Positions 1 through 64,000 of a stretch of DNA of 64,000 nt are shown here, one piece after another. The position numbers and the translations under genes were made by a program. The stretch is from an uncultured delta proteobacterium. Lineage in GTDB: Bacteria; Myxococcota; Myxococcia; Myxococcales; Myxococcaceae. The stretch spans positions 32,001-96,000 of the forward strand of contig CAVYSY010000007.1 in the NCBI GenBank assembly GCA_963771175.1, in the 5' to 3' direction. The notes under the pieces are model-generated. The model searched no databases. It was given only the letters and a program-made list of their open reading frames with translations, and was not told the origin of the DNA. Position 1 is the first letter of the stretch; each line of letters begins with the position of its first letter.

Positions 1-1
1 C

Positions 2-346
2 TTCCTGGGCGACCCCTATGCGCGGTACGGGGGCAAGTCGCTTCGAGAGCGCTCCCATGGGGAGAGCGTCTCGGCCGTGTTCGGCGCGAACAGGAGCGGG
101 GGGCTCTTCTTCTTCGACGAGCCCGAGTCGGCCTTCTCTCCGACACGGCAGTTGGAGTTCGTGAAGGCAATCGAGGAATCCGCCCGAGGCGGCAGCTGGC
201 AATTCGTCATCGCCACCCACTCGCCCATCGTCATGTCCATCCAGCGTGCGCGAATCCTCGACTTCGACCGCCCCGAGCTTCCGTCCATCCAACCGGAGGA
301 GACGAAGCACTGGAGCGTGTTCAAACGCATCCTCTGCCAGCAGTAG
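2..346 (+). CDS. AAA/ABC-type ATPase, 3' end (partial at window edge)
   Basis: Frame open from the edge: SHGES signature-like motif, Walker B FFFDEPE, IATHSP H-loop. Confidence 0.85.
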   Translation, partial: FLGDPYARYGGKSLRERSHGESVSAVFGANRSGGLFFFDEPESAFSPTRQLEFVKAIEESARGGSWQFVIATHSPIVMSIQRARILDFDRPELPSIQPEETKHWSVFKRILCQQ

Positions 347-349
347 ACG

Positions 350-1594
350 TCACAGGCTGACGAGCATGGCCAACAACAGCGCCGCTCCCACCAGGGCGAG
401 GATGGCCCCGAAGGCCACCTGGCTCCACTTCTCCCGCTCCACCGCGCTCAGCTCCGGTGGATCCCTGAAGCGGTGGAGGAAGTTCCAGACCATGTGGGAG
501 CCCAGCCGCTTGTTGGTTCCTCGCTGCGCATGGCCCGAGACGGGCACCTCGTCCGGATTCGGCTCGAGCCCCTCCCCGGCCACCGGCCGCAGGTGCGGAG
601 GCAGCATTCCGGGAACCATCACGCCCTGCTGGGGGCCACCCGTCTGGAGGGGCGGCAACAGGGGTTGCTCCGTCTGGTCGAGCACCGCGCGAGTCGCCTC
701 GGACTCCAGCGGCTGGGCCTTGGTCTCCTGCAGCGGCCGCGAGGAGTGCTCCTCCACCACCGGAAGGGAGACTTCCGAGGAGAATCGCTCCGGCCCGGGC
801 TCGATGCGGACTCCGGCGAGCTTCTCGTGCAGCGCCTCCGGGGACTGCGCCTCCAGCATCTCGAGGGCCACCGCCACCCCGTCCCGGCCCGTGTTGGCCT
901 CGCGCAGGCCCGCGAAGCCGTGCTCGGTGAGCGCCTCGCGGAAGAGCTCCCGCCCCGCCTCGCTCTGGCCCGCCGGGTCCTTCGCGTTCGCCTCGGCGTA
1001 GGCCAGGAAGAAGGACCAGAGGCGCTCGGCGCGCTCGGAGGGCGCCAGCCGCGAGGGTCTCAGCTCCGCGCCCAGGAAGCGAAGCTCCTCGGCGAAGTGG
1101 TGGGCGAGCGACTCCTCCCCAATGGGCTCGGAGAACGTCGGCAGCAGTTCCCCCAGCGGCCGAGCCTCGGCGCCCTCATGGACCTCCGGGTCTCCCGGAG
1201 TGGGCACCGGCACCAGGAGATCCGTCAGGAGCGGAGCCTCCATGGTGTGCCGGGCGGGAAGCCGCGGGCGCTCGCCCGTCCTCGCGGAGGGCGGTTTGTC
1301 GAAACGGGTGCCGTTCGCGTCGCGGGCCCTGCCCGAGCGGGCCTCGCCACGGGACTCCAGGCCGTCCTGGGAGAAGTCCAGGCCGCTCGTCGTCGTCCGC
1401 TCCTGGCGCACCTCGCCGGCACGCGGCAACTCCACCTGCGTGGGCATGCCGCCGATGCGCGTCAGCTCCTCGCGGGCCACACCGCTGCCGTTTCCGGCCT
1501 TGCCTGAACGACCCGGGGGGCCCCCCTCGGGCCGGCTCGGAGGCCGACCCACGAAGGTCCCACGGCCTCCCTTGATGTTTCCGGCGTGGCTCAT
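350..1594 (-). CDS. Hypothetical protein with a single C-terminal TM anchor
   Basis: Long ORF with GC3-rich codons; likely start MSHAGNIKGG; hydrophobic tail VAFGAILALVGAALLLAMLVSL. Confidence 0.75.
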   Translation of the reverse strand: MSHAGNIKGGRGTFVGRPPSRPEGGPPGRSGKAGNGSGVAREELTRIGGMPTQVELPRAGEVRQERTTTSGLDFSQDGLESRGEARSGRARDANGTRFDKPPSARTGERPRLPARHTMEAPLLTDLLVPVPTPGDPEVHEGAEARPLGELLPTFSEPIGEESLAHHFAEELRFLGAELRPSRLAPSERAERLWSFFLAYAEANAKDPAGQSEAGRELFREALTEHGFAGLREANTGRDGVAVALEMLEAQSPEALHEKLAGVRIEPGPERFSSEVSLPVVEEHSSRPLQETKAQPLESEATRAVLDQTEQPLLPPLQTGGPQQGVMVPGMLPPHLRPVAGEGLEPNPDEVPVSGHAQRGTNKRLGSHMVWNFLHRFRDPPELSAVEREKWSQVAFGAILALVGAALLLAMLVSL

Positions 1595-1644
1595 CCCCTG
1601 GATTGTCGCCTGGACGGCGAGCAAGTTGCCAGGGGAGCCCCCGC

Positions 1645-2148
1645 CTACTCCTCTTCCCTCTCCGCCTTCACCGGAGATGTCATCCCGTTGACATCCAGGA
1701 TGACGCTGAAGACGGACACCTGGCCATCGCCATCCAGGTCCCCCCGGGCGTAGCAGGTGACCTCCGCCTCCCCGAGGGGGGTCTCCTGCACCACCACCTG
1801 GTACTGGTAGCGGACGCGCTCGCCCGGCTCGAAGCCGATCCTCTTCAGGTTCTCGTCCGGCTCGAAGGGCACCGACTTGCCGCCCCGCGGCATGTCCTTG
1901 GGCACCGGGCCCGCGACGAGGAAGACGCCGTGCTCGTCGCGGTAGGACTGCACGTCACCACACAGGCGGAGCACGTTGACGCGCGCCTCGTTGGTGAGGG
2001 CCTGGTCCTGCACGGGGTGCGAGCGGCTGATGACGAAGAAGGCGCCGCCCGCCACCGCCATGAGGCACGGGACCGCGAGCACCGCCCCCACCAGCGCCAC
2101 CTTCTTCCAGGTGGCCATGCGCGGCTTGTCGGAAACGGGGTTGTCCAT
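1645..2148 (-). CDS. Pilin-like membrane-anchored protein
   Basis: N-terminal TM, pilin-like helix (EARVNVLRLCGDVQSYRDEHG), C-terminal YQY...ARGDLDGDG reminiscent of deltaproteobacterial PilA heads. Confidence 0.6.
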   Translation of the reverse strand: MDNPVSDKPRMATWKKVALVGAVLAVPCLMAVAGGAFFVISRSHPVQDQALTNEARVNVLRLCGDVQSYRDEHGVFLVAGPVPKDMPRGGKSVPFEPDENLKRIGFEPGERVRYQYQVVVQETPLGEAEVTCYARGDLDGDGQVSVFSVILDVNGMTSPVKAEREEE

Positions 2149-2163
2149 GGGACTCGCTCCTCG

Positions 2164-3066
2164 TTAGCGGGTGCCGGCCCAGTCGCGCGGGTTGCGGAGC
2201 ACCTCCACCAGTCGCGCCTCCTCGGAGCCGGGGGCGGGGTGGTGGTCGTAGCGCCAGCGCACCTGCGGGGGCAGCGACATGAGGATGGACTCGGTGCGCC
2301 CCTTCGTCTCCAGGCCGAAGATGGTGCCCCGGTCCCAGACGAGGTTGAACTCCACGTAGCGCCCGCGCCGCACCTCCTGCCAAAAGCGCTGCGCCTCAGT
2401 AACGGGCGTGTCCTTGCGCCGCTCGGCGATGGGCAGGTACGCGGGGAGGAAGGCCCGGCCGGCATCCCGCACCAGGTCGAACTCGCGCTCCAGGTCCCCA
2501 CCCAGGTTCTCGAAGAAGATACCTCCCACTCCGCGCGCCTCCTCGCGGTGGCGCAGGAAGAAGTACTTGTCGCAGGCCTCCTTGAAGCGCGGGTAGTACG
2601 TCGGGTCGTGCGGGTCGCACGCCTCCTTGTGGGTGCGGTGGAAGTGCACCGCGTCCTCCTCATAGAGGTAGTAGGGCGTCAGGTCCGCGCCGCCGCCGAA
2701 CCACGCCTTTCCGCCCTGTTGAATGAAGCGGTAGTTGGCGTGCACGGTGGGCACATGCGGGTTGCGCGGGTGGAGCACCAGCGAGATGCCCGCGGCCCAG
2801 AAGGTGAGCCCCTCGCCCTGCAACTTCTTGGAGAAGGCCTCCTCCAGCTCGCCAAACACCACCGAGGTGCTGACGCCGCCCTTCTCCAGCACGGCCCCGT
2901 CCTCCAGCACGCGGCTGCGCCCACCGCCACCGCCCGGTCGCTGCCACGGGTCCTCCCGGAAGCGGGCCTTCCCATCGAGCCGCTCCAGCGCCCCGCAGAT
3001 GTCGTCCTGCAGGCCGTGGATGAACTCCACCATCCGCTCCTTCATCTTCTCCACGTCCACCGTCAT
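2164..3066 (-). CDS. hemF: Oxygen-dependent coproporphyrinogen III oxidase
   Basis: HPRNPHVPTVHANYR, WFGGGADLTP, RGVGGIFF, RRGRYVEFNL, ESILMSLPP; start MTVDVEK overlaps upstream stop (ATGA). Confidence 0.97.
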   Translation of the reverse strand: MTVDVEKMKERMVEFIHGLQDDICGALERLDGKARFREDPWQRPGGGGGRSRVLEDGAVLEKGGVSTSVVFGELEEAFSKKLQGEGLTFWAAGISLVLHPRNPHVPTVHANYRFIQQGGKAWFGGGADLTPYYLYEEDAVHFHRTHKEACDPHDPTYYPRFKEACDKYFFLRHREEARGVGGIFFENLGGDLEREFDLVRDAGRAFLPAYLPIAERRKDTPVTEAQRFWQEVRRGRYVEFNLVWDRGTIFGLETKGRTESILMSLPPQVRWRYDHHPAPGSEEARLVEVLRNPRDWAGTR

Positions 3067-3887
3067 GGGTTCTCCTGGGGCGCCACCGGCGCCTCGAATT
3101 GTAGGGGGGGCACCGCGGGAGCGGTGTTGCCCGCCGCGTCGAAGACCTCCAGCTTCGCGCGGTAGCTCCTGCCCACATCCAGGGCGAAGGCCCCACCGCA
3201 CGCCTCGTGCCCCACCAGGGCCACGCCATCATGAATGGGGGTGACGTAGTGCTGGGGCGCCATGTCATCACGCCGCCGCCAGAGCGTCACCACGAGGTAG
3301 GCCGGGCTGTCCTCCCGCAGGGCCATGCTCAGCTTGACGAAGCGCTCCGTGCCGTCGCGGGTGCGCCGGGAGAGGCCCTCGCTGACGGTGGGGCGCTTGA
3401 GCCAGCGCGGGCGCGCCACGTCCTGGCCCTTGCCGCTGCGCCATTCGGGCTGCGAGGAGCGCGAACCATTGAGCACCTTCGCGTCGGGCAACACGTCGTC
3501 CAGGCGCAGCGTGTAGGCGCGGCCGGACTTGAGCGGGCTCGAGGGCCGGAGCACCACGGTGGAGCGCCCCAGGGAGCTGCTCCAGCCGCGCTGCACGCGC
3601 ACCTCCACCTCGTGGCCCTCCGACTGCAAGCGGAGGACACGGCCCGGGAGGGCGGCCACCCGGGGGCCGAAGGTGCCGAGACCCTCGAGCAGGAAGCGGG
3701 AATTGGTGGGCACCACCGCGCCGGGCATGGGGAACACCTGCACCCCATTCTCGGGGCACTGGGCGGCGCGTGCGGCCGGGGCAACCAGGATGAGCAGGAC
3801 GAGTAGCGGGACGACGGGTCGCACGAGGCCGTCGAGTCTGCGACGGGCCGGCGCCGGAGGCCAGCGTCCCGATGCGCGCCCATTCAC
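3063..3887 (-). CDS. Hypothetical secreted protein
   Basis: Signal-peptide-like VVPLLVLLILVAPAARAA; coupled to hemF; true start may be downstream. Confidence 0.7.
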   Translation of the reverse strand: MNGRASGRWPPAPARRRLDGLVRPVVPLLVLLILVAPAARAAQCPENGVQVFPMPGAVVPTNSRFLLEGLGTFGPRVAALPGRVLRLQSEGHEVEVRVQRGWSSSLGRSTVVLRPSSPLKSGRAYTLRLDDVLPDAKVLNGSRSSQPEWRSGKGQDVARPRWLKRPTVSEGLSRRTRDGTERFVKLSMALREDSPAYLVVTLWRRRDDMAPQHYVTPIHDGVALVGHEACGGAFALDVGRSYRAKLEVFDAAGNTAPAVPPLQFEAPVAPQENP

Positions 3888-3963
3888 TTCCCGTCGGCCG
3901 GCAGCCCGCCCCCCTGACGCAGCCCGCCGTCCGAGGCCCGTGAGTCCAGCGAGTGGGGCGCCG

Positions 3964-4255
3964 TCAGTGCGTGGGGCGCCCGTCCTCGGAGAGCACGATG
4001 GGGCCGTGGCGCTGCCTCGTATCTGGCGAGGCTGTCCTGCAGGGCCCCCAGCAGGCGCTTGAGGTGCTTGGGGTTGGTGATGATGCGCGAGAGCACCCTG
4101 GCCCGGGGCTGCTGCGGTTGGACGTAGATGAAGTCCAGGGTGAACTCCGTCTCCGTGTGGTTGACGAGCGCCATGTTCACGTACTGACCATTGGCCACGG
4201 CGTCATCTATCTGGACCTGCAGGGGGATTTCGGGGGGCTTGGGGGTATCCGCCAT
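3964..4255 (-). CDS. DUF3467-like protein (apparent frameshift near 4013)
   Basis: GQYVNMALVNHTETEFTLDF...SRIITNPKHLKRL; removing one base gives YEARHGPIVLSEDGRPTH* ending at 3964. Confidence 0.8.
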
Positions 4256-4299
4256 GGGGGGGGAATACCGCTGGAGGAGCCTCGTGGCTAGACTCCGTC

Positions 4300-5134
4300 A
4301 TGGTGCGAGCGCAGCGGATGGACCCGGAGAAGACGGCGCCGTTCGAGCTGGGGCGGGGGGAGGATGCCTGCCTCCTGCTGCACGGCTTCACGGGAAGTCC
4401 CTGGGACGTGCGCCCGCTCGGCGAGGCCCTGGCGGCCCGAGGGCTGTACGTGCGGGCCATCCAGCTCCCGGGCCACGGCACCACCCCCGAGGACCTCCTG
4501 CGAGTGGGATACCGGGACTGGGAGCACGCCGCGGCCCAAGCCCTGTTGTCCCTGCGCGACCACCGGCGCGTCTTCGTATCCGGACTGTCCATGGGGGCCC
4601 TGCTGGCGCTGAAGCTCGCCGCCAACTACCCCGAGCGGGTACAGGGACTGGCGCTCGTCGCCCCGGCACTGCGCTTCAAGGGGCCTCGACATGTGGCTCC
4701 TCAAGCGCCTGCGCCACCATCGGCTGCTGGAGCGGGTGAAGCCCTGGGTCCTCAAGACGGGCACCGACCTCTCCGACCCGGCGGTGCTCGCCGAGGCCCC
4801 CATCCTTCCCGCCTTCCCCTCGGCCCGGCTGCAGGACATGTGGGAGTTGCAGGACGCGGCGATGAATGCCCTGCCCCGGGTGCGCAGCCCGGCCCTGGTG
4901 GCCGTGGCCCAGCAGGACCACGTGGTGGACCCCGAGGGCGGCCGGGTGCTGGTGCGCGGCCTCATCGCCTCGTCCCGGGTGCGCTTCATCTCCCTGCAGG
5001 ACGGCTTCCACATCATCCCGAGGGACAAGGGCGGGCCGCTGCTCGCCTCGGAGGTGGGGAGCTTCTTCGAGCGGGAGCGGGGCCCGAGGTCCGAGGACTC
5101 ATACGCCAGTTCCAGGCGTCCAGCGGCGGGGTGA
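4300..5134 (+). CDS. Alpha/beta hydrolase (carboxylesterase/lipase-like), frameshift near 4690
   Basis: LLHGFTGS, GLSMG nucleophile elbow; catalytic D (DHVVD) and H (GFHII) in the second frame. Confidence 0.85.
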
Positions 5135-5213
5135 CGGCCAGCCCTGGCTCCTCACCAGGCATGCGACGAAACATGCGGGCCCGTCGCGCATCCGTTACTC
5201 ACTCCCCGCCCCC

Positions 5214-5908
<695 letters not shown>

Positions 5909-5912
<4 letters not shown>

Positions 5913-8462
5913 GTCTGCGCCTCCTGGCCCGCGCCAGCCTGCGTCACCTCGGCGGCCACCCGTGGCTCACCGCCCTGTCGCTGCTGGGCATCGCGCTCGG
6001 CGTGGCGGTGGTGGTGTCCATCGACCTCGCCAACGCGAGCGCCATGCTCGCCTTCGAGCGCTCCACGGACACCGTGGCCGGCCGCGCCACCCACCAGCTC
6101 GTCGGCGGACCCGCGGGGCTGCCCGAGTCGGTGTACCGGGACGTGCGCCTGTTGCCCGGAGTCCCCGTCGGCCGCTCCCGTGGTGGAGGGCCACGTGCGC
6201 GCCACGAGCGGCGACAAGCGCACCCTCACCGTGCTCGGCGTGGATCCGTTCGCCGAGGCCCCCTTCCGCTCCTACGTGCCGAGGAGCGGGGGCACGGTGG
6301 ACCTGAGCGCCTTCCTCACCGAGCCTGGAGCGGCCCTCCTCACGCGACGCACGGCCCGGGCGCTGGGCGTGGGCGTCGGAGACTCGCTGGACGTGGTCGT
6401 GGAGGGCGTGACGCGGCGGCTGCGCGCGGTGGCGCTGCTGGAGCCCGAGGACGAGGGCCGTGCCCGTGCGCTGGACGGACTGGTGCTCACCGACATCTCC
6501 ACCGCGCAGGAGTTGCTCGGACAGGAGGGGCGGCTCTCGCGCATCGACCTGAAGCTGCCCGGGGGCGAGGCCGGCGAGGCGTGGCTGTCGCGCCTGCGCC
6601 CGCTGCTGCCCGAGGGCGCCGAGGTGGTGCGGCCCCGCGCGCGCGGCAACGCGGTGGAGCAGATGACGCGGGCCTTCCGCACCAACCTCACCGCGCTGTC
6701 GCTGCTGGCGCTCGTGGTGGGCACCTTCCTCATCTACAACACGATGACCTTCTCGGTGGTGCAGCGGCGCGAGCAGCTCGGACGGCTGCGCGCGGTGGGC
6801 ATCACCCGGGGCGAGCTGTTCACCCTGGTGCTGGGCGAGGCGGCGGTGCTGGGCGTGGTGGGCACGGTGGCGGGACTGCTGCTGGGCGTGTTGCTGGGGC
6901 GCGGGCTGGTGGAGCTCGTCACCCGGACGCTCAATGACCTGTACTTCACGGTGAGCGTGCGCGGCCTCTCGCTGGAGCCCTCCACGCTGGCCAAGGGGCT
7001 GCTGCTGGGCCTGGGCGCCACGCTGGCCGCCGCGCTGCTGCCCGCGTGGGAGGCGGCGCGCTCGGCTCCGGCGGTGACGCTGCGCCGCTCCACCCTGGAG
7101 GACGTGGCCCGCGGAGGGCGCCCCGGCTCGCGCTGCTGGGGCTGCTCGTCCTCGCGCTGGGCGTGGGGCTGCTGGCCCTGCCCACGCCCGAGCTGCTGCC
7201 GGCCTACGCGGGGCTCTTCTCGGTGCTGCTGGGCTCGGCGCTGCTGGTGCCCTGGCTCACGGCGCGGCTGGCGGGCGCGGCGGCGGGTCCGCTGGGGCGC
7301 CCCTTCGGGCTGCTGGGCCGCATGGCCGCGCGGGGGGTGACGGCGAGCCTCAGCCGCACCGCCGTGGCCCTCGCCGCGCTCATGGTGGCGGTGGCCACCA
7401 CGGTGGGCGTGGGATTGATGGTGGCCAGCTTCCGCAACACGGTGGCGGAGTGGCTGGAGGCCTCGCTGCAGGCGGACGTCTACATCTCCCCGCCCGCGCT
7501 CGTCACCCGACGCGGAGAGCGCCACCTTCGTCCCCGGGCTCGCCGAGCACCTGCGCGCCACGCCCGGCGTGGGCAGCAGCAGCAGCATCCGCACGGTACA
7601 GGTGCGCGTGGACGGCGTGCCCACGGACCTGCGCTCGGTGGACTTCGGAGACACCCCGGTGCGCCCCTACCGCTTCAAGGAGGGAGACCCGGAGCGCGTG
7701 TGGAAGGAGCTGGAGGCCCCGGACACGGTGCTCGTCTCCGAGCCCTTCGCCTTCCACCGCCGCGTGGGCGTGGGCGGCACGGTGGAGCTGGCGACGGACA
7801 AGGGCCCTCGCCGCTTCCGCGTGGTGGGCGTGTACTTCGACTATGGCTCGGACACGGGCACGCTGCTGATGGTGCGCGACACGTACCTGCGCCACTTCGA
7901 CGACCCACGGGTGAGCGGCGTGGCCCTCTACGCCGCGCCCGGGCAGGACGTGGACGCGCTGGTGGCCAGGGCTCGCGAGCGCGCCGGGGACGTGCAGGCG
8001 CTCGACATCCGCTCCAACCGCGCGCTGCGCGAGACGTCGCTGGAGGTGTTCGACCGCACCTTCACCATCACCCACGTGCTGCGGCTGCTCGCGGTGGGGG
8101 TGGCCTTCATCGGCGTGCTGAGCGCGCTGATGGCGCTGCAACTGGAGCGGGCGCGCGAGTTCGCGGTGCTGCGCGCCATCGGCCTCACACCGCGCCAGCT
8201 CTGGGGACTCGTGTCCCTCCAGACGGGGCTGCTGGGACTGCTGGCGGGGCTCTTCTCGCTGCCGCTCGGCGTGGCGCTCGCGTACGTGCTGGTCCACGTC
8301 ATCAACCAGCGCTCCTTCGGGTGGACGCTGCAACTGCTGGTGGACCCGAGCGTGCTGGTGCAGGCGATGGTGCTGGCGCTGTCGGCGGCGGCGCTCGCGG
8401 GCCTGTACCCGTCCTGGAAGATGTCGCGCGCCAACCCCGCGCTGGCGCTGAGGGAGGAGTGA
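5909..8462 (+). CDS. Duplicated FtsX/MacB-type ABC permease (frameshifts near 6170, 7115, 7520)
   Basis: [41 protein letters not shown]-terminal PALALREE; spread over four frame segments. Confidence 0.85.
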
Positions 8463-8466
8463 GGCG

Positions 8467-9645
8467 ATGCGCGGACGCGGACTCGTCATCGGCGTGGCGG
8501 TGGTGCTCGTGGGGCTGGCGGCCGGGGTCACCTGGCGTCACGCACGAGGCCGCCCTGCCCTCGGACGGAGAGTCGACGCTGAAGGTGGCGGAGGCCCTCG
8601 GCGGACCGGACGGCGGCACGGAGGGCTATGCGCGGGCCTTCGAGCCCCGGGCCTTCCTCTTCCCCGAGGACCACGGCCCGCACCCCGACTTCCGCACCGA
8701 GTGGTGGTACTGGACGGGCAACCTCTCCACGGCGGACGGGCGCGACTTCGGCTACCAGTTCACCCTCTTCCGCAGCGCGCTCGCCCCCGAGGACAAGGAG
8801 CGCACGTCCGCGTGGGGCACGCGGCAGGTGTACATGGGGCACCTCGCGCTCTCGGACATCGGCGGCGGGCGCTTCCACGCCTTCGAGCGCTTCAGCCGCG
8901 GCACGCTGGGACTCGCGGGCGCGCGGGCCGAGCCCTTCAGGTATGGCTGGAGGACTGGAGCGCGGAGGCCACGGGCGAACGGGGCCATGCGCCTCACCGC
9001 ACGGGGCGAGGGTGTGTCGCTGTCCCTGGTGCTGGAGCCCGGCAAGCCCCCGGTGCTCCAGGGCGACCGGGGCCTGAGCCAGAAGGGGCCCGAGCCGGGC
9101 AACGCCTCCTATTACTACTCGCTCACGCGGATGCCCTCGCGCGGACAGGTGACGGTGGACGGGCCGCGCGTACGAGGTGACGGGCCAGAGCTGGATGGAC
9201 CGCGAGTGGAGCACCAGCGCGCTCGGCGAGAACCAGGTGGGCTGGGACTGGTTCTCGCTCCAGCTCTCGGACGGCAGCGAGCTCATGTACTACCAGCTGC
9301 CGCCAGCGCGACGGCACGGCGGACCCGTTCAGCGCGGGCACCTTCGTCCCCGCCCAGGGCGAGCCGGTGCGCCTCTCGCGCGAGGACGTGCGCCTGGAGG
9401 TGCGGGACACGTGGAAGAGCCCGCACAGCGGCGCGACGTACCCGGCCCGCTGGCGGCTCGTGGTGCCCTCGCGGAACCTGACGCTGGAGCTCACCCCCGC
9501 GCTGGCCAACCAGGAGCTGCCGGTGAGCGTGCGCTACTGGGAGGGCTCGGTGCGCCTCTCGGGTTCGCACGCGGGCGTCCCCGTCGAGGGCCGTGGCTAT
9601 GTAGAGTTGACTGGCTACGGAGATGCTCCCCGGCGAGGACAGTGA
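8467..9645 (+). CDS. AttH-like lipocalin / CrtC-like hydratase-family protein (several frameshifts)
   Basis: FPEDHGPHPDFRTEWWYWTG, ASYYYSLTR, WMDREWS, WDWFSLQL, YWEG, GYVELTGY. Confidence 0.88.
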
Positions 9646-9688
9646 GCACCTCCGGCGTAGTAGGCTCACGCCCGAGGGAGATACCACC

Positions 9689-10102
9689 ATGACCCAGCCA
9701 CACGAGTGGAACGTCGGGACGCACCACACCCGGTTCGAGCCACCGGACGTGCTGTGGACGAAGATCCGAGGGACGACCTCCATCGAGGATGCCATCTCCC
9801 TCCTGGAGATCTACCGCGAGGTCGGGAGCCAGCAGCCCGTCTTCGTGGTGACGGACCTCTCGGAGGCCACCACCGTCGACCTGAAGGCCCGGGACCACAT
9901 CTCCTGGAACATCCATATGGGCTGGTTCCACGGCGCCATCTACATCGGGGCCGGCATGGTTCAGAGGGCCGTGGCCAGCAGCATGACGTTCCTCCACAGC
10001 CTCACGGGCAACGAGGCCATCCCCCAGCACTTCGTCTCCACGGAGGAGGAGGCCCGCGCGCTCATCGTTCAGGAGCGCTCGCCACGGGGCAGGCAGACGT
10101 AA
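9689..10102 (+). CDS. STAS/SEC14 (SpoIIAA-like) domain protein
   Basis: GGAG RBS; FVVTDLSEATTV...AIYIGAG...FVSTEEEARA pattern; paralog of the next gene. Confidence 0.7.
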   Translation: MTQPHEWNVGTHHTRFEPPDVLWTKIRGTTSIEDAISLLEIYREVGSQQPVFVVTDLSEATTVDLKARDHISWNIHMGWFHGAIYIGAGMVQRAVASSMTFLHSLTGNEAIPQHFVSTEEEARALIVQERSPRGRQT

Positions 10103-10219
10103 CCTCCCCACTGCCATTCCCCTCCGGCGCGGCTAGGATGCGCGCACACGGCACGGGGGAGCCGTGGGGCCGATACGCGTGGACGCTCGGGAGCCCCCCC
10201 TGGGCATCGAGAGGCTCTC

Positions 10220-10636
10220 ATGACGGCTCCCCGCGAATGGACGATCGACACGCACTTCGTCCGCTTCGAGCATCCCGACAATCTGTACGTGAAGATCGAC
10301 GGCGACGTCTCCACCGAGGCGGTGCGCCAGCTCGCCGATATCTGCCGGGACATCGCGGCGAAGCAGCCCTTCTATCTGGTCGCGGATCTCTCGCACGTCG
10401 GCACCGTCTCCTCGGAGGCTCGCAACCACGCCTCCAAGCACATCCGTCCGGACTGGTACCTGGGCGTGGCCTACATCGGGGCCAACCTCATCACCAAGGC
10501 CGCGGCCAAGGGTCTCGCCGTCGCGCTCTACCTCACCGGCAAGTCCTCCTTCGACATCGCGTTCGTCGCCAACGAGGCCGAGGCCCGCGCGGCTCTCGAG
10601 AAGCAGCGCGCCAGGCGCGGCACCCAGGTGGCCTGA
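10220..10636 (+). CDS. STAS/SEC14 (SpoIIAA-like) domain protein
   Basis: YLVADLSHVGTV...AYIGAN...FVANEAEARA; colinear with 9689..10102. Confidence 0.7.
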   Translation: MTAPREWTIDTHFVRFEHPDNLYVKIDGDVSTEAVRQLADICRDIAAKQPFYLVADLSHVGTVSSEARNHASKHIRPDWYLGVAYIGANLITKAAAKGLAVALYLTGKSSFDIAFVANEAEARAALEKQRARRGTQVA

Positions 10637-10668
10637 GCGCAGAACCACCTCCGCGGCCAGTCTTCGGA

Positions 10669-10750
10669 GGACAGGGCACCCTCCGGGCTCGGTCTGGAAA
10701 AACCTGTCCGACAGTCGGACAGGTTTTTGAAAAACGCGACCGGGAGGCTG
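10669..10750. repeat. REP-like dispersed element, copy 1
   Basis: Core AAAAACCTGTCCGAC-A-GTCGGACAGGTTTTT (10698..10728); whole element aligns without gaps to the reverse complement of 52671..52752. Confidence 0.9.
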
Positions 10751-10762
10751 CCTTCGAATGAC

Positions 10763-11482
10763 TTAGAAGAAGGCGGGGGCCTGCTCGGAGGCCGCCACGT
10801 ACTCCTCACGCGCGTCGCGCGGGCGCGTGTTGTAGGCGAGCGCCTCCTCCAGTCGAGCGGGCTTCTCGCCGCGCGGCGACATCATCAGCCGCATGAACAT
10901 CTCGTAGTCCAGCCGCAGGCGCGGGTTGGTGAGGCGCTCGTGGCCGATGGTGCTGAACGTCCGCCCCCCGTAGTCGTGCGAGGGGTACACCAACGTGTCC
11001 TCGGGCAGCGACAGCAGCCGCTGGAGGCTGCGGTACTCGGCCTCGGCGTCTCCCGTTGGCAGGTCCGTCCGCCCCGTGGCCCCGATGAGCAGCGTGTCCC
11101 CCGTGAACACCCGGTCCTCCATCCTCAGCACCCGCGAGTCCGCCGTGTGCCCCGGGGTCTCCCAGACCTCGATACGCAAGGCCCCCAGCTCCAGCACGTC
11201 GCCCTCGTGCAGCGGCTGTTGCACCGCGCCCACCGGCGCTCCCGCGTGCACCGAGCTCGTCATCCGTGCCAGCTCCCGGCCTCCCGACAGGTGGTCCGCG
11301 TGCGTGTGGGTGTCCACCACCAGGCCCAGCCGGAGCTGGTCCTTCCCGAGGCGCTGCAGGTAGCTCGGCACGAGCTCCAGCACCGGGTCCACGATGAGTG
11401 CCTCCCGTGTCCGCGGGTTGACGATGAGGTACGTGCGGCAGCTCGCCCCACCGTTCAACTCCTCGAAGATGAACCCCTTCAT
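10763..11482 (-). CDS. MBL-fold metallo-hydrolase (ETHE1/persulfide dioxygenase-like)
   Basis: DTHTHADHLSG, TPGHT, FTGDTLLI, YPSHDY, STIGHE...NPR. Confidence 0.9.
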   Translation of the reverse strand: MKGFIFEELNGGASCRTYLIVNPRTREALIVDPVLELVPSYLQRLGKDQLRLGLVVDTHTHADHLSGGRELARMTSSVHAGAPVGAVQQPLHEGDVLELGALRIEVWETPGHTADSRVLRMEDRVFTGDTLLIGATGRTDLPTGDAEAEYRSLQRLLSLPEDTLVYPSHDYGGRTFSTIGHERLTNPRLRLDYEMFMRLMMSPRGEKPARLEEALAYNTRPRDAREEYVAASEQAPAFF

Positions 11483-11667
11483 CCCCTGCCTCCCTCGACC
11501 GGCTGCGCCGATGCACCGCAGCCGAGAGCAAGGTAGGCACGGACCGTCCGCCGCATGTCCGACCCGCCCGCCCGACGTCCGAGACGCCATCTGGTGGACG
11601 ATGGCGCGCCCCATGGGGTGAGCGCCGTGCCGCTCATGAAGCAGGCGGGCGAGCGTGCGCCCGCTGT

Positions 11668-12201
11668 TCAGCGGGAGGCGGCGGGTGCCGCCGCGCCCAG
11701 GTGCGCGTGCAGCGTCTCGGCGCGCACGTAGAGGAACTGCGCGTCGCCAAAGGCCAGCCCATCCCCGTCGACGAGCTGCTGCTCCTGGTCGCCCAGCGGC
11801 ACCGCGTTGACGAAGGTGCCGTTCATCGAGCCCGCGTCGCGCACGTAACAGCACCCATCCGCCGCGCTCCAGCGCATCAGCGCGTGGAACTTGGAGACGG
11901 ACGGGTCGTGGATGACCACCGAGCACGTCTCGATGCGCCCCACCGCGAACACCTCGCCGTCCATCTTCGGCTTGAGGAAGAGCACCTGCAGATGCTCGAA
12001 GCCCTGCAGCATCGCCATCAGCCGGTCCGCCAGCCGGGTGCGGTGCGCCATGTACACCGTGCGCGCCTGGCCCATCTGCATGGCCACCTGCTGGAAGACG
12101 GGAGAGGGGGGCTGTTGGATGAGCACCACCGGACCATGCTCGGCAAGGAACGTCCCGACGTCCACCCGACCCAGCGCTCGCAATTCCCTGACCGAAGACA
12201 T
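11668..12201 (-). CDS. FHA domain protein
   Basis: VGR...DPSVSKFHA...DAGSMNGTFVN...DGDGLAFG. Confidence 0.9.
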   Translation of the reverse strand: MSSVRELRALGRVDVGTFLAEHGPVVLIQQPPSPVFQQVAMQMGQARTVYMAHRTRLADRLMAMLQGFEHLQVLFLKPKMDGEVFAVGRIETCSVVIHDPSVSKFHALMRWSAADGCCYVRDAGSMNGTFVNAVPLGDQEQQLVDGDGLAFGDAQFLYVRAETLHAHLGAAAPAASR

Positions 12202-12300
12202 GGGCCGCGAGGGTAGGCGCACACGCCGCGCGTGCCAAGGGCCTCGGCTCGGTTATGGTTCGCCCGCACACCACCCAGGCAGCCGCAGGAGGCTTCATCC

Positions 12301-13785
12301 ATGGCGAAGGCGAAGTACGTGCTGGCAGTGGACCAGGGCACCACCGGGACGCACGTCTCCATCCTCGACGACAAGCTGCGGGTGGTGGGCAGCGCGTACC
12401 GCGAGTTCACCCAGCACTTCCCCAAGCCCTCCTGGGTGGAGCACGACCTGGAGGAAATCTGGGCCACCGTCGAGCAGTGCATCCGCCTGGCCCTGAAGGA
12501 CGCGGGGCTGGCCGGCAAGGACATCTCCGCGGTGGGCATCACCAACCAGCGCGAGACGACCGGCCTGTGGATGCGTGAGGGCGGCAAGCCCCTGGGGCAC
12601 GCCATCGTGTGGCAGGACCGGCGCACCGCGCAACAGTGCGCGCGGCTGCGCGAGCAGGGCGAGGGACCCCGGGTGCACCAGACGACGGGCCTGGTGTTGG
12701 ACCCGTACTTCTCGGGCACCAAGCTCTCCTGGATGATGGAGCACATGAAGGGGGCCCGGAAGCGCGCCGAGAAGGGCGACGCGTGCTTCGGCACCATCGA
12801 CACCTGGCTCGTCTACAAGATGACGGGGGGCCAGTCGCACGTCACCGACGTCTCCAACGCCAGCCGCACGCTGCTGATGGACGTCACCCAGCTCAAGTGG
12901 GACGAGTCCATGCTCTCCCTCTTCGGCGTGCCGGGCGCGTGCCTGCCGGAGATTCGCGGCTCGGCCGAGAGCTACGGCACCACCCGGGGCATGCGCGGCC
13001 TGCCGGATGGCATCCCCATCACCGGCATGGCGGGGGACCAGCAGGCGGCCCTCTTCGGACAGGCGTGCTTCAGCCCCGGCGAGGCCAAGTGCACCTACGG
13101 CACCGGCGCCTTCCTGCTGATGAACACGGGCGACGCGCCGGTGTACTCGAAGGCGGGGCTGCTCACCACGGTGGCCTGGCGGATTGGCGACAAGACGTCC
13201 TACGCGCTGGAGGGCAGCTCCTTCATCGCCGGCGCCGCGGTGCAGTGGCTGCGCGACGGGCTGAAGGTCATCAAGAAGGCCGCGGACGTGGAGCCGCTCG
13301 CCGCCAGCGTGAAGGAGAGCGGGGATGTCGTCTTCGTCCCGGCGCTCGCGGGCCTCGGGGCCCCGCACTGGCGTCCCGAGGCGCGCGGCCTCTTCGCCGG
13401 CATCGACCGCTCCACCACGGTGGCCCACCTGGCGCGCGCGGCGCTCGAGGGCGTGGCGATGCAGATTCACGACCTGGCCGAGGCCATGCGCCGCGACAGC
13501 GGCCAGGAGATTCCGGCCTTCAAGGTGGACGGGGGCGCCGCGGCCAACAACCTGATGATGCAGTTCCAGGCGGACATCCTCGGCACCGAGGTGGTGCGCC
13601 CGCGGAACCTGCAGACGACCAGCCTGGGGGCCGCCTTCCTGGCGGGCCTGGGAGCCGGGGTGTGGAGCAGCACGGACGCCATCCGCCGCGCCTGGAAGGT
13701 GGACAAGGTCTTCAAGCCGAAGATGAAGGCGGAGGTGCGAGAGCGGTACCTCGCCAAGTGGCGGCGCGCGGTGGAGCGCGCCTGA
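12301..13785 (+). CDS. glpK: Glycerol kinase
   Basis: DQGTTG, GITNQRETT, WQDRRT, DPYFSGTK, NASRT, GDQQAALFGQ, KCTYGTG, VDGGA. Confidence 0.97.
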   Translation: MAKAKYVLAVDQGTTGTHVSILDDKLRVVGSAYREFTQHFPKPSWVEHDLEEIWATVEQCIRLALKDAGLAGKDISAVGITNQRETTGLWMREGGKPLGHAIVWQDRRTAQQCARLREQGEGPRVHQTTGLVLDPYFSGTKLSWMMEHMKGARKRAEKGDACFGTIDTWLVYKMTGGQSHVTDVSNASRTLLMDVTQLKWDESMLSLFGVPGACLPEIRGSAESYGTTRGMRGLPDGIPITGMAGDQQAALFGQACFSPGEAKCTYGTGAFLLMNTGDAPVYSKAGLLTTVAWRIGDKTSYALEGSSFIAGAAVQWLRDGLKVIKKAADVEPLAASVKESGDVVFVPALAGLGAPHWRPEARGLFAGIDRSTTVAHLARAALEGVAMQIHDLAEAMRRDSGQEIPAFKVDGGAAANNLMMQFQADILGTEVVRPRNLQTTSLGAAFLAGLGAGVWSSTDAIRRAWKVDKVFKPKMKAEVRERYLAKWRRAVERA

Positions 13786-13822
13786 GACAGCATCCCCCCA
13801 TTCGCGATAGGAGAAGGACCCG

Positions 13823-14134
13823 ATGGCCTACGACCGCACGCAGTTGACCCCCGAGGCCCTGAAGCAGTTCCTCGCCGAGCACCCCGAGTGGAAGCACGAG
13901 GGAGGGATGCTCCGCCGCACCTACGAGGCGCCGAGCTTCCTCGCGGGCATCGACTTCGTGAGCCGGGTGGCGAAGGCCGCCGAGGCGGCGGACCACCACC
14001 CGGACATCGACATCCGCTGGCGCAAGGTGACGCTGGCGCTGGTGACGCACGACGCGGGCGGCCTCACCTGGCGCGACACGAAGCTGGCGGCCGAGGCGGA
14101 CACGCTGTTCACCCAGGTGGTGAAGCAGGGCTGA
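13823..14134 (+). CDS. Pterin-4a-carbinolamine dehydratase
   Basis: AEAADHHPDI, VTHDAGGLT..D. Confidence 0.92.
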   Translation: MAYDRTQLTPEALKQFLAEHPEWKHEGGMLRRTYEAPSFLAGIDFVSRVAKAAEAADHHPDIDIRWRKVTLALVTHDAGGLTWRDTKLAAEADTLFTQVVKQG

Positions 14135-15369
14135 TGCGCGCCGTCCTCTTCGTGTCGGTGGTGCTGCTGGCGACCCCGGCGGCGTGGGCACAGGACGAGG
14201 TGCCCGCGGCCACCCGGCCCGAGCGGCTGTACGTCAACTCGGGCGTGCTGATGGGCTCCTCGCGGGTGGTGGCGCTGGGCGGCGCCTACGTGGGCGTCGC
14301 CGAGGGCGTGGCCGGCTTCACCAACAACCTGGCCGCGCTCGCCCACCGCACCCCGTACCTGAACAAGGACTGGGACGTGGGCGTCACCCTGTCCTGGTTG
14401 GACCTGCCGCTGGCCAAGGCCAAGGGCAAGGACCTGGACAACGACGGCCTGGCCGACGACGCCCCCGAGACGCTCCAGCTCCTGGGCGCGGTGATGCTGC
14501 AGTACCGCAACTTCGGGCTCGGCTTCTCCTTGCGCAACCAACAGGTGGGCTACTGCAACACGCTCCACTGCGACGAGAGCGACTTGCTGAGCGTGTCGCT
14601 CCTCCAGACGGCGCTGGCGGGCGCGGTGGCGCTGGGGCGGGACGAGTTCATCCTCGGCTTCGGCATCTACAGCGCGCAGGCCGTCTTCAGCCACAAGTCG
14701 GAGGGTGACTGGCGGTACGGAGACACGGGCCTGGCGCTGGACATGCTGTACCGACCGCTCGGGAGGCCGTACCGGGTGGGGGTGTCGGTGCGACCCGAGG
14801 TGGTGGGCGCCTGGCGGCGGCAGGAGGGACAGGTGCCCTTCCTCGCGGGCCGGCAGCTCTACGCGGCGGTGGTGTCGCCGGCGGTGCTGTCGCTGGGAGT
14901 GAGCTGGCGACTGGGCGAGGGGGCGGAGAACTACAACCGGCTCTCCCCCGCGGCGCGCCGGCAGATGCTGGAAGGGGAGCACTTCTCCGAGGTGCCGCCC
15001 GAGGACGTGGTCGGAGCCCCCTCGGGCCGGTGGCTCATCAGCGTGCAGGCGGACTTCATCTCGCGGGTGGAGAACGCGGTGTCGGTGCACTCGTTCACGG
15101 CGCTCACCGAGCCGACGAGGGTGGGAGCCTCGGGGATGCTGCAGCCGCGCCTGGGCGTGGAGCACGAGACGTGGCCGGGGCGGCTGCGCACGCGGCTGGG
15201 GACGTTCATCGAGCCCTCGCCCTTCGAGGACCACCTGCCGAGGCCCCACTTCACGGGAGGCTTCGAGCTGTTCCTGTTCCGCTACTGGGAGGACTGGGCG
15301 CTGACGGCCTCGTTCGATGCCTCGCGCCGCTATTCCAACTTCGGCATCTCGGTGGGCTTCTGGAGATGA
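14134..15369 (+). CDS. Putative outer-membrane beta-barrel (FadL/PorV-like N-terminus)
   Basis: Signal peptide (PAAWA-Q), RVVALGGAYVGVAEG...NLAALA, C-terminal FGISVGFWR; TGATG coupling. Confidence 0.6.
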   Translation: MRAVLFVSVVLLATPAAWAQDEVPAATRPERLYVNSGVLMGSSRVVALGGAYVGVAEGVAGFTNNLAALAHRTPYLNKDWDVGVTLSWLDLPLAKAKGKDLDNDGLADDAPETLQLLGAVMLQYRNFGLGFSLRNQQVGYCNTLHCDESDLLSVSLLQTALAGAVALGRDEFILGFGIYSAQAVFSHKSEGDWRYGDTGLALDMLYRPLGRPYRVGVSVRPEVVGAWRRQEGQVPFLAGRQLYAAVVSPAVLSLGVSWRLGEGAENYNRLSPAARRQMLEGEHFSEVPPEDVVGAPSGRWLISVQADFISRVENAVSVHSFTALTEPTRVGASGMLQPRLGVEHETWPGRLRTRLGTFIEPSPFEDHLPRPHFTGGFELFLFRYWEDWALTASFDASRRYSNFGISVGFWR

Positions 15370-16259
15370 GCGAGCGCCACCCCTGGAGGACGGTGGCCTT
15401 CACGGTGCTGGCGCTCATCGGGTTCGCGGCCAACTCGCTGCTGTGCCGGGCGGCGCTGGAGAACGGGGCCTGGCGCATCGACGCGGCGAGCTTCACGAGC
15501 ATCCGGCTCGGCTCGGGTGCGCTCGTGCTGTGGCTGCTGCCGCGGGCGCGCGGAGGAGGAGAACGCCGGGGCTCATGGGGCTCGGCGCTGGCGCTGTTCG
15601 CCTACGCCGCGGGCTTCTCGCTGGCGTACGTGCGGATTCCCGCGGGAGTGGGCGCGCTCATCCTCTTCGGCTGCGTGCAGGCGACGATGCTGGGCGTGGG
15701 CCTCTTCCGGGGCGAGCGCCCCCGTCCGCGGGAGTGGCTGGGCTTCGTCATGGCGCTCGGAGGGCTCATCGTGCTGCGCCTGCCGGGAGCCACCGCGCCG
15801 GACCCGCTCGGGGCCACGCTGATGGCGGGGGCGGGCGTGGCGTGGGGCGTGTACTCGCTGCGAGGGCGCGGCAACGCGGACCCGCTGGCGGCCACGGCGG
15901 ACAACTTCCTGCGGAGCGTGCCGATGACGGCGGGGCTCTCCGTCCTGGGGCTCCTGGTGCTGGAAGCCCCGAGGGCGACTCCGGCGGGCGTGGGACTGGC
16001 GGTGGCGTCGGGGGCACTGGCGTCGGGCGTGGGCTACAGCCTGTGGTACGCGGCGCTGCCGTACCTGACGGCGATGCGGGCGGCGGTGGTGCAGCTCGCG
16101 GTGCCGGTGGTGGCGGCAGCGGGTGGCGTGCTGCTGCTCGGCGAGGCGCTGACGGTGCGGCTGGTGGGCGCGGGCAGTGCCCTGTTGTGCGGCGTGCTCC
16201 TGGCCCTCACGGCGCGCCAGCGCAAGGCCCCAGCGAAAGAGCCGGCCTCGGCGCGGTAG
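15366..16259 (+). CDS. DMT/EamA family transporter
   Basis: FAANSLLCRAAL, FTSIRLGSGA, GYSLWY, ~10 hydrophobic segments. Confidence 0.9.
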   Translation: MSERHPWRTVAFTVLALIGFAANSLLCRAALENGAWRIDAASFTSIRLGSGALVLWLLPRARGGGERRGSWGSALALFAYAAGFSLAYVRIPAGVGALILFGCVQATMLGVGLFRGERPRPREWLGFVMALGGLIVLRLPGATAPDPLGATLMAGAGVAWGVYSLRGRGNADPLAATADNFLRSVPMTAGLSVLGLLVLEAPRATPAGVGLAVASGALASGVGYSLWYAALPYLTAMRAAVVQLAVPVVAAAGGVLLLGEALTVRLVGAGSALLCGVLLALTARQRKAPAKEPASAR

Positions 16260-16268
16260 GCGGCAGGC

Positions 16269-16547
16269 TCAGCCGCGCCGGCCTGGGCGACGCCTCGCCG
16301 ACTGGCGCACGCCGGGGAGTGGACGGGGTGGGCCCTCCAGGTGCGCGGAGCGGAGCGGTCTGGCGGCTTGGGGCCTCAGCTCCCTCCCATCTTCGGGCAG
16401 GGGCCGCTCCCCCTCCCGCCGCAATGCCGGCGGGCTGAGCAGGCGAGCGTCCGGCCGCCAGTCGAACAGCAGGAGGGAGATCAGCACCATCGTCACCACC
16501 GTGCGCCGGAACGAGGGGGATTCCTGGAGGAGCAGTTGCGGATTCAT
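16269..16547 (-). CDS. Possible small hypothetical protein
   Basis: GAAGAGG upstream of MNPQLLL; one short hydrophobic stretch; fills gap after the STAS gene. Confidence 0.35.
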   Translation of the reverse strand: MNPQLLLQESPSFRRTVVTMVLISLLLFDWRPDARLLSPPALRREGERPLPEDGRELRPQAARPLRSAHLEGPPRPLPGVRQSARRRPGRRG

Positions 16548-16599
16548 CTGCCTCTTCCAACACCCGACCGCCGCGCCTTCATGCACCCCTGGACGCCGC

Positions 16600-16971
16600 T
16601 CAGTCGTCGAGGTCCCGATGGTCGCGCACCGGGAAGCAGGCCGGGCACGTCATGCTCCGGCGCGTGGGCGCGAGCGTGTGCGGGTCGATGTTCAGGTACT
16701 GGAGCACCCGCGCCGGGTGGCTGGGAATCCCCCGCGTCTTCAGGTGGAGCTCCGGCAGCCGGCTCAATCCCTGGACGAGCATATCCAGGGCGAAGTCCTG
16801 GAAGGTGTTCACCCTGCTGAAATCCAACTCCATGTGGCCCGCGTCGGCCCGACGCTGGAGGAGCGCCAGGACATCCCGGGCGGCCCTGGCATCGAAGGTT
16901 CCGTGCAGCTCGATGCAGGCGCGCGAGGGGGGCAACTCCCTCTCTTGCTGGATGGGCGCTGTCTGGTTCAT
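16600..16971 (-). CDS. STAS (anti-anti-sigma-like) domain protein
   Basis: GGAGG RBS; IELHGTFDARAA...MELDFSRVNTFQDFAL. Confidence 0.7.
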   Translation of the reverse strand: MNQTAPIQQERELPPSRACIELHGTFDARAARDVLALLQRRADAGHMELDFSRVNTFQDFALDMLVQGLSRLPELHLKTRGIPSHPARVLQYLNIDPHTLAPTRRSMTCPACFPVRDHRDLDD

Positions 16972-17204
16972 GGACGTTCCTCCTTCCCAGCTCACCCTGA
17001 TTGAAAGATGCGTGCCAGCCGATCCGCCCGGGGATTCCGGGCGCCGGGCGCAATTCGTGCGCTTCCGCACACCCTGGCGTGCAGTCGCTGCGCCCCTCCC
17101 CCAAGGACGCATCTCTCGTTTCCTGGGTCCCTACCGGGCGAGAGCGGCCCCTGGGGAGCGGCCTTGCACCTCCCACACCAGCGGGGAAGCCTCGCCCGCG
17201 GACG

Positions 17205-18305
17205 TCACAATCCTTTATCGAGCTCCTGGAGCACGAGAGTGACGGCGGCCTTCGCGTTGACCCGCCCGAAACCGTAGAAGCCGCTGTAGGGCCTCATCTT
17301 GACGTTGTCCGTGAAGGACGTGTGGTCGAAGGAGGCGAGCTGGCCGCTGGTGAGCGACCCGGCGGCGGTCTTCCACTTTCCGGCGGCGTGCGTGCAGGTC
17401 GCGTCGATCTTGTCGGCGCTCAGGCACAGGAGCGTCTTGACCTGCTTGGGCGTCAATTTGGGATTCGCCAGCAGCATCAGCGCCACCACCCCCGCGACCA
17501 TCGGGCACGCCGCTGACGTATTCCCGTGGTAATCGAAGTTCCTGTTCCCGGAGAGCCCCTGCTCGCCCTGGCCCGTGTTGGACGTGCTCACCGGTCGGAT
17601 TCCGCTGTCATCACTGCCGGGTGCACAGACCGTGATTCCGGGCCCGTAATTGGACCTGCCGCTCTTCACTTCCGGCCCGCCGGTCGCGTTGAGCGTCGAG
17701 CCGACCAGGATGGCGTCTTCGGCGAAGAGGACGTCCTTTCCCGCCAGGACCTCGTTCTCGTTGCCGGCCGCGAAGACGAACACCGTCTGGGCGCTCAGCT
17801 CCTTGATGAGGTCTCTCATCTTGTAGGCCTTCTGGGCCGCCTTCTTGTTCTCGCTGAAATAGCCCGGGCCGTAACCCCAGCTGCAGCTGATGACCCGCGC
17901 GCCGCGACCGCACAGCTCCCGGAACATCTGCTCGTCGTCGTTGAAATTGTCGCTCGGCGCGTAGCGCGCACCGAAGAGGGAGAGCGTGAACTCAACGCAG
18001 GAGGTCGCCACGCCTCCCAGGAACTGCCCTTCCGCGCTCCCTCCGATCAACCCGGCGCACAAGGTCCCGTGCGAGTTGGTGCCGTTCTTCACGGGCGAGC
18101 CGCCCTCGAAGGAGAGGGAGCCCTCGGCATTGATGACCGACGCGAGGTTCGGGTGCTCGATGTCGCAGCCGTTATCGAGGACGGCCACATTGACGGAGGC
18201 CGGCTCCGTGTACCTCCACCCGTTCTCGGCGGAGGCGGGCACATAACGACCGGCAACCAACGTGCGCGCCTTGGGGATTTTCATCAACTCGTGCCATGTG
18301 GCCAT
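17205..18305 (-). CDS. S8 family serine peptidase (subtilase), catalytic domain only
   Basis: AVLDNG (Asp), SHGTLCAG (His), FAAGNE (oxyanion Asn), GNTSAACP (Ser), YGFGRVNA. Confidence 0.92.
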   Translation of the reverse strand: MATWHELMKIPKARTLVAGRYVPASAENGWRYTEPASVNVAVLDNGCDIEHPNLASVINAEGSLSFEGGSPVKNGTNSHGTLCAGLIGGSAEGQFLGGVATSCVEFTLSLFGARYAPSDNFNDDEQMFRELCGRGARVISCSWGYGPGYFSENKKAAQKAYKMRDLIKELSAQTVFVFAAGNENEVLAGKDVLFAEDAILVGSTLNATGGPEVKSGRSNYGPGITVCAPGSDDSGIRPVSTSNTGQGEQGLSGNRNFDYHGNTSAACPMVAGVVALMLLANPKLTPKQVKTLLCLSADKIDATCTHAAGKWKTAAGSLTSGQLASFDHTSFTDNVKMRPYSGFYGFGRVNAKAAVTLVLQELDKGL

Positions 18306-18414
18306 GTTGGATGTCCTCCAGGCACGAGCCTATACGAGCCCTCCCCGGACCACCCAGGCCTTCGCGAACCTCAAGTCCCCACGGCTACCCGGGAGACACG
18401 TGGTGATGTGCGGC

Positions 18415-19491
18415 TCAGCCCGCGTTGCGCAGGAACGTCGCCAGCTTCTCGTAGGCCACCGCCAGCGCGGGGATGGGGGCGCTCTCGTTCGCCTGGTGCG
18501 CCTGCGCCGTCTCGCCCGGCCCGAAGTTCACCGCGTCCACCCCGAGCTCGGAGAAGCGCGCCACGTCCGTCCACGCCTGCTTCGACGCCGCCGGCAGCCC
18601 CGTCAGCGCCATCAGCCCCTGGAACAGCGGGTTGTCCGCGCACACCCGGCCGCTCGGCGCCAGGTCCGTGAACTCCACCTCCGCCGCGTCCCCCACCAGC
18701 TCCCGCACGTCCTGCTGCGCCCGCTCCACGCTCTTCCCCGGCGCGAACCGGTAGTTGAGGTTGAGCTCGAACGCCTCCGGAATCACGTTGCGCGCCCGCC
18801 CTCCCGAGGCCTTCGTGATGTTCATCACCTCATAGAAGGAGAACTCGCCCTGCACCACCTCGCGCCGAGGCAGCGCCAGCAGGTGCGCCAGCAGCGGCCC
18901 CGCCTTGTGGATGGCGTTCTCCCCCTGCCAGGGCCTCGCCGAGTGCGCGCTCCGCCCCTTGAACCGCAGCGTCACGTGCAGGCTCCCCACGCACCCCACC
19001 TGCACCACCCCGTCCGTCGGCTCCATCGCGATGCCGAACTTCACCCGCTTGAGCTCCGGCCGCGTGTCGAACAGCGGCCCCAGCCCGCTCTCCAGGTAGG
19101 GACCCTCCTCGCGCTCGTAGAGCACCACCACCAGGTTCACCGGCAGCTCGGCACGCGGCAGGTCCTCCGCCAGCGCCATCATCACCGCCAGCCCGCCCTT
19201 CATGTCCGAGGCGCCCAGGCCGAAGACGCGCTCCCCTTCAAGCCTCGGCTCCCGGTCGTTCGGGTGCGCGGGCACCGTGTCCAGGTGACCCACCAGCGCC
19301 ACCGTGGGCCTGTCGTCCCGCAGGTTCCCCAGCACCAGCGAGTGCCCCAGCCGGAACACCTCGCGCTGCGGAAAGAGCCCGCGCGCCCAGCGCTCCACGT
19401 GGTCGGCGATGGCCCGCTCCTCCCCGATGGGGCTGGGAATCCGACACAGGGCCAACGTGGACTGGGCAAGGCGGGTCGCGAGGTCGCTCAT
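18415..19491 (-). CDS. dapE: Succinyl-diaminopimelate desuccinylase (M20)
   Basis: GHLDTVP, GLGASDMKGG, EREE, AHSARPW, WTDVARF, GPG...AHQANE. Confidence 0.92.
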   Translation of the reverse strand: MSDLATRLAQSTLALCRIPSPIGEERAIADHVERWARGLFPQREVFRLGHSLVLGNLRDDRPTVALVGHLDTVPAHPNDREPRLEGERVFGLGASDMKGGLAVMMALAEDLPRAELPVNLVVVLYEREEGPYLESGLGPLFDTRPELKRVKFGIAMEPTDGVVQVGCVGSLHVTLRFKGRSAHSARPWQGENAIHKAGPLLAHLLALPRREVVQGEFSFYEVMNITKASGGRARNVIPEAFELNLNYRFAPGKSVERAQQDVRELVGDAAEVEFTDLAPSGRVCADNPLFQGLMALTGLPAASKQAWTDVARFSELGVDAVNFGPGETAQAHQANESAPIPALAVAYEKLATFLRNAG

Positions 19492-19506
19492 CTTCCGCTC
19501 GAAAGG

Positions 19507-21414
19507 CTACAGCTCGACCTGGGTGCCCATCTCCACCACGCGGTTGGGCGGGATGCGGAAGAAGGACGTGGCCGAGCGGGCGTTGTGGCTCATCCAGACG
19601 AAGAGGGCCTCGCGCCAGCGAGCCATGCCCGGCTTCTTGGTGACGAGGAGCGTCTCGCGGCCGAGGAAGAAGCTGGTGCCCATCAGGTTGAACTGCAGCC
19701 CGGCCTCCCGCAGGCGCTTGAGGATGTCCGGGATGCTCGGGTCCTCCATGAAGCCATAGCGCGCGTACACGCGCTTGAGCCCGAGCTCCAGCGGCTCCAC
19801 CTCCACGCGCTCGGAGACCGGCACGTGGGGCACGTCCTGGGTCTGGATGGTGAGGAGCACCGTCTGCTCGTGCAGCACCTTGTTGTGCTTGAGGTTGTGC
19901 AGGAGCGCGCTGGGCGCGGCCTCCGCGTTGCCCGTCATGAAGATGGCCGTGCCGGGCACGCGCGTGGGCGAGTGCTCCCGGAAGCTCTCCAGCAGGGCCT
20001 CGACGGTGAGGGAACCCGCGCGCAGCCGCTCGCCCAGCAACTCGCGGCCGCGCTTCCACGTCGTCATCAAGGTGAAGATGATGAGGCCGAGCGTGAGCGG
20101 GAACCAGCCGCCGTCGGGCACCTTCACCACGTTGGCGCCCAGGAATGACAGGTCGATGGCCAGGAAGAGCGCCGACACCGGCAGCACCACCGCGCGGCTC
20201 ATCTTCCAGCGCTCGCGGGCCACCACGTACGCGAGCACCGTGGTGATGGACATGGCGGCGGTGGTCGCCATGCCGTAGGCCGCCGCCAGTGCGCTCGAGG
20301 AGCGGAAGGTGAGCACCAGCACCACCACGCCCAGGAGCATGGCGAAGTTGAGGCCGGGCAGGAAGATCTGCCCCTCCTCCTGCGCCGAGGTGTGCACCAC
20401 CTCCATGCGCGGGCTGTAGCCGAGCTGGATGGCCTGGCGCGTGAGGCTGAAGGCGCCCGAGATGAGCGCCTGGCTGGCGATGCTCGCCGCCAGCGTGGCG
20501 AGCGCCACCAGCGGGTAGAGCAGGAACGGCGGGGCGAGCTGGTAGAACGGGTTCTCCGCCGTCGGGTCGCGCAGCAGGAGCGCGCCCTGCCCGAAGTAGT
20601 TGAGCAGCAGCGAGGGCAGCGCCACCGCGAACCACGCCAGCCGGATGGGCTTGCGGCCGAAGTGGCCCATGTCCGCGTAGAGCGCCTCGCCCCCGGTGAT
20701 GACCAGGATGACCACCGCCAGCAGCAGGAAGCCGTGCACGCCGTTGTGGACGAAGAACTCCACCGCGTAGCCGGGCCACACCGCCCGCAGCACGTCCGGC
20801 CGGGCCAGGATGGAGCGCGCCCCCAGCGTGGCGAGGGTGAGGAACCACAGGAGCATCATCGGCCCGAAAATCTTGCCGATGCCGGCCGTGCCCCGACTCT
20901 GCACCACGAACAGGCCGACCAGGATGACCAGCGTGAGCGGCACCACGTAGGGCTCGAACACGTTCGTGGCCACGTTGAGACCCTCGGTGGCCGACAGGAC
21001 CGAGATGGCCGGAGTGATGACGCCGTCGCCGTAGATGAGGCCCGCGCCGAACAGCGCCATCCACACCAGCACCTTGCGGTTGCTGCTCGGGCGGCCCTCG
21101 CGCGTGCGGTGCATCACCAGCGCCATCAGCGCCAGCATTCCACCCTCGCCGCGGTTGTCCGCGCGCATGACGAACGCCAGGTACTTCACCGAGATGACGA
21201 TGACGAGGGCCCAGAAGAACAGGCTCAGCACCCCCAGCACGTTGGCGGGCGTGGGGGCGATGGCATGCGGCCCATGGAAGCACTCGCGAAGCGCGTACAG
21301 GGGCGAGGTGCCAATATCGCCATAGACCACCCCCAGCGCTCCCAGCGCTCCCAGTGCGACGCGACGGAATGAGGGGGGTTCGGCGCCAGCGGAGGAGTGC
21401 ACGGAGAGGCTCAC
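19507..21414 (-). CDS. kup: KUP/HAK/KT potassium transporter
   Basis: GVVYGDIGTSPLY, DNRGEGG, DGVITPAISVLSA, EALYADMGHFG; GTG start at 21414 inferred. Confidence 0.96.
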   Translation of the reverse strand: MSLSVHSSAGAEPPSFRRVALGALGALGVVYGDIGTSPLYALRECFHGPHAIAPTPANVLGVLSLFFWALVIVISVKYLAFVMRADNRGEGGMLALMALVMHRTREGRPSSNRKVLVWMALFGAGLIYGDGVITPAISVLSATEGLNVATNVFEPYVVPLTLVILVGLFVVQSRGTAGIGKIFGPMMLLWFLTLATLGARSILARPDVLRAVWPGYAVEFFVHNGVHGFLLLAVVILVITGGEALYADMGHFGRKPIRLAWFAVALPSLLLNYFGQGALLLRDPTAENPFYQLAPPFLLYPLVALATLAASIASQALISGAFSLTRQAIQLGYSPRMEVVHTSAQEEGQIFLPGLNFAMLLGVVVLVLTFRSSSALAAAYGMATTAAMSITTVLAYVVARERWKMSRAVVLPVSALFLAIDLSFLGANVVKVPDGGWFPLTLGLIIFTLMTTWKRGRELLGERLRAGSLTVEALLESFREHSPTRVPGTAIFMTGNAEAAPSALLHNLKHNKVLHEQTVLLTIQTQDVPHVPVSERVEVEPLELGLKRVYARYGFMEDPSIPDILKRLREAGLQFNLMGTSFFLGRETLLVTKKPGMARWREALFVWMSHNARSATSFFRIPPNRVVEMGTQVEL

Positions 21415-21724
21415 CTCGAAGAGACGGGCCGGCCTGTCCGGGCCGCCGTGAAAGGCCGCCAGCCTTAGCGCACCCCCCGCTCCCGGGTCATCGAATTCCG
21501 CGAGGGGTCGGTGCAAGAGGAGCGGAAACAATCACCCTGGGTGAATGAACACCCCCCTTCACCCCGCTCGGGGTGTGGGTGGCCCACGCCCATACCGGCC
21601 CCGAGGCGGCGGCCACCCAGGGAGGAGCGCCGAAAGGCGGGCGGAGAGGGCTCACCCGTTGGCCAGGCAGCCACAGCCACCCCATTTCCCGTTATTTGGT
21701 TCGTAGACAAAACTTTCTCCATCC

Positions 21725-23935
21725 ATGCTCACCATCCCCGTCCCGCCGCTATGTGCTGAGCCCGACCCCCTCTCCCCCCCACTGAAATACCTGCTCGCCC
21801 TCTACCCCCGTGCCCGCGAGGCGGAGGAGCGGCTGCGAGAGCTACAGGCGCTGCTGACGTCGGCCCAGCCCCTGGCGCCGCTCGCGACGCGCATGACGTG
21901 GCTGGAGGAGCTGGCCCGCTGGCTCCAGGCGCGCGGAGCCACGCTGTCGCGGCGCGGGCAACTGGCGCCAGTGGAGTCCTCGGGCTCGGCGCGCCTGCGG
22001 CTGCTGCTGGAGGTGCTCGGCGAGGTGCCCGAGTGGTGCGAGGCCTTGCGGGGTGTCATCGCATCGGTGCTCGCCGAGACGTCGGCGCGGAAGCTGTTCA
22101 CCGAGCCGGGCCTGTCCTCCGGCCGGGGCCTCCTGGGGGACGCCGCGGCGCGGCTCGGTCAGCGGCTCGTGCCCCCCGCGCCGGACGAGCGGGACCTGGC
22201 GTCGCTGGTCTGGCGCCTGTTCCCGGGGGAGGAAGGCGCCGCGTGGCTGGACGAGCTGTCCGAGCAGCCCGTGGCGGCCCTCTGTGCCCTGCTGGGTGCG
22301 CCGTCCTTCGCCCCGTTGGGGGCGGCGGTGGAGGACGCGGTGGTGGTGCTCGCCGCGCGGGCGAGCGCCCTCGGCCTGGCGGGGGACGTGCTGGCGCGGC
22401 TCCCCCCGGGGCCCGTCGCGCAGTCCCCCTTCGTCCGCCTGCCGCGCGCCTGCGAGGCACTGCGGGGAGCGGTGCGCGCGCGCGCGGAGGGGCTCGCGAT
22501 GCGGCGGGGGCGAGAGGCCTGCGCCGAGGCCATTGGAGACTGCCGCGCCGCCGCGCAGGCGGTGTTGCACCGCATGCATGCGGACGCGGTGGACACCGAC
22601 CTCGTCTACCGGCTCCAGCAGCTCGGCCACACGCTGGACCGGCTGGAGTCACTGCTGTGGCTGCTGGCCCCGGACAGCCCTGGCGCCACGCCGTGCGCCG
22701 CCACCCGACTGCTCTCGTCCCTGGTCCATGAGCACGAGAGGGAGCGCAGCGTGGCCGGGCTGTTCCGCAACAGCATGCGCTACATCTCCCGGCGCATCTT
22801 CGAGCACACGGGGGAGGTGGGCCGCCACTACATCACCACCAGCCAGGACGAGTACCACCAGATGGTGAGCGCGGCGGCGGGTGGGGGGCTGATCACCACC
22901 GTCACCGCGGCGCTCAAGCTGTGCATCACCTTCGCGGCGCTGCCGCTCTTCTTCGAAGGGCTGGCGGCCGCCACCAACTACGCCCTCAGCTTCATGCTCA
23001 TCCAGGTGCTCGGCTTCACCCTGTCCACCAAGCAGCCCTCCATGACGGCCGCGGCCCTGGCGGTCTCGATGGACGTGAAGGCCGGCGACAAGGGGATGCG
23101 CAGCCTGGTGGAGCAGCTCGCCTGCATCACCCGGTCCCAGCTCGCCTCGGTGCTCGGCAACCTCGGCGCGGTGGTGGCCGCCGGCACCCTCGTGGGGCTC
23201 CTCCTCCAGGCGCTCTGGGGCCGACCCCTGCTGGAGGTGCACCAGGCGGAGTACGTGGTGCGCTCACTCCACCCGCTGCGCAGCGGCACGCTGTTCTTCG
23301 CCGCCCTCACGGGGGTGCTGCTGTGGTGCTCGAGCGTCTTGGGCGGCTGGCTGGAGAACTGGGTGCAGTACCGGCGCCTGCCGGAGGCACTCGCGCGCCA
23401 TCGCGGCCTCATCCGCATGCTGGGCGAGGCGCGGGCGAAGTGGCTGGGCGAGGCCCTCGCGCGCAACGCGTGCGGCCTGGGCGCCAATGTCGGCCTGGGC
23501 CTGCTGCTGGGCATGACGCCCGCGGTGGGCCGCTTCTTCGGCCTGTCGCTGGACGTGCGGCACGTCACCCTCAGCGCCGGCATGCTCACCTTCGCGGGCT
23601 CGGCACTGGGGCCCGAGCGGCTGCTGGAGTCGGACTTCCTCTGGGCGGTGGTGGGCCTCGCCCTGGTGGGGGTGGTCAACCTGACGGTGAGCTTCTCGCT
23701 GGGGCTCTTCGCGGCGGTGCGAGCGCGGGGCCTGGAGCCGGTGGGCTTCCTGTGCCTGGCCTTCGCGGTCCTCGCCGGAGGCATCCGCTCCCTCTCCGGC
23801 TTCATCCTCCCGCCGCCGAACCCGCTCCTGCCGGTCCGTCGCCCCGACTCGCCCTACAGCGTGCGGTCCGCCGCGCGCCCTCGCTCCGCGACCCTCCGCG
23901 AGAGGCCGCACGACGCCGACTCCCGGCTCGCCTAG
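21725..23935 (+). CDS. Gcr-like 'site-specific recombinase' family membrane protein
   Basis: GRHYIT, AAAGGG, FTLSTKQPSMTA, RSQLASVLGN, LDVRHVTLS; multi-TM C-terminal half. Confidence 0.8.
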   Translation: MLTIPVPPLCAEPDPLSPPLKYLLALYPRAREAEERLRELQALLTSAQPLAPLATRMTWLEELARWLQARGATLSRRGQLAPVESSGSARLRLLLEVLGEVPEWCEALRGVIASVLAETSARKLFTEPGLSSGRGLLGDAAARLGQRLVPPAPDERDLASLVWRLFPGEEGAAWLDELSEQPVAALCALLGAPSFAPLGAAVEDAVVVLAARASALGLAGDVLARLPPGPVAQSPFVRLPRACEALRGAVRARAEGLAMRRGREACAEAIGDCRAAAQAVLHRMHADAVDTDLVYRLQQLGHTLDRLESLLWLLAPDSPGATPCAATRLLSSLVHEHERERSVAGLFRNSMRYISRRIFEHTGEVGRHYITTSQDEYHQMVSAAAGGGLITTVTAALKLCITFAALPLFFEGLAAATNYALSFMLIQVLGFTLSTKQPSMTAAALAVSMDVKAGDKGMRSLVEQLACITRSQLASVLGNLGAVVAAGTLVGLLLQALWGRPLLEVHQAEYVVRSLHPLRSGTLFFAALTGVLLWCSSVLGGWLENWVQYRRLPEALARHRGLIRMLGEARAKWLGEALARNACGLGANVGLGLLLGMTPAVGRFFGLSLDVRHVTLSAGMLTFAGSALGPERLLESDFLWAVVGLALVGVVNLTVSFSLGLFAAVRARGLEPVGFLCLAFAVLAGGIRSLSGFILPPPNPLLPVRRPDSPYSVRSAARPRSATLRERPHDADSRLA

Positions 23936-23956
23936 GCCCTGTCCGAGGCTCGACTC

Positions 23957-25066
<1,110 letters not shown>

Positions 25067-25159
25067 GTAAGCTGGCGCTGTCCCAAACGAACCCCGGAGG
25101 AGCCGCCACAGGGGAGGGCGCTCCCCCGGCCGCTTCATGTGGGAGCGCTCAGACCCTGT

Positions 25160-26065
25160 TCACATCGTGCGCCTGGCCAGCTCCTTGGCCGCGTCCACGA
25201 AGAGGCGCAGCGCCGGGGAGCGCTGCGCACGGCTGGGGAAGTAGAGGAAGAAGCCGGGCACCGTGGGCGCGTAGGGCTCGAGCACCCGCTGCAGCCGCCC
25301 GGTGCGTAGCTGCTCCGCCACCATCGGCTCGAAGGCGTACGCCAGCCCCAGGCCCTGCTCCGCCAGGGACACGCTCAGCGGGTTGTCGTTGGTGACCACG
25401 CCCCCGCGCACCGGCACGCGCCACGTCCTGCGGCCCCGCTCCAGCTCCCACGCGTAGAGCGCCCCGGTGGTCCGCGAGCGGAAGGTGATGCACTCGTGGC
25501 GCAGGAGGTCCTCGGGCCGCTGGGGCGTGCCGTGGCGCGCGAGGTAGCCGGGCGCGCCCACCACCACGAAGCGGAACGCGTCGGTGAGCCGCACCTGCAC
25601 CATGTCGCGCTCGATGGCCTCGCTCAGCCGCACGCCCGCGTCGTAGCCCTCCGCCACGATGTCCACGAAGCGCTCCTCGATGACGACCTCGACCTCGATC
25701 CGCGGGTGACGCGCGCGAAAGGTGGGGACCACCGGGGTGATGACGAAGGGCACCGCCGCCCGCGGCACCGACAGCCGGACCCGGCCCACCGCCTCTCCCG
25801 GTCGAGCGGAGACCTCGGTGAGGGCGGCGAGCGCCTGTCCCAGCGCCGGACCCGCGCCCTCCACGAGCCGCCTGCCCGCCTCCGTCAGCGACACGCTGCG
25901 CGTCGTGCGGGTGAGCAGCACCACGCGCAGCTGCTCCTCGAGCTGCCGCACCGCCTGGCTCACCGCGGAGGTGGAGACGCCGAGCTCGCGCGCCGCGCCG
26001 CTGAAGCTGCGCAGGCGCGCCACGGCGAGGAACACCTGGAGCTGCGGGAGGGGAGCCGTATTCAT
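25160..26065 (-). CDS. LysR family regulator (CrgA/PgrR-like)
   Basis: SFSGAARELGVSTSAVSQAVRQLE...LTRTTRSVSLTEAG; DIVAEGYDAGVR. Confidence 0.96.
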   Translation of the reverse strand: MNTAPLPQLQVFLAVARLRSFSGAARELGVSTSAVSQAVRQLEEQLRVVLLTRTTRSVSLTEAGRRLVEGAGPALGQALAALTEVSARPGEAVGRVRLSVPRAAVPFVITPVVPTFRARHPRIEVEVVIEERFVDIVAEGYDAGVRLSEAIERDMVQVRLTDAFRFVVVGAPGYLARHGTPQRPEDLLRHECITFRSRTTGALYAWELERGRRTWRVPVRGGVVTNDNPLSVSLAEQGLGLAYAFEPMVAEQLRTGRLQRVLEPYAPTVPGFFLYFPSRAQRSPALRLFVDAAKELARRTM

Positions 26066-26134
26066 TGCGAGAGTACCTTCCGGGCCGGGCCACCAGCACC
26101 GGCACGAATGCAACGACACTACCGAGGAGCTCAA

Positions 26135-26250
26135 GCCTCACTGTTAAGCATTGCTTAAGAGCCTATTGACTCCCTGGCACGTAGTCATCCGAGGCCTCGG
26201 GGCGTATTTCTCTTCGTGAACGGGGCGCCACGGCCCCGAACCCACGGAGC
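26135..26250 (+). promoter_or_regulatory. Divergent LysR/ADH promoter with palindromic operator (copy B)
   Basis: Perfect palindrome TTAAGCA-T-TGCTTAA at 26144..26158 (T-N11-A), followed by TTGACT -35-like hexamer. Confidence 0.8.
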
Positions 26251-26261
26251 TCTGGAGAAAC

Positions 26262-27321
26262 ATGCTCACCGTCAATGCCTACGCGGCCACGGCCGCGACG
26301 AAGCCCCTCGGTCCGACGACCATCCAGCGTCGTGACCTCGGCCCGCACGACGTCCTCATCGAGATCAAGTTCTGCGGCATCTGCCACTCCGACATCCACC
26401 ACTCTCGCGGTGAGTGGGGTTCGGTGGCCTACCCCGTCGTCCCCGGCCATGAGATCGCCGGGATCGTCGCCCAGGTCGGCTCCAAGGTCACCAGGCATGC
26501 CGTCGGCGACCGCGTCGGCGTCGGCTGCCTGGTCGACTCCTGTGGCGAGTGCGCGAGCTGCCGCAAGGGCGAGGAGCAGCACTGCCTCAAGGGGTTCACC
26601 GGGACCTACGGCGGCATCGGGAAGGACGGCCAGCTCACCCAGGGCGGCTATTCCACCCACATCGTCGTGACCGAGGACTTCGTCCTCAAGATTCCCGAGG
26701 GCATCGGGCTCGACGCCGCCGCGCCGCTGCTGTGCGCCGGCATCACGACGTACGCGCCGCTGCGCCATTGGGGCGCCGGCCCCGGCAAGAAGGTGGCCGT
26801 CGTCGGTCTGGGCGGGCTCGGGCACATGGCCGTGAAGCTCGCGCACGCGATGGGTGCCGAGGTCACCGTCCTGTCGCAGTCGCTGAACAAGAAGGAGGAC
26901 GGCCTGCGCCTCGGTGCGGACCACTACTACGCCACGAAGGATCCGGAGACGTTCAAGAAGCTCGCCGGCTCGTTCGACCTCATCGTGAACACGGTGAGCG
27001 CGAAGATCGACCTCGACGCCTACCTGTCGCCTGCTGGCCCTGGACGGCGCCCTGGTCAACGTGGGCGCACCCGCGGAGCCGCTCTCCGTCAACGTGTTCT
27101 CCCTCATCATGACCCGCCGGTCGTTCGCGGGTTCGCTGATCGGCGGCATCCGCCAGACCCAGGAGATGCTGGACTTCTGCGCCAGGCACCGCATCGGCGC
27201 CGACATCGAGGTCATCCCGGCCAGCAAGATCAACGAGGCCTACGAGCGAGTGCTCGCCTCCGACGTCCGGTACCGGTTCGTGATCGACACCGCGACACTG
27301 AGGTACGGCAATCCGCCGTGA
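26262..27321 (+). CDS. Zn-dependent NAD(P) alcohol dehydrogenase (CAD/YahK-like), frameshift near 27030
   Basis: CGICHSD, GHEIAG, CGECASC...C, LLCAGIT, GLGGLG; C-terminus DVRYRFVID in second frame. Confidence 0.93.
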
Positions 27322-27345
27322 GGAACGCACATGGTTTGGGAAGAA

Positions 27346-27362
27346 GCAGCCCTGAGGGCTGC
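27346..27362. terminator. Hairpin between convergent ADH and dapD
   Basis: GCAGCCC-TGA-GGGCTGC followed on the minus strand by TTCTT. Confidence 0.45.
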
Positions 27363-27386
27363 CCCGCCGACGTTTTGAATCCGCGC

Positions 27387-28211
27387 CTACACCGGCACCG
27401 CGAAGTCGCGCAGCGCCGCGTTGAGGCTCGTCTTCTTGTCGGTGCTCTCCTTGCGCTGCCCGATGATGAGGGCGCACGGCACCATGTAGCTGCCGGCCGG
27501 GAACTTCTTCTCCTTCATGCCCGGAATCACCACGCTGCGCGCCGGCACCCGCCCCTTGTAGACCTTCTCCTCGGGGCCGGTGACGTCGATGATGGGAGTG
27601 GAGGCCGTCAGCACCACGTTGGCGCCCAGCACCGCCTCCTCCTCCACCACCACGCCCTCCACCACGATGCAGCGGCTGCCGATGAAGGCCCTGTCCTCGA
27701 TGATGACCGGCGAGGCCGTGGGCGGCTCGAGCACCCCGCCCAGCCCCACGCCACCCGACAGGTGCACGTCACGGCCCACCTGCGCGCAACTGCCCACCGT
27801 GGCCCACGTGTCCACCATCGTCCCCGCGCCCACCCGCGCGCCGATGTTCACGTAGCCGGGCATCACCACCGCCCCGCGCTCCACGAACGCCCCGTAGCGC
27901 ACCACCCCCGGCGGCACCACCCGCACGCCCGCCGCCTCCAGCCCCTTCTTCAGCGGAATCTTGTCGAAGAACTCGAAGGGCTCCACCTCCATCACCTTCA
28001 TCTCCGAGATGGCGAAGAACAGGAGGATGGCCTCCTTCACCCAGGCATTCACCTTCCAGCCCTCGGGCCCCTTCTCCGCGACCCGCAGCTCGCCCGCGTC
28101 CAGCAGCGTGAGCGTCTCGCGCACCGCCGCGACGTACTCGGCTTCCTTCAACTTCGCCCGGTCCGCGAAGGCCGCGGACACCTTCTGAGAGAGACTCTCG
28201 GTGGAGGACAT
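27387..28211 (-). CDS. dapD: Tetrahydrodipicolinate N-succinyltransferase
   Basis: [54 protein letters not shown]. Confidence 0.96.
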
Positions 28212-28253
28212 GGCCGCTCCTTCAAGCACGAAACGCCGCGCACCGCACCATCC

Positions 28254-28589
28254 TCATGCGTGGGCCTGTTGGCCGACGGCGGTCATCCCCGGACTCGGGG
28301 GCTCCGCCAGCGGGTACACCGCCGTGATGATCTCCCGGTCCAGCCGGTCTCCCACCGGCTCCACCGCCGCGTGGGCCCGGCCCGAGACGTACACGCCGAG
28401 CCCCGTCACCCGCTGCACGTGCGACAGGGGCACCGCCCACAGCTTGCGCGAGAAGCGCCGACGCACGAAGAGCACCGTCTCTCCGATGCACTTCACCTTC
28501 CCGAGCACCGTCCCGTCCTCGTCTCGCACCTTCATCGCGTGCTGAATCGAGCGCCGCTCGAACGGGGATTCCATCCAGTCCACCGCCAT
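28254..28589 (-). CDS. Small DUF2171/PRC-barrel-like protein
   Basis: [18 protein letters not shown]...VPLSHVQRV; similar to 39358..39594. Confidence 0.55.
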
Positions 28590-28707
28590 GGCCGCACCTC
28601 CACTCGCACAAGGTGAGGTCCCGGGCGGCCCGAGGGGAGCACGACACCGGGTAGCGGGCCCCCGGCCGCCCGCACGCCACGAGGCACGGGCGGACCGGGA
28701 GGGACGG

Positions 28708-28941
28708 CTAGCGGCCGAGTTCCTTGGCCACCGCGTCCACTACCTGCTGATCGGTGGGAAAGCCGAGCGACTCCTTCCGCAACACCGTCTTGCCATCCAC
28801 GGCGATCTCGAAGCTCCCCGAAGGTCCCACCTTCAGCTCCGAGTCCAACTCCAGGTCCTTCTTCAGCGCGGCCGCCGCACGGACGGCCCGAGGCTTGTAG
28901 CCTCAACCACTGCAATAGGTGATGGTGATACGAGCGGCCAT
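28708..28941 (-). CDS. SelT/SelW/SelH (Rdx) family selenoprotein, TGA codon 13 (28903..28905)
   Basis: AAGGAGG RBS; MAARITITYCSG-TGA-GYKPRAVRAAAALKKDLELDSELKVGPSGSFEIAVDGKTVLRKESLGFPTDQQVVDAVAKELGR*; family motifs continue in frame after the TGA. Confidence 0.9.
28870..28888 (-). promoter_or_regulatory. Candidate bacterial SECIS hairpin
   Basis: mRNA GGCCGUC-CGUGC-GGCGGCC; loop starts 22 nt after the UGA with G at loop position 2. Confidence 0.6.
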
Positions 28942-29051
28942 GTCGGGCCTCCTTCTGGGTGTAGGGATTGAAATAACGAACGACGAGCGGCGTGCAAGCG
29001 GACAACCCATTCCAGGCCAGGAATCCATTGACGCCCGGGCGCCTCGGGGCC

Positions 29052-30500
29052 ATGCAGGCCCCCATGTCCTCCCCTCGCCCGAGTCTCGCCGCCGCCTACG
29101 ACCCCGAGCACTTCCGCCGCCTGGGACACCGGCTGGTGGACCAGCTCGCCGACCACCTCGCCCGGGCCACCCGTCGCGAGGGGCCCGTGCTGCCCTGGGC
29201 CCCGCCCGCCACCAACGTCGAGCGCTTCCCCGCGGACTTCCCCGAGGAGCCCTCTGGCGACTTCCCGGCCCTCGTCTCGCGCGTCCTCGAGGCCTCGCAC
29301 CACCTGCACCACCCGCATTACGTGGGCCACCAGGTGTCCGCCCCCCTCCCCCTGGCCGCCCTCAGCGACTTCGCCTCCTCGCTCCTCAACAACGGCATGG
29401 CCGTCTACGAGATGGGCCCCGTCGCCACCGCCATGGAGCACAACGTGCTGCGCTGGATGGCCGGAGTGCTCGGCCTGCCCGAGGGCGCGGGCGGCGTGCT
29501 CACCTCGGGGGGCTCGGCCGGCAACCTCACCGCCCTGCTCGCCGCGCGCCAGGCGAAGGCCGGCCATGACGCCTGGAACGGAGGCGCCACCGCCGGGCCG
29601 CCCCTCACCGTGCTCGTCCCCGAGACAACCCACTACTGCGTCTCGCGCGCCACCCGGGTCATGGGCTGGGGCGCCGAGGGCGTCACCCCCGTCCCCGTGG
29701 ACGCGCACTACCGGCTGCGCCCCGAGGCCCTGGAGGACGCGCTCGCCGCCGCGAAGCGTGCCGGCCGCCGCCCCATCGCCGTGGTGGCCAGCGCGGGCTC
29801 CACCGCCACCGGCGCCTTCGACCCGCTCGAGGCCGTGGCCGACTTCTGCGAGAAGCACGGCCTGTGGTTCCACGTGGACGGAGCCCATGGCGCCTCGGCC
29901 GCGCTCAGCCCCAGCTACCGCCACCGGGTGAAGGGGATTGAGCGCGCCGACTCGGTGGTGTGGGACGCGCACAAGCTGATGATGATGCCGGCGCTCATCA
30001 CCGCCGTGCTCTTCCGCGACGCGAGCCGCTCCTTCGAGGCCTTCGCCCAGGAGGCCTCCTACCTCTTCCACGGACAGGACTCCCGCCGCTGGAGCGACGT
30101 GGCGCTGCGCACCCTGGAGTGCACCAAGGAGATGATGGCGCTCAAGCTGTATGCCTGTCTCCACGTGCTCGGCACGAAGCTCTTCGCCGATTCCATCACC
30201 GACACCTTCGACCTGTCCCGCCGCTTCGCCGAGCGCCTCCAGTCCTCCGGGGACTTCGAGCTGGCCGTGCCCCCCGACTGCAACATCGTCTGCTTCCGGT
30301 ACACGCCGGAGGGTGTCCCCGCCGCGGAGCTCGACGCGCTCCAGGTGCGCCTGCGCGAGTCGCTCGTCACCAGCGGAGACTTCTACCTGGTGCAGACGAC
30401 GCTCGGCGGGCGCGTGTGGCTGCGCACCACGCTCATCAACCCGCTCACCACCGACGCGGACCTGGACGCCCTGTTGGTCGCGCTGCGCCGGGCCGCCTGA
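29052..30500 (+). CDS. Group II PLP-dependent amino acid decarboxylase
   Basis: TSGGSAGN, AGSTATGAFD, WFHVDGAHG, WDAHK (PLP lysine), NIVCFR. Confidence 0.93.
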   Translation: MQAPMSSPRPSLAAAYDPEHFRRLGHRLVDQLADHLARATRREGPVLPWAPPATNVERFPADFPEEPSGDFPALVSRVLEASHHLHHPHYVGHQVSAPLPLAALSDFASSLLNNGMAVYEMGPVATAMEHNVLRWMAGVLGLPEGAGGVLTSGGSAGNLTALLAARQAKAGHDAWNGGATAGPPLTVLVPETTHYCVSRATRVMGWGAEGVTPVPVDAHYRLRPEALEDALAAAKRAGRRPIAVVASAGSTATGAFDPLEAVADFCEKHGLWFHVDGAHGASAALSPSYRHRVKGIERADSVVWDAHKLMMMPALITAVLFRDASRSFEAFAQEASYLFHGQDSRRWSDVALRTLECTKEMMALKLYACLHVLGTKLFADSITDTFDLSRRFAERLQSSGDFELAVPPDCNIVCFRYTPEGVPAAELDALQVRLRESLVTSGDFYLVQTTLGGRVWLRTTLINPLTTDADLDALLVALRRAA

Positions 30501-30591
30501 GGGGGGGCCTGCGAGGCATTCCATGCGATGCTGACCACCCCGTGACAAACACGGGGCACGGACGTGTTACGAAGGACGAGGTCATCCATCG

Positions 30592-31704
30592 GTGGCCCGA
30601 CAGGGGTGCACGTTGGCGCAGGCGACGAAGGCGAAGTTTCTGGAGGCGGGGCCCTTTCATCAGGCTCTCAAGGCGCGGGTAGACAACTACTTCCAGGAGA
30701 GTGGGCGCTCGCAGCGCGATCTCCCGGGGATGTACGCCAAGACGGCGGCGCTGCTCGGCTGGTTCGTCGCCTCCTATCTCTTCCTCACCTTCGTGGCGTC
30801 GGGCCCGTGGAGCGCGGTGCTCGGGTGCCTGTCGCTCGGGCTGTCGATGGCCGGCATCGGCTTCAGCATCCAGCACGACGCGAACCACGGCGGTTACTCG
30901 GAGCACAAGTCCGTCAATCGCCTGCTCGCCGGGACGCTCGATATCCTCGGCGCCTCCTCCTACGTGTGGAGCTGGAAGCACAACATCTTCCACCACAGCC
31001 ATCCCAACGTGGTCGGGCTCGACGCGGACATCGACATCCAGCCCTTCTGCCGGGTCGCCCCGGGCCAGCGGCTGTACGCGGCCCATCGCTTCCAGCACTT
31101 CTACATCTGGCTGCTCTACGGGCTGCTCGCGGTGAAGTGGCACTTCGTCGATGACTACAAGGACGTGCTCACCGGCAGCGTCGGACGGCAGAAGATGCCG
31201 CGCCCCACCGGACGGAAGCTCGTCGGCGTCCTCGGCGGCAAACTGTTCTTCATCGGATGGGCCCTGGTGGTGCCGTCCCTCTTCCACCCCGTGTGGCAGG
31301 TGGTGCTCTGCTATGCCCTGACGTCGTTCATCCTCGGCGTCACGCTCGCGAGCGTCTTCCAGCTCGCGCACTGCGTGGAGGAGGCGGAGTTTCCCGAGGT
31401 GCCGCAAGACGGCGGCACCTTCACGCGCGAATGGGCGGTGCACCAGGTGGAGACGACGGTCGACTTCGCGCGGGGCAACCGGCTGGTGTGCTGGTATCTC
31501 GGCGGGCTCAACTTCCAGGTGGTACACCACCTGTTCCCCCGGGTGTGCCACCTGCATTACCCGGCGCTCTCGCGCATCGTCGAGGAGACATGCCGGGAGC
31601 ACGGGGTGCGCTACCGCGCGCAGGAGAGCGTGGGCGCTGCATTGGGAAGCCACGTGAGGTGGCTCAAGCGGATGGGTCGGCCAGCGGTCGTGGAGGCAGC
31701 GTGA
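30592..31704 (+). CDS. Membrane fatty acid (acyl-CoA) desaturase
   Basis: His boxes HDANH, HNIFHH, QVVHHLFP; start uncertain. Confidence 0.93.
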   Translation: MARQGCTLAQATKAKFLEAGPFHQALKARVDNYFQESGRSQRDLPGMYAKTAALLGWFVASYLFLTFVASGPWSAVLGCLSLGLSMAGIGFSIQHDANHGGYSEHKSVNRLLAGTLDILGASSYVWSWKHNIFHHSHPNVVGLDADIDIQPFCRVAPGQRLYAAHRFQHFYIWLLYGLLAVKWHFVDDYKDVLTGSVGRQKMPRPTGRKLVGVLGGKLFFIGWALVVPSLFHPVWQVVLCYALTSFILGVTLASVFQLAHCVEEAEFPEVPQDGGTFTREWAVHQVETTVDFARGNRLVCWYLGGLNFQVVHHLFPRVCHLHYPALSRIVEETCREHGVRYRAQESVGAALGSHVRWLKRMGRPAVVEAA

Positions 31705-32075
31705 TGAGGGATGAGAACGAGGAGCGGATCCGCTTCGGGCGTGCGCAGAAGTTCCGGCTCTCCTCGAAGGGCAACGAGGCCGTGTCGGCGTACAGCCTGA
31801 TGGTGGAGAAGGCGCGGGCGGGGGCGGGACGCGCCCAGTTCGACGCGGCCCGCACGGCGTGGAGCACCCCCCGTGGGCTCACCTCCGAGGATGGGCTCTT
31901 CCTCGTGGAGTTTGGCGTGGGGGACCGGACCATCACGGAGGCGACGCGCAGCCTCGAGGACTGCGCCAGCTCGAAGGAAGTGAAGGCCGCCGTCGAGCGG
32001 CTCCTGGAGTGCGGCATGCTCGAGCCGGTGCCCGTGCCGCCCCCTCCCCCCTCCGCGCCACGCCGTTTCTGGTAG
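31704..32075 (+). CDS. Hypothetical protein (possible winged-helix-like C-terminus)
   Basis: TGATG coupling to desaturase; MRDENEERIRFGRAQ...VERLLECGMLEP. Confidence 0.65.
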   Translation: MRDENEERIRFGRAQKFRLSSKGNEAVSAYSLMVEKARAGAGRAQFDAARTAWSTPRGLTSEDGLFLVEFGVGDRTITEATRSLEDCASSKEVKAAVERLLECGMLEPVPVPPPPPSAPRRFW

Positions 32076-32175
32076 GCGTCACGGCGGGGTACCTCCCACC
32101 CCGCCCCCGAGCCTCCCGGGGGGAGTTTGGAAGAGTCGCGCGGGGCGCGGAAATCGGGTAGAGCCCCGCTCCGCC

Positions 32176-32897
32176 ATGCTCGTCTCCGTCGTCATCCCCG
32201 TCTACAACGAGATCCCCACCCTCGCCGAAATCCTCCGCCGAGTCACCGAGGTGGACTTCCCCAAGGAGCTCGTCATCGTGGACGACTGCTCCCGCGATGG
32301 GAGCCGGGAGTTCCTGCAGCAGCTCAGCGAGAAGGGCCTGTCCGTCATCGGCGGCACCCCGCGGAACCGCAACGAGCTGCGCATCCTCTTCCAGGAGAAG
32401 AACCAGGGCAAGGGTGCCGCCCTGCGCCGCGGCTTCGCCGAGTCCGACCGGGGACATCGTCATCATCCAGGACGCGGACCTCGAGTACGACCCGCGTGAA
32501 ATCCCCCGCGTCATCCAGCCCATCATCGATGGCGACGCCGACGTCGTCTTCGGCAGCCGCTTCATCGGCACGCCCCGGCGCGTCCTCTACTTCTGGCACT
32601 CGGTCCTCAACAACGCTGCTCACCCTGCTGTCCAACATGACCAGCAACCTCAACCTCACCGACATGGAGACCTGCTACAAGGCCTTCCGCGCCGAGGTCA
32701 TCCGGTCGGTGGACATCGAGGAGGACCGCTTCGGCATCGAGCCGGAGATCACCGCCAAGGTGGCCCGCGGCGGCTGGCGCGTCTTCGAGGTGCCCATCAG
32801 CTACCACGGGCGCACCTACGAGGAGGGCAAGAAGATCGGCTGGAAGGACGGCGTCCGAGCGCTCTACGCCATCGGCAAGTACACCCTCAAGCGCTGA
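32176..32897 (+). CDS. GT2 glycosyltransferase (DPM1-like), frameshifts near 32447 and 32615
   Basis: [53 protein letters not shown]. Confidence 0.92.
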
Positions 32898-33037
32898 CGT
32901 TCCGCCCCTCTGCGGCGTCCGGCGTCCGACACCGTCGGGCGCTCGACGCCTGGAGGCCCAACCCCTCCAGGCGCCTCTCCCGCCCCGTCCTCCCGACCAG
33001 AGGTGCCCTTTTGCTCCAGGCTCCCTAGGTTCCGAGG

Positions 33038-33601
33038 GTGCTACCTCGATTCGTCCTCTACGGGTGTGCTGGCTGGGTGATGGAGGTGTGCTTCACGGGA
33101 GTGGGTGCCGCCCTCTTCCAGCAGGACAAACACGGGACAGCGAAGACGTACCTCTGGATGCACCCCATCTACGGCGCCACCGCGCTGGGGATGGAGTTCC
33201 TCCATGACCGGTTGCGCTTCCTGCCCCGGCCCGTGCGAGCCCTCGCCTATACGGCCGTCATCTTCGGCGCCGAGTTCACCACCGGCTGGCTGCTGCGCAA
33301 GGCGCTCGGCCGCTGCCCGTGGGACTACGAGCAGCGCGGCTGGAGCGTGAAGGGGCTCATCCGCCTGGACTACGCCCCCTTCTGGTACGCCGCCGCCCTC
33401 CTCTTCGAGCCCGTGCGCGAGGCCTTCCTGCGCGTCACCAGCGAGGCCCTCCGCCAGACGCCCGAGTACCGCCACGCCGTGCAACAGGGCGCCGTGGCCG
33501 AGCCCCTCCACCTCAGCGCCGTCGCCGCCGAGCAGGAGGCCGGAGAGGCGGCCGATACCTTCCTCCTCGCCGAGGAGGCGGACGCCCATCGCGGCCACTG
33601 A
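33038..33601 (+). CDS. Membrane protein, DUF1113/CmpB-like
   Basis: FVLYGCAGWVME, PIYG, EFTTGWLL...CPWDY...GLIRLDYAPFW. Confidence 0.75.
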   Translation: MLPRFVLYGCAGWVMEVCFTGVGAALFQQDKHGTAKTYLWMHPIYGATALGMEFLHDRLRFLPRPVRALAYTAVIFGAEFTTGWLLRKALGRCPWDYEQRGWSVKGLIRLDYAPFWYAAALLFEPVREAFLRVTSEALRQTPEYRHAVQQGAVAEPLHLSAVAAEQEAGEAADTFLLAEEADAHRGH

Positions 33602-33632
33602 GCCACCGGGCAGGCACGACCTGTGGGGAAAA

Positions 33633-33669
33633 CCCCTCACCCCGGACCTTCTCGCAGCGGGAGGAAGGG
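33633..33669. repeat. Degenerate CCCTCACCCC-type palindromic REP-like element
   Basis: CCCCTCACCCCGGACCTTCTCGCAGCGGGAGGAAGGG resembles the CCCTCACCC...CTCTCCC...GGGAGAGGG intergenic repeat style. Confidence 0.4.
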
Positions 33670-33807
33670 CGAGCGGAGGGGGAAGGACGGTGGGCCCCGT
33701 GGGTCGGACGCTCTCCGGCCGGGCCTCATCTTGACAGTCGGCTTTTCTTCCTGATGTAGGCGCTGCGTAGTACCTTGCCGCGCGATTCCTGCAGGTGCAG
33801 GAAATGA

Positions 33808-37880
<4,073 letters not shown>

Positions 37881-37884
<4 letters not shown>

Positions 37885-39113
37885 CCTCCCTCCGTCTGGA
37901 CCTTCACCTTGCGCCCCGGACGCAACGTCCCATTGGGCGACACCACCACCTGCGTCCCCGGCGGCGGGCCCTTGGTCAGCGCCACCTCCTCGCCCACCTT
38001 CTCCGCCACCTGCACCGGCTGGCGCTTCAGCCGCCCATCCTGAACCACCCACACCATGGACTGCCCGTCGCGGCCTCGCACCACCGCCGCGGCCGGCACC
38101 CGCAGCGCCGCGTCCTCGCGGGCGAGCACCTCCGGTGACACCTCCTCCTTCAGGAAGGCCACCCGTGCCCCCATGTCCGGCAGCACGCCCGGGGGAATCT
38201 CCTCGAAGGCCACGTTCACGTCACCGGTGGCCTTGGAGCGGTCGATGGCCGGGCGGATGGAGCGCACCTTCGCGCGGAAGGCCTGGTCCGGGAACGCGTC
38301 GAGGAAGACGAGCGCGGGCTGCCCCAGCTCGATGCGCGGGAGCTGCTCCTCGCTCACCTCGGCCTCCACCTCGAGCGCCCCCAGGTCCACCAGCTCGACG
38401 ATGCCGCCGATGTTCTCCTGCTCGAGCGCGGCGGGCGCGAGCACCGCTCCCTCGTCCGCCAGCTTGCGCACCACCGTGCCCGAGAAGGGCGCGCGCACCA
38501 CGGTGTGGGAGAGCAGCAGGCCCGCCGCCTCCGACGCGCGACGGGCCGCGTCGAGCTGCGCCATGGAGGCCCGCTCCTCGGCCGAGGAGGCACTCGCCAG
38601 GGCCCGCGCCTCCTCCAGGCTCGCCCGGGTGACGACTCCCTCCCTGGCGAGCCGCTCGGCCCGGCCCAGGTCGCTCCGCGCCCGCGTCGCCGTGGCCCGC
38701 GCGGCGAGGAGCCGTTGAGAGGCCGCCTGGAGCTCGGCCCGGGCGCGAGCGGCCGCCACCCGCGCATCCCGATCATCCAGACGGGCGAGCACCTGCCCCT
38801 CCTTCACCGCATCCCCCTCGTCCACCGCCACCTCCACGAGTCGGCCCGCCACCTGGGGCGCGATGACGGAGCGGCGGCGCGAGGCCACATAGCCGGCAGC
38901 GGAGAGCTCGGTCTGCTGCTCGCCAGGACGGGCCTCGCGGACCTCGGCCACGCGCACGCTGGGAGCCCGGCCCATCACCATCGCCGCCGCGACGAAGGCC
39001 AGCACCACGACGAGTGCCACCGGAAGGAGCCACCGTCGCCCGAATCTCCGCCGGGGGTGGGCCGAGCGGTCAATCCGGAGTGCGTTCAACCTCTGGGCCT
39101 GGGCCTCCGCCAT
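37881..39113 (-). CDS. Periplasmic adaptor (MacA/HlyD-like membrane fusion protein)
   Basis: N-terminal [19 protein letters not shown], coiled coil, VRAPFSGTV. Confidence 0.92.
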
Positions 39114-39357
39114 GGGGACTCCCCTTGCGTCATGACATCTCGGTGAGAAGGTAGGGGGAGGCCCCGAGCATGACCCGGAAGTGAGGCCGCCCGCCCCCCC
39201 TGCTACCGAAGCACGCGGGCGCCCTCTTCTCCCTCCGAGGGAGGCGGGCTCGGCGGTGAGAGAAAACCTTGAGGTCTCTCCCGCCAGGGCCACACGACAG
39301 GCACAGATTGAGCGGGAGGGACCACGATGGAGGGATTGCGATGAGCGAGGGATTGCG

Positions 39358-39594
39358 ATGATCGACCCCGGGGACATCCGCGAGGGCATGACGGTGAGGG
39401 ACCAGGAAGGCCGGAAGCTCGGCACGGTGGCGAACGTGGGGGAGACCCACTTCGAGCTGGAGCAGGGGTCGCCGGCCCGGCGGGACTACATGGTGCGCTA
39501 CCACGGAGTGGCGCGCGTACAGGGTCGGGATGTGTTCCTCTCAGCCGATCCCACGCCCGTGCAGCCCGAGGACGAGTCGCCCCCGAGCCCGTGA
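39358..39594 (+). CDS. DUF2171-like small protein
   Basis: IREGMTVRDQEGRKLGTV...DVFLS. Confidence 0.7.
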   Translation: MIDPGDIREGMTVRDQEGRKLGTVANVGETHFELEQGSPARRDYMVRYHGVARVQGRDVFLSADPTPVQPEDESPPSP

Positions 39595-39716
39595 AGCGCG
39601 CTCAGCCGGGCTCGGGTGGGAGTTCGCGCACGGCGCCATACCCGGCGTCCATGTGACAGGGGCACCGCAAGCGCGATACATCAACGCTCTCCCCTTCCCC
39701 ACCAGGAGCGAGCGGG

Positions 39717-40484
39717 TTGAAATCCCACCATCATCCTTCCCGTCCGAGCCGCCTCCTCACGGCCGGACTTCTCCTCGGGGCGCTCGTCGCCCTGCTTCAG
39801 CCGGCGGAGGCGTCCGCTGGTAACTCCGCCGGCAACGCGCGGCTGCTCGCCTCGGACGAGGCCGCCACCATCAAGCACCCCGTCCTCGGCCTGCAGCGCT
39901 CGGCACTGCCGCTGGGCCTGGGCTTCGCGGTGGACACCTCCGTCCTCGCGGACCTGGCGCTCACGCCCAACCTGGGCCTGCGCTGGGCGCTGGAGGCGGG
40001 GCCCCACCGCTTCGTCGTCGGCGCGCGCTACGCGAAGTTCATGGGCTCCACGCTGGCCTCGGACTACGTCACCGCCCAGCAGCCGCTGGTGAAGCGCTTC
40101 GACCTCGACTTCAGCGGACCCAGCGCCTACGCCCTCTACGGCTTGTCGCTCGGCCGGGTGCTGGTGCAGGCCGAGGTGCGCCACTCCCGCTACGCGAGCG
40201 TCACCACCACGGCCACGGGCGCCCTGGTGCTCAACTTCGCCGGCAACTGGTCCCTCGTGGGTGAGTTCGGGGTCCGGCTGCACCAGACCCAGAATCCGGA
40301 CTCGGCGCAGCCGCCGGCGCAGGGCCTCCCCCTGCGCGGCGCGGCCGGCATCCGCTACGCCGGGGACAACTTCGGCTTCTCGCTCGGGGCCGCATACGTG
40401 GACCTGCACGAGCCCATGGTCCCCGTCAACGACGGCCGCCTCCCCATCCTCCCCGCCCTCGACCTGTCCTGGACCTTCCGATGA
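39717..40484 (+). CDS. Hypothetical secreted/outer-membrane beta-barrel-like protein
   Basis: Signal peptide (AEASA), amphipathic strands, ends LDLSWTFR. Confidence 0.6.
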   Translation: MKSHHHPSRPSRLLTAGLLLGALVALLQPAEASAGNSAGNARLLASDEAATIKHPVLGLQRSALPLGLGFAVDTSVLADLALTPNLGLRWALEAGPHRFVVGARYAKFMGSTLASDYVTAQQPLVKRFDLDFSGPSAYALYGLSLGRVLVQAEVRHSRYASVTTTATGALVLNFAGNWSLVGEFGVRLHQTQNPDSAQPPAQGLPLRGAAGIRYAGDNFGFSLGAAYVDLHEPMVPVNDGRLPILPALDLSWTFR

Positions 40485-41059
40485 AACGCCTTGTCCTCGC
40501 CCTTGTCTGCCCGCTCCTGCTCTCCGCGTGCTCCGCCGAGGTCGCCGTGGAGACGCCGCCCCAGACGCAGAAAGTCCCCATCACCTCGGTGGGCAAGCCC
40601 GCCTACGCCGAGGTGGCCGTCGACCTGCCCCCCGAGACGCAGGAGCTCGACGTCACCGTGAAGGAGATCAGCGCCACCCTCACGGTGCACAACCCCTCGG
40701 ATGCGTTCGACCTGACGACGTCCGCGCGGCTGTCCCTCCAGGGCAACGCCACGCCGGGCACCCCCATCTTCTATACCGATCAGAACCTGCCCCCGTACTA
40801 CGCCACCGCCGAGGTCCTGATGGCTCCGCGTGAATTCGCGCCGGCCTCGCGCACGCCGGTGACCATCACCTCGCCCACGCTGGCGAAGGCCGTCGGCCAG
40901 AAGCGCATCTGGGTCATCGTCGCCAACACGGTGACCGGGTTGGGGGGCATCGGCCTCCCGACCGAGCTGGAGATCCAGCTCGAGAACATCGTCCTGCACG
41001 TCACCCTCACCAAGTCCTTCAATGGACTGGACGGCGCGCTGGGCGTGGGCGGGCTCTGA
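40481..41059 (+). CDS. Hypothetical lipoprotein
   Basis: Lipobox LLLSA-C; ATGA overlap with upstream gene. Confidence 0.75.
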   Translation: MKRLVLALVCPLLLSACSAEVAVETPPQTQKVPITSVGKPAYAEVAVDLPPETQELDVTVKEISATLTVHNPSDAFDLTTSARLSLQGNATPGTPIFYTDQNLPPYYATAEVLMAPREFAPASRTPVTITSPTLAKAVGQKRIWVIVANTVTGLGGIGLPTELEIQLENIVLHVTLTKSFNGLDGALGVGGL

Positions 41060-41203
41060 AGCACTGAAGTGGGAGCCGGGCCCGAGACCCGCCCGGACCC
41101 GGCTCCACCGTCACATCAGGCGCTGCGGGCCACCCACCATCCGGCCCGCGCGAGGAAGAGTTCTAGCGCACCGGTCTGACACGTCCCGGACACCCGGAGC
41201 CCC

Positions 41204-41551
41204 ATGACCCCAGCCTCGACAAAGCGAAGCATGCTGCTCGACTACCTGATGAGGGTCCGCCGGGACACGCAAGCCGGACGATTGGGCATGCACATCGGCG
41301 AACCCAATGTGGATCGCTTTCAGGGACTCATCACGGGCTATCACATGTGCCAACTCGATCAGGGTGTGGATGATGTCGAGTACGGCCAGTTCCGCGAGTG
41401 GCTGCGCGAACAAGGTGAGTTCCCCCCGGAGGGATGGGAAGCGAAGTACCTACGGGACTGCGATGGAGACCCCGAGCGGGCCATCCGCAAGTACCTCGAT
41501 TTCGTCGCCGAGTTCCTGGCCAGGCATCGCGAGGAGCCAATGCAGAGCTGA
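41204..41551 (+). CDS. Hypothetical small acidic/aromatic protein
   Basis: Clean ORF with more A/T-ending codons than neighbours; FREWL...GWEAKYL...LDFVAEF. Confidence 0.65.
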   Translation: MTPASTKRSMLLDYLMRVRRDTQAGRLGMHIGEPNVDRFQGLITGYHMCQLDQGVDDVEYGQFREWLREQGEFPPEGWEAKYLRDCDGDPERAIRKYLDFVAEFLARHREEPMQS

Positions 41552-41560
41552 TACGCGGGC

Positions 41561-42238
41561 TCATCGCGTCCGCGAGCGCGACGCGGTGCGCGGCCCGAGC
41601 GCGAGGGAGCGGTACACCTTGGACTCGGAGAAGGTGGGGATGTCCGTGGGGCGCTGGGCCCACCAGTTCATCACCAGCGTCACGCGCAGCCGCGAGGTAC
41701 CCGGCAGCTTCCCGTGGGGAATCTGGTTGTGGGCGTCCAGCACGCCGTGGGTGAGGTCCCCGCGGAAGTAGGCGAAGCGGTTGGGCCTCGGCATCGCGAG
41801 GTCGAAGTCGCTCGTGTTCGGGGCGAGTGACGGGTTGTCCTCGCAAGGCAGGGCCTTGGTCACCGCGAGCGCCCCACCCCGGACGCTGTTCATGAATAGC
41901 AGGGAGGTGAAGCGCGGGTGCAGGAGCGGGCCTCCGCGCAGGGCGAGCTTCTCGTCCCGGTCCTGGTGGAAGTCCACCTGCACGTCCGTGGTGCGCATCC
42001 GCGAGAACCACCACTCCACGCCGACGATGCCCCGGCGCAGCGGCACGCGCGGGCGCAGCTCGAGGATGACCTGCTCCACGATGTTGGTGGGCTCGCCAAG
42101 GTCGAACCAGAAGGTCGTCTGGTACGTCTGGCGCAGGCGCTCGGTGCCCAGCGCGAGGACCTTGCGCCGCAGGCGGTTGAAGTCCGCGTCGGGCAGCGCG
42201 TGGTCGTGGATGTGGACGAGGGGGGCTCGGGGCGGCAT
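41561..42238 (-). CDS. 2OG-Fe(II) oxygenase superfamily protein
   Basis: FHQD...GGAL...FRGDLTHGV...RVTLVMNWW (HxD...H...R). Confidence 0.75.
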   Translation of the reverse strand: MPPRAPLVHIHDHALPDADFNRLRRKVLALGTERLRQTYQTTFWFDLGEPTNIVEQVILELRPRVPLRRGIVGVEWWFSRMRTTDVQVDFHQDRDEKLALRGGPLLHPRFTSLLFMNSVRGGALAVTKALPCEDNPSLAPNTSDFDLAMPRPNRFAYFRGDLTHGVLDAHNQIPHGKLPGTSRLRVTLVMNWWAQRPTDIPTFSESKVYRSLALGPRTASRSRTR

Positions 42239-42358
42239 GGCGGGGCGCGACTCTACGCCAACCCGCCGGTCAGTAGGTCCAGAGACCGATGAGCAGGAGC
42301 GCGGAGAGCCCCAGCACGAGCCGGAGCTCCGGACGCTCCATCTGACTCATGCGCGCTC

Positions 42359-43645
42359 TCACTGGGACGAGACCGCGACCACGGGCTCGGCGTCCTCGGG
42401 CAGGGGCTCCCGGGCCGCGGCCGAATCCAGATGGTCCACCCGCCGCAGCTCGGGGAAGACCCAGGCCCAGAGCGCCACCACCGCCAGCGTCCCCACCGCG
42501 CCCGTCACCACCGCGGGCACCGCGCCCAGGTGCTCGGCGAACGCACCGGCGCGGAACTCGCCCAGCTCGTTGGAGGCACCCACGCACATCATGTTCACCG
42601 CGCCCACGCGGCCCCGCATGTCATCCGGCGTGGCCACCAGCTCCAGCGTGTGCCGCACCACCACACTCACCATGTCCGCGGCCCCCGCCACCGCCAGGGC
42701 CATGATCGACAGCGGCAGCGAGTGGCTCACCCCGAAGACGAGCGTGGCCGCGCCGAAGATGGCGACCGAGGTGAACATCTTCCACCCCGCCCGACCGCCC
42801 AGGGGACGAACCGCGAGGAGGACAGCCACCACCGCCGCGCCCGCCGCCGGCGCGCTGCGCAGCAGACCCAGGCCCCAGGGTCCGGTGTGCAGCACGTCGC
42901 GCGCGTAGATGGGCAGCAGCGCCACCGCTCCGCCCAGCAGCACCGCGAACAGGTCCAGGGTGATGCTGCCCAGCAGCAGGCGCTGCCGGCGCACGAAGCG
43001 CAACCCCGCGAGCACCGTGGAGAGGGAGAGCCGCTCACTGGAGGCGCGGCCCGTCCGCACCTTCAGGGAGAGGATCCACACCACGGTGAGCGCGCACAGC
43101 GAGGCCGAGCCGATGTAGGCCCCCGTGGCGCCCGCCCACCCGTAGAGGACGCCGCCCACGGCGGGGCCGGCGATGGTGGCCACCTGCCATGTGGTGGAGT
43201 TGATGGCCACGGCGCGCGTGAGCTCCTCGGGGGGCACCAGATGGGGCGTGATGGCGGAGCCCGCGGGCGAGTAGAAGGCCCGCGCGGTCCCGAAGAGCAC
43301 CAGCACCCCGTACACGAAGCGCACGTCCTGGACGTGACCCAGGGAGAAGGAGAGCAGCAACAGGCTGCACAGCAGCATCACGGACTGGCACACCGCGAGG
43401 ATGATGCGCCGGTCCACGCGGTCGGCCACCTGCCCACCGACGAGGCAGAAGGCAAGGAAGGGCAGGAACTGCGCCAGGCCCGTGTAGCCCAGGGCCAGGG
43501 CGCTGCCGGTCATCTCGTACACCTGCCAGCCGATGGCCACCGACTCGACCTGCACGGCGAGCACCGCGCACAGCCGGGCGAGCTGGTAGATGCGGAAATC
43601 GCGGTGACGGAAGACGGAGGCAGCCGACACTTCGGAAGAGGCCAT
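42359..43645 (-). CDS. MFS transporter (EntS/MFS_3-like)
   Basis: FRHRDFRIY, GQVADRVDRR, AGPAVGG, LDLFAVLLGG, TPDDMRGRV. Confidence 0.93.
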   Translation of the reverse strand: MASSEVSAASVFRHRDFRIYQLARLCAVLAVQVESVAIGWQVYEMTGSALALGYTGLAQFLPFLAFCLVGGQVADRVDRRIILAVCQSVMLLCSLLLLSFSLGHVQDVRFVYGVLVLFGTARAFYSPAGSAITPHLVPPEELTRAVAINSTTWQVATIAGPAVGGVLYGWAGATGAYIGSASLCALTVVWILSLKVRTGRASSERLSLSTVLAGLRFVRRQRLLLGSITLDLFAVLLGGAVALLPIYARDVLHTGPWGLGLLRSAPAAGAAVVAVLLAVRPLGGRAGWKMFTSVAIFGAATLVFGVSHSLPLSIMALAVAGAADMVSVVVRHTLELVATPDDMRGRVGAVNMMCVGASNELGEFRAGAFAEHLGAVPAVVTGAVGTLAVVALWAWVFPELRRVDHLDSAAAREPLPEDAEPVVAVSSQ

Positions 43646-43787
43646 ACGGGAGGGTGGCTCTAACGCAAGCCTCTGGCTCCCGCCAGCCACGGTGCGAGCG
43701 AGCAGGCGGGGGGAACAACAGGTACGCTCATGGACGCGGCGAGCGCTCCAAAAGAGCCCATGTTGTGCCAAGAGGAGCGGTGCGTGG

Positions 43788-43900
43788 TTCCGCTCGTCAC
43801 CGGTGACGAGTGAAACCCACTGGGGCCATTCCGCTTGTCACCGGTGACAAGTGAAACCCTCCGACCCCATTCCGCTTGTCACCGGTGACAAGTGAAACCC
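43788..43900. repeat. Tandem array of three 31-bp units (41-bp period), each with an 18-bp palindrome
   Basis: TTCCGCT(C/T)GTCACCGGTGAC(G/A)AGTGAAACCC at 43788, 43829, 43870; 10-bp linkers ACTGGGGCCA and TCCGACCCCA. Confidence 0.95.
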
Positions 43901-43965
43901 TCCGAAGCAGCACCGCCACTGCACTCTTGTGCCCCGCGCAGCAGGAGTGCCCCAAAACGGGTCAC

Positions 43966-44349
43966 TCAGGCCTCCCGCTGGAGCGCGGCCACCATGAGGC
44001 TCAGCGTCCGAAGCTGGGACGCCTTCAGCTTGCGCACCGAGCGCATCAGCCGCCGGACCTGCGCTCCATCCCGCTCGGGGGGAGGCGTGAGTGCCCACTG
44101 AGGAGGTGATTCGGAGGCGAACCCGAGCAGGTGATCCGCCGGAATCCGGAGCGTCAGGCACAGGCGCCACAAGGACGGGACACTGGGAAGCATCAGCCCT
44201 CGCTCCAGTCGCCCATAGACCTCGGGGGCCATGCCGATGCGCTCGGCCACATCCACCTGGGTCAGACCCGCCTGGACTCGCGCCGCCCGGGCCACCGCCC
44301 CCAGTTTCTTCGACAGCCGACGCCGCACGGCGGCCTGCGTCGAGTCCAA
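43966..44349 (-). CDS. Xre/HTH_3 family transcriptional regulator
   Basis: ARAARVQAGLTQVDVAERIGMAPEVYGRLERGLMLPSV. Confidence 0.9.
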   Translation of the reverse strand: MDSTQAAVRRRLSKKLGAVARAARVQAGLTQVDVAERIGMAPEVYGRLERGLMLPSVPSLWRLCLTLRIPADHLLGFASESPPQWALTPPPERDGAQVRRLMRSVRKLKASQLRTLSLMVAALQREA

Positions 44350-44385
44350 TCCACGAGCGCTATACCCACATCCAATCCCTGGCGC

Positions 44386-44784
44386 CTACTGCGAATCGGG
44401 AGGACTCATTTTGTCCAGTTCCTCCGGAAGAGGCATCGGACGGAACCTCAACCCTTTCGCATCCCGCCCTAGAATCACGCGAAATCCCTCGCCAGCGATC
44501 TTCACGAGCTCACCCTCGTTGGCCTTTCCACTGGCGAGCCATTCGTCTGCCTCCTCTCTCGTCACGAATGCATGAGAAGGGACGATGTATTCAGCGGCGG
44601 GCGTATAGAACTTCTGGAAGAATTCGCGATACTCGTCCAGCTTCTGGATTTCACGGACATAAAACAGCGCCACCGCGGCGACTCGGATTGCCTCATCCTC
44701 TGGCGATCCTTCCTGGTACTTCTCGTCCACGGCGCGCAGGACTTCGAGAACGGAGTCAACATCGAACTCTTTATTGTATACCAT
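44386..44784 (-). CDS. Hypothetical acidic protein with atypical codon usage
   Basis: 132-aa ORF; visibly AT-richer than flanks. Confidence 0.75.
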   Translation of the reverse strand: MVYNKEFDVDSVLEVLRAVDEKYQEGSPEDEAIRVAAVALFYVREIQKLDEYREFFQKFYTPAAEYIVPSHAFVTREEADEWLASGKANEGELVKIAGEGFRVILGRDAKGLRFRPMPLPEELDKMSPPDSQ

Positions 44785-44815
44785 TATCGATCCGGGACTC
44801 TCACAGCAGTCATTG

Positions 44816-46819
44816 TCAGACCTGAGACATCACTGCCCTGCCATCAGCGTGATTCCGGCGCCTTGGACGAAGGCATAGCAAAGCCAGCACCGCGAGGCTC
44901 ACCAGCGACACCATCAGCCCCGCGCGGAAGGAGCCCGGGCGGTAGTGCAGTTCCACCCGACGCTCATTGCCGTGCAGGGGGATGGCGCGCAGGCCCTCGG
45001 CCTCGAGCAGCGGCACCGGCGCTCCGTCCGCCTCCGCCTCCCATCCGGGGAACCACGCATCCCGCACGACGAGCCGCTCGCCCCCACGCGGGAGCACGAA
45101 GGCGAGCCGTGAGGGCAGGTCCACCGCGGGCTCCAGCTCCAGCCGCTCGCCTCCCGACTCCAGCACCGCGCGCCCCTTCCGGCCCAGCCGCAGCGCGAGG
45201 TAGCTCCGATTCTGGAACAAAACCTCGCCCGGGTACGCCGCGCGCTTCGCCTCGTCGTCGATGACCACCACCGAGGCCCCGAGGTGCTCCGCCGCCCGCT
45301 CCGGCGCGTCGCGCACGAGCTGCTTCACATACGCGGGCGCTGGCACCACGAAGCCCTCCAGCGCATCGAAGCCCCCGGCCATGTTGGCGTTGGGCACGCC
45401 CACCTCGCACGCGTCCGCCCGGTGCGCGACGTCCACGCGCATCCAGTCGATGTCGTAGGCCACGCGCCCCTCGGGGCGGAACTCCAGCGAGGGCCGGCAC
45501 GGCGCCGCTCCGCTCAGGCTCCACAGCGTCCCCACGCCCTGCTGGAAGACGGCGCACTCGATGACCATCACCGCCGCCACCATCCACGCACGCCGGCTGG
45601 GAACCGCACCGCGCGCGGCCAGCAGCGCGCCCCCCGCCATCCCCACCCAGGCCACGCTCACCGCCCAGTGCGCCCCCGCGCCCGCCACCGCGAGGACACA
45701 CGCCCCGAGCAGCGCCACCACGGCGAACACCGCGCCCGAGCGCCGCGAGTGGGGCCGGGGCCCTCGCTCCCACGCGGTGAACCCGTAGGCCACCGCCAGC
45801 GCCAGCAGCACCGGCAGCGCCGAGAGGAACTTGATGGGGAAGCGGAAGAGGCTGGCGCCGGGCACCCACGCGTACAGCCAGGTGAAGAGCCGCCCCGAGT
45901 CCCCCAGCGCCAGCAGGACGAGCACCCCGCACAGCACGGCGAGCCGCTTGCGCCGCCACAGCCCCCAGGCCGCGAGCACCAGGAGGCTCGCGCCCACGAA
46001 GAGCACCGACTGGAAGGTCTGCACGCCGGAGCGGTCCGCGCCGAAGCGGACGAAGGGCAGCGCGAGGTCCACCACCTCCCGCGGGGACAGGGCGAACTGC
46101 GAGGCATCGCCCGCGCCAAGCCCCCCGCTCCGGTCCGAGCGCACGAGCAGCTCGAGGAACGGAATCCACGTGACGGCCGAGAGCCCGGCCCCGAGCGCCA
46201 CGGCCCCCAGCGTCCACCGCGTGCGCTTCCACAGGCTCCACGCGAGCCCCGCCAGCGCGAGCAGCGTCAGCTCCGGAGAACCCGCGAGCACGCTGCACGC
46301 CACCTGCACGCCGAGCAGCGCCATGCCGCCCCGGGTGGGACGGCGCGCCAGGAGCCGCCCCGAGCCCCACACCCACGGCACCCAGCTCAGCCCGCACAGC
46401 ATGTTGGGGTGGGCATAGTGCTCGACGGCGAGCGGACTGAGACCCGCGGCGAGCCCGGCCAGCACGGCGGCGCGACGGCTCGCTCCCGAGTACCTCGCCA
46501 GCCGCCACGTCCCGAGCGCCAGCCACACCAGGTGCGCGAAGAGGAAGGGGCCCAGGACGCGCTCGGGGGGTGCCAGCAGGAAGAGGAGGCTCGGCGGGTA
46601 GAGCACCTGCGTCTGCAACTCGGCGAGGAACGGGTGGCCGGCGAGCAGGTGCGGGTTCCACAGCGGCAGCGCGCCTTGCAGCAACTGCTCGCGCAGGAAG
46701 GCGGCATTGGGCAGGAAGAGGAAGAGGATGTCCGGCGACACCGGCTGGCGCACGAGCATCACCCCGTGGCTGAGGAGCACGGCGAGTATCAGGACGATCC
46801 ACGGCAGCTTCCGGTGCAC
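44816..46819 (-). CDS. YfhO-like multi-TM (GT-C) glycosyltransferase
   Basis: LPLWNPHLLAGHPF...LYPP; C-terminal DAWFPGWEAEADG...VELHYRP then TM. Confidence 0.85.
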   Translation of the reverse strand: MHRKLPWIVLILAVLLSHGVMLVRQPVSPDILFLFLPNAAFLREQLLQGALPLWNPHLLAGHPFLAELQTQVLYPPSLLFLLAPPERVLGPFLFAHLVWLALGTWRLARYSGASRRAAVLAGLAAGLSPLAVEHYAHPNMLCGLSWVPWVWGSGRLLARRPTRGGMALLGVQVACSVLAGSPELTLLALAGLAWSLWKRTRWTLGAVALGAGLSAVTWIPFLELLVRSDRSGGLGAGDASQFALSPREVVDLALPFVRFGADRSGVQTFQSVLFVGASLLVLAAWGLWRRKRLAVLCGVLVLLALGDSGRLFTWLYAWVPGASLFRFPIKFLSALPVLLALAVAYGFTAWERGPRPHSRRSGAVFAVVALLGACVLAVAGAGAHWAVSVAWVGMAGGALLAARGAVPSRRAWMVAAVMVIECAVFQQGVGTLWSLSGAAPCRPSLEFRPEGRVAYDIDWMRVDVAHRADACEVGVPNANMAGGFDALEGFVVPAPAYVKQLVRDAPERAAEHLGASVVVIDDEAKRAAYPGEVLFQNRSYLALRLGRKGRAVLESGGERLELEPAVDLPSRLAFVLPRGGERLVVRDAWFPGWEAEADGAPVPLLEAEGLRAIPLHGNERRVELHYRPGSFRAGLMVSLVSLAVLALLCLRPRRRNHADGRAVMSQV

Positions 46820-47021
46820 TTCGCCTCCAGGCCCGCATACCTACCCGCCGGAGAGGGGCCTGAACAGGGCCCCGAGGGTGCCCTCCGCTCTCCGGCGGCC
46901 TGCTCGCTACCCAACAGCCCCCCGCGGCGGGGCCCGAGCCGTCACCCGGTGGACGCCAGCCCCGCGACCCCCTCACGAGAAGCCGAGCGTCGGCTCGCAC
47001 TCTGGGTAGAGTCGGGCCCCT

Positions 47022-49574
47022 ATGGCGCACCCGACCGACGACAAGAACTTCCGACTCCCCCTCTCCATCCGTCCCCGGCGGTACGCGGCGACGCTGACGC
47101 TCGACCTGGAGGGCAAGAGCTTCACGGGACAACAGACCATCGAGCTGGACCTCGAGAAGCCCTCGAACGAGCTCATCCTGCACGCCATCGCGTTGCAGCT
47201 CGGCGAGGTGACCTTCCGGGGCGGCAACGGCAAGAGCCTGAAGCCCACCGAGCTGCGCGCGGTGCCGGCGAGCGAGACGGTGGTGCTGCGCTTCGGCGAG
47301 CAGCTCCCCGCGGGCGCGGGAGCGCTGGACGTGGCGTGGACGGGCCGCTTCACCGAGGGCCTGCGGGGCATGTACCTGGCGGGCAAGGTAGCGGCCACGC
47401 AGTTCGAGGCGGCGGACGCGCGGCGGCTCTTCCCGTGCTTCGACGAGCCGGCCTTCAAGGCGCGCTGGGCGCTCACGGTGCGGGTGCCGCCGGGGATGAC
47501 GACGCTGGCCAACGGGGCGCTGGTGAAGGACGAGCCGGACGGCGACCTGCGCAAGCTGACCTTCCAGGAGACGGAGGTGCTCAGCTCGTACCTGGTGGCG
47601 CTGGTGTGCGGCCCGCTGGTGGGCACGCCCGAGGAGAAGGTGCAGGGGATTCCGGTGCGCACGTGGGCGCTGCCGGAGAAGCAGCACCTGACGCGCTTCG
47701 GGCAGGACGCGGCGCTGGCGGCGCTGCCCCGGCTGCAGGAGTACTTCGGGCTGCCCTACGCCTTCGGCAAGGTGGACCAGGTGGGCATCCCCGACTTCGA
47801 GGCCGGCGCGATGGAGAACGCGGGCCTCATCACCTACCGGGAGATCGCCCTGCTGTTGGACCCGACCACGGCGCCGCTGTCGGTGCAGAAGCGGGTGGCC
47901 GAGGTGGTGACGCACGAGCTGGCGCACCAGTGGTTCGGCAACTGGGTGACGATGGTGTGGTGGGACGACCTCTGGCTGAACGAGGCCTTCGCCACGTGGA
48001 TGGCGTACAAGATTGTCGACGCCTGGAAGCCGGACTGGCGCGTGTGGCTGGACTTCGACGCGGGCAAGGCGGCGGCGATGCAACTGGACGCGCTGCGCTC
48101 CACGCACCCCATCCACGGCGAGGTGCGCAACGCCAGCGAGGCGGGCGAGAGCTTCGACCTCATCACCTACGAGAAGGGTGGCGCGGTGCTGCGCATGATT
48201 GAAGGCTTCCTCGGCGAGGAGGCCTTCCGCGAGGGCATGCGCCAGTACATGCGCACGCATGCGCGCTCCAACGCGGTGGCGGACGACCTGTGGAAGGCGC
48301 TGGCCAATGCCTCGTCGCAGCCGGTGCTGGAGCTGGCCAAGGCGTGGATTGGCCAGAACGGCTACCCGCTGGTGTCGGTGGCGGTGGACGGGCGGACGGT
48401 GACGCTGTCGCAGCGGCGCTTCTACTCGGAGCCGGGCGTGCGCGGCGAGGAGCGCTGGCCGGTGCCGGTGGTGCTGCGGTACTCGGACGCGGGCGGGGTG
48501 CACGAGCAGCGCGTGCTGCTGCGCGAGGCCCAGACGCAGGTGACGCTGGAGGGCTCGGGCGAGGTGCGGTGGCTGTGCGCCAACGCGGGCTCCACGGGCT
48601 TCTACAGGGTGGCGTACGACGCCAAGGCACTGGAGCGGCTGTCGGCGAACCTCCAGACGCTGGCCCCCTCGGAGCGCATCTCGCTGCTGGCGGACCAGTG
48701 GGCGCTGGTGCGCAGCGGACAGGAGTCGGTGGCGTCCTTCCTCGAGCTCGCGGGCCGATTCGGCGACGAGGAGGACGACACGGTGCTCGACGAGCTGGTG
48801 TCGCGGCTGGCCTACGTGGAGGGCCGGCTGGTGGAGGGCGCGGAGCAGGAGCGCTTCCGCCGGTGGGTGGAGGAGCTGCTGGGGTCGGGGCTGAAGAAGC
48901 TCGGCTGGGACTCGGCGCCGGGGGAGTCGGACCGGGTGAAGCTGCGGCGCGCGGCGCTGGTGCGCGCGGTGGGTGGAGTGGCGCGCAGCCCCGAGGCGCT
49001 GGCGGAGGCCCGGCCCCGGGTGGAGCGGGTGCTGGCCGGGGAAAAGAACGCGCTGGAGCCGAACCTGCTGGACGCGGCGGTGGGCATGGTGGCGCGAGCG
49101 GGAGACCGGTCGCTCTACGAGAAGCTGCTGGAGAAGATGTTGGTGGAGCCGGATCCGGCGACGCAGCGGCGCTACCTGATGGCGCTGACGGCCTTCGAGA
49201 ACCCGGCGCTGGCGGACGCCGCGCAGAAGCTCTTCTTCACGGACAAGGTGAAGATGCAGGACGTGGCGAGCTTCGTGACGGGCCTGATGGGCAACCGGAC
49301 GGGCCGGGACGCGTGGTGGGCGGAGATGCAGAAGCGCTGGAAGGACGTGCTGGCGAGGACGGGCGGGGCGCCGATGCTGCTGCGCCGGGTCGTGGAGTCC
49401 ATGGGCGGGCTGCGCGAGCGCAAGCAGCTCGACGAGGCCCGGAAGCTGTTGGCGGCGCACCCCGTGGAGGAGGCGAAGCAGGCCACCGAGCAGACGCTGG
49501 AGCGGGTGTCGCAGGACGTGGCGCTGCGCGAGCGCGCCATGCCCGAGGTGAGTGCCTGGCAGAAGCGCAAATAG
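47022..49574 (+). CDS. M1 family Zn aminopeptidase (PSA/ERAP-like)
   Basis: TQFEAADARR.FPCFDEP, GAMEN, HELAHQW...LWLNEAFA, YEKG. Confidence 0.97.
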   Translation: MAHPTDDKNFRLPLSIRPRRYAATLTLDLEGKSFTGQQTIELDLEKPSNELILHAIALQLGEVTFRGGNGKSLKPTELRAVPASETVVLRFGEQLPAGAGALDVAWTGRFTEGLRGMYLAGKVAATQFEAADARRLFPCFDEPAFKARWALTVRVPPGMTTLANGALVKDEPDGDLRKLTFQETEVLSSYLVALVCGPLVGTPEEKVQGIPVRTWALPEKQHLTRFGQDAALAALPRLQEYFGLPYAFGKVDQVGIPDFEAGAMENAGLITYREIALLLDPTTAPLSVQKRVAEVVTHELAHQWFGNWVTMVWWDDLWLNEAFATWMAYKIVDAWKPDWRVWLDFDAGKAAAMQLDALRSTHPIHGEVRNASEAGESFDLITYEKGGAVLRMIEGFLGEEAFREGMRQYMRTHARSNAVADDLWKALANASSQPVLELAKAWIGQNGYPLVSVAVDGRTVTLSQRRFYSEPGVRGEERWPVPVVLRYSDAGGVHEQRVLLREAQTQVTLEGSGEVRWLCANAGSTGFYRVAYDAKALERLSANLQTLAPSERISLLADQWALVRSGQESVASFLELAGRFGDEEDDTVLDELVSRLAYVEGRLVEGAEQERFRRWVEELLGSGLKKLGWDSAPGESDRVKLRRAALVRAVGGVARSPEALAEARPRVERVLAGEKNALEPNLLDAAVGMVARAGDRSLYEKLLEKMLVEPDPATQRRYLMALTAFENPALADAAQKLFFTDKVKMQDVASFVTGLMGNRTGRDAWWAEMQKRWKDVLARTGGAPMLLRRVVESMGGLRERKQLDEARKLLAAHPVEEAKQATEQTLERVSQDVALRERAMPEVSAWQKRK

Positions 49575-49595
49575 CCCACGCAGTACGCTCTTCAC

Positions 49596-49629
49596 CCTCC
49601 CTCCGCCGGGCATCTCCGACGGAGGGAGG
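49596..49629. terminator. Hairpin between convergent aminopeptidase and fghA
   Basis: CCTCCCTCCGCCGG-GCATCT-CCGACGGAGGGAGG (one mismatch). Confidence 0.55.
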
Positions 49630-49635
49630 AGTGCG

Positions 49636-50488
49636 TCAGCCGAGCAACGCCTGGGCGTGATGGCGCAGGTGATCGTCGATGAAGGTGGCGATGAAGTAGT
49701 AGCCGTGGTCGTAGCCGGGCTGCCGGCGCAGGGTCAGCGGGTGGCCCGCGGAGGCGGCGGCGCGCTCCAGGGCCTCGGGCAGGAGCTGGGTGGCCAGGAA
49801 GTCGTCGGCATCGCCCTGGTCGATGAGGATCGGCAGCCGTTCGGTGGCTCCGGCGATCAGCGCACTGGCGTCCCACTCGCGCCAGGCCGCGCGGTCGGGC
49901 CCCAGGTAGCGGCTGAAGGCCTTCTCTCCCCAGGGACAGTTCATCGGGTTGCTGATCGGCGCGAAGGCGGAGACCGACAGGTAGCGTCCCGGATTGCGCA
50001 GCGCGCAGACCAGGGCCCCGTGCCCGCCCATCGAGTGCCCGCTGATGCCTCGCCTCCCGTTGAGGGGGAAGGTCCGCTCCACCAGCGCGGGCAGCTCGTG
50101 CACCACGTAGTCGTGCATGCGGTAGTTGCGGGACCAGGGCTCACGCGTGGCGTTGAGGTAGAAGCCCGCGCCCATGGCCGAAATCGAAGGCTCCCTCCGG
50201 ATCGCCCGGCACGTCCTTGCCGCGAGGGCTGGTGTCGGGCACGACCACGGCGAGACCCAGCTCGGCCGCCAGCCGCTACGCGCCGGCCTTCTGCGAGAAG
50301 TTCTCGTCCGTGCAGGTCAGGCCGGAGAGCCAGTAGAGCGTCGGCACCTGCTCGCCGCGAGCGGTCTGCGGCGGCAGGTAGACGGCGAACGTCATGTCGC
50401 AGCCCAGGGTGCTGGACCGGTGGCGGTAGCGCTTGAGCCAGCCGCCGAAGCACTTGTGGCTGGAGACGAGGGTCAGGTTGTCGCTCAT
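49636..50488 (-). CDS. fghA: S-formylglutathione hydrolase (frameshifts 50170-50280)
   Basis: [41 protein letters not shown]. Confidence 0.93.
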
Positions 50489-50502
50489 GGGAGGCCTCCG
50501 GC

Positions 50503-51668
<1,166 letters not shown>

Positions 51669-51758
51669 TTAGCTAATCCATGGGAGCGGGCGGATCTTCA
51701 CCGGTCCGGGAAAAGATTGTTGCCGTCCAGGGATAATCCCGAGACAGATGGACCCACC

Positions 51759-52649
51759 ATGAACCGGTGGGAAGGAATCGACGAGTTCGTCGCCGTGGCC
51801 GAGACGAGCAGCTTCTCACGCGCGGCCGAGCGCCTGGGAGTCTCCTCCTCGCATGTCAGCCGGCAGATCAGCCGCCTGGAGGACAGGCTGCAGGCGCGGC
51901 TCTTCTACCGCACCACCCGGCGCGTCTCGCTGACGGAGGCGGGGCTCACCTTCCTGGCCCACTGCCAGCGCCTGGCGGAGGAGCGGGACGAGGCCTTCCT
52001 CGCGGTCAGTGACCTGCAGGGCACGCCCAAGGGGCTGCTGCGCATGACATCGGCGGTGACGTACGGCGAGCGCTTCATCGTGCCGCTGGTGAACGCCTTC
52101 ATGGCGCGGCATCCGGGGCTGCGGGTGGACATCCACCTCACCAACGACACGGTGGACCTGGTGCGAGAAGGCTTCGACCTGGCGATCCGCCTGGGGCGGC
52201 TGACGGACTCCACGCTGGTGGCGACCCGCCTGGCGCCGCGGGCGATGTACCTGTGCGCCGCGCCGGAGTACCTGGAGCGCTACGGCACACCGCACAGCCT
52301 CTCGGAGCTGGAGCGCCACCCGTGCCTGATTGGAACCTCCGATGTCTGGGTGTTCCAGGCCGAGGGCCGCGAGCAGCTCTTCCGGGCCCGCGGGCCGTGG
52401 CGCTGCAACAGCGGCGCGGCGGTGCTCGATGCGGCGCTGCGGGGCTTCGGCCTGTGCCAGCTCCCGGACTACTACGTCCGCGAGCACCTGCGCGCGGGCC
52501 GGCTCATCTCGCTGCTGGAAGCCAACCAGCCACCGAACACCGCCGTCTGGGCGCTCTACCCGCAGAAGCGGCACCTCTCGCCCAAGGTGCGCCTATTGGT
52601 GGAGCACCTCAAGCGAGAGCTGCCCCTGCTGCCCGAGTACCGGGCCTGA
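51759..52649 (+). CDS. LysR family regulator divergent from frmA
   Basis: SFSRAAERLGVSSSHVSRQISRLE...RTTRRVSLTEAG; EGFDLAIR. Confidence 0.96.
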   Translation: MNRWEGIDEFVAVAETSSFSRAAERLGVSSSHVSRQISRLEDRLQARLFYRTTRRVSLTEAGLTFLAHCQRLAEERDEAFLAVSDLQGTPKGLLRMTSAVTYGERFIVPLVNAFMARHPGLRVDIHLTNDTVDLVREGFDLAIRLGRLTDSTLVATRLAPRAMYLCAAPEYLERYGTPHSLSELERHPCLIGTSDVWVFQAEGREQLFRARGPWRCNSGAAVLDAALRGFGLCQLPDYYVREHLRAGRLISLLEANQPPNTAVWALYPQKRHLSPKVRLLVEHLKRELPLLPEYRA

Positions 52650-52670
52650 GCCATCCGAACCGAGAAACGT

Positions 52671-52752
52671 CGGCCTCCCGGCCGCGCTCTTCCAAAACCT
52701 GTCCGACTGTCGGACAGGTTTCTCCAAACCGAGCCCGGAGGGTCCTCTGTCC
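52671..52752. repeat. REP-like dispersed element, copy 2 (inverted relative to copy 1)
   Basis: Core AAACCTGTCCGAC-T-GTCGGACAGGTTT; flanks match 10669..10750. Confidence 0.9.
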
Positions 52753-52792
52753 GCAGGCCTCCTCCTGCACGGACTTACTTCGGATGGCTTGG

Positions 52793-53820
52793 CTACGACG
52801 GGCCTTCGGGACGACGCAGGCCAAAGGCTTCCGCGAGCAGTTCGTAGGAGCGCACGCGCGCCGCGTGGCTGTGGATGTGTGACGTCACCATGAGCTCGTC
52901 CGCCCCCATCTTCCGGGCCAGCTCGAGGAGCCGGGCTCGGACGCGCTCGGGGGTGCCCACGACGAGCATCGAGCGCGAGGCGCGGACCTGCTGCAGCTCG
53001 AAGGGGGTGTACGGGTACGCGCGCGCCTCCTCCGGGCTGGGAATGGGCCCGTTGCGGCCATTGCGGATGTTGACCCACAGCAGGTCGTGCGTCAGCGCGA
53101 GCTCCTCCGCGCGCTCCTCCGTCTCGGCGCAGACCACCGATACGCCCAGGATGGCATAGGGCCGCGCGAGGTACTCGGAGGGCTGGAACAGGTTCCGGTA
53201 CGCGGACATGGCCGGCAGCGCCATCTCCGGGCTGAAGTGGTACGCGAACGCGAAGCCCCGGCCGAGCGCCGCGGCGAGCCGGGCACCGAAGTCACTGGAG
53301 CCGAGGAGCCAGATGGAGGAAGCGGGACACCCGGCGGTGAGGCCCGCACCCGGGCGAAGAGGTCGTCCTCGGGGAACTCGGCCTCTCCGGCGAAGGCGCG
53401 CAGGAGCTGGAGCTGCTCCGGGAAGTCATCCGCGGAGAGGGCCTCCACGGAGCGGCGCAGGGCCAGCGCGGTGACGCGGTCCGTTCCGGGAGCGCGCCCG
53501 AGCCCCAGGTCGATGCGTCCCGGGTAGAGCGCCTCGAGCGTGAGGAAGTTCTCCGCGACCTTCAGGGGCGAGTGGTTCGGGAGCATGATTCCGCCCGAGC
53601 CGACGCGCAGGTGCTGGGTCTCGCGGGCGAGGAGGCCGATCATGATCTCCGGCGCGGAGCTGGCCAGGCCCAGGGTGTTGTGGTGCTCGGCCACCCAGTA
53701 GCGCGTGTAGCCGAGCGCGTCCGCCCTGCGCGCCAGGTCGATGCTGTTGCGCAGGGCCTGAGGGCCCGTGGAGCCCGTGCCGACGGGAATCAGGTCGAGG
53801 AGGGAGAGAGGAAGAGACAT
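52793..53820 (-). CDS. LLM-class (luciferase-like) flavin-dependent oxidoreductase, frameshifted near 53300-53340
   Basis: RYWVAEHH, RVGSGGIMLPNH, PGRIDLGLGRAPG, ADELMV. Confidence 0.9.
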
Positions 53821-53838
53821 ATCGGAACCCGGCTGTCC

Positions 53839-54882
53839 TCAACCCTGGGAGTCCACGTCCGAGGCCGGCTCCTCCATCGAGTCGGTTCCCGCGCCCTCCC
53901 CCACGTCCCCATCCCGGCGCTGCTGCACCAGGTGGAGCACGATGACGGCATCGAGGGTGAGCAGGCCCGGCAGGAAGACCCAGGGGCCGGCGGTGTAGGG
54001 GCTCATCATCAGGAAGAACCACGTCGTGAGCCAGACGCCCATGAGGACGAGCACGATGGGATGCAGCGCCGCCAGCCCGCGCTGCCGCAGGGCGAAGCTC
54101 GCGAGCAGCACGAGGGTGAGCTGGGTGAACGTCGCGAGCGGCTGCTCCCCGCCGGAGGCCCCGAAGAAGGGCGTGTTGCTCCGGGCCCAGGGAAGCAGGA
54201 GCGCGAAGGAGCACACGGCGGCGCCCACCACCACCCAGCGGTTCAGGCGCTGACGGAGGCTGCCCTCGTACAGGTAGTCGAAGTCCTCCTCCGACGTGGC
54301 GAAGAACCGCTGCCCCTGCTCGTAGCCGAGCACCAGCGCGGCGAGCAGCCACAACAACGAGACGGGCCCGAAGCCCAGCATCAGCAGGGCATGGGCACAG
54401 GTGAGCGCGGCGTAGGCCCGCGCGATGCCCGGATGCTGCGTCTCCTCGGGGAGGTTCTCGAGTGCCGCGGGCAGGGCGCGGGCCTCCGCGGTGCGCAACT
54501 CCTGCACCCCAGGCTGGGTGATGACGCGCCACTCGTTCACGGCCACCAGCGCGCCGCCCAGGAGCATCACCAGCGAGCCCGGCAGGCCGATGCCCGGGAC
54601 GAACGGCAACACCGAGAGCAGGATGGCGAGTCCCACCAGCCCCAGGCCGAGCAGCGACAGCGAGCCACCCGGCAGGCGCGAGCGCAGGCGCGGATCATCC
54701 AGCACCCCCGCGATGGCGTCGCCGAGCTGCCCCGCCACGTCCCGGACGGGGGCGAACACCTTGGAGAGCACCTCCGAGAGACGCTCGAAGGGCGAGGGAG
54801 GCGGGGGCTCCCACTCATAGGACTCGTCCCCGGTGCCGTAGTCGGCGTTGGAGTCCTCGGAGCCCTTCGAGCGGAAGGCCAC
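53839..54882 (-). CDS. Hypothetical multi-pass membrane protein
   Basis: Several hydrophobic segments; acidic termini. Confidence 0.75.
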   Translation of the reverse strand: MAFRSKGSEDSNADYGTGDESYEWEPPPPSPFERLSEVLSKVFAPVRDVAGQLGDAIAGVLDDPRLRSRLPGGSLSLLGLGLVGLAILLSVLPFVPGIGLPGSLVMLLGGALVAVNEWRVITQPGVQELRTAEARALPAALENLPEETQHPGIARAYAALTCAHALLMLGFGPVSLLWLLAALVLGYEQGQRFFATSEEDFDYLYEGSLRQRLNRWVVVGAAVCSFALLLPWARSNTPFFGASGGEQPLATFTQLTLVLLASFALRQRGLAALHPIVLVLMGVWLTTWFFLMMSPYTAGPWVFLPGLLTLDAVIVLHLVQQRRDGDVGEGAGTDSMEEPASDVDSQG

Positions 54883-55022
54883 ACTCGAGGCAAACGCCCT
54901 GCGTCACATCGGGGATGGGTTGGCCACAGTGCGAGCAGTTCATGGGGATCCGAAGCAGGGGGACCCCAGTCTAGGCCAGACGCGGCTCGCGGCGGTACAG
55001 CCCCCCGACCGCCCTGGCAGCT

Positions 55023-56090
55023 TCACCACAGCATGTCTTGATCCTCGGTGACCCCGGGCACCCCGGACAGCGAGTACGTCCGGCCGTCCACCCGCACCGT
55101 GCCCTCGAAGAAGCCAAGCGGCTGGGCGAAGTGGCTCACCACCACCTTGAAATCGTGGTCCTCGCGGTGGACGTAGAGGGGCTGGAAGCGCAGGTCCACC
55201 GCGCCGTCCACCGTCCTCATGTGCCACGGGCTCATCAGCTCTTTCCGGTCGTACTCGAAGACGGCCCGGGCGAGCGGGTAGAGCTTGTCCCCCAGCCAGA
55301 GCGCGTTCTCGTTGGTGCCGGCGCTCTCGTTGAAGCCCTCGACGAGGTTGAGGCCCACCGGCGTTCCGTCCGCCAGCCGCCCCGCGAGGAAGGCCCACCG
55401 CCACGAGGTGTGCCGAGCCATATAGCCCTGGGTGTAGTCCGTCCCGCCCACCCCACCGTCCAGTCGGAAGCGCTTGCCTCCCGCCTCCAGGCTGCCGAAG
55501 GCCAGCATGCCGCCGCGCTTCTGGGTGACGTTGACGAAGCCGCCTCCCTCCACGGGGGCGATCACCGTCAGCGCCGGAGGGCCTCCGGCCACCAGCAGTT
55601 CCCCATCCCACAGGAAGGATTGGAGGCTGCCCGTGCGCAGCCGGCTCACGTCCACGTTCAGGTGGTAGCGCTCGTCGTCCTCGCCGCGCCGTGCCGTGAA
55701 CCGCCCGCCCAGGGTGCGGAACGAGGCCGTCAGCCCCGCGCCGGGCTTGTCGCTCACCTCGGCGAGCGGGCCGGGCGCGCCCAGGAAGCTCACATCGCAG
55801 AGGGGACGCTGCTCCTTGAGGTCCAACGCCACGGCGAAGGCGTTGGCCGAGTAGCCCACGTCCACCACCGCGAAGAGCGCGAGCACCTCCGGCGTGGCCG
55901 CCAGGGTGTAGTGCCAGCGCTTGCGTTTGAGCAGCCGGGCCGGGGCCGCCGCGGGGGCCCACCGGCCCTTGAGCCGGGAAAGGTCCACCTCGGGCAGCTC
56001 GCCCTGGTAGGTGCCGAATCGGGGTTCACCCGACGCCGTAGCCACGGAGGCTGGCGCAGGAAGGAGACTCAGTTCTCGCTCCGGGGTCAT
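55023..56090 (-). CDS. DUF2804-like protein
   Basis: KRWHY, DYTQGYMARHTSWRWA, GLNLVEGFN, ENALW, HFAQPLGFF. Confidence 0.8.
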   Translation of the reverse strand: MTPERELSLLPAPASVATASGEPRFGTYQGELPEVDLSRLKGRWAPAAAPARLLKRKRWHYTLAATPEVLALFAVVDVGYSANAFAVALDLKEQRPLCDVSFLGAPGPLAEVSDKPGAGLTASFRTLGGRFTARRGEDDERYHLNVDVSRLRTGSLQSFLWDGELLVAGGPPALTVIAPVEGGGFVNVTQKRGGMLAFGSLEAGGKRFRLDGGVGGTDYTQGYMARHTSWRWAFLAGRLADGTPVGLNLVEGFNESAGTNENALWLGDKLYPLARAVFEYDRKELMSPWHMRTVDGAVDLRFQPLYVHREDHDFKVVVSHFAQPLGFFEGTVRVDGRTYSLSGVPGVTEDQDMLW

Positions 56091-56193
56091 TTCCTTCCCA
56101 AGGTGGGCCATGCCCTTCCATATGCCACCCGGCCCACGAGTACGAGGGATGACTTACGCACAGAACGGAATCGCCACTGTGCGGGGTGGACCC

Positions 56194-57237
56194 TCACCCC
56201 TGCCCCTCCAAGGCGTCCCAGCGAGGGAAGCGACGGTAGCGCTCGCGGAGCTGCGCCACGTCGTGCTCGAACCAGCGGCGGACCCAGTCCGAATAGGCCG
56301 CGTGGGCCGAGGGCCACGGCAGGGCACCCGAGGCCGCGCGCACCACCGCGTGGCCCGCCATCATCCCGGACATCAGCGCCTTGAGCACGCCGTGGGAGGA
56401 GGCCGGGTCGAGCACCGCGGCCGCGTCGCCGACCATCAGGTAGCCGGGGCCAGCCGGGGACTCCACGCGCCGCCAGGTGACGTCCGCGCCTCGCGTGCGC
56501 CCGAGCGGCTCGCACTCGCGCAGCTCCGGGGCCGCCATCCATTGGGCACGGGCCGCCCATCCAGGGTCAGTCGGGTCCACTGACGGACCCCCGGCCGCAC
56601 CCGCGCCGTCCAGGTCCAGCCCTCGTCATCGGCCACGATGCGGGCTCCTCGCCATCGGAGCCTTCGGGCTCCACCACGTAGCCGTAGGTGGCCACCAGCG
56701 TGGGAGAAGCCTTCAACCGGGGGAGGTCGAGCTGGCGGGCGAGCCAATGCGCGCCCCCTGCCGCGTCGATCACCACCCGGGCGTGGAGGGGACCCGCGTC
56801 CGTCTCCACGCCCACCACCTCGCCACGCTCGTCTCGGAGCGGGTGGAGCGCGCGGCGGGCTGCAACACCTCCACCCCCAGCGCGCGTGCCCGCTCCAGCA
56901 GGAGGGCATCCAGCTCGGCCCGCCACGCCTGGAAACCCAACCACGGGCCGTTCGCGTCCTGGCCGAAGGGGACGAACTGGCGTGGCCCATCCCACTCCAC
57001 CCAGAAGCCCGGGTAGCGGACGAAGCGGGCGGCCCGGACCGCGTCGCCCACACCCAGTTGCGTGAACAGGGGCTCGACGCCCGGGTGGAGCGACTCTCCC
57101 GGACAGTCTCGCGGGAAGGCGGCCCGCTCCAGCACGAGCACGGACAGCCCGGCCGTGGCACAGGAGATGGCGGTGGCGGACCCGGCCGGGCCTCCGCCGA
57201 TGATGACCACGTCCACGCTACGTGCCGTGCCGCTCAT
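56194..57237 (-). CDS. FAD-dependent oxidoreductase (halogenase/GGR-like superfamily), several frameshifts
   Basis: IGGGPAG, FPR..PGESL, VIDAAG, GWTW, VGDAAAVLDPASSHGV. Confidence 0.85.
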
Positions 57238-57322
57238 CCAACCAGGTCCCCGCGGCGGCACACTTCAGCAAGAACCCATCGGGTCGATCAACAGGTCGAC
57301 CCGCTGAGGATGGGGGAGAAGT

Positions 57323-58495
57323 TCACGAGCGGCCGAAGACGATGCGCTCGTCGCTGAGCAGCCGGGAGATGAGCGACAGGCACACCGCCGTCAACGCGAG
57401 GCTGCTCACCGTGCCCAGCACGAAGGGCAGCGCGCCCAGCACCTCGCCGCGCATCAGCTCGGACACCAGGAGCTGCTGTCCCAGCACGGGCACTCCGTAC
57501 ATCCACATCTGGCTCTGGATGGGAGACAGCGCCAGCACCATGCCCGGCAGGGTGGGCAGCATCATCAGGAGCTGCAGGTACGTCTGCGCCTCCTTGTACG
57601 AGCGCGCGAAGGTGGCCACCAGCATCTGCGCCGCCGAGGCCAGCAGCGCCATGGGCAGCATCGCGCCGATCATCGCCACCGCCGTCGCCGGCTCCAGGCT
57701 CACCTTCACGCCCAGGTCCTGCAGCGGCACCCGCTTCGCGATGACCACGAACGCCACCGAGACCACCACCACCGTGACGCAGGAGAACACCGTGGTGGCC
57801 AGCCACTTGCCCACCACCAGCGTCCCGCGCTGCACGGGGTTGAGCAGCAGCGGCTCCAACGAGCCACGCTCGCGCTCGCCCGCCATGGTGTCGATGGCCA
57901 CGTTCAACCCGCCGATGAAGCAGGCCATCACCAGGAAGATGGGAATCATGTTGAGGATGCTCGCGGCCAGCCGCTCGGGCGTGGCCAGGTCCACCTCTTC
58001 AATCTGTACGGGCGAGGCCAGCTCCGGCGCCACCCCGCGCGCCAGCAGCCGCTGCATGCCCAGGACTCCCGAGTACCGGCTCAGCAGCACCTGGATGCGC
58101 TTGACGTTGGCGCGCGCCTTGTTGCGCGAGTTGTCCACCACGAGCTGCACCTTCGCCGAGCGTCCCGCCGCGAAGTCCTTCCCGTAGTCCTCGGGGATGA
58201 CGAGCACCGCGTCCAGCGTGCCCGCCCGGATGCCCGCTTCGTAGTCCGCCGGAGCCTCGACCAGCTTCGCCCCGGAGCGCTCCAGGAAGGCCATGAGGCT
58301 CGGCGCGTGCGCCCGCCCCACCACGGGCAGCTCCACCGGCTTGTCCTGCCGGTTCCACGAGGCAATGACCGTGAACATCACCGCGAAGACGATGGGCCCC
58401 ACCAGCGAGCCGCCCAGCACGCTCATCACCGAGCGCCGGTCGCGCAGATGGTCCCGCATCTCCTTGCGAAACACCGCCGAGAGGAGCGCCTTCAC
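57323..58495 (-). CDS. ABC-2 permease (NatB-like)
   Basis: KEMRDHLRDRRS, AGERERGSLEPLL, ARSYKEAQ. Confidence 0.92.
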   Translation of the reverse strand: MKALLSAVFRKEMRDHLRDRRSVMSVLGGSLVGPIVFAVMFTVIASWNRQDKPVELPVVGRAHAPSLMAFLERSGAKLVEAPADYEAGIRAGTLDAVLVIPEDYGKDFAAGRSAKVQLVVDNSRNKARANVKRIQVLLSRYSGVLGMQRLLARGVAPELASPVQIEEVDLATPERLAASILNMIPIFLVMACFIGGLNVAIDTMAGERERGSLEPLLLNPVQRGTLVVGKWLATTVFSCVTVVVVSVAFVVIAKRVPLQDLGVKVSLEPATAVAMIGAMLPMALLASAAQMLVATFARSYKEAQTYLQLLMMLPTLPGMVLALSPIQSQMWMYGVPVLGQQLLVSELMRGEVLGALPFVLGTVSSLALTAVCLSLISRLLSDERIVFGRS

Positions 58496-59226
58496 TGCAT
58501 CAACCCCTGGTCACTGCCGATGACCGTCACGAATGCCTCCTCCAGGCTGTCCTTCCCCGTGCGCGCGCGCAGCTCGTCCGGGGAGCCCTCCGCCACCACC
58601 CTGCCCCGCGCCACCACCACGATGCGGTCACACAGCGCGGCCACCTCCTGCATCACGTGGCTGGAGAACACCACGCAGTGCCCCTGCTCGCGCAGCCGGC
58701 GGATGAGCGTGCGCACCGCGCGCGTGCTCATCACGTCCAGCCCGTTGGTGGGCTCGTCGAGCAGCACGTTGCGCGGCCCGTGCACCAGCGCCCGCGCCAG
58801 CGCCACCTTCATGCGCTCGCCCTGGCTGAAGCCCTCGGTGCGCCGGTCGGCGATGTCCTTCATGTCCAGCAGCTCCACCAGCTCGTCGATGCGCTTGTCG
58901 AGCGCGGCGCCGGACAGGCCGTGCAGCTCGCCGACGTAGTGGATGTGCTCGCGGGCGGTGAGGCGCGGGTAGAGGCCGCGCGCGTCCGGCAGCACGCCGA
59001 GGGCCCGGCGCACCTCCACCGGGTGCTCGGCCACCTCCAGCCCGTCCACCTTGACGCTGCCCCGGTCCGGCCGGATGAGCGTGTAGAGCATGCGCAGCGT
59101 GGTCGTCTTGCCCGCGCCGTTGGGCCCGAGCAGTCCCGTCACCACGCCGTCCTCGGCGCGGAAGCTCACGTCCTCCACCGCCGTCACCGCGCCGAAGCGC
59201 TTGTGCAGGTTCGTCACTTCGATCAT
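58492..59226 (-). CDS. ABC ATP-binding protein (NatA-like)
   Basis: GPNGAGKTT, FSQGE, LLDEPTNGLD. Confidence 0.95.
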   Translation of the reverse strand: MIEVTNLHKRFGAVTAVEDVSFRAEDGVVTGLLGPNGAGKTTTLRMLYTLIRPDRGSVKVDGLEVAEHPVEVRRALGVLPDARGLYPRLTAREHIHYVGELHGLSGAALDKRIDELVELLDMKDIADRRTEGFSQGERMKVALARALVHGPRNVLLDEPTNGLDVMSTRAVRTLIRRLREQGHCVVFSSHVMQEVAALCDRIVVVARGRVVAEGSPDELRARTGKDSLEEAFVTVIGSDQGLMQ

Positions 59227-59251
59227 GGCTTTGCACTCGGCAGGCTGGCGC

Positions 59252-60739
59252 TCAGGGCACCGGGCCGGCGAAGGAGGTGAAGAAGGGGGGACGCTTGAGG
59301 CCCTCGCCGCACTTCGACTCGAGCCCCTCCACGCTGCCGCGGGCCACGAAGTCCGCCATCAGCGCGCGCACGCAGCCGATGCTGCTCGTCCCGTGCCCCA
59401 CTCCGGGCAGCACCACGTGCCGGCTGTTCGTCAGCGTGCGCATCGCGTCCTCGGCCCACGAGGGCGGCGTCACCGGGTCCAACTCGCCCGACAGCAGCAG
59501 CACCGGCACGTCCGACTTCACCGGCTCGCGGTAGTCCTTGGGCAGCTCGCCGCGCGGCCAGAAGCGCACACGGCTTGAGCATGGTGCGCACCATCGTCTC
59601 GCCCAACCACGAGCCCTTCGACTCGCGGGCGAGGGCCTCGTCCGAGATGAGCGGCGCGTCCTCCGCGCACACCACCGAGAGGAACATGCCCAGGCTCATG
59701 TTGGGACTGGCGCCACCGCTCAGGTTCTGGTGGATGGCGACGAGCGGCCGCCAGTCGCCCTGCGTGGCCCGGTCCAGCACCAGCGGCACCAGCGACGTCG
59801 CCTCGGGCATGTAGAGCACCCCGCGCAGCACCGCCACGAAGGTGGTCGTGGCTGATGGTGAGGTCCTCCGGCACGCCGGTCAGCGGGTGCTCCACCCGCG
59901 TGCGCACCGGCTCCTTCTGGAGCTGTGCCAGCAGCGACTCGAAGCGGCCCCTCAGCTCCGGGTAGCGCTTCGCGCACGCCGCGTCCTGCTCGCAGTGCGT
60001 GAAGAGCAGGTCCAGCGCCCGCTGGCTGTCGCGCGCGACGTTGAGCGGCAGCAGCAGGGACATGGGCGCCACGCCCTCGAGCATGACGGTGCGCACGTGC
60101 TCCGGGTGCTGGCGCAGGTACACCAGCGCGGCGCGCGTGCCGTAGGAGACGCCGTACAGGTTGAGCTTCTCGTAGCCGAGCGCCTCGCGCACCTCGTCCA
60201 GGTCGTCCATGGCGATGGGCGTGGTGTAGAGGCGCACGTCCGCGTCATAGCCGGCGAGGCACTTGCGGAACTCCTCCTCGCGGTAGGTGTCGTCGAACTG
60301 CTGGGCCAGCGGCGCGTCATGGGGCACCGGCTCGCACTCGAGCGGCCGCGAGTCCCCCGTGCCCCGCTGGTCCACGAAGACCAGGTCCCGGTTGCGGTGG
60401 AGGCGCTCCAGCACGGGCACCATGTACCCGGCCAGCTTCGCGGCGCCCTGTCCCGGTCCACCGGCCAGCATCACCACCGGGTCCGGCTCCGGCGAGGACG
60501 CCAGCGCCGGCACCACCACCACCTTCAGCGGCACCTTGCGCCCCTGCTTCGCGGCGCGGTCCTCCCACACCTCATGGGTGCCACACAGGGCCTGCCGGCC
60601 CGAGCCCTCCAGCCGGCACGGGCTCGAGGGCCACCTTCCGAGAGGGCCCCGACGCGCCAGCACCCCGCGTGCAGGCGGTGAGCGACAGCAGGACACAGAG
60701 CAGGGCGGGCAGCAGCCGGGATGCGGAGGGCGTTCTCAC
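59252..60739 (-). CDS. TAP-like alpha/beta hydrolase lipoprotein (frameshifts)
   Basis: GTG start, lipobox LTA-C; AGGPG, DQRGTG, GVSYG, GELDPVTP, GHG. Confidence 0.85.
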
Positions 60740-60861
60740 GGGGCCCAAGGCTTATCACCCCCCACCTCGGCCACACACCCCTACCCCCTCACCCGGCGGC
60801 CGGGCTCGCCCGAGCACCCGTTTGAATTGCCCGGTAGCATGGCCCGTCCCCTGCTAAGCCC

Positions 60862-61704
60862 ATGACCATGAAGAACCGCTCGCTCCTCGTCCTCGCGACC
60901 CTTGGCCTCGCCCTGCTCGCCGGCTGCGCCTCGCTGCAGCGCATGGCCAAGAACGCCTTCCAGAAACCGCGCCTCACCTTCAAGCAGGCCCGCCTGCAGA
61001 AGGCCTCGCTCGCCGACGCCACCGTCGACCTCGTCTACCAGTTGGAGAACCCCAACCCGCTCGGGCTGAAGCTCGCCTCCATCGACTACGCCTTCTTCGT
61101 CGAGGGCAAGCAGGTGGTGGCCGGCACTCCGCCCAAGGGCCTCAACATCGCCGCCAAGGGCAAGTCCGAGCTCGTCTTCCCCGCCAACGTGAAGTTCGCG
61201 GACATCGTCCCCGTGGTGCAGACGTTCCTCAACCAGGACACCGCCCGCTACAAGGCCCAGGGCAGCGTGGGCATCCAGACGCCCATCGGCGTGCTGCGCT
61301 TCCCCCTCGAGCACGAGGGCACCTTCGAGGTCCCCAAGGTTCCCCAGGTCCAGTTCGAGTCCCCCCGCATCACCAACGTCACCCTCCAGGGCGCCACCGT
61401 GGAGTTCCCCCTCACCGTGAAGAACCGCAACAGCTTCCCCCTCCCGGTGGGCGGCATCAGCGGCGCCCTCAGGGTGGCCGGCAGCAGCGTGGGCAACCTC
61501 TCCACCGGCGACCTCGGCCTGCTGGAGGCCGGCAGCACCCGCCAGCTCTCCCTGCCCCTCAAAATCAACTTCCTGAGCGCCGCCGCCGCGGCCGGCGCCC
61601 TGCGCTCGGGCGGCAATGCCCAGGTGAAGCTGGATGGCCAGCTCCTCTCGGGCGGCCAGAACGTGCCCCTGGACGTCGCGCAGCTCCTGAATTTCCGGCG
61701 ATAG
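60862..61704 (+). CDS. LEA_2/WHy tandem-domain lipoprotein
   Basis: Lipobox LAG-C; two domains with NPN and NRN motifs. Confidence 0.85.
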
Positions 61705-61801
61705 CCGGCTCGGCCGGGGGCAGGCGACCGGGGGAGCTCTTGAAGGTTGTCCCCCGGCGCTCCACCCGTTACGGTTGCGCGGCATTCTTCCGGGCCCCCT
61801 C

Positions 61802-62195
61802 ATGCGCCGCATTCTCTTCAAGTCCAAGATCCACCGCGCGACCGTCACCCAGGCCGACCTGGATTACGAGGGCTCGGTCACCATCGACCGAGACCTGCTG
61901 CGCGCCGCCGACATCCTCCCCTACGAGAAGGTGGCGGTGTGGAACGTGACGCAGGGCACCCGCCTGGAGACCTACGCCCTGGAGGGCGAGGCGGGCAGCG
62001 GCGTCATCTGCATCAACGGCGCGGCGGCGCACCTCAACAAGCCGGGGGACCTCGTCATCCTGGCCACCTTCGCCGAGGTGGAGGAGCACGAGGCGGCCCA
62101 CTGGAAGCCCACGGTCGTCTTCGTGGACGAGAAGAACCGGCATCGTCCCCGGCCGGACGGAGGAGATTCCGGGCCCGGCGCGCCGTATCGCCTGA
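61802..62195 (+). CDS. panD: Aspartate 1-decarboxylase (frameshift near 62140)
   Basis: [14 protein letters not shown] cleavage site, RLETY, INGAAA, GDLVI; corrected end [11 protein letters not shown]. Confidence 0.96.
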
Positions 62196-62311
62196 GCGAC
62201 GCCGGACGCGCTCAACGTCAACTGCTTTACCCTCCCGCGCGGGCTTGCCATGCTCGTGCGCTCATTCCGTGCGAGTGAAGGGGCCGTCAGGGTCCCGGAG
62301 GCGAGGAAGCG

Positions 62312-62755
62312 ATGAAGTGGACGTGGGCGTGTGGAGGCCTGCTGTTGATGCTGGCGGGCTGTGGCACCTCCAAGGAGGCCTTCCGACCCAACCCCAACGA
62401 CGATGATCCGCTCGTGGGGGCCGTGCAGGTGGTGCGCTCGCCGAGGCTGGACCGGTGCGTGCAGCACGGGGGCTCCTCGGTGCGCGGCAACTGTGACGAG
62501 GCCCGCTACCTGGGCTCCGAGTACACGCGGCGGCTGTCGGTCGGGGACGAGGTGTGCCTCGAGGGCGGTTACGGAGATGAGCCGGGGGGGATGTGCCTGG
62601 CGCGGGCGGTGGTCATCGACACGGCACCCAACCAGATAAAGCTCGAGGTGCGCACGGCGAAGCCGGACTCGCGCTGGTACAACGCCGAGATGCGCCACGC
62701 CTGGTACGAGGAAGGCGCGCTGGTGGACCTTTACCTCGCCGAGCGGGGTTACTGA
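62312..62755 (+). CDS. Hypothetical lipoprotein
   Basis: Lipobox LAG-C; four further Cys in the mature part. Confidence 0.8.
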   Translation: MKWTWACGGLLLMLAGCGTSKEAFRPNPNDDDPLVGAVQVVRSPRLDRCVQHGGSSVRGNCDEARYLGSEYTRRLSVGDEVCLEGGYGDEPGGMCLARAVVIDTAPNQIKLEVRTAKPDSRWYNAEMRHAWYEEGALVDLYLAERGY

Positions 62756-62770
62756 GGGGAGGAGACACGC

Positions 62771-63391
62771 ATGGCCTTCTATGACCCCATCGCCGACAAG
62801 GTGAAGAGGCTCACCCCGGCGGAGCTGAAGAAGCTGGCGGACACGAAGTTGGCGGACCTGGTGCAGCAGGAGGTACCGCGCGCGCGCAAGCGGGTGGCGG
62901 AGCTGGAGCAGCGCTACCCGTCGGCGGGGACGAGGGAGCGGGCGCAGCGGCTCATCGACGAGAAGAAGCACATCGCGGGGATGGTGGGAGGAATCTCCGG
63001 CGTCTTCGGGCTGCTGGGGCTGCCGGCGGACCTGACGGTGATGGCGTGGCTGCAGCTCACGCTGCTGGTGGACCTGGCCACGCTCTACAAGGTGAACCTG
63101 AAGAGCGAGCGGGCACGCAACGAGCTGCTGGACCTGTACGGCTACGCGACGGGCGTGGGGCCGATGCAGCGCTCGAGCCCCCGGGTGCTGGGGAAGGTGG
63201 CCGAGGTGCTACTGAGGAAGGGCGGCATGCACATGCTGGGACGGGCGATGCCCCTGGTGGCGGCGCCGGTGACGGCGTACCTCAACAACCAGCACATCCA
63301 GAAGGTGGGCGACCATGCGGTGCGCTCCTACGAGGGCTTCGACAAGGCGCACGCGAAGACAAAGCAGGCCTCCTCGCGCAAGGCGAGCTGA
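62771..63391 (+). CDS. EcsC-like protein
   Basis: GGAGG RBS; GGISGVFGLLGLPADL...LATLY. Confidence 0.65.
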   Translation: MAFYDPIADKVKRLTPAELKKLADTKLADLVQQEVPRARKRVAELEQRYPSAGTRERAQRLIDEKKHIAGMVGGISGVFGLLGLPADLTVMAWLQLTLLVDLATLYKVNLKSERARNELLDLYGYATGVGPMQRSSPRVLGKVAEVLLRKGGMHMLGRAMPLVAAPVTAYLNNQHIQKVGDHAVRSYEGFDKAHAKTKQASSRKAS

Positions 63392-63892
63392 GTGACCGAG
63401 CACGCCCGACAGGTCTGTCCGCTGACGGGGGCGTACCTGCGCCCCTACTTCGAATCGCTGGTGGCCAGGGCCGTGGCGGACGCGAATCAAGCGCGCATGC
63501 CGCTCACGGTGCTCTGGGTGGACACGGACGAGACCCAGGAAGGCAACGACGCGCACGGGCGCGAGACGATGGACGCGGCACTGAGCGCGCTGGTGGACGA
63601 GCTCGGAGCGGAGCTGGATGGACGCGGGCCCATCGGCCGCATGGAAGGGGACGCGTTCGCGGTGAGCCTCTTCGCGGTGGCTCCGTACATGGGAGAGCGG
63701 CTGGCGGAGAGGTTGCGTCGTCGGCTCGCGACGCGGACCTTCCCTTCGCTCTCCGGCGACTTCCACCTCACCGTCTCCGTGGGCGTGGCGGGACTGCGCC
63801 CCGGAGAGCCCTATGGCAACCTGCTCGACGCGGCGGAGGCCACGTGTGGGCGGGCGAAGCAGGCCGGGCGGAACCGCGTGGTGACGCGGTAG
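63392..63892 (+). CDS. Stand-alone degenerate GGDEF domain protein
   Basis: CPLTG, VDTD...NDAHG, RMEGDAF, TVSVGVA, AKQAGRNRV. Confidence 0.85.
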   Translation: MTEHARQVCPLTGAYLRPYFESLVARAVADANQARMPLTVLWVDTDETQEGNDAHGRETMDAALSALVDELGAELDGRGPIGRMEGDAFAVSLFAVAPYMGERLAERLRRRLATRTFPSLSGDFHLTVSVGVAGLRPGEPYGNLLDAAEATCGRAKQAGRNRVVTR

Positions 63893-63895
63893 GCC

Positions 63896-64000
63896 CTACG
63901 CCATCCCCAGCGCCTTCATCCGCGCCTTGAGGGTGTTGAGCGCGATGCCCAGCTCCACCGCGGCCCGGCTCTTCTTGCCCTGGTGCTTCTCCAGCGCGCT
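63896..64000 (-). CDS. C-terminal Fis-type HTH, probably a sigma54 enhancer-binding protein (partial)
   Basis: SALEKHQGKKSRAAVELGIALNTLKARMKALGMA*. Confidence 0.8.
   Translation of the reverse strand, partial: SALEKHQGKKSRAAVELGIALNTLKARMKALGMA

Follow-up and report, generated by a model that had tools for sequence, protein, structure and literature searches.

A SelW-like gene with an in-frame TGA

The window, meaning the whole 64,000-nucleotide stretch that was analyzed, carries on its minus strand a short gene for a SelW-like protein of the Rdx family (Table 1). Starting at the ATG at 28941, the frame runs through twelve sense codons, a TGA, and 64 further sense codons to a TAG at 28710..28708. 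The order of the motif is Y9-C10-S11-G12-TGA13-G14-Y15, and reading the TGA as selenocysteine (Sec, U) gives a protein of 77 amino acids. An earlier note, made from the DNA letters, had drawn attention to a strong ribosome-binding site, to YCSG-TGA-GY at codons 9-15, and to 64 codons with host-like usage after the TGA, and each of these is borne out on the minus strand. A codon model built from 5106 long open reading frames (ORFs) of the host genome gives +16.8 for the stretch downstream of the TGA and between -2.4 and -58.2 for the five other frames; the GC3 of that stretch is 0.86. A purine-rich site similar to AGGAGG also precedes most orthologs from the same genus. Between 28200 and 29200, neither a sigma-70 promoter nor an intrinsic terminator was found, and in six runs of RNA or possible RNA, the share of words present was only 0.05-0.07.

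Table 1. Features of the SelW-like locus (window positions; distances marked + are counted from the UGA)
Feature	Position	Strand	Basis
Shine-Dalgarno AGGAGG	28948..28953	-	6 nt before the ATG; read from the sequence
Gene for a predicted SelW-like (Rdx) selenoprotein of 77 aa, with stop codon TAG	28708..28941	-	PF10262, TIGR02174, structure model
Predicted CxxU redox motif, Cys10-Ser-Gly-Sec13	28903..28914	-	Invariant at C10 and position 13; matches the CxxC of Rdx proteins of known structure
In-frame TGA, putative selenocysteine codon	28903..28905	-	TGA kept in orthologs
Candidate bacterial SECIS, 7-bp stem +15..+21/+27..+33, loop CGUGC	28870..28888	-	Fold energy, covariation

Protein family and predicted fold

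The protein passes the cut-offs of two family models, TIGR02174 (CXXU_selWTH; 46.2 bits against 34.2) and PF10262 (Rdx; 48.2 bits against 22.6). It is not a member of the Campylobacter equivalog NF041051 (SelTWH_Campy), where its 58.2 bits fall below the cut-off of 88. Residues I7, C10, position 13, Y15, A19, A23, G42, F61, and P62 are invariant in all 25 aligned proteins. The GSFEIAVDG and GFP stretches that had suggested an Rdx protein are both found in the translation, and GSFEI at residues 42-46 fits, in the second half of the protein, the GxFE(I/V) pattern that we take to be the motif of the Rdx, or SelT-SelW-SelH, proteins.

An AlphaFold model (pLDDT 82.7) has the order beta-alpha-beta-beta-beta-alpha, with a strand at residues 5-10, a helix at 16-30, three strands, and a final helix at 64-75. 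The CxxU motif is placed after the first strand and before the first helix. The best Foldseek matches of the model are Rdx proteins (E 8e-7, TM 0.86), and the TM scores to 3dex, 2obk, 2ojl, 2oka, and 2fa8 are 0.85-0.88. A profile search returned the same eight PDB sequences, and in five of the five alignments listed the U falls on the second Cys of CxxC, as had been proposed from the position of the TGA. In the model, the SelW-like protein has a minimal thioredoxin-like Rdx fold.

The fold is shared with SAV_2001 (3dex), Atu0228 (2fa8), 2obk, 2oka, 2ojl, 2p0g, and human MIEN1/C17orf37 (2ljk), with TM scores of 0.73-0.88, and the YCxxC, GxF, and GFP motifs of the Cys-containing proteins align with it. 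The solved proteins differ in carrying Cys rather than Sec and in length, having 103-117 residues as deposited compared to 77 here, and their identity is 25-34%. Mouse selenoprotein W (2npb) is a eukaryotic protein whose SECIS lies in the 3'-UTR. It shares the Rdx fold and family (TM 0.70, profile E 1.5e-5) as well as the CxxU family motif; its reported partner, 14-3-3, has no known counterpart for the myxobacterial protein.

Conservation of the TGA among orthologs

Orthologs were sought in 41 genomes, the host's own and 40 relatives. The gene was matched in 29 of them, including 17/17 relatives of the same genus, and the motif codon is TGA in 28 of the 29 and TGC in one (G032). The earlier note had named uniform Cys in close orthologs, together with a lack of Sec/UCA decoding machinery, as grounds for abandoning the selenoprotein reading, and the orthologs turned out the other way. 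TGA also occupies this codon in 17/17 loci of one set and 21/21 further loci, these sets overlapping, and in all 61 distinct segments drawn from 70 loci, down to about 35% protein identity. The closest named relatives (84-88% identity) are labeled Archangium sp., which makes Archangium the likeliest genus for the host. Two cultured relatives, Archangium violaceum and Hyalangium versicolor, have the gene in its TGA form.

The host assembly is rich in errors, and the TGA could in principle be one of them, or else a Cys codon recently turned into a stop by mutation. The same codon is TGA in 27 other genomes and in all 61 segments, and a conserved SECIS hairpin follows it, so that the chance of such an origin is negligible.

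The presence of the TGA form follows that of the Sec genes. Among the 28 genomes with TGA, selA was found in 26 and selC in 27; the misses are in G007, which is 73% complete, and G021, which is 89% complete and has selB and selC. In the 98% complete genome G032, with the Cys codon, a search for selA, selB, and selC found none of them. Its Cys copy retains a weakened, GU-rich form of the SECIS stem, which resembles the remnant SECIS after Sec-to-Cys conversion described in a passage of PMC1794560. The Cys ortholog of G032 (locus L054) has a gene with PALP and CBS domains upstream.

Across the phylum, 146/301 Myxococcota genomes have a match, and within the same family 106/140 do; these tallies include one unpublished genome, G191. 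Of 150 matches listed, 144 contain a TGA, whose position was verified only in the fetched loci, five lack a stop and are second copies within a single genus, and the last is the G032 gene. All 30 carriers of the TGA gene picked for comparison have selA, as do 16 of 20 picked non-carriers, and a PF10262 search of non-matching genomes gave nothing in 32/32. From this it appears that the gene needs the Sec system and that Sec users can lose the gene, which is dispensable in some lineages. Because related genomes are non-independent samples, all of these counts are to be read as patterns rather than statistics.

The stop-free copies belong to genus g28, where a second match lies beside the first in 5/5 genomes. 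In the three loci that were read (L100, L101, and L102, from G101, G259, and G201), a CxxU gene is followed in tandem by a CxxC paralog ~70-140 nt downstream, likely with a GTG start. This Cys-only paralog is possibly a selenium-independent backup.

A conserved SECIS hairpin after the UGA

The 7-bp hairpin noted earlier just 3' of the UGA is present, and its loop does begin at +22. The bacterial SECIS consensus, restated in the legend of Fig. 2A of PMC13188914, has a loop of 3-9 nt with a G in its first two positions, a stem of 4-16 bp, a spacing of 16-37 nt, and a minimum free energy of -7.5 kcal/mol or lower. When the bacterial SECIS check suggested in the earlier note was run, with our own implementation of the published model, the hairpin agreed with that legend on all four criteria, and no departure was found. 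The loop has 5 nt with GU at positions 2-3 (the G thus at position 2), the stem has 7 bp, the spacing is 21 nt, and the fold energy is -11.8 kcal/mol. Taken alone, the hairpin exceeds chance by only a modest margin, as 78/1500 random TGA triplets from the host pass the same test, and the z of the 46-nt region is -1.38.

The hairpin is judged to be real on its conservation and covariation across orthologs, not on single-sequence folding. In the 28 TGA orthologs, 99.0% of stem cells are paired and three of the seven pairs have two-sided changes. This covariation score was reached by 0/500 shuffles, and slid controls pair at 27-74%. The helix at +15..+33 is the sole helix in the RNAalifold consensus. 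In the 61 distinct segments, 416/427 stem cells are paired, and the compensatory changes, G15-C33 to A-U in 11/61 and C18-G30 to G-C in 3/61, fall at synonymous third codon positions. The loop codon is Arg CGT in 55/59, a rare codon that accounts for 5.4% of the genome's Arg codons. At third positions, codons +5, +6, and +8 to +11 have an entropy of 0-0.74 bits, compared to 1.21-1.77 bits for codons +26 to +29.

A second hairpin of 6-7 bp covers the UGA itself (28889-28905, minus strand) and was tested as a competing structure. It folds well by itself (z -5.2) and is strong in the host and close genomes, but it is unsupported across orthologs. There, 87% of its cells are paired, and 176/500 shuffles have at least as many two-sided pairs. 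Its A:U pair at the UGA fails to form in 23/61 segments, and the hairpin is absent from the RNAalifold consensus fold. It uses the rare Pro codon CCT in 38/58, with no convincing covariation.

Selenocysteine machinery of the host

As the earlier note had observed, no selA, selB, selC, or selD lies in the window, which is part of contig C7; the sel genes sit on contigs C26, C31, C39, and C40. The genome-wide search that it proposed was run on the host assembly (9.8 Mb in 58 contigs, 81.7% complete) and found tRNA-Sec, selD, selA, and selB, so the objection that the genome might have no Sec machinery fell away. The tRNA-Sec has a UCA anticodon, scores 71.4 bits, and is the sole UCA tRNA among 96 tRNA calls. 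SelD scores 380.8 bits, over its cut-off, and has a CxxU-type TGA of its own (HCAG-TGA).

A general suppressor or an altered genetic code might instead place Trp, or some other residue, at the UGA, and 9 of 62 homologs in protein collections do have CxxW. These forms most likely stem from gene calling under a TGA=Trp code. The only UCA-anticodon tRNA of the host is the tRNA-Sec, prfB is present, and TGA ends ordinary host genes such as selB. Moreover, this position is Cys in the solved homologs, and the TGA tracks with selA. Such a reading is highly improbable, though not to the degree of a sequencing error at the TGA.

The other two genes are broken in the assembly. HMM searches split selA, at a single locus, into six pieces and selB into three, both nearly full-length and frameshifted. 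Compared to the gene of G011, selA has 91% identity and 12 single-base indels, most of them an added base within a GC-rich run, with no stops within the HMM pieces; compared to that of G012, selB has 2 indels inside the gene. Taken at face value, these frameshifts would mean that the Sec system of the host is decaying, that UGA13 acts as a stop, and that the SelW-like gene is a fresh pseudogene. Essential genes are hit as well, with rpoB (C25) and gyrA (C21) both split across frames into three pieces, and prfB (C40) into two, although selA is the more heavily hit (12 indels, against 2 frame breaks in rpoB). Both selD and selC are intact in the host genome, and selA is whole in 16/17 genomes of the same genus. 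Among the matches listed, contigs from four public runs are without the extra bases at four selA positions; these contigs are mostly 90-99% alike and come from close relatives, perhaps another strain. Since rpoB and gyrA are also frameshifted, the selA and selB indels look like assembly errors, and an intact selA in the host strain may be inferred. Decay of the Sec system is very unlikely, if somewhat less so than a general reading of UGA as Trp.

Genes split across frames are an assembly-wide error pattern. Within the window, split ORFs occur at 26262-27321, 32176-32897, and 33838-34812; by eye, they are alcohol-dehydrogenase-like, glycosyltransferase-like, and mreB-like.

A de novo scan for TGA read-through gave mostly frameshift noise among its 58 TGA candidates and, at the thresholds used, did not pick up the SelW-like gene. 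The recognizable sites are those of SelD, a peroxiredoxin-like protein (FTGG-TGA; G000:C11:4104(+)), and a PrdB-like protein (TGG-TGA-RLC; G000:C26:111840(-)), and each of the three carries a hairpin that fits the SECIS model.

Gene neighborhood

The neighborhood was surveyed in 71 loci with flanks of only 1.5-3 kb, and no dedicated operon partner for the SelW-like gene was found within them. Genes that lie beside it include a divergent PLP decarboxylase (40/71 loci), a 111-aa ORF (40/71), and dapD (38/71). These neighbors occur only in closer relatives and vanish further out, which points to inherited gene order, and a functional tie to them was dropped. The 111-aa ORF (window 28254-28589, minus strand) has no Pfam or NCBIfam match; its look-alikes in the Atlas are putative PRC-barrel/DUF2171 clusters, with a top score of 0.98. 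In L046, L047, L048, and L049, a TauE/SafE (PF01925) gene lies upstream on the same strand, and it abuts the Rdx gene in three of them. A pirin gene adjoins the Rdx gene in L069, L070, and L071, and L070 and L071 also have a thioredoxin gene.

Decoding of UGA13 and probable function of the product

The reading frame, the CxxU motif, the Rdx fold, the conserved and covarying SECIS, and the genomic Sec machinery together argue that UGA13 is almost certainly decoded as Sec and, with scarcely less confidence, that the gene encodes a genuine 77-aa SelW-like selenoprotein of the Rdx family; the five lines of evidence come from sequence comparison. The earlier note had left the choice between Sec decoding and some other read-through of the UGA. 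The evidence favors the first, by standard SelB/SECIS decoding, and the second is not needed.

The bacterial route, as summarized in passages of PMC1794560 and PMC9312934, depends on SelD, SelA, and SelB with the SECIS. In the host, SelD would make selenophosphate and SelA would turn Ser-tRNA(Sec) into Sec-tRNA(Sec). SelB, on the SECIS loop, would then bring Sec-tRNA(Sec) to UGA13 in competition with RF2. In the product, the Cys10/Sec13 pair, predicted to lie in the loop just before helix 1, would cycle between a selenenylsulfide and the reduced state. The pair would exchange with target-protein cysteines, probably in the handling of oxidative stress or in redox housekeeping. The product is likely a small thiol oxidoreductase, judging from fold and motif. 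It is probably cytoplasmic, since it starts with the first strand of the fold and no signal peptide is evident by eye.

The protein could also act as a carrier of selenium/sulfur or of a metal, or as a binding adaptor, and not as a catalytic oxidoreductase. In 4/71 loci, from four genera, the same strand carries a TauE/SafE-family exporter gene no more than 1.5 kb upstream, which would suit a carrier. An adaptor role would have a parallel in vertebrate SELENOW, whose Sec mediates binding to 14-3-3 according to a passage of PMC13437758. The TauE link is absent from 67/71 loci, the host locus included; other neighbors vary, with thioredoxin and pirin about as frequent (3/71 each), and the pairing of CxxU with a thioredoxin-like fold is typical of redox proteins. 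A carrier or adaptor role is thus an unlikely, though not a far-fetched, account of the protein, and a redox function is preferred.

Relation to known selenoproteins

SELENOW-like proteins (PF10262, CxxU) are a listed family of bacterial selenoproteins in tables of PMC9312934 and PMC13188914, and published passages describe the bacterial SelW-like proteins as predicted and functionally uncharacterized. The protein described here belongs to the same family, with the CxxU motif, a single Sec, a 3'-adjacent SECIS, and no structural difference. It has few Cys homologs in Sec users, in line with a passage of PMC1794560 that reports ten 'SelW-like' sequences and few Cys homologs in Sec-using organisms. 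The host group differs, as 146/301 Myxococcota genomes match here while a table of the 2016 survey PMC5029168 gives the SelW-like family in 35 organisms. In the supplements of that survey, Myxococcus, Corallococcus, Cystobacter, and Stigmatella are Sec users with 1-3 known selenoproteins, in rows that give no family names for these selenoproteins. BSepDB (PMC13326102) includes at least 243 Myxococcota genomes and may well hold the SelW-like family in this phylum. The SelW passages of PMC3316567 concern vertebrates only, and the portion of PMC12013277 searched held no match to the terms sought. No paper on a myxobacterial SelW-like protein was found in a literature search whose scope left out most subscription journals. 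Both the SelW-like selenoprotein gene and its SECIS are canonical, and Sec decoding in the host group was known before.

Annotation and significance

Automatic annotation cuts the SelW-like gene short at the TGA. Among the 62 homologs in protein collections, 41 are without a Cxx motif, 9 have CxxW, 9 have CxxC, and 3 have another residue. The motif-less forms are mostly N-terminally truncated at internal starts, and several of these truncated homologs are named 'selenoprotein W-related protein' by JGI; records that do bear a U may escape retrieval, which limits how these counts are read. An exact look-up of two Cys-substituted translations had no match and was uninformative.

No concept is changed by this gene, as the family, the motif, the recoding mechanism, and the myxobacterial Sec trait are all published. 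The modest addition is breadth, in that nearly all of the matches in 146/301 Myxococcota genomes carry TGA and the protein collections hold mostly motif-less forms. The practical value is a corrected annotation for the SelW-like gene. Conserved across many myxobacteria and followed by a clean, covarying SECIS, the gene is also a convenient test case for the uncharacterized bacterial SelW-like proteins.

A tentative and somewhat doubtful extension is that the Archangium-type myxobacteria are an under-counted, selenoprotein-rich lineage with the SelW-like protein, present in 106/140 genomes of the family, as a core member. Archangium and Hyalangium are presumably aerobes. If the extension holds, most protein collections would lack the SelW-like protein, as might published inventories. 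The extension would also run against the statement, in a passage of PMC13188914, that aerobic bacteria rarely retain selenoproteins; a passage of PMC5029168 has Sec use as common in aerobes as in anaerobes. Lastly, these myxobacteria would offer culturable hosts in which a target of a bacterial SelW-like protein could be found for the first time.
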